21,932 nt of DNA from positions 1 through 21,932 of the forward strand of contig JAWCLG010000014.1 in assembly GCA_038851075.1 (NCBI GenBank), written 5' to 3'. Position 1 is the first letter of the stretch; the number at the start of each line of letters is the position of its first letter. The DNA comes from Candidatus Hadarchaeales archaeon (GTDB taxonomy: Archaea > Hadarchaeota > Hadarchaeia > Hadarchaeales > Hadarchaeaceae). This document shows, in pieces, positions 1 through 21,932 of this stretch. Below the pieces are notes generated by a model. That model worked only from the letters and a program-made list of their open reading frames with translations. It ran no database searches and was not told the origin of the DNA. The position numbers and the translations under genes were made by a program.

Positions 1-2
1 TG

Positions 3-815
3 ATGGGGGTGATAAACCTGAGCAGGGATTCATTTTTCAGGGGCTCTGTGACCGATCCCAGTGAGGTCGTGAATCGGGCCGCGCGCATGGTCTCGGATGG
101 CGCGGGGATGATAGATCTGGGGGCAATGGCGACAGGCCCCAGCTCAAAGCCGGTTGCCCCTGAAGCAGAGAAAAGGGCGCTGATCCCCGCAGTGAGGGCG
201 GTTGTGAGGGCTCTGGATGCTCCGGTCTCCGTGGACACGCAGAGGGCCGAGGTCGCAGCAGAGGCGGTCTCAGCCGGGGCCTCTGTGGTGAACGATGTGA
301 CGGGACTGAAGGGCGACCCGGAAATGGCGGAAGTGCTGAGAGCCACAGGGGCATCCGCCATCCTGATGGCCTCGAGGCGTGCTCCAGGGGATGTTTACGG
401 CATGAAGGAGATCAGGGAGTGCCTGAAGAAGAGCCTGGAGATCTGCAGGGCGCACGGGATCTCCATGAGGAGAATAGTCATAGACCCCGGGATAGGGCAC
501 TGGCCCGGGAGGCTTGCCCGCATCGGGCATCTGAGGCCCCGCCCCGGGGGATACACGCCCGCGACTGATCACGATCTGAGGATACTGGCGAGGCTGCGCG
601 AGCTGGAGGCCCTGAGAAGGCCAATATGCGTTGGCATCTCCCGGAAATCCTTCATAGGCGAGGTCCTGGGCGGGAGGAAGCCCGAGGAAAGGCTGGCCGG
701 GTCTCTTGCGGCAACCGTCATAGCCATCCTTAACGGCGCAAGGCTGATCAGGACACATGACGTCAGGGAGACCGCGGATGCTGCGAGGATTGCGGAGGCG
801 ATAATCGGTGCCTGA
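3..815 (+). CDS. folP: Dihydropteroate synthase (archaeal type), probably 5'-truncated by the window edge
   Basis: MGVINLSRDSF, MIDLGA, PVSVDT, VNDVTG, IVIDPGIG, VGISRKSFIG and IRTHDV match DHPS motifs. MG(V/I)xN usually lies some residues into the protein, so the true start may be upstream. Confidence 0.93.
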   Translation: MGVINLSRDSFFRGSVTDPSEVVNRAARMVSDGAGMIDLGAMATGPSSKPVAPEAEKRALIPAVRAVVRALDAPVSVDTQRAEVAAEAVSAGASVVNDVTGLKGDPEMAEVLRATGASAILMASRRAPGDVYGMKEIRECLKKSLEICRAHGISMRRIVIDPGIGHWPGRLARIGHLRPRPGGYTPATDHDLRILARLRELEALRRPICVGISRKSFIGEVLGGRKPEERLAGSLAATVIAILNGARLIRTHDVRETADAARIAEAIIGA

Positions 816-1590
816 TCTAAGGATTGAAATAATAGGACTAGATCTCCCCCTGGTGAGGAGCGGCGATGATCTGCCCCTTCTAATAGAAAGGGCAGCGGAA
901 AGGCTTGGCGGGATAAGGGACGGAGACATCCTGGTTGTTTCCTCCAAGGTGGTTTCAATTTCCGAGGGGAGGCTGGTCGACCTCTCCGCAGTTCGTCCGG
1001 GAAAAAGGGCGAAGGAGCTCTCGAGGGCAACAAGACAGCCGCCAGAGTTCGTCGAGGTGGTCCTGGAGGAGGCTGATGAAGTTGTGAACGCTGTGAGGGG
1101 GGCATTGCTCACGATCAAGAACGGTCACCTGACAGCCAACGCTGGGGCGGACCTATCAAATTCGCCCCATGGCCATGCGGTTCTCTGGCCCAGGGATCCC
1201 ATGGGTTCAGCTGAGAGGATCATGAGGTCGTTTGGCGGAAGGTCCATCGGGGTGATAATAGCGGACAGCGCGGTGAGGCCGCTCAGGCTGGGCACGGTTG
1301 GTCAGGCAATAGGCTGGGCTGGAATCGCCCCGGTGGCTGACTGCAGGGGAAAGCCAGACCTTTACGGGAGGCCGCTCAGGATGACATGGAGGGCAATCGC
1401 CGATCAGATAGCAACAGCCGCTGAGCTGGTGACAGGAGAGGGAAGCGAGAGGCGCCCGGTTGTGATCGTACGGGGGCTTGAGATCTCTGAGAGGCGGGGG
1501 GGACCGAGCCCGGTTATACCCAGAAACAGGTGCCTGTTCTTTGGGAAATATGCGCGGCGCGGACGAGGAAAACGGAAGCATCAACGCTGA
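808..1590 (+). CDS. cofE: CofE-family gamma-glutamyl ligase (F420-0:L-glutamate ligase-like; possible FolC2-like folate ligase)
   Basis: LPLVRSGDDL, DGDILVVSSKVVSISEGR, ANAGADLSN, GVIIADS, DCRGKPDLYGRPL, ADQIATAAELVTGEGSERRPVVIVRG. GTG start overlaps the folP end by 8 bp, with GGAGG at 794-798. Confidence 0.88.
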   Translation: MPDLRIEIIGLDLPLVRSGDDLPLLIERAAERLGGIRDGDILVVSSKVVSISEGRLVDLSAVRPGKRAKELSRATRQPPEFVEVVLEEADEVVNAVRGALLTIKNGHLTANAGADLSNSPHGHAVLWPRDPMGSAERIMRSFGGRSIGVIIADSAVRPLRLGTVGQAIGWAGIAPVADCRGKPDLYGRPLRMTWRAIADQIATAAELVTGEGSERRPVVIVRGLEISERRGGPSPVIPRNRCLFFGKYARRGRGKRKHQR

Positions 1591-1620
1591 TAGGGCTAAA
1601 TCATGCGCGCAATACGTTGA

Positions 1621-2433
1621 GTGAGTCGAATGCTCCTGGGTCAAGGCAAAAATTTAAGTGTTTTCTCCCTTGCCCTGGCATCATCCTTAAGTTTCCTGAT
1701 AGGCATCGCCGCGGGGCTTCTGGGCGTGGGCGGGGGGGAATTCAGGCTCCCCATTCTCATATGCCTTCTCGGGTTTCCTGTGCCGGCCGCTGCAGCCGCA
1801 AACCTGATCATCGGGACGCTTACGGTGGCCACGGGACTGGCAAGGCGCCTGGTGGCCGGGGTATTCGACCCCGCGGCGCTTTGGATGATCCTGAGCATGA
1901 GCGCCGGATCGATCTTTGGGGCCTACTTTGGATCCGGGCTGACCGGGAAAGTTAGCGAGAAACGATTGAAGCAAGCGGTCGGAGCTTTGCTCGTCATCCT
2001 GGGGCTGAAGTTCATACACGGCGCGCTTACGGAAGAATTTCCATACGGCTCTGTTGTGGGCCATCCTCTTGATCTGTGGCTGGGAGCGGCTCTGGGAGCG
2101 CTGATAGGGGTGGCCTGCGGTGCCCTTGGAGTGGCAGGCGGGGAGTTCAGGATCCCAGCGTTTGTGTACCTCTTCGGCATGGACGTGAAGGGTGCGGGAA
2201 CCGTAAGCCTAGCGGTGTCACTGCCGACCGTGCTCGCGGGAGGGATGAAGCATGGAATGATGGGGCACATTGATAGGAGAGTGGCTTATGCCTGCGTGGC
2301 AATGGGGGTTCCGGCCGTTGTCGGCGCAACCATCGGCGCTGCCCTCGTTCCGGGAGCCGCCGAGGTTTTGCTGAAGATGCTTCTGGGAATCGTCCTGCTG
2401 CTGGCAACGGTGAGGATGGGCATAAAACACTAG
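1621..2433 (+). CDS. Sulfite exporter TauE/SafE family permease
   Basis: Highly hydrophobic, with two internally repeated halves carrying GLLGVGGGEFRLP and GALGVAGGEFRIP. Start codon uncertain. Confidence 0.88.
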   Translation: MSRMLLGQGKNLSVFSLALASSLSFLIGIAAGLLGVGGGEFRLPILICLLGFPVPAAAAANLIIGTLTVATGLARRLVAGVFDPAALWMILSMSAGSIFGAYFGSGLTGKVSEKRLKQAVGALLVILGLKFIHGALTEEFPYGSVVGHPLDLWLGAALGALIGVACGALGVAGGEFRIPAFVYLFGMDVKGAGTVSLAVSLPTVLAGGMKHGMMGHIDRRVAYACVAMGVPAVVGATIGAALVPGAAEVLLKMLLGIVLLLATVRMGIKH

Positions 2434-2443
2434 GAAGTGAGTC

Positions 2444-2518
2444 TGGTGGGCCCGCGGGGATTCGAACCCCGGTTCCTACCGTGTGAGGGTAGTGTCTTAA
2501 CCACTGGACCACGGGCCC
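2444..2518 (-). tRNA. tRNA-Val(CAC), intron-less, CCA encoded
   Basis: Reverse complement is GGGCCCG TGGTCCAGTGGTTAAGACA CTACC CT-CAC-AC GGTAG GAAC CGGGG TTCGAAT CCCCG CGGGCCC A CCA. Acceptor, anticodon and T stems pair; anticodon at 2483-2485. Confidence 0.97.
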
Positions 2519-2565
2519 AGTAAAGATTTTGTGCGAGGATATTAAGACATTCGTCACGTGATATT

Positions 2566-2574
2566 TTTTAAATA
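2566..2574 (+). promoter_or_regulatory. Candidate TATA box for the pilin-like gene (divergent from the tRNA promoter)
   Basis: TTTTAAATA lies about 29 bp upstream of the ATG at 2603. A TTAATA-like element on the minus strand at about 2540-2546 would serve the tRNA. Confidence 0.5.
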
Positions 2575-2602
2575 ATACTTCATCAATTCGATATCGGTGG
2601 GC

Positions 2603-3115
2603 ATGAGGGATGAGGAGCACGCTGTGAGCGTGGCGCTGATCATCCTGCTGAGCATTGCGATTGCGATTGGAGTGGCCATGCTGGTTGTGGTGACAGGCAT
2701 GCTTGCCATACGGGAGGGAAGTTCAGGTGGCGGGGCGTCGGGAGGACTTCCTGAGGAACACTTCTCCGTTGACGCGGTTTACTTTGAAAATTTCGTCGAT
2801 TTCATGGGAAACGTTTCGCCGGATACATTTAGCCTAGTGGTAGAGATAACCAGCGGTGGTAGGTGGGTGAGGGAGTGGTCGATCGGAATTGATTATGGAG
2901 GCGGAACAGGATTTGTGGACAATGTGTTACAGGGAGGACTTGGAGGGCATCCTGATCCAGAGACGCACAAGATCACGTTGAGAGAGGGCGTGAGCAAGTG
3001 GTATCTTGACGGAAGTACGCATCCCATGCCCGGGCAGAGCTACTATGTGAAGCTCACCTTCAGTCTCAGCGACGATTCTGTCTTCATATGGGATGGACAC
3101 GCAGGCTACCGCTAG
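2603..3115 (+). CDS. Hypothetical secreted protein with pilin/archaellin-like (class III) N-terminus
   Basis: MRDEEHA/VSVALIILLSIAIAIGVAMLVVV is a short charged leader plus A-V-S and a long hydrophobic helix, followed by a Gly linker and a beta-rich domain. His replaces the usual K/R before the cleavage site. ATG 2603 preferred over the ORF-track start at 2597. Confidence 0.6.
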   Translation: MRDEEHAVSVALIILLSIAIAIGVAMLVVVTGMLAIREGSSGGGASGGLPEEHFSVDAVYFENFVDFMGNVSPDTFSLVVEITSGGRWVREWSIGIDYGGGTGFVDNVLQGGLGGHPDPETHKITLREGVSKWYLDGSTHPMPGQSYYVKLTFSLSDDSVFIWDGHAGYR

Positions 3116-3354
3116 ATCTGGCGTTCGAGTTTGGAGAGCACCTTTTCAAGCCTCTCCAGCATCTCGCGTTTGAGCCCTATGAACACTCCTCCCTCCTTTC
3201 CGCTTGCGAAAGTAGTTTCGTCGGGCTTTATTATCTCGTTGAGAACGGGGGACTCTATGTCTATGTGCGGAATTTTCGACCGCGTGAGCGGGTCCCGCTT
3301 GTGTATATAGACCTTTGCCGGTATTTCGATTTTGCTTTCAGCCGGTCCCGTCAT
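3112..3354 (-). CDS. Small hypothetical cytoplasmic protein (80 aa)
   Basis: Protein-like composition, fills the gap between neighbours, AT-rich upstream region; its stop overlaps the convergent gene's stop (CTAG). No family recognised. Confidence 0.7.
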   Translation of the reverse strand: MTGPAESKIEIPAKVYIHKRDPLTRSKIPHIDIESPVLNEIIKPDETTFASGKEGGVFIGLKREMLERLEKVLSKLERQI

Positions 3355-3457
3355 TTAAATCAGAATAACTTGATGCTCCATTTTTTAATTGATATCTCTT
3401 GGCCGGATTGCGGTATCTTTTTAAACAAACTGATGTATGATAGACGGAGGTTAAAAA

Positions 3458-3685
3458 ATGGAGAACAAGAAAGCACCGATGTGGGCTCTCGGGATATTGC
3501 TCGTTGCGATCCTGCTCTTGGTGGGAGCGCTCGTGGCGATATTCCTCTCTGCATCCGGGGGCCTGGCCCTTGAATACGGCGTGATTTTGCTGGTTCTCGG
3601 GTGGGTCTTTATAGCGGTGTTCTTCGCCGTGGCACGCAAGTACGCCAAACCGGTTGCTAAAGCTGAGCCCCAGAAGAGCGAGTGA
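3458..3685 (+). CDS. Small two-TM membrane protein (75 aa)
   Basis: GGAGGT RBS at 3446-3451, TTTTAAA about 35 bp upstream, two hydrophobic helices, basic tail. Confidence 0.8.
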   Translation: MENKKAPMWALGILLVAILLLVGALVAIFLSASGGLALEYGVILLVLGWVFIAVFFAVARKYAKPVAKAEPQKSE

Positions 3686-3700
3686 GGTCTGAAGCTCACG

Positions 3701-3723
3701 ATTTTTTTATTTTTTTAATTTTT
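3701..3723 (+). terminator. Oligo-T archaeal terminator between convergent genes
   Basis: ATTTTTTTATTTTTTTAATTTTT directly after the stop of 3458-3685. Confidence 0.55.
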
Positions 3724-4131
3724 AGAGTTGCTGAATTGGACTATCTCAACCACTCCGTTTTCAGCGTCGACGTTCAAAACATCTCCCGTTTTAAACTTGC
3801 TGATGTCTATTCTGTCAACGCACGGTATCCCGGCAAGGATCGCTCCGGTCGCAACGATAGTTTCCGTTTCCTGATTGACTATGGCTGCAGGCGCGGTTCC
3901 GTTTTTCTTAAGCCCGTAGATCACATATGAACCAACCGTCGAGCCCTTGCCCTGCGGGAACACCAGAACTTTATCCTTGACGCACTTTCCCTCAAGCTCG
4001 TGTCCCTTCTCGATTACAATCCCTGTTTTCGGGTCAATGCCTCCATAAAACCCTAGGGGTGACATTGAAACCAGCGCCTCTCCCCTCGCTTTTCCCGGGC
4101 TTATGCATCTCCCCCTCATAAGTTCGGTCAT
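3715..4131 (-). CDS. Phosphomevalonate dehydratase small subunit (AcnX swivel domain, DUF126)
   Basis: GKARGEALVS, GFYGGIDPKTG, FPQGKGSTVGSYVIY, APAAIV, VATGAILAGIP. ATGA overlap with the large subunit. Confidence 0.93.
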   Translation of the reverse strand: MTELMRGRCISPGKARGEALVSMSPLGFYGGIDPKTGIVIEKGHELEGKCVKDKVLVFPQGKGSTVGSYVIYGLKKNGTAPAAIVNQETETIVATGAILAGIPCVDRIDISKFKTGDVLNVDAENGVVEIVQFSNSKN

Positions 4132-5315
4132 TCAACCACCTTTTTCAGGAGCTCCTCAACGCTTCCGAATACCACCCTTTGCTTGCAGAATCCGGGCAGA
4201 TAGTTCGCCGCCTTTCCTGAGTCCACCCCTACTGTTCTGAACCCCATCTCCTCTATCGGTGAGACGACGGTGCAGGTGTCCGCCACTATTCTCCCTCCCG
4301 CCCCTTCAATTTTCTGCGCGAATCCCATCCTCTCCGCTGCTTCCTTGATAGATCTTGAGGTGCATATCCAAACCGGCTTTTTCAGCTTTTTCCCCTCGAG
4401 CATGCTGGCAAGGTTTGAGACCTCGTTGAGGGATGCGTGGGGGCATCCGAATATCAGAATGTCCGGATCTTCGCCTGTGTTTAGTTTTGAGCGGGTTTCA
4501 TCCAGATCCTTTCCCACGACGTCCACGGATTCGAGCCCTTCAGTGCTCATGCGTTCAGCTTCAGGTGTTACTCCCTCTACGTGGTACAGTGCGACAGCCC
4601 CCGAAGCTGCCATTGCCGCCCCGAGCGCCTTCAGCTGATCTACCGTGGCATCCCTGATACCTATGAAGTACGGGACCCCGCTTTTTACGATCTTGCCCAC
4701 ATGATATCCGAGGGCTCCGAAATCCGCGCAGCTCTTCAGATCCGCGTTCACCCTTATCACCATCGTTGGCCTCCTGTTTTCGTTCAGGTGGAGACCGTAG
4801 TTTGGGGTCACCCCGCACAGCGCAGCTGCAAGAGCAGAGGGTCCGCCTTCCCTGTTTGTCCTGGCTCCGATGACCGAGTTTGCAAATGAAACCGCGGACG
4901 ACTCAGACCAGGCTATGTGCTCTCCGAAGCGCGGGAGGTTCCCGACGAGGTAGGGCGTGCATGTGACGGTCATCATTATCCCCATCCTTCTGAACGCCTC
5001 CATTATCCGCAGCTGCTTTTCCGCAAAATCCGCGGGGAAGCCCAGCTCCTTCCAGTTCTCGAGTTCCATACCGGCCGGGTTCAATGTGGTGGGTACCCTG
5101 ACCTTTGCGCCTTTTCCCGCAATGTCCTCCAGGAACTCAAGCCCAGGATCACCTATTGACTTGTAGGACACTCCTGCTACCTGAACCGAGCTGACTGGTA
5201 TCATCCTGTCGGCGCCGTATATCTCACCTAGCCTGACCAGGAGCCTGAAGTTCCGCTCGATCACCTCGCCGTATTCACCGGCTAGCATGCGCTCCTGTTC
5301 TTTTGTAAGGTACAT
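4128..5315 (-). CDS. Phosphomevalonate dehydratase large subunit (AcnX catalytic domain, DUF521)
   Basis: MYLTKEQERMLAGEYG start (ATG 5315), GVSYKSIGD, TTLNPAG, AWSESSAV, GARTNREGG, and three Fe-S Cys motifs (TCTPY, GCPHAS, DTCTVVSP). Mevalonate gene context. Confidence 0.93.
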   Translation of the reverse strand: MYLTKEQERMLAGEYGEVIERNFRLLVRLGEIYGADRMIPVSSVQVAGVSYKSIGDPGLEFLEDIAGKGAKVRVPTTLNPAGMELENWKELGFPADFAEKQLRIMEAFRRMGIMMTVTCTPYLVGNLPRFGEHIAWSESSAVSFANSVIGARTNREGGPSALAAALCGVTPNYGLHLNENRRPTMVIRVNADLKSCADFGALGYHVGKIVKSGVPYFIGIRDATVDQLKALGAAMAASGAVALYHVEGVTPEAERMSTEGLESVDVVGKDLDETRSKLNTGEDPDILIFGCPHASLNEVSNLASMLEGKKLKKPVWICTSRSIKEAAERMGFAQKIEGAGGRIVADTCTVVSPIEEMGFRTVGVDSGKAANYLPGFCKQRVVFGSVEELLKKVVE

Positions 5316-5383
5316 GTCATCAGTGGAAATTGAGTTTTGCACCGCTTAAGAGTTTTCATGTTAAATCTGGGAATTTGACGCCA

Positions 5384-6742
5384 TTATTGTGGGATTGTGG
5401 TCTCGTATATCATCAGATAGTTTCCGTTTTTGAGGCGAACCACAGTCGGGAAAATAAGACATGTTGATTCCTTGCCGGTGCCCGTGTCCACCGTAAGACG
5501 TGTCCCGGATTCCAGCGTCCAATTAATCGAGTCTGTTGAGGTCAGGGATTTGATCCAGTTGTTGTTGGCCATCGTGGGTGAGGAGCCGTGGACGTACATC
5601 CGGTAAAATGTAGAAAAGTCAGTGATGTCCGCAATGACTGCACCGTACCCCTGGGAGTCCGGAGCATAGTTGACCATCTTGTCATATGTGAAAGTGTTTC
5701 CGTCGGCTGAGGTGGCATGCTGGTTTCCCCCCCAGATTTGCCAGTTTGTATCACTAAAGCGGAATGTTTCCGGGTCGAGGAAATCTCGATCGGGATTTGT
5801 TAGAGCAAATCTTTCACCCTCGCTTGTGTATGTGAATCCACCGTCAGTTGAAACAAACGAGTATGTTCTCGCTTTCTGTGAGCCGGTCGCATCCGGATCT
5901 ACGGTGGCAAAGAGCCTGAGAGTGCCATCAGGTTTCAGCACTATGTTCGGATCAACAGGGTTGGTGGCACCTGAGGGGACTCCGTTGAAAGTCACCTTTT
6001 TGTACGCCCAGCTGTTTCCGTCATCATCGGAAACTGCGACGACTATCTGGTTTACCATTTTTTCGGTGCCGCCCTCGATGTAGCTTTCCGCGACATAATA
6101 CACGAGTATCCTCCCGCTGCTCAGCACTACGGCATCTGGGACGGTGGCGCGGTCAGAAAGTATTCTGTTTGTTCTGGTGAAATTTAGACCATCAGTGGAT
6201 GTGGCGATAAGCAGCCTCTGTGTGGCCGGAAATGACGGGGTGGATCCTCTTCCGGAACATGGTTGAAAATCGCTTGTGAGCGCAAGATTTTCTCCTCCAC
6301 CTCCGGGTATATTTTCAGGGGGCATGTTTTCCGGGGGCAGGTTCTCAGGTGGCATGTTTTCTGGTGGCTGACCGGAAGGCCTCGGACCCTTCACGAGAAA
6401 CACTGTGACTTGGCCGTCTTGCAAAGTTGCTTGGACGACAGCCGTTTCGTCCCCCCTGTCATACAGGTGCCCCGTGTACCCTCCGAATATACCGTTATCC
6501 ATCCTCCACAGCCAGCCATTATCGGCCATCCACGCGTCGAATGCGCTGTACGCACTCTGGATTGTGCCGGTGCCTGAGTATGTGGTGACCGTGTTGTTGC
6601 CCTGGGTTGTTTGGTCTACCATCGTAAATCCTGCCGGAGCCGATGCGCTTGAAGTGGCGGAAGGTTTTAACAGCATAAAAGCGCCGACACCTGCAACGAT
6701 GACGATCAAAATTATAACTCCAACTGCTGCTTTAAATTTCAT
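5384..6742 (-). CDS. Membrane-anchored Asp-box (BNR) beta-propeller protein, sialidase/glycosidase-like fold
   Basis: N-terminal TM helix, small domain, PPEN linker, then five Asp-box-like motifs (STDGLNF, SDDDGNSW, STDGGFTY, SADGNTF, STDSINW) and DP-type motifs (VPDAV, VDPNIV, LDPETF). Confidence 0.75.
   Translation of the reverse strand: MKFKAAVGVIILIVIVAGVGAFMLLKPSATSSASAPAGFTMVDQTTQGNNTVTTYSGTGTIQSAYSAFDAWMADNGWLWRMDNGIFGGYTGHLYDRGDETAVVQATLQDGQVTVFLVKGPRPSGQPPENMPPENLPPENMPPENIPGGGGENLALTSDFQPCSGRGSTPSFPATQRLLIATSTDGLNFTRTNRILSDRATVPDAVVLSSGRILVYYVAESYIEGGTEKMVNQIVVAVSDDDGNSWAYKKVTFNGVPSGATNPVDPNIVLKPDGTLRLFATVDPDATGSQKARTYSFVSTDGGFTYTSEGERFALTNPDRDFLDPETFRFSDTNWQIWGGNQHATSADGNTFTYDKMVNYAPDSQGYGAVIADITDFSTFYRMYVHGSSPTMANNNWIKSLTSTDSINWTLESGTRLTVDTGTGKESTCLIFPTVVRLKNGNYLMIYETTIPQ
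6308..6367 (-). repeat. 4 x 15-bp degenerate tandem repeat encoding PPEN(M/L/M/I)
   Basis: Protein reads PPENM-PPENL-PPENM-PPENI; DNA units differ mainly at wobble positions. Confidence 0.9.
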
Positions 6743-6769
6743 TTTTTCATGAAAATGTTCTCATGTGGA

Positions 6770-6777
6770 TATATAAA
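6770..6777 (-). promoter_or_regulatory. TATA box of the Asp-box propeller gene
   Basis: TTTATATA on the minus strand, 28 bp upstream of the ATG at 6742, which implies a leaderless or short-leader transcript. Confidence 0.7.
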
Positions 6778-6796
6778 CATTCTGCATTTTACTTTT

Positions 6797-8071
6797 TCAT
6801 CCGATGTAGTCTGCAGAGTTGAGTTTCATTGGAGCCTCCGGTTTTTTGAAGTCGTTCACGTCTCTGTCTGCAGGTATTGTGAGGTCGAATCCCACCTTCG
6901 CTGTCATGCGTGTCTTTAAGTCTGAGGAAGGGTCGAGCGAGGATCCGGGCTCTTTTTTAAGCACAACTCCCCTGTCCCCCTGAAAGCGCGTGGCCATCGC
7001 CCACTCCACCTCCTGCGGGTTGTGGACGTCGATATCGTCATCGACCACCCACACATGCTTGAGCGACCTGTGCCCCCTAAATGCGGCCTCTATTGCTTTG
7101 AGTCCATCGTCAGGGTTCTTTTTCCTTATGCTGACGACAGCGTGTAGCCACGAGCACCCTCCTGGGGTGATGTAAACATCCCTGCACTCGCATACCTTGT
7201 TGACCTCCCTGAATATCGTCGGTTCCCTCGGCATTCCCATCAGGGTCTTGTGCTCTAGGCCTCCGGGCAGAAGAGCGTGATATATCGGGTTATTTTTGAC
7301 GAACATGCGCTTTACCCTGGCCACCCTCTGCTTTCTCACTATGTCCGGAGTTTCTGTGAGATCCAGAAAAGGCCCCTCATCGTGTTCCTCGCCGGTGAAT
7401 TCTGCCATGAGAACTATCTCGGATTCGGGCACAGTGTGACCGCCTAGCTCTATCAGCGGAGTCTCTGATAAAGCGTTCGCAATCCATAGTTCGCTCCTCC
7501 CGCGTTCTACGGATATGGCTCCCGCTACCATCACCGACATTGGGTTCCCGATACATACGGCAAATTCGCGTAGCCCTCTCTTTATGAACGCATCAAAATC
7601 TCTCTCAAGTATGCGGAGGACCATCCTTTTTTCATCGATGATCATCATCCTGTGGTATGATGCGTTGATTCCTAACTCCGGATCCCGTGCGATCACGACT
7701 CCGGAGGATATGTACGGCCCGCCGTCTATCGGGTAGTGCAGCAGAATCGGGAGCTTTGTAAGATCCGGTGAAAGCTCCTTGTATCCCTCCGCCCTTTTTA
7801 TCTCAGGCTCTTTTGGGGATTCAATCGCCCCCGCCAGCGTTTGGATTATCTGGTCGGGTTTTATGCCGAGGCCTATTGCCACAAGTTCGCGTGTTGAGCA
7901 CAGGTTTGCGGCGACCGGTATTGAGAAACCCCTCACGTTTTCAAAAAGTAGAGGTTTCCCGTCTAGGGCCCTCATCAGCGCAGATATCTCGAGCCTCGTG
8001 TCAACAGGCTTTTTTATCCTGACGAGCAGACCTTTTTCGTCCAGTTTTTTCAGGAATTCTCTGAAGTTCAA
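6797..8071 (-). CDS. UbiD-family decarboxylase, likely anhydromevalonate phosphate decarboxylase
   Basis: FREFLKKL, DGGPYI, NASYHR, EGPFLDLT, TPGGCSWLHAVV, KHVWVVDDDID, VEWAMATRFQ, GSSLDPS. Directly downstream of mvk. TTG 8071 follows a GGTGA RBS (ORF-track start 8083). Confidence 0.9.
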   Translation of the reverse strand: MNFREFLKKLDEKGLLVRIKKPVDTRLEISALMRALDGKPLLFENVRGFSIPVAANLCSTRELVAIGLGIKPDQIIQTLAGAIESPKEPEIKRAEGYKELSPDLTKLPILLHYPIDGGPYISSGVVIARDPELGINASYHRMMIIDEKRMVLRILERDFDAFIKRGLREFAVCIGNPMSVMVAGAISVERGRSELWIANALSETPLIELGGHTVPESEIVLMAEFTGEEHDEGPFLDLTETPDIVRKQRVARVKRMFVKNNPIYHALLPGGLEHKTLMGMPREPTIFREVNKVCECRDVYITPGGCSWLHAVVSIRKKNPDDGLKAIEAAFRGHRSLKHVWVVDDDIDVHNPQEVEWAMATRFQGDRGVVLKKEPGSSLDPSSDLKTRMTAKVGFDLTIPADRDVNDFKKPEAPMKLNSADYIG

Positions 8072-8075
8072 CGCA

Positions 8076-8996
8076 TCACCCAATCCTCGTCCTTAACACT
8101 TCGTATCCATCTTTCTCTATAGCCTTTGCCACCTTTTCCTGGAGCTCTCTCCCTGGGGTCAGCGCCACAATGTTTCCGCCGAGTCCTCCACCAGTCAGCT
8201 TTGCGCCAAGTGCGCCGTTTTTTATGGCAATATCAACGAGTTTGTCCAGCTCGGCGCAAGAGACCTCTATCTCCTGAAGCAGGCGGTGGTTCTCGTTCAT
8301 AAGCCTCCCAACCTCCCGAAGATCGTAGGAGAGCAGCGCTTTCCTTGCCTTCTGTACGAGCTCTCCGGCCTCCCTGAATATCCTGCCGTACCTGTCCGGA
8401 TACCTCTCCTTTCTTTCCTTCACACCGGCAACGGCTGCTTCCGTGTTGGCCACGAGACCGGTATTGCCCATGACTACTTCGACCGGACGACTCAAGGATA
8501 TGCGCTCTATCGGTTTTCCCTTCATAAACCACAGCAGTCCCCCGTAGGTCGCCGCGGTGTTGTCCACGCCGGATGGGTTTCCGTGATAGGCTTTTTCTCC
8601 CTCGAAGGCTATCTCGTTTATTCTGTCGTCCGAATAATCGAGCCCGAACTCATCTGAGAGGGCCCTCGCGATAGCAACGCATGATGCGGCGCTCGCGCCT
8701 ATCCCGCTGGCAGCAACAAGGTCTCCTCCCAGAGTGATATTTATTCCGCTCTTTGATGTATCCACCCCTGCCGCCCTCAGCACCCTCTCTATCGAGTCCC
8801 GCTGCTGCTCCAGCTTTTCCTCCTTATAGCCAGGGGTTGCAGGTCTTCTGTCATCGAGCTTCCATCCATTGCCCGCTTTTCTTTCCACCGTGGCAGTTGT
8901 GTACTTGTCGATGGCTGAGACTATTGAGGGAATCCCGTGCACCACGAAGTGCTCACCGAATAGAATGACCTTTCCGTAGCCTTTTCCGAATCCCAT
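8076..8996 (-). CDS. mvk: Mevalonate kinase (GHMP family)
   Basis: GKVILFGEHFVVHG, ASGIGASAA, HGNPSGVD, MNENHRLL, GAKLTGGGLGG; GGTGA RBS just upstream. Confidence 0.94.
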   Translation of the reverse strand: MGFGKGYGKVILFGEHFVVHGIPSIVSAIDKYTTATVERKAGNGWKLDDRRPATPGYKEEKLEQQRDSIERVLRAAGVDTSKSGINITLGGDLVAASGIGASAASCVAIARALSDEFGLDYSDDRINEIAFEGEKAYHGNPSGVDNTAATYGGLLWFMKGKPIERISLSRPVEVVMGNTGLVANTEAAVAGVKERKERYPDRYGRIFREAGELVQKARKALLSYDLREVGRLMNENHRLLQEIEVSCAELDKLVDIAIKNGALGAKLTGGGLGGNIVALTPGRELQEKVAKAIEKDGYEVLRTRIG

Positions 8997-9004
8997 ACCG
9001 TCAC

Positions 9005-9628
9005 CTATCTCTCGACCGCCTTTCTTATCCTCTGCAGCTCCTTCAGCATCTCTTTCTCCAGATTTTTTCCTGAGCCGAACAGAGGCCTCCCTTTCACTGT
9101 TTCGAGGATTCTGTCCCTGAGCTCTATGAAGTTATTCACCCCGAAAAGCGATGCCTCGGCTCTCCTGACTCCGGGTCCCGAGCTGCCGCCTGCCGGTCCG
9201 GTGTAGCCGGCGGTGTGCACGTCCACGGTCCCGACCCCGAACTTTCTCGATATGGGGCCCTGAACCACATCTATGGACATCACCCTCGCGTAGGGCACCG
9301 CATGCTTCATCTTCCACCAGACTCCGCGCTCGACCATTACCTCGTTCTCGGTAAGCGTGTAGAATATTGAGTCATAGTACTTTCCGATCCACCATGCGAC
9401 GAAGCAGCATATTGCGATGACGACTGATGGGGGGAAGGCGAGAAACGGCCAGTAAGTGAGGATTTCTGGGGCAAGAATCGCACCCAGCCATATCGGGGCC
9501 GACGTGATCGCGAGCAGAGGTACCGCAGTAATAGCGAGGTAGGTCCTGTAAACCCCTTTCAGATTCAGGTGGGGCTTGAACCTCTCAGCTTTTTTCATCT
9601 GCATCCGAGTTTTTGATTCCACCCACAT
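9005..9628 (-). CDS. Membrane protein with bacterial-type PH domain (bPH_2/YdbS-like)
   Basis: Two TM helices, then YTLTENEVMVERGVWW...VPYARVMSIDVVQGPISRKFGVGTVDVHTAG. True start probably ATG 9604 or 9598. Confidence 0.85.
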   Translation of the reverse strand: MWVESKTRMQMKKAERFKPHLNLKGVYRTYLAITAVPLLAITSAPIWLGAILAPEILTYWPFLAFPPSVVIAICCFVAWWIGKYYDSIFYTLTENEVMVERGVWWKMKHAVPYARVMSIDVVQGPISRKFGVGTVDVHTAGYTGPAGGSSGPGVRRAEASLFGVNNFIELRDRILETVKGRPLFGSGKNLEKEMLKELQRIRKAVER

Positions 9629-9665
9629 CTATTTAACTTTTTGAATGGAAAGTTTTGGGATTGAA

Positions 9666-10649
9666 ATGGAACTGTTGACTGCCAGCGCCGGAAGCTACCC
9701 TAAGATAGGTGAGGGACAGGAGAGGCAGCTGCATCGCCAGGCATATGCCAGGTGGGAAAAGGGAGAGATATCGGATGAGGAATTTGAACGTATCCAGGAT
9801 CAGGTCACATCCGAGGTTATAAGGGAGCAGGTCAGGGCAGGACTCGACATAGTCACAGACGGGCAGATCAGATGGTATGATCCGATTTCCCATATCGCCA
9901 GAAAACTTGAGGGATGCGAAATAAACGGGTTGCTCAGGTTCTTCGACACTAATTTTTACTTCAGGCAGCCCGTCATCACCGGAAAGATAACCGGTAAAAA
10001 ACCAGTTCTGAGGCGGGAGTTTGAGTACGCTGCCCGGGTATCCCCGAAGCAGGTTAAGCCGGTGATAACTGGCCCTTACACCCTTGCTCGGCTTTCCATA
10101 GACCGCAGGGGGGTGGGTCTGGAGAGAATAGTGGACGAGTTCTCCGAGGTCATCTCTAAAGAGGTCGCGGAGCTTGCGGATGCGGGAGCGAGGTTGGTTC
10201 AGATAGACGAGCCAGCGATAATTGAGAATCCTGAAGACATATGTCTCCTGGATTCAGCGCTCGGGCGCATTTCAAGGGCGAAGAAAAACGCGGGCATAAT
10301 TCTCCACCTGTACTTCAGCGACGTGACTTACATCTATGATGAGCTGCTCGAGCTTCCGGTGGACGGACTGAGCTTCGATTTCACCTACGGAAGGGGGCTT
10401 GAGGATGAGATCGCGGATACCGGATGCGAGAAGGACCTTGGACTCGGCCTGATAGACGGCAGGAACACGAGGATTGAGGACGCGAATGATGTGTACACAC
10501 GGGCTGCAAAGGCGCTGAGCGGATTCGGCGGAAAACGCGCTTATCTGAGTCCATCCTGCGGTCTCGAGTATCTTCCCAGAGAGGTTGCTTACAGGAAGCT
10601 GGAGAACATGGTCGCTATTTCAAAGATGTTGAAGGAGGAGATAGTTTGA
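9666..10649 (+). CDS. Split cobalamin-independent methionine synthase, non-catalytic N-terminal-half-like subunit
   Basis: GSYPK, AGLDIVTDGQIRWYD, RFFDTNFYFRQP, KPVITGPYTLA, VQIDEPA, LSPSCGLEYLP. Lacks the Zn-binding HxC (has HLY). ATG 9666 preferred over 9645. Confidence 0.85.
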   Translation: MELLTASAGSYPKIGEGQERQLHRQAYARWEKGEISDEEFERIQDQVTSEVIREQVRAGLDIVTDGQIRWYDPISHIARKLEGCEINGLLRFFDTNFYFRQPVITGKITGKKPVLRREFEYAARVSPKQVKPVITGPYTLARLSIDRRGVGLERIVDEFSEVISKEVAELADAGARLVQIDEPAIIENPEDICLLDSALGRISRAKKNAGIILHLYFSDVTYIYDELLELPVDGLSFDFTYGRGLEDEIADTGCEKDLGLGLIDGRNTRIEDANDVYTRAAKALSGFGGKRAYLSPSCGLEYLPREVAYRKLENMVAISKMLKEEIV

Positions 10650-11644
10650 GCGAAAAGCTGGTAAAACTCGGGCTCAGGCTCCCCCTGTTACCGACGACAA
10701 CGGTTGGCAGCTTTCCGAAACCTCAGTACCTTGTTGAGGCGAGAAAGAAGCATGCCTCAGGGGGAATCGATTCCAAGAAGCTTCGCGAACTTGAGGAAAG
10801 GGCTACACGGGAGTGGATTTCGGTTCAGGAAAAGATAGGTCTCGATGTTCTGGTGGACGGCGAGATGTACCGCGGGGACATGGCCACGTACTTTGCGGAG
10901 AACATGGATGGATTCGGCATAAGCGGCCTCGTGCGAAGCTACGGGAACAGGTACTATCGAAAGCCGGTGATTAGGGGAGAGGTCAAATGGAGGGGCCCAA
11001 TAACCGTTGACTGGTGGAAGTTCGCACAAAGCCTGACCGAAAAGCCGGTAAAGGGAATGATAACCGGGCCCTACACTATGATGGACTGGTCTTTCAACGA
11101 GTACTATCCCAGTCGCGAGGACGCATGCCTTGCGATTGCCGGGTGCCTGCATGAGGAGGTGAAGGCGCTGGCAAAGGCGGGGGCAAAGATAATACAGATT
11201 GATGAGCCTGCGATATCAGCCAGACCCGATGAGCTGTTAGAGTTTGCCGTGGAAGCGATGAGGACGGTGATCAGGGGTGTGGACGCGTACTTCATCACCC
11301 ACATATGTTACGGTGCTTTTGAGTTCATATATCCGGACATGCTGGAGCTTCCGGTGGACAACTTTGACCTGGAAACCTCGAACTCAAATCTGGACCTTGT
11401 GGATCTCTTCAGAAGACATCCGTTCACGAAGGACATATCGTTCGGTGTCGTTGATGTGCACTCCCACGTGGTCGAGGATAAGGGCACCGTCGAGTCCCGA
11501 ATAAGAAAGGCGCTGGATGTGGTTTCTAGGGAGCGTCTGTGGATAGACCCCGACTGCGGGCTCAAGACCAGGAGCGTTGAGGAATCAATAGAGAAGCTGC
11601 AGGTCATGGTGGATGCAACGAGAGCCGTCAGGGAATCAATTTAA
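10646..11644 (+). CDS. metE: Cobalamin-independent methionine synthase, catalytic (Zn) subunit
   Basis: LPTTTVGSFPKP, VLVDGEMYRGDM, RSYGNRYYRKP, KGMITGPYTMMDWS, IQIDEPA, THICYG, DLE, IDPDCGLKTR. TTGA overlap with the upstream gene and GGAGG RBS. Confidence 0.92.
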   Translation: MSEKLVKLGLRLPLLPTTTVGSFPKPQYLVEARKKHASGGIDSKKLRELEERATREWISVQEKIGLDVLVDGEMYRGDMATYFAENMDGFGISGLVRSYGNRYYRKPVIRGEVKWRGPITVDWWKFAQSLTEKPVKGMITGPYTMMDWSFNEYYPSREDACLAIAGCLHEEVKALAKAGAKIIQIDEPAISARPDELLEFAVEAMRTVIRGVDAYFITHICYGAFEFIYPDMLELPVDNFDLETSNSNLDLVDLFRRHPFTKDISFGVVDVHSHVVEDKGTVESRIRKALDVVSRERLWIDPDCGLKTRSVEESIEKLQVMVDATRAVRESI

Positions 11645-11674
11645 CAGCAAAAATAATGAGGAAGAAATGAGCGA

Positions 11675-13471
11675 ATGTCGGTAAAAACTGTTGGAGCGGT
11701 TCTCCTGGCCGGGATGCTGATCCTCGTCGTCGCGTTTCTCTTTATGAGTGCGGCTTTTCAAAAAGAGGTAAAGTTCGTCGAGGCGGTCAGCTATACAAGG
11801 CTTGAGACGGATGTGCTCTGGGATGGGAGCGCAAGATGCAGGTATGTCGTATGGCAGCCACCCTCCTACATCTCTTCATTCAATAAACTGATGGTGCAGA
11901 GGATAGGCGAGGATATAATCGCAAGCTCGTACGAAGAGAGCATAAGGAAATATTATGCGATGATGGGCTTTGAGATTGAGAACTTTTCATGCGATATATC
12001 GGGTATGGGGGAGAATGATAACTTCACGCTCACTTTCACGTGGACTGTCCCATTCTTTGCGAGGTGGAACGGGGAATCATGGGAGATCGAGCTTGACTGG
12101 GTCAACAGGGAGCTGGGCGCGGAAGACGCCATATCTGAGGGTGATTCGGAGTGGATTTTCATCAGGAGTCTGGCCAGAGGATCCGGGTGTGATTTTGGAG
12201 TCCATGTTTCGTATTCTACCGATTTTACTTTTCTCCCCGAAGGAGCGGAAAACGTTCGGCTTTCTTCAGACTACCACAGTTATGCGGATTACGGCGGAGG
12301 GTCTTATTCCGAGAGTTTTGTCTGGCTGCAGGAAGTGGACGGCAGAAGCGTCTTCGTTGATAATATGATTTCATTCACGGCCACCGAGAATGAGATGACC
12401 ATAACGGTGGACCAGATGCTTGCGGAATTTGCACCATCTTCAGTGTCTTATTCCGGTCAGGCTCCGGCCGGCTGGTCTTTTATGTATTCGCTTGAGTGGC
12501 CCAGGCTGGACCTCAAATACGGGCGCCCCCTGATGGAGAACTATCCGGTCAGACTGAATGGCACGTGGTACAGCATGACTCCCGCGCAGATACTTCGCTG
12601 CTCAGCCAAGTTTCTGCTGGACATATACAGCGGAGATGAGTTTTCAGCCCCTCAGCCCCCTGCCGCGGCAGAATGGCCGGGGCAGGAGGAAGGCGACTGG
12701 GAGACTTTTTGGAGTGAGCTGAGCAGAGAAGAGTATATATCGCTGGCCGCCCAGGCGTCGACCTGCGAGGTAATCCCGGAATGGTTCGACGCTCCGGTTG
12801 GCAGGATGAGACCGTCCGACCTCCTCTACACCTTCCTGAGGGTTATCTCTGAGTATAGAAAGTCGGGCTCGCTCCCTGACATGATCAATATCGCCCCGGT
12901 TCCGAGTGGTGAGGTGAGGTGGGGATCAAACAGAATTGGAGCGGACAACGCCTATTACCTTTTGTCGGACCCATACGTTGTCGTTGACGGGAGGAGAGCT
13001 CTTGAGGTTCTGGACAACTTAATCGACAATCTGGACAACAGAAAACTCGTGGAGGAGATCTGCAACTGGACCGGGTCGAACATAAGCTACGGGCTGTACT
13101 TCAGGCCTCCGACTTCCGAGGAGATGCTGGGGACCAGGCGCGGGCAGTGCAGGGACTTCACAAACGTTTATCTTGCCCTTTCCAGAAGCGCGGGAATACC
13201 TGCCAGGAGGATCTCGGGATGGATAACCTCAAGCTGGCAACCGCCGGCAGGATGGGAATTTGTTGTGACGACCACGCCAGATGGAAGGACGGTGTCCAGC
13301 CACGCCTGGGTGGAGGCGTTTGTGCCCGGGGAGGGATGGATTCCGCTTGAGCCACAGTCAAACCGTCCGGCTCTCTTTGTGGGTGAGCTGCCCTACGATA
13401 TTTACAGGAGCACCGAGCAGACATGGATTGGCGCGCTTGCCGGGTATGAAACGGCAGAGGGCCTTCTTTGA
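11675..13471 (+). CDS. Membrane-anchored transglutaminase-like cysteine protease-fold protein with pseudomurein-binding-repeat-like module
   Basis: N-terminal TM; GQCRDFTNVYLALSRSAGIPARRISG, SHAWVEAFVPGEGWIPLEP (Cys-His-Glu); PMBR-like SDLLYTFLRVISEYRKSGSLPDMINI. Confidence 0.85.
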   Translation: MSVKTVGAVLLAGMLILVVAFLFMSAAFQKEVKFVEAVSYTRLETDVLWDGSARCRYVVWQPPSYISSFNKLMVQRIGEDIIASSYEESIRKYYAMMGFEIENFSCDISGMGENDNFTLTFTWTVPFFARWNGESWEIELDWVNRELGAEDAISEGDSEWIFIRSLARGSGCDFGVHVSYSTDFTFLPEGAENVRLSSDYHSYADYGGGSYSESFVWLQEVDGRSVFVDNMISFTATENEMTITVDQMLAEFAPSSVSYSGQAPAGWSFMYSLEWPRLDLKYGRPLMENYPVRLNGTWYSMTPAQILRCSAKFLLDIYSGDEFSAPQPPAAAEWPGQEEGDWETFWSELSREEYISLAAQASTCEVIPEWFDAPVGRMRPSDLLYTFLRVISEYRKSGSLPDMINIAPVPSGEVRWGSNRIGADNAYYLLSDPYVVVDGRRALEVLDNLIDNLDNRKLVEEICNWTGSNISYGLYFRPPTSEEMLGTRRGQCRDFTNVYLALSRSAGIPARRISGWITSSWQPPAGWEFVVTTTPDGRTVSSHAWVEAFVPGEGWIPLEPQSNRPALFVGELPYDIYRSTEQTWIGALAGYETAEGLL

Positions 13472-13489
13472 GGAGTTTGCGGGGTTCCT

Positions 13490-14227
13490 ATGGATTGGGA
13501 AACCTGGAAGCCATGGTATGATAAAATTGTTCTGCAGCTTGGCATCAACAGGAAAGCCGATGAAGAAGCTGCCAGAGTGCTGAACAGCCTGTTACCCGAG
13601 CCGGATCTTGACGGCATCAGAAATCTGCTGAGCGGCAGAGAATGTGTTGTTTTTGGAGCGGGTCCATCTCTGGAGAAAAATCTGGAAAAAATAAGCAAGA
13701 CGCGTCTGTTCAGAAAAACCATTATCTCGGCTGATGGTGCCACAACTGCCGTGATGAGGCACAGAACACCTGAGATAATAGTTACAGACCTGGACGGGAA
13801 GGTGGACGATCAGATAAATGCTTGGAAGCACGGGGCGTGGCTGGTGATTCACGCACATGGTGACAACATTAAGCGTGTTTCTGAAATTGTCCCAAAATTA
13901 GGGGAGCGCGTCATAGGCACAACTCAGGTCAGACCTTTTGGAAAGCTCTTCAACTTTGGTGGATTTACGGACGGGGACCGCGCGGTTTTCATGGCGCGCT
14001 GGCTTGGGGCATCGAGGATATATCTCGCCGGTATGGATCTGGGGGTGAAGATAGGGAGATACTCTGGAAACAAGGATCCGAGACGAAAGTCCATCAAGTT
14101 GAGGATATGTGAGGAGCTGCTGGAATGGTTGAAAGAGCTTGGAACAAATATTGTTGATCTGACCAGAGCGCAGAGCAAGCCCACGGCGGATATCTCAGCG
14201 GGTGTACGGTGTCTAGTAAAAAAATGA
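13490..14227 (+). CDS. mptE: 6-hydroxymethyl-7,8-dihydropterin pyrophosphokinase (archaeal MptE, DUF115)
   Basis: WKPWYDKI, VFGAGPSL, ISADGAT, IVTDLDG, IHAHGDN, IGTTQ, NFGGFTDGDRA, LAGMD. Confidence 0.92.
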   Translation: MDWETWKPWYDKIVLQLGINRKADEEAARVLNSLLPEPDLDGIRNLLSGRECVVFGAGPSLEKNLEKISKTRLFRKTIISADGATTAVMRHRTPEIIVTDLDGKVDDQINAWKHGAWLVIHAHGDNIKRVSEIVPKLGERVIGTTQVRPFGKLFNFGGFTDGDRAVFMARWLGASRIYLAGMDLGVKIGRYSGNKDPRRKSIKLRICEELLEWLKELGTNIVDLTRAQSKPTADISAGVRCLVKK

Positions 14228-14342
14228 ACTCGTAAATGATGTCTTGGTTTCTCCGGGCTTTTCAAGGAATTAAGCTGGGCAGAGGAACGTACCTAAATTT
14301 TTTATTCTGTGAGGTTGACATATACATGTGGATAAACTAAAA

Positions 14343-16601
14343 ATGAGCAGTATAAAAAAATTTTTTGTTATCTCGACTCTCAGCGTTTTAGTTACTGTAT
14401 TCTGCGTGTTAGCATATCTCCATTTCACTGGACAGCCTCAGAACAGATGTCCGGTCGCTTTTTTCAGTTATTTGCCTGAGTCCCCAACAACCGGGGACGT
14501 TGTTCGGTTCACGGAGAATTCTACAGATCCTGATGGGGAAGTTTTTCTCTGGCATTGGGATTTTGGAGATGGTACAACCTCTGATGTACAAAATCCGACG
14601 CACATTTATTCAACACCAGGATTTTACGTCGTAACGCTAACGGTCGAAGACAGCAAAGGAGCGAGAAACAGTTACACGCTGGTTTTGGAGGTTAGAGGTT
14701 CGGAGACTCCTCAGGATAATGATTCAGGTCGGCCTCCAACAGAAAATCAGGGAGCTGAAGGTTCGGAGACTCCTCAGGATAATGATTCAGGTCGGCCTCC
14801 AACAGTAAATCAGGAAAAAACTTTTCAAAATTTTGAGGAAGGAAACGGAACTCCGGGGGCATATTTCCAGAATATCTGGCACACTGCTTCAAGTTTTGAG
14901 AGTTTACTGGTCCACAGTGGCTCCAGGTCGATTAAAGTAACAACAGATGTTGGTGGAGGAACAATAAGAATCATGGCTGCTTCTCCTTCAGGATATTTCA
15001 ACTTGGAGAATGTGAGTGCTATAAGCGTATGGATTTATGATACGCAGGGAAATAACACCGTCCAGCTTAGATTAAAGGATATAGATGGTGACGGAGGACG
15101 CGGACCCGATGAAAATTATATATGGTCAACAATGACTTCCCGCGAAAACCAGTGGGCCAAAATAACATGGGACATGAGCTACTATCCAGATGTGGAAGGT
15201 CTGGACATGGATAAGATCTCTTCCATCGAATTATACATGTATTGGAATGGTACTTACTATTTTGACGATGTAACTTTCCTAGAATCCGGAACGGTCGAGG
15301 TCTGGATAAGCTCAGAGGATGGGAAATACAAGCTCACCAAGGTCAGGAATAAATCATTTGAAGAGGTAGGCAATTCTCAAGCGGATTATATCTTCGGCGT
15401 GGATCCGACAGTTACCTATCAATCAATACTGGGGTTTGGGTCATCTCTGGAATCATCGTCCTGCTATAATATGTCACTATTGAACAGTTCAACACGGGAA
15501 AGTGTAATCGAAAATTTGGTCAGTCCGGATACCGGTATTGGTATGAACTTGATGCGCATCTGCATAGGGACCTCAGATTTCACTGGAGAGGAATGGTACA
15601 CTTATGATGACATGCCAGAGGGACAAATCGATCCAAATCTTGAACACTTCTCGATAGCCAAGGACAGGGAGTATATAATTCCTGCTATAAAGATAGCGCT
15701 TCAGAAGAACCCAGAGTTGAAGGTATTTGCGTCTCCCTGGAGTCCGCCAGCGTGGATGAAGGATAGCAAGAGCATAACTGGAGGCGGAAGTTTGCTTAGA
15801 GAATATTACGAGGTTTATGCCAGATACTTCGTGAAGTTTATAAGAGCTTACGAAGCCGAGGGAATTCCAATATATGCCGTAACGGTCCAGAATGAGCCCG
15901 GATTCGAATGGGTCCACCCCACGTGTAAGTGGACGCTGGAAAACGAGAGGGATTTTGTGAAATATTATCTGGGCCCAGCTTTTGAGAGAGAGGGAATCTC
16001 TACAAAGATCTGGATATACGATTGGAACTTTGACCTCTATACGTGGCCTGACGAAATACTGGACGATGTGGAAGCGGCTCGTTACATAGATGGCACGGGA
16101 TTTCATCATTATGGGGGCGGTCCGGTTGCTATGACCTATCTGCATCAAAATCATCCGGACAAGCACATCTACTTCACAGAGGGCTCGACCTTTAACACTT
16201 CCGGGGCTGTTAAGATAATAAGCTATCTGAGAAACTGGGCCAGAAGCTACAATGCGTGGGTGACTCTGCTAGATGAAGATGGAAAACCAAATAACGGACC
16301 ATTTCATGCAAGCCCAACGTGTATAGTTCTCAGAAAAGATATGACCCTGAACTACAGGTATGATTATTATATGTACGGGCAGTTCATGAAGTTTATTTCT
16401 CGAAACTCGCTCAGGATATTTTCTAACGATGGGGATCAGACAGTTTCAAATGTGGCATTTAAGACACCAGATAAAAAAATAGTGTTTGTTATAGCCAATG
16501 CTGGAGATTCATCAAAATGTTTTAAAATAATTTACGCGAACAAGGCAATCTGGGCAAGCATAGCTCCCAAATCTGTAATCACCTTCAGATGGGATTTTTA
16601 A
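14343..16601 (+). CDS. Membrane-anchored PKD + carbohydrate-binding-like + glycoside hydrolase family 30 protein
   Basis: TM helix; PKD (STDPDG, WDFGDG, NPTHIYSTPGFYVVTLTVED); jelly-roll CBM-like segment ending GTYYFDDV; GH30 motifs YQSILGFG, RICIGTSDF, FASPWSPPAWMK, VTVQNEP (acid/base), YFTEG (nucleophile). ATG 14343 or GTG 14328. Confidence 0.92.
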   Translation: MSSIKKFFVISTLSVLVTVFCVLAYLHFTGQPQNRCPVAFFSYLPESPTTGDVVRFTENSTDPDGEVFLWHWDFGDGTTSDVQNPTHIYSTPGFYVVTLTVEDSKGARNSYTLVLEVRGSETPQDNDSGRPPTENQGAEGSETPQDNDSGRPPTVNQEKTFQNFEEGNGTPGAYFQNIWHTASSFESLLVHSGSRSIKVTTDVGGGTIRIMAASPSGYFNLENVSAISVWIYDTQGNNTVQLRLKDIDGDGGRGPDENYIWSTMTSRENQWAKITWDMSYYPDVEGLDMDKISSIELYMYWNGTYYFDDVTFLESGTVEVWISSEDGKYKLTKVRNKSFEEVGNSQADYIFGVDPTVTYQSILGFGSSLESSSCYNMSLLNSSTRESVIENLVSPDTGIGMNLMRICIGTSDFTGEEWYTYDDMPEGQIDPNLEHFSIAKDREYIIPAIKIALQKNPELKVFASPWSPPAWMKDSKSITGGGSLLREYYEVYARYFVKFIRAYEAEGIPIYAVTVQNEPGFEWVHPTCKWTLENERDFVKYYLGPAFEREGISTKIWIYDWNFDLYTWPDEILDDVEAARYIDGTGFHHYGGGPVAMTYLHQNHPDKHIYFTEGSTFNTSGAVKIISYLRNWARSYNAWVTLLDEDGKPNNGPFHASPTCIVLRKDMTLNYRYDYYMYGQFMKFISRNSLRIFSNDGDQTVSNVAFKTPDKKIVFVIANAGDSSKCFKIIYANKAIWASIAPKSVITFRWDF
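14696..14814 (+). repeat. Near-perfect in-frame tandem duplication (56 bp, 63-bp period)
   Basis: 14696-14751 and 14759-14814 differ at one base and encode GSETPQDNDSGRPPT(E/V)NQ twice. Confidence 0.95.
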
Positions 16602-16672
16602 ATCTGAAAGCGTTTGTCCAGGCCCAATATTATCTATTGGATTAGTCTTCAGCAGAACAGTGCGGCTGTTTT

Positions 16673-18400
16673 TTAAAAGGATGGGCGGCCCAAGGATTTT
16701 TGAAATACTATCTGGCTCGTGGGATCGTATACCAACTTTATTTCATCGCCCTCATTCAGTCCCAGAGCTCCTGTGATTGTTAGAGGGTCGCCTGCCGCCC
16801 AAGGTCCAGTGCCAACAGATTCAAGCACGGTAATTCCATTTTTTAATAATCTGAGACCAGATTTTTCAAGGGTGTCGCCTTCGTGGAGAAAAGTTATGGT
16901 ATCAGTGCTTATGAAGTTCGCAGCCGATGATACATGATAACCCAGGTTCGCCCCTGAGCGATTTGTTTCGTAAAAAAAGTCTGGTTGGTTGTCCATATTT
17001 GAGCCCCCGAGAAATATGAACACCTTACCGGTGTTGTCATACATTCCGTCCCAACTCCTCGCTCCAACTATCAGATCCGAGTAGCCATCACCGTTGACAT
17101 CCCCTGCTGACTTCAAAGACCCTCCGAAGTCAGTGTCCGATTTGTTTGATTCGTATGTCCAGTCCGGAATATTATCCATGGTTGGTCCTCCCCAGAATAT
17201 CCACGCCTTCCCCTCCGACCATTCTGAACTATACCATGCATAAGTTCCGACTGCAATGTCGGGGTATCTGTCCCCGTTAAAATCATTGCCTGTGGCAACG
17301 CACCATCCGAAGTGGCCGTTTACTAAGTCAGATACAAAGGTCAAATCAGGATATTTTTCTTGAGGGAGGCTGCTGCTCCCATAGAACACATATACTCTTC
17401 CGAGATTTTCATTATTCCAGCCCCAGCTTTGCGCTCCAACCACTATGTCGTCAAATCCATCTCCATTTAGATCAATCGTATCAATAGAAAATCCAAGCAT
17501 TGGATAGTTCGAGTTTACCCCCGATTCATAGTTATCTGTGCTAAGTCTAAGAACACAGTCGCGAGCGTTATTCATGGAATCCCCTCCGTAGTATATTGTT
17601 ACTATTCCGCGATACCACCACCAGTCCGGCTGACCGACTATAACGTCTGAGTATCCATCTCCGTTCACATCACCAGAAGCCACCGAAAATCCCAGTTCAT
17701 ACGGTCCATTGTAACTCGAATGCCAGTACCACTGAACATCGATTGTAACGTCAGGTTGTGCATCCATGGGATTTCCGCCGTAGTAGACGTATGCTCTTCC
17801 TTGGAGATTGGAAGAAGGATAAGGTTTGTAACAAGGTTGTCCGACTATAACGTCTGAGTATCCATCTCCGTTCACATCACCAGAAGCCACCGAATAACCA
17901 AAGTATGAGTTTGATCGAAGCACGTAGGATAGAGTGAGATCCGGTTGGTTATCCGGGTTAGGTCCTCCATAGAATATCCATACGTTTCCGGTATCAGTGT
18001 ATCCACCACTATCCCAACTCCTCGCTCCAACTATCAGATCCGAGTAGCCATCACCGTTGACATCACCAGTTGTGATGGAGACGCCTGTGTCACTGCTTGG
18101 TTGTCCGCACTCATATGTCCAGTCCGGGTTATTGTCTATTTCCCCACTACCACCTTTAAATAAGAAAACTTTTCCGGCCCAGTTGTTCCATCCAGGAGCT
18201 CCAGCCACTACTCCATCGTTTGATCTTGACCAGCCAGTTATTCTTATATCAACCAACACAAAAGATTTGTTGATATTAAATGAGTTCAGCAAAAGCAATA
18301 TGATCATTACACCGATGATTGCTAAGGCAATTAGAAAAATTGTTGCGACCACGGTAGAAACGCCCTTTTCTGAAAACAATTTTATATCACCATTTTTCAC
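16673..18400 (-). CDS. Type IV pilin-like protein with inserted FG-GAP (integrin-alpha-like) 7-bladed beta-propeller
   Basis: EKG/VSTVVATIFLIALAIIGV class III signal; six Dx(N)GDxxxD loops; seven GAP-type strands; C-terminal ITFLHEGDTL...WAAGDPLTI...IKLVYDPTSQIVF resembles archaeal pilins. GTG 18400 is preferred because the ORF-track start 18463 overlaps the upstream gene. Confidence 0.85.
   Translation of the reverse strand: MKNGDIKLFSEKGVSTVVATIFLIALAIIGVMIILLLLNSFNINKSFVLVDIRITGWSRSNDGVVAGAPGWNNWAGKVFLFKGGSGEIDNNPDWTYECGQPSSDTGVSITTGDVNGDGYSDLIVGARSWDSGGYTDTGNVWIFYGGPNPDNQPDLTLSYVLRSNSYFGYSVASGDVNGDGYSDVIVGQPCYKPYPSSNLQGRAYVYYGGNPMDAQPDVTIDVQWYWHSSYNGPYELGFSVASGDVNGDGYSDVIVGQPDWWWYRGIVTIYYGGDSMNNARDCVLRLSTDNYESGVNSNYPMLGFSIDTIDLNGDGFDDIVVGAQSWGWNNENLGRVYVFYGSSSLPQEKYPDLTFVSDLVNGHFGWCVATGNDFNGDRYPDIAVGTYAWYSSEWSEGKAWIFWGGPTMDNIPDWTYESNKSDTDFGGSLKSAGDVNGDGYSDLIVGARSWDGMYDNTGKVFIFLGGSNMDNQPDFFYETNRSGANLGYHVSSAANFISTDTITFLHEGDTLEKSGLRLLKNGITVLESVGTGPWAAGDPLTITGALGLNEGDEIKLVYDPTSQIVFQKSLGRPSF
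17049..18064. repeat. Two pairs of identical dispersed direct repeats within the FG-GAP gene
   Basis: 53 bp at 17049-17101 equals 18012-18064 (DVNGDGYSDLIVGARSWD). 54 bp at 17634-17687 equals 17841-17894 (SVASGDVNGDGYSDVIVG). Confidence 0.93.
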
Positions 18401-18414
18401 TTGAGTTTTTTGCT

Positions 18415-18990
18415 TTAAATATTTCTGCTTTTGAGCATTTTCGTTCCAATCGTTAATCCCCACACTGATGCAAACGCTGCAGATATGGTCTCAGGTATTG
18501 CCACACCTCTCCAGCTGAAAGCCCATGGGAGAGCTGCCAGCACGGCTATTGAAATGGAGAATGCACCAAGCCCTCCCGATCCTCTGAGAATCATTGCCGG
18601 GCCGAGGATGAGAAGCGATATCGGGAAAAGGGAGAAGAACGCCACAGAAACGTAGAAGTGTATTGCCCCTGCATCCTCGCTGAATATTCCTATGCAGGCC
18701 AGTGCTGCTCCTGCTGCTGTGAGAGCCAGCGATCCGGCCTTTCCAAGCTTGCTTTTGCTAAGTTCTCTCAGCACGCCAAGCCCGAATATAACTGTCATGG
18801 CGCCTGAAATCAGAATTCCGGTGTTGAATATGACAGCCGCGCCGCTCCTGGAGTAGTTTCCCAGATCACTCAGGGCATTTGAGTTCCAGCTGAACCACGG
18901 AGACAGAGCGATGGAGGTAAGTATGGCGGTGAACGCAACAGCCGGTATGGCTATACCACACACGCCTCCCGCTTTCCTTAGATCTGGCAT
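18415..18990 (-). CDS. DUF998-family membrane protein
   Basis: SPWFSWNSNALSDLG, IFNTGILISG, IGIFSED...HFYVSVAFF, AIPE; about 6 TM helices. Confidence 0.85.
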   Translation of the reverse strand: MPDLRKAGGVCGIAIPAVAFTAILTSIALSPWFSWNSNALSDLGNYSRSGAAVIFNTGILISGAMTVIFGLGVLRELSKSKLGKAGSLALTAAGAALACIGIFSEDAGAIHFYVSVAFFSLFPISLLILGPAMILRGSGGLGAFSISIAVLAALPWAFSWRGVAIPETISAAFASVWGLTIGTKMLKSRNI

Positions 18991-19004
18991 CCAAACCGCC
19001 GAGC

Positions 19005-19373
19005 TTAGCCCTCTTCCTGCCCTGAGGCTTCAGATTCAGTTTTTTCTTCGGAGTTTGATTCACCAGATGCTGCTTCTTCTTTCTTCTCCTCAGCCTGTGG
19101 TTCAGATTTTGGTTCTTCTGCAGTTGTTTCTTGGGGAGCTTCGCCGGGTTCCTCCTTTTTAGCGCTCTCCGGAAAGAGCTCGAGGTACAGCCGTTTAAGC
19201 TCCTCCTCCTTCTCCTTCTGGGCTTTTGCAGATGGCTTTGGCAGGTTGAGCTTCACTCCGGCCTGCGCAAGCTCGCGCTTGTACCTGGCAAGCTTGGCGC
19301 TCTTCATCTGCTGTCTGGCCTTCACAGCGGCCTTCCCTGTCTTTCTAGTCAGACCAATCCCTCTTTCTCTCAA
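19005..19373 (-). CDS. Hypothetical protein, basic N-terminus and acidic disordered C-terminus
   Basis: K/R-rich helical first half and E/S-rich tail; fits the gene spacing. Start uncertain (TTG 19373). Confidence 0.72.
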   Translation of the reverse strand: MRERGIGLTRKTGKAAVKARQQMKSAKLARYKRELAQAGVKLNLPKPSAKAQKEKEEELKRLYLELFPESAKKEEPGEAPQETTAEEPKSEPQAEEKKEEAASGESNSEEKTESEASGQEEG

Positions 19374-19460
19374 TATTCCTGCCGATTTATATCATTAGGG
19401 GAACCCTCCGTTTGTCATTTTTTGACAATGTTGACGAGCATTTTATTTCGGTTTTCACGT

Positions 19461-19904
19461 TCAACCGTGCCGGCCCTTCCACTGCAGCGGGCATCGCCCC
19501 TGCCTACTTTTTCTTCTTTCTCCCTGCCGGCCGCCACGGGACTTCCCGTTTTTTCGGCGACTCTCGATAAGGAATGCTGCTGGAGGTACCATCAAAACCG
19601 AGATTATCCCTGGCAACACGAACAGGGGACACATAGTAATCAGGAGCCCGGCGGCGCTGATGAGCCAGCATACCCATGAGAGCAGGGCGCAGAGCGCAAG
19701 AGGGCGCTTGAAGAAAGGTTCTGACTTCATTTCTTGAGCTTTTATAAGGTGGGCGGGCACTCCCTCAAAAACCAGAGGACCAGTATAGCCACAGTCCTTA
19801 CAGGCATACCAGTTTGCAGCATGATCTCCAACGTATGTGCTCGCTCCCCCCATGATGGCATAGCCGATCCTGTTGGAGCCACAGCGCGGGCACGTCTTCG
19901 TCAT
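19461..19904 (-). CDS. Zinc-ribbon membrane protein
   Basis: CPRCGS...YACKDCGYTG followed by two TM helices and a basic tail; GGTGA upstream. Confidence 0.75.
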   Translation of the reverse strand: MTKTCPRCGSNRIGYAIMGGASTYVGDHAANWYACKDCGYTGPLVFEGVPAHLIKAQEMKSEPFFKRPLALCALLSWVCWLISAAGLLITMCPLFVLPGIISVLMVPPAAFLIESRRKNGKSRGGRQGERRKSRQGRCPLQWKGRHG

Positions 19905-19914
19905 CGCTTTTCAC

Positions 19915-20256
19915 TCACCTCATCAAGTAATGCGCGTAGTTGATCAGAGAGTAAGAAAAGAGCAGACCAAAACCGAGCACGATGCCCGCACCAACGATCA
20001 TGCCGGATCGCATCTGAGGGCTGATTTTCTCTCCGAATATTGCTCCCGAGATAAGCGAGATTGAAATCAGCGCGAGTCCGGATTCAACAAGGATCATCCC
20101 AATAACAACTGTTAACAACGCAAACCACTCCCTCATGATCGGGCCAAATATCGCGAACACGCCAGCACCGGCAAAGAGCATAATAATTCCGGCAACTGTA
20201 AACGCACCGCACCTTTCGGCTATTTTGATGCATAAGATCTCCAGCTCATCTATCAA
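19915..20256 (-). CDS. Hypothetical three-TM membrane protein
   Basis: Three hydrophobic segments; GGTGA RBS before a TTG start; co-oriented with short spacers. Confidence 0.72.
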   Translation of the reverse strand: MIDELEILCIKIAERCGAFTVAGIIMLFAGAGVFAIFGPIMREWFALLTVVIGMILVESGLALISISLISGAIFGEKISPQMRSGMIVGAGIVLGFGLLFSYSLINYAHYLMR

Positions 20257-20273
20257 CTTTATTCACCCTCGCT

Positions 20274-21548
20274 TCACCTTGGCCTTGAACGCGCCCTTGA
20301 AAACCACACCATGATGCTGGCGATTACAAGGGCGACCATGAGCACTGGGATCAAGATTGTATGCTCGGATCCGGTTCCCCCGGTTTGAGAGGGCTGCACA
20401 GCTGGCGAACCTATGGCGTAGAGTCTGCCGTCCCAAGCGCCAACGTAGATGGTGCCGTTTGCGCCTATTGCGGGGGATGAATCCACCCTGTAACCAATGT
20501 TATAAATCCATTTTACTTCCCCATTTTCGTTCAGTGCGTACAGGGCATTGACTCCCCAATCTGAATAATGACCATGGACTCCAAAGTAAATTGTCCCATC
20601 TGCTCCTAATGTTGGCGAAGAGTCGATGTGGTCACCACGGACAATATATCTCCATTTTTCGGAGCCATCTGGACGCAGAGCGTAAAGAACGTCCCTGCTT
20701 CCGATGTAAATGGCACCATCCGCTCCAATTGCCGGGGAAGATAGGATGCAACTTCCGGTGGGATAAAACCATCTCATTTCTCCGTCTGGGGAGATAGCAT
20801 ACAGGTTCTCATCATCAGAACCGAAGTAAATCGTGCCGTCAGGACCTATTGATGGAGAGGAGAAAATTGGCCCATTCACGGCATAAAACCACTTGAGCGT
20901 GCCGTCCGGGTTCAAAGCGTATAGTCTGTTGTCATTTGAACCAAAATAAATAGTCCCATCCGGTGCGATGGCTGGTGAAGAACCAATCGGAGCCCCCGTC
21001 GTATAAAACCACTTGACCGTAGCTTTCACGCCGTTATCATAAATTGCATAAAGCTTGTTGTCCCCAGAACCGAAGTAAATAGTTCCATCAGGAACCACAG
21101 CAGGGGATGAAATAATGTCTGCTCTAGCAGTATAAACCCACTTTAATGTTCCGTTTGGGTTAAGAGCATAGAGGTTATCGTCCCAAGAGCCGAAGTAGAC
21201 CGTGCCGTCTGAGCCAACTGCTGGAGATGAAACAATCGCCCCTCTGGCTTCGAATGCCCACTTAAGTGAGCCGTTATCATAGAGAGCATAGAGCTTGTTG
21301 TCATAAGAGCCAAAGTATATAGTGCCATCTGAGGCTATTGCTGGAGAAGAATAGTAAATCGCGCCGCCAGTTTGGTAGCACCACTGCAGCACGTTGTCCT
21401 GAGCACCGACGTAAGGACTTCTCCCCGTGTTCTGCAGATCATGCCTGAACTTCGGCCATGGCGAATTCATGAGCTCAGCGCCCACAGTGGAAACAAACAC
21501 CAACGCGATAAATTCAAACATTCCAAACAGAAGCATATCTCTTCTCAT
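20274..21548 (-). CDS. Secreted 8-bladed PQQ-like/BamB-type beta-propeller with C-terminal membrane anchor
   Basis: Signal peptide, SPWPKFRHDLQNTG, eight SSP(A)IxxDGTIY(F)GxxDxxLYA repeats, linker, TM helix and RARSRPR tail; GGAG RBS. Confidence 0.9.
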   Translation of the reverse strand: MRRDMLLFGMFEFIALVFVSTVGAELMNSPWPKFRHDLQNTGRSPYVGAQDNVLQWCYQTGGAIYYSSPAIASDGTIYFGSYDNKLYALYDNGSLKWAFEARGAIVSSPAVGSDGTVYFGSWDDNLYALNPNGTLKWVYTARADIISSPAVVPDGTIYFGSGDNKLYAIYDNGVKATVKWFYTTGAPIGSSPAIAPDGTIYFGSNDNRLYALNPDGTLKWFYAVNGPIFSSPSIGPDGTIYFGSDDENLYAISPDGEMRWFYPTGSCILSSPAIGADGAIYIGSRDVLYALRPDGSEKWRYIVRGDHIDSSPTLGADGTIYFGVHGHYSDWGVNALYALNENGEVKWIYNIGYRVDSSPAIGANGTIYVGAWDGRLYAIGSPAVQPSQTGGTGSEHTILIPVLMVALVIASIMVWFSRARSRPR

Positions 21549-21557
21549 TTTCTCCTC

Positions 21558-21932
21558 CTAAGAACCGAATTGGTGCTCAATGCCGTTCGAATCATACATA
21601 TAAACTGTGGTGGTGAGTGTGGTATTGTCAAGTGAAATGTCTTGAATTACGATGGGAAAGATACCAAGACCACTGCCCTTTATTGGATTACACCTTCTCC
21701 AGGTGTTATTCAGATAGACTTCTGCTTCCTCGTAGTATCTAGTTTTTTTGGTCGGGGTCGTAGAGATATCTTCTGACCAAGGTTGAGTTGTTTCCTCCTC
21801 AACCACGTGCACCCTCCTCGCAGGTATCCCCAGCGAATTGCACAGGCTGACGTACAGGTTTGCAAAGTCGCTGGCGTCGCCTCTCGCCTTCCATATTATC
21901 CCACCGTCGCTTCTCCAGTGGCATTGAGAGCT
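21558..21932 (-). CDS. Transglutaminase-like domain protein, C-terminal part (runs off window), catalytic residues degenerate
   Basis: The frame is open to the window edge. Manual translation gives SSQCHWRSDGGIIWKARGDASDFANLYVSLCNSLGIPARRVHV...YYEEAEVYLNNTWRRCNP. Confidence 0.8.
   Translation of the reverse strand, partial: SSQCHWRSDGGIIWKARGDASDFANLYVSLCNSLGIPARRVHVVEEETTQPWSEDISTTPTKKTRYYEEAEVYLNNTWRRCNPIKGSGLGIFPIVIQDISLDNTTLTTTVYMYDSNGIEHQFGS

Follow-up and report, generated by a model that had tools for sequence, protein, structure and literature searches.

A candidate archaeal type IV pilin split by a whole FG-GAP propeller

An open reading frame on the reverse strand of the 21,932-nt stretch of Hadarchaeales DNA analysed here (the window) raises the question of whether an archaeal pilin can house an entire integrin-like propeller within its own fold and, if so, what such a protein would do. 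The frame (16673..18463, reverse strand) is single and open, encodes 596 aa at its longest and 575 aa from GTG 18400, which we number as residue 1, and closes with a stop codon at 16673..16675 in the ORF listing. The upstream gene, which encodes a DUF998 membrane protein, ends at 18415; thus, translation starts at either GTG 18400 or TTG 18379. A putative Shine-Dalgarno-like hexamer, GGTGAT (18386..18391, reverse strand), lies 6 nt upstream of TTG 18379, and the leader from this alternative start is MFSEKG. The boundaries drawn in the preliminary description of the locus proved correct to within a few codons, with the N-terminal flank at 18218-18400, the propeller at 16910-18217 and the C-terminal flank at 16676-16909.

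Class III signals, as defined by FlaFind-type rules, combine a short charged leader, K or R at position -2, G or A at position -1 and a hydrophobic stretch that follows. The N-terminus of the ORF, ...SEKG/VSTVVATIFLIALAII, has all of these elements by the motif rule: the leader MKNGDIKLFSEKG (18362..18400, reverse strand) is of class III type, with predicted cleavage after G13 (K at -2, G at -1). The G/VS.VV site is common to five pilin-like ORFs of the same genome (L001-L005), so that the class III signal claimed earlier holds as a sequence motif, and over residues 14-25 only two of the 12 positions differ from the candidate pilin L001 (counted from a MAFFT alignment). The leader is followed by hydrophobic helix α1 (residues 14-40, VSTVVATIFLIALAIIGVMIILLLLNS; 18281..18361, reverse strand), which is delineated by positions 1-36 of the Pilin_N profile, by the first tile of the short-pilin HMM described below and by an AF2 helix at residues 16-40; the score of that tile (31.0 bits, E 1.3e-11) identifies it as a pilin-type N-terminal helix. 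A linker and pilin strand β1 complete the flank (residues 41-61, FNINKSFVLVDIRITGWSRSN; 18218..18280, reverse strand). HMM tile 1 extends to residue 61, AF2 places a strand at residues 52-57, and W57 aligns with the W or F that closes β1 of the short pilins P0004, P0005 and P0006 (MAFFT). Residues 41-60, which comprise the linker and β1 with strand 52-57, have pLDDT values below 50 in the full-length AF2 model; any packing of β1 onto the C-terminal domain is thus putative.

The middle of the protein (residues 62-497; 16910..18217, reverse strand) is a seven-bladed FG-GAP propeller according to Pfam, motif positions, AF2 and Foldseek. Pfam FG-GAP matches in six stretches (179.2 bits, E 8.5e-54, cut-off 22.1), FG-GAP-like domains are the only NCBIfam matches, and the PilY1-type propeller family (IPR008707) is absent from the Pfam matches of the ORF. 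Regular expressions counted seven FG-type strands, seven GAP-type strands and six D-x-N-x-D-x-x-x-D loops (residues 113-121, 175-183, 244-252, 310-318, 373-381 and 434-442), the latter two numbers being those given in the preliminary description; in one of the six loops R replaces G. Blade 1 has no FG strand of its own, and a lone FG strand, LGYHV (residues 486-490), follows the last blade. As judged from the repeat pattern, this strand probably completes blade 1 and closes the seven-bladed ring, in line with the earlier view that the insert begins mid-blade and ends with the missing strand; such "velcro" closure also occurs in propellers that are not inserted into another domain. Most of the propeller is modelled with pLDDT above 90. 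Foldseek aligned it to integrin α propellers (E 3e-19, TMt up to 0.68), and all 57 of its 57 PDB sequence matches are integrin α chains (best E 1.2e-17); among the matches listed, its closest sequence relatives are bacterial FG-GAP proteins with 31-41% identity.

The C-terminal flank (residues 498-575, STDTITFLHEGDTL...LVYDPTSQIVFQKSL; 16676..16909, reverse strand) corresponds to strands β2-β7, which would complete the Ig-like outer domain of the pilin, as delimited by HMM tile 2, the short pilin P0004 and AF2, which models it as six strands with block-mean pLDDT of 71-90. A search of 1.84 billion representatives with the C-terminal 83 aa returned seven matches. Among them, P0003 (1756 aa, E 1.7e-18, 11 stretches), P0007 and P0008 are repetitive and lack pilin features; we therefore set them aside as repeat-driven and left them out. 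Three proteins of 125-133 aa (E 1.7e-13 to 6.5e-5) have outer domains 36-51% identical to the 78-aa flank, the closest being P0004 (51%, E 1.7e-13), and all three pass Pfam Pilin_N with 35.6-58.3 bits. A profile of these short relatives matched the Haloferax volcanii pilus subunit 8fj5_A (E 2.4e-6, profile positions 4-117). In the AF2 model of P0004, β1 and β2 form a hairpin whose turn is 4 residues long, and the outer domain has pLDDT of 90-97. The four best PDB fold matches of that model are subunits of archaeal type IV pili or filaments, with 8FJ5 ranking best. In an Atlas structure search, the best match of the C flank was a Pilin_N cluster (TM 0.77), which we treat as a lead only. Pfam assigned no family to the C-terminal 83 aa; searched alone, neither the N-terminal 88 aa nor the C-terminal 90 aa gave a Pilin_N match at E ≤ 10, and the matches returned were noise. 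Homology to recognised pilins, seen with the C flank, the HMM, 8fj5_A and the fold matches, thus points to an Ig-like outer domain; the likeness is far above chance in these comparisons and bears out the suggestion that the last ~80 aa resemble a pilin.

How do the two flanks relate to each other? An HMM of the three short pilins aligned to the ORF as two abutting tiles worth 102.9 bits in all. The first pairs hmm positions 3-57 with residues 7-61 (31.0 bits), the second hmm positions 54-127 with residues 498-570 (70.0 bits, E 1.1e-23). Because the tiles abut across the propeller, we place it in the β1-β2 hairpin turn. In a MAFFT alignment, one 440-column gap opened in five of five short pilins, between W57 and S498, and the strand order of the AF2 model is that of a short pilin, with β1 at residues 52-57 and six strands beyond the propeller. 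A complex prediction for the C flank (residues 495-575) against the N flank (residues 12-62), run without controls, scored 0.30 against a mark of 0.32, a result that favours neither reading. The split HMM match and the single alignment gap support a Pilin_N-type pilin divided by a whole FG-GAP propeller, as first proposed, and the possibility that the flanks would prove unlike a pilin was not borne out. On this sequence evidence the ORF qualifies as a nested (insertion-type) modular pilin, a term that denotes an architectural class and not a homologous family.

The suggested profile check gave a divided answer: both flanks match the short-pilin HMM, but Pfam Pilin_N (PF07790) stays below its cut-off of 25.2 on the ORF (13.7 bits, E 0.12, profile positions 1-36). 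In P0004 the Pilin_N profile covers residues 8-80 and so straddles the point at which the propeller is inserted in the ORF. We attribute the low score to a detection limit, since the insert interrupts a contiguous profile. In addition, the gene caller behind database entry P0002 started the protein at residue 49 and thereby dropped the signal peptide. A score below cut-off and a lost signal peptide together explain why automatic annotation would miss proteins of this kind.

The genome encodes the machinery that such a protein would require, and the fear that prepilin peptidase or pilus components might be missing can be set aside. It contains a prepilin peptidase (Peptidase_A24, 45.3 bits; contig C3, 24274-25041), whose frame carries two Asp motifs that we take to be those of prepilin peptidases; PilB-type ATPases (T2SSE, four matches above cut-off); and a PilC-type protein (T2SSF) adjoining a T2SSE on contig C7. 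Pilin_N itself has six matches above cut-off. Glug, CBM11/30, PKD, Laminin_G_3 and PQQ domains occur in Pilin_N proteins of the genome, and a weaker match to the pilin HMM, under the Pfam Pilin_N cut-off, is associated with a GH2-like domain.

We consider it probable (about 0.65) that the ORF specifies a Pilin_N-type (DUF1628) archaeal type IV pilin of modular build, in which the propeller serves as an outward binding head on a pilus-type structure. By sequence, the gene product comprises, in order, the leader and helix, β1, a propeller of ~436 aa (440 aa beyond short pilins) and the remaining six strands. The A24 prepilin peptidase would cut after ...EKG, and the helix would let a PilB/PilC-type assembly system encoded in the genome take up the protein, which may then enter a pilus, or a short stalk resembling one, either at low abundance or at the tip. 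Up to six Ca2+ ions would stiffen the propeller, which would be held outward. Our best guess for the ligand is a glycan or polymer surface, since pilin modules of the same genome are joined to CBM, PKD, LamG, PQQ-propeller and glycosidase-like domains. The pilus-incorporated, Ca-dependent adhesin of the preliminary description remains a hypothesis. The Ca sites of integrins are structural and do not contact ligand, so that "Ca-dependent adhesion" may overstate the role of Ca at the equivalent sites.

Three other explanations compete with a pilus-borne binding head. The protein might instead work in the manner of the sugar-binding proteins with class III signals in Sulfolobales. The pilin module, once processed, would then be no more than an anchor or a short stalk for a surface binding or scavenging domain; this domain would play no part in attachment and would capture substrate that is taken up or passed to neighbouring glycosidases. 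We rate this bindosome-like display as the strongest competitor, yet well behind. FG-GAP propellers are not known to act as solute-binding proteins of ABC importers, and the neighbouring ORFs scanned include no ABC transporter genes beside the gene; moreover, the full Ig-like outer domain of a pilin is kept, beyond the helix alone. Its appeal lies in the genome, which links pilin modules to CBM11/CBM30, PKD and LamG (a GH2-like domain accompanies the weaker of the pilin-like matches), and in the gene itself, which stands alone and is convergent with a GH30-PKD glycosidase gene. In addition, widespread SPIII substrate-binding proteins are proposed to functionalise T4F machineries (PMC13705601).

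The helix could also be an uncleaved type II anchor, making the product of the ORF an FG-GAP surface protein that is tethered to the membrane and ends in an Ig-like domain, and whose pilin likeness reflects ancestry without present pilin function. The Pfam Pilin_N score below cut-off, the poorly modelled β1 region, the location of the gene outside pilus loci (behind the DUF998 gene) and the status of the protein as a singleton without conserved orthologues fit such an anchor, but we consider it unlikely: the ...KG/VS.VVATI..LIA site, together with the 12 residues that follow it, is nearly the same as in short pilins from the pilus loci of the genome, a prepilin peptidase is encoded, and the survival of both pilin tiles, at 31 and 70 bits, speaks for selection still acting on the pilin module. 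Least probable by far is an artefact, either a misassembled chimera or a fused gene in decay that yields no functional product. Its case would be that the architecture is found on one contig only and in one database cluster with a single member, that DNA repeats within the propeller break the Logan contigs, and that the gene caller began the protein at residue 49. Against it, the frame is uninterrupted over all 575 codons, and Logan contigs from two runs (X1, records 1 and 7; X2, records 9 and 13), with similar depths of 6.5-8.2, span each junction between flank and propeller with 0 mismatches. GC3 is alike in the N flank, propeller and C flank (0.38, 0.45 and 0.41), and the insertion falls exactly at the hairpin turn with a propeller that is complete, including its closing strand.

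Relatives of the same architecture were sought at several levels. No orthologue was found among 60 relatives, including the sole same-genus genome (86% complete), and the C-flank query gave only weak matches (E 0.0017-0.005) in two of the 60 other genomes. Of 65 other genomes in the phylum, 7 encode FG-GAP; the pilin HMM had no match in the 48 ORFs of at least 150 aa at the FG-GAP loci of all seven (best E 0.41). A full-length word search, in which 7577 of 8000 scored candidates pass, found PF07790 in 0 of the 119 non-self matches among the best 120. The pilin profile matched four longer proteins, none with FG-GAP; a profile of the alignment of the full-length protein matched only the query itself; Atlas searches by features and by structure returned bacterial FG-GAP clusters only; and 0 of 119 stretches were confirmed when the full-length protein was compared with metagenome contigs. 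Two candidate loci were rejected: L045, a metagenome locus, is a high-GC bacterial subtilase/FG-GAP gene with a pilin-like pattern in an unrelated small neighbour ORF, and L046, a genome contig of Bryobacteraceae, has an FG-GAP match alone. Since these searches are limited by words or patterns, they lend weak support to the absence of a second FG-GAP-in-pilin protein, and conservation cannot vouch for the function of a singleton.

Integrin α chains (α5, αV, αIIb) share with the ORF a seven-bladed FG-GAP propeller with DxNxDGxxD-type loops. Integrin propellers have 3-4 Ca sites, compared with six loop-bearing blades in the ORF. The ORF lacks the thigh and calf domains, the C-terminal TM segment and the β-subunit partner of integrins, and only the propeller aligns; by sequence, it would be like an integrin head at most and not an integrin. 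Among solved structures, the pilin module is closest to the Pilin_N-type PilA2 of H. volcanii (PDB 8FJ5), which, as PMC10334743 describes it, is a plain 145-aa pilin without insert and the major filament subunit. In bacterial type IV pili, the PilY1/PilC tip adhesin likewise carries a Ca-binding β-propeller on the pilus, but PilY1 docks on minor pilins without being a pilin itself, and its propeller belongs to a different family, IPR008707 (PMC8179133). Class III-signal substrate-binding proteins (the Sulfolobales bindosome) and SPIII adhesin-like proteins of archaeal T4F loci also carry a functional extracellular domain behind a class III leader and a hydrophobic helix. As described, the functional domain of those proteins follows the helix, whereas in the ORF the Ig-like domain of the pilin is kept and split; the terms "FG-GAP" and "propeller" do not occur in the text of PMC13705601.

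Nested pilins are already on record in bacteria. Thermus thermophilus ComZ and GspK of type II secretion each have a large domain nested in the pilin fold, as here, and both are placed at the filament tip on steric grounds in the portions available of PMC6561018 and PMC8179133. ComZ and GspK are bacterial pilin folds without sequence kinship to Pilin_N; the insert of ComZ is described there as a β-solenoid between the last two strands and that of GspK as an α-domain between β3 and β4. In the ORF, by comparison, an FG-GAP propeller lies between β1 and β2 of an archaeal Ig-like pilin domain. The pilins PilB (vWA) and PilC (lectin) of Streptococcus sanguinis present metal-binding or lectin adhesion modules, but these are grafted and not nested as in the ORF (PMC8179133, same portions). 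Bacterial pilins thus gain functions through modules, by grafting in PilB/PilC and by insertion in ComZ/GspK, according to these two sources as available. The modular-pilin survey of PMC8179133 concerns the bacterial IPR012902 motif, and "archaea" has 0 occurrences in its accessible text. The texts searched, as far as available, contain no description of a binding domain nested within the outer domain of an archaeal pilin. The preliminary description was not aware of any account of the nested architecture. Nested pilins as such are known from the bacterial examples, and the archaeal FG-GAP-in-pilin version alone appears undescribed in the main texts searched.

The ORF is a compact candidate for polymer attachment or harvest by a small-genome, uncultured hot-spring archaeon, and possibly a natural template for the display of folded domains on archaeal pili. 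A look for other insert-bearing pilins, as had been advised, was rewarded: two further Pilin_N proteins are split by differing inserts at other loops, P0129 by a six-repeat domain at about β4/β5 and L002 by a GLUG domain between β4 and β6. Archaeal Pilin_N domains therefore tolerate large insertions at several loops (ORF, L002, P0129). A speculative extension, which we hold rather improbable, is that the Pilin_N Ig-like domain is a general loop-grafting scaffold into which binding domains were independently spliced at at least three loops. If the two termini of each insert meet at an outward-facing turn, subunits of this kind could polymerise along the whole filament and not only at its tip. 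The pili of this archaeon, multivalent and Ca-stiffened, would on this view act as "fishing lines" that catch polymers or partner cells, in analogy to a cellulosome scaffold but borne on a pilus.

The protein is encoded by a single ORF on the minus strand (16673–18463; 596 aa at its longest). Upstream, the DUF998 gene extends to 18415, which leaves GTG 18400 (575 aa; used for residue numbering) or TTG 18379 as the start; the latter has a putative Shine-Dalgarno-like GGTGAT, read from the sequence, 6 nt ahead of it. From both codons the leader is short and ends in ...SEKG, followed by VSTVVATIFLIALAIIGVMIILLLL. The database gene call (527 aa) and the Atlas record both begin at residue 49 (18254–18256). 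This start drops the leader and helix and, together with a sub-threshold Pfam score (Pilin_N, 13.7 bits vs a cut-off of 25.2, profile positions 1–36 only), keeps automatic annotation from recognizing a pilin.

Relatives of the C-terminus reveal what the flanks of the propeller have in common. The C-terminal 90 aa alone matched no Pfam family. A search with the last 83 aa against 1.84 billion representatives returned seven matches at E ≤ 0.001, one being the protein itself; three were set aside as repetitive proteins without pilin features. Three short proteins, P0004, P0005, and P0006 (128, 125, and 133 aa), match with E values of 1.7e-13, 1.1e-7, and 6.5e-5 and 38–51% identity in that search, aligning through their residues ~54–128. 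All three exceed the Pilin_N cut-off (42.4, 35.6, and 58.3 bits) and start with ...KG/ISPAV-type leaders. An HMM built from these three sequences aligns with our protein as two adjoining tiles (102.9 bits in total): hmm 3–57 on residues 7–61 (31.0 bits, E 1.3e-11) and hmm 54–127 on residues 498–570 (70.0 bits, E 1.1e-23). Recovery of the second tile follows from the search itself, in which that segment led to the short proteins; the first is independent. In a MAFFT alignment of the protein with P0004–P0006 and two short pilins from its own genome, all five short sequences showed one 440-column gap, between W57 and S498. At the gap P0004 reads ...ITLEDW-SSTS-VTLYHGGGDTL and our protein ...IRITGW-SRSN[propeller]ANFISTD-TITFLHEGDTL. 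By sequence, the propeller (residues 62–497; 16910–18217) occupies the hairpin turn between β1 and β2 in the pilin Ig-like domain. The observation of the preliminary description is confirmed, and its architectural reading, a pilin split by an FG-GAP propeller, is supported.

These short relatives are genuine pilins. A profile made from them matches the type IV pilus subunit 8fj5_A (E 2.4e-6, profile positions 4–117), identified in the excerpted text of PMC10334743 as coming from Haloferax volcanii. The AF2 model of P0004 contains a helix (12–34), β1 (46–53), a four-residue turn, β2 (58–65), and five further strands, with pLDDT 90–97 in the outer domain; its top four PDB fold matches are archaeal pilus/filament subunits (8fj5, 8rey, 8fk7, and 8gi2). 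Strand order is the same in the AF2 model of our protein: 52–57, the propeller, then six strands at 501–569, with pLDDT below 50 for residues 41–60. As a lead only, the Atlas model of residues 495–575 is nearest to a Pilin_N cluster (TM 0.77).

The insert matches FG-GAP in six stretches (E 8.5e-54, 179.2 bits) and FG-GAP_3 (E 2.4e-16). A motif count gives seven GAP-type strands and six D-x-N-x-D-x-x-x-D loops, the numbers read earlier from the sequence, and seven FG-type strands. Blade 1 opens at the GAP strand VVAGAP (64–69) and an unpaired FG strand, LGYHV (486–490), trails blade 7, so that the ring is closed by its own two ends, in agreement with the closed propeller first proposed. The full-protein model (53-row alignment) has a mean pLDDT of 84.9, with values over 90 in most of the propeller, and a pTM of 0.78. 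By fold it comes closest, in the PDB, to integrin alpha heads (E down to 3e-19, TMt up to 0.68), and all 57 PDB sequence matches are integrin alpha chains. In integrins the loop Ca2+ ions are structural, and by analogy the six loops probably bind Ca2+ in the same role. Among the matches listed in the full-length sequence search, the closest relatives are FG-GAP proteins (31–41% identity, 65–85% query coverage), bacterial where a source names them, and none of 119 non-self proteins carries Pilin_N. The ORF is the sole FG-GAP ORF of its genome (88% complete).

The stretch is present in contigs of three runs from one study labeled hot springs metagenome. Contigs of two runs span both junctions, ~18217 and ~16909, with 0 mismatches (records 7 and 1 of run X1, which may be the source sample, and records 13 and 9 of run X2), and the only contig breaks fall at short repeats within the FG-GAP DNA. 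The repeats encoding GDVNGDGYSD loops (17634–17687 and 18012–18064) have about double contig depth in X1 and break per-run contigs; inner-blade order is therefore assembled less securely than the junctions. GC3 is alike in the N flank (0.38; 18218–18400), propeller (0.45), and C flank (0.41; 16676–16909), and the three parts thus look like one unit.

The genome (1.0 Mb, 29 contigs) encodes pilus machinery. One Peptidase_A24 frame (45.3 bits) has both Asp motifs of the family visible; four T2SSE matches exceed the cut-off, and a T2SSF frame adjoins one T2SSE on contig C7. Pilin_N has nine matches at E ≤ 1, six over the cut-off, and five share the G/VS.VV site of our protein. A pilus-type locus on contig C8 comprises an ATPase, the short pilin L001, and then L002, L006, and L008.

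Several of these pilins carry additional domains. The pilin module is unbroken, with the extra domains after it, in L003 (PKD, CBM11-like, Laminin_G_3), L005 (PQQ propeller, PKD, CBM30), L006 (CBM30, CBM11), and L007 (GH2-like barrel; pilin HMM E 1.5e-6, Pfam Pilin_N 21 bits, below cut-off). Four large proteins have this layout (loci L047–L050; C3:2814–6593, C3:7319–10120, C8:5369–7471, and C3:76067–78385), with PKD, CBM11/CBM30, Laminin_G_3, PQQ-propeller, or GH2-like domains after an intact N-terminal pilin module. For a genome of 1 Mb, this is an entire set of carbohydrate-binding and glycosidase-like modules borne on pilins. L002 (C8:3132–4451, minus strand; Pilin_N 39.8 bits) is a second nested pilin of this genome: its HMM match is split (hmm 5–84 on residues 8–96, hmm 105–128 on 416–439) by ~320 aa with three Glug repeats, and the last pilin strands, GDVITIIYRPANQLLVQYTVP, follow at the C-terminus. 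The arrangement is reminiscent of bacterial ComZ, where a beta-solenoid precedes the last strand. P0129, a public 477-aa protein whose record is labeled as a Chloroflexi MAG, adds a third nested Pilin_N protein (hmm 4–84 on residues 2–99, hmm 83–128 on 425–477); its ~325-aa insert has no Pfam family and contains, by our count, six ~45–50-aa repeats (H[IV]SGD[IV]YA[IV]AY...). Given the archaeal-type pilin, its contig may be mis-binned. Nesting in Pilin_N pilins is thus a recurrent arrangement, in which both the insert and the loop that it occupies vary.

The architecture works like that of bacterial insertion-type pilins (ComZ, GspK) and modular pilins (PilB, PilC); in contrast to these, the pilin module here is archaeal Pilin_N and the insert an FG-GAP propeller in another loop. 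The main texts searched describe neither a domain nested in an archaeal pilin nor a pilin with FG-GAP repeats: 'insert' and 'propeller' do not occur in that of Makarova 2016 (PMC4858521), nor 'FG-GAP' and 'propeller' in that of the 2026 T4F census (PMC13705601). Word- or pattern-limited searches found neither a second FG-GAP-in-pilin protein nor an orthologue in relatives; at present the gene is a singleton, and conservation thus gives its function no support.

The architecture and the presence of processing and assembly genes are shown by sequence, and the proposed function is plausible. The leader would be cut after G13, and the helix would mediate uptake into a pilus or a short pilus-like stalk, with the propeller displayed outward. 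β1 leaves the linker coming off the core helix, so on topological grounds its distal end at the turn into β2, where both propeller ends would meet, should lie away from the core. Excerpts on bulky nested or grafted bacterial pilins argue that these are tip subunits (ComZ, PMC6561018; PilB, PMC8179133). The excerpted PMC10334743 describes archaeal outer domains as highly variable in size and of little weight for packing, which would leave room for incorporation along the filament. The strongest alternative explanation is that the protein is displayed on the cell surface to capture substrate, in the manner of a bindosome (PMC13705601). For the proposed pilus-borne propeller, a glycan or polymer surface is favored as ligand, since other pilins of the genome bear CBM and glycosidase-like domains.

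Only 14 nt (18401–18414) separate the DUF998 gene (18415–18990, minus strand) from the GTG, so the pilin may be co-transcribed with the upstream minus-strand string, which also includes a zinc-ribbon membrane protein (19461–19904), a PQQ/BamB-like propeller protein (20274–21548), and, within 18415–21932, a K/E-rich 122-aa ORF and a 113-aa ORF. Convergent with the nested pilin lies a GH30 + PKD glycosidase gene (14328–16601, plus strand; GC 0.44, low like the pilin gene). The two form a lower-GC patch (14328–18400; GC 0.43–0.47 vs 0.523 for the genome) and may have been acquired together as an islet of surface-protein genes. Nearby, a 598-aa protein (11675–13471, plus strand) that carries a transglutaminase-core domain at its C-terminus (E 4.8e-19) is likely another surface or secreted protein.
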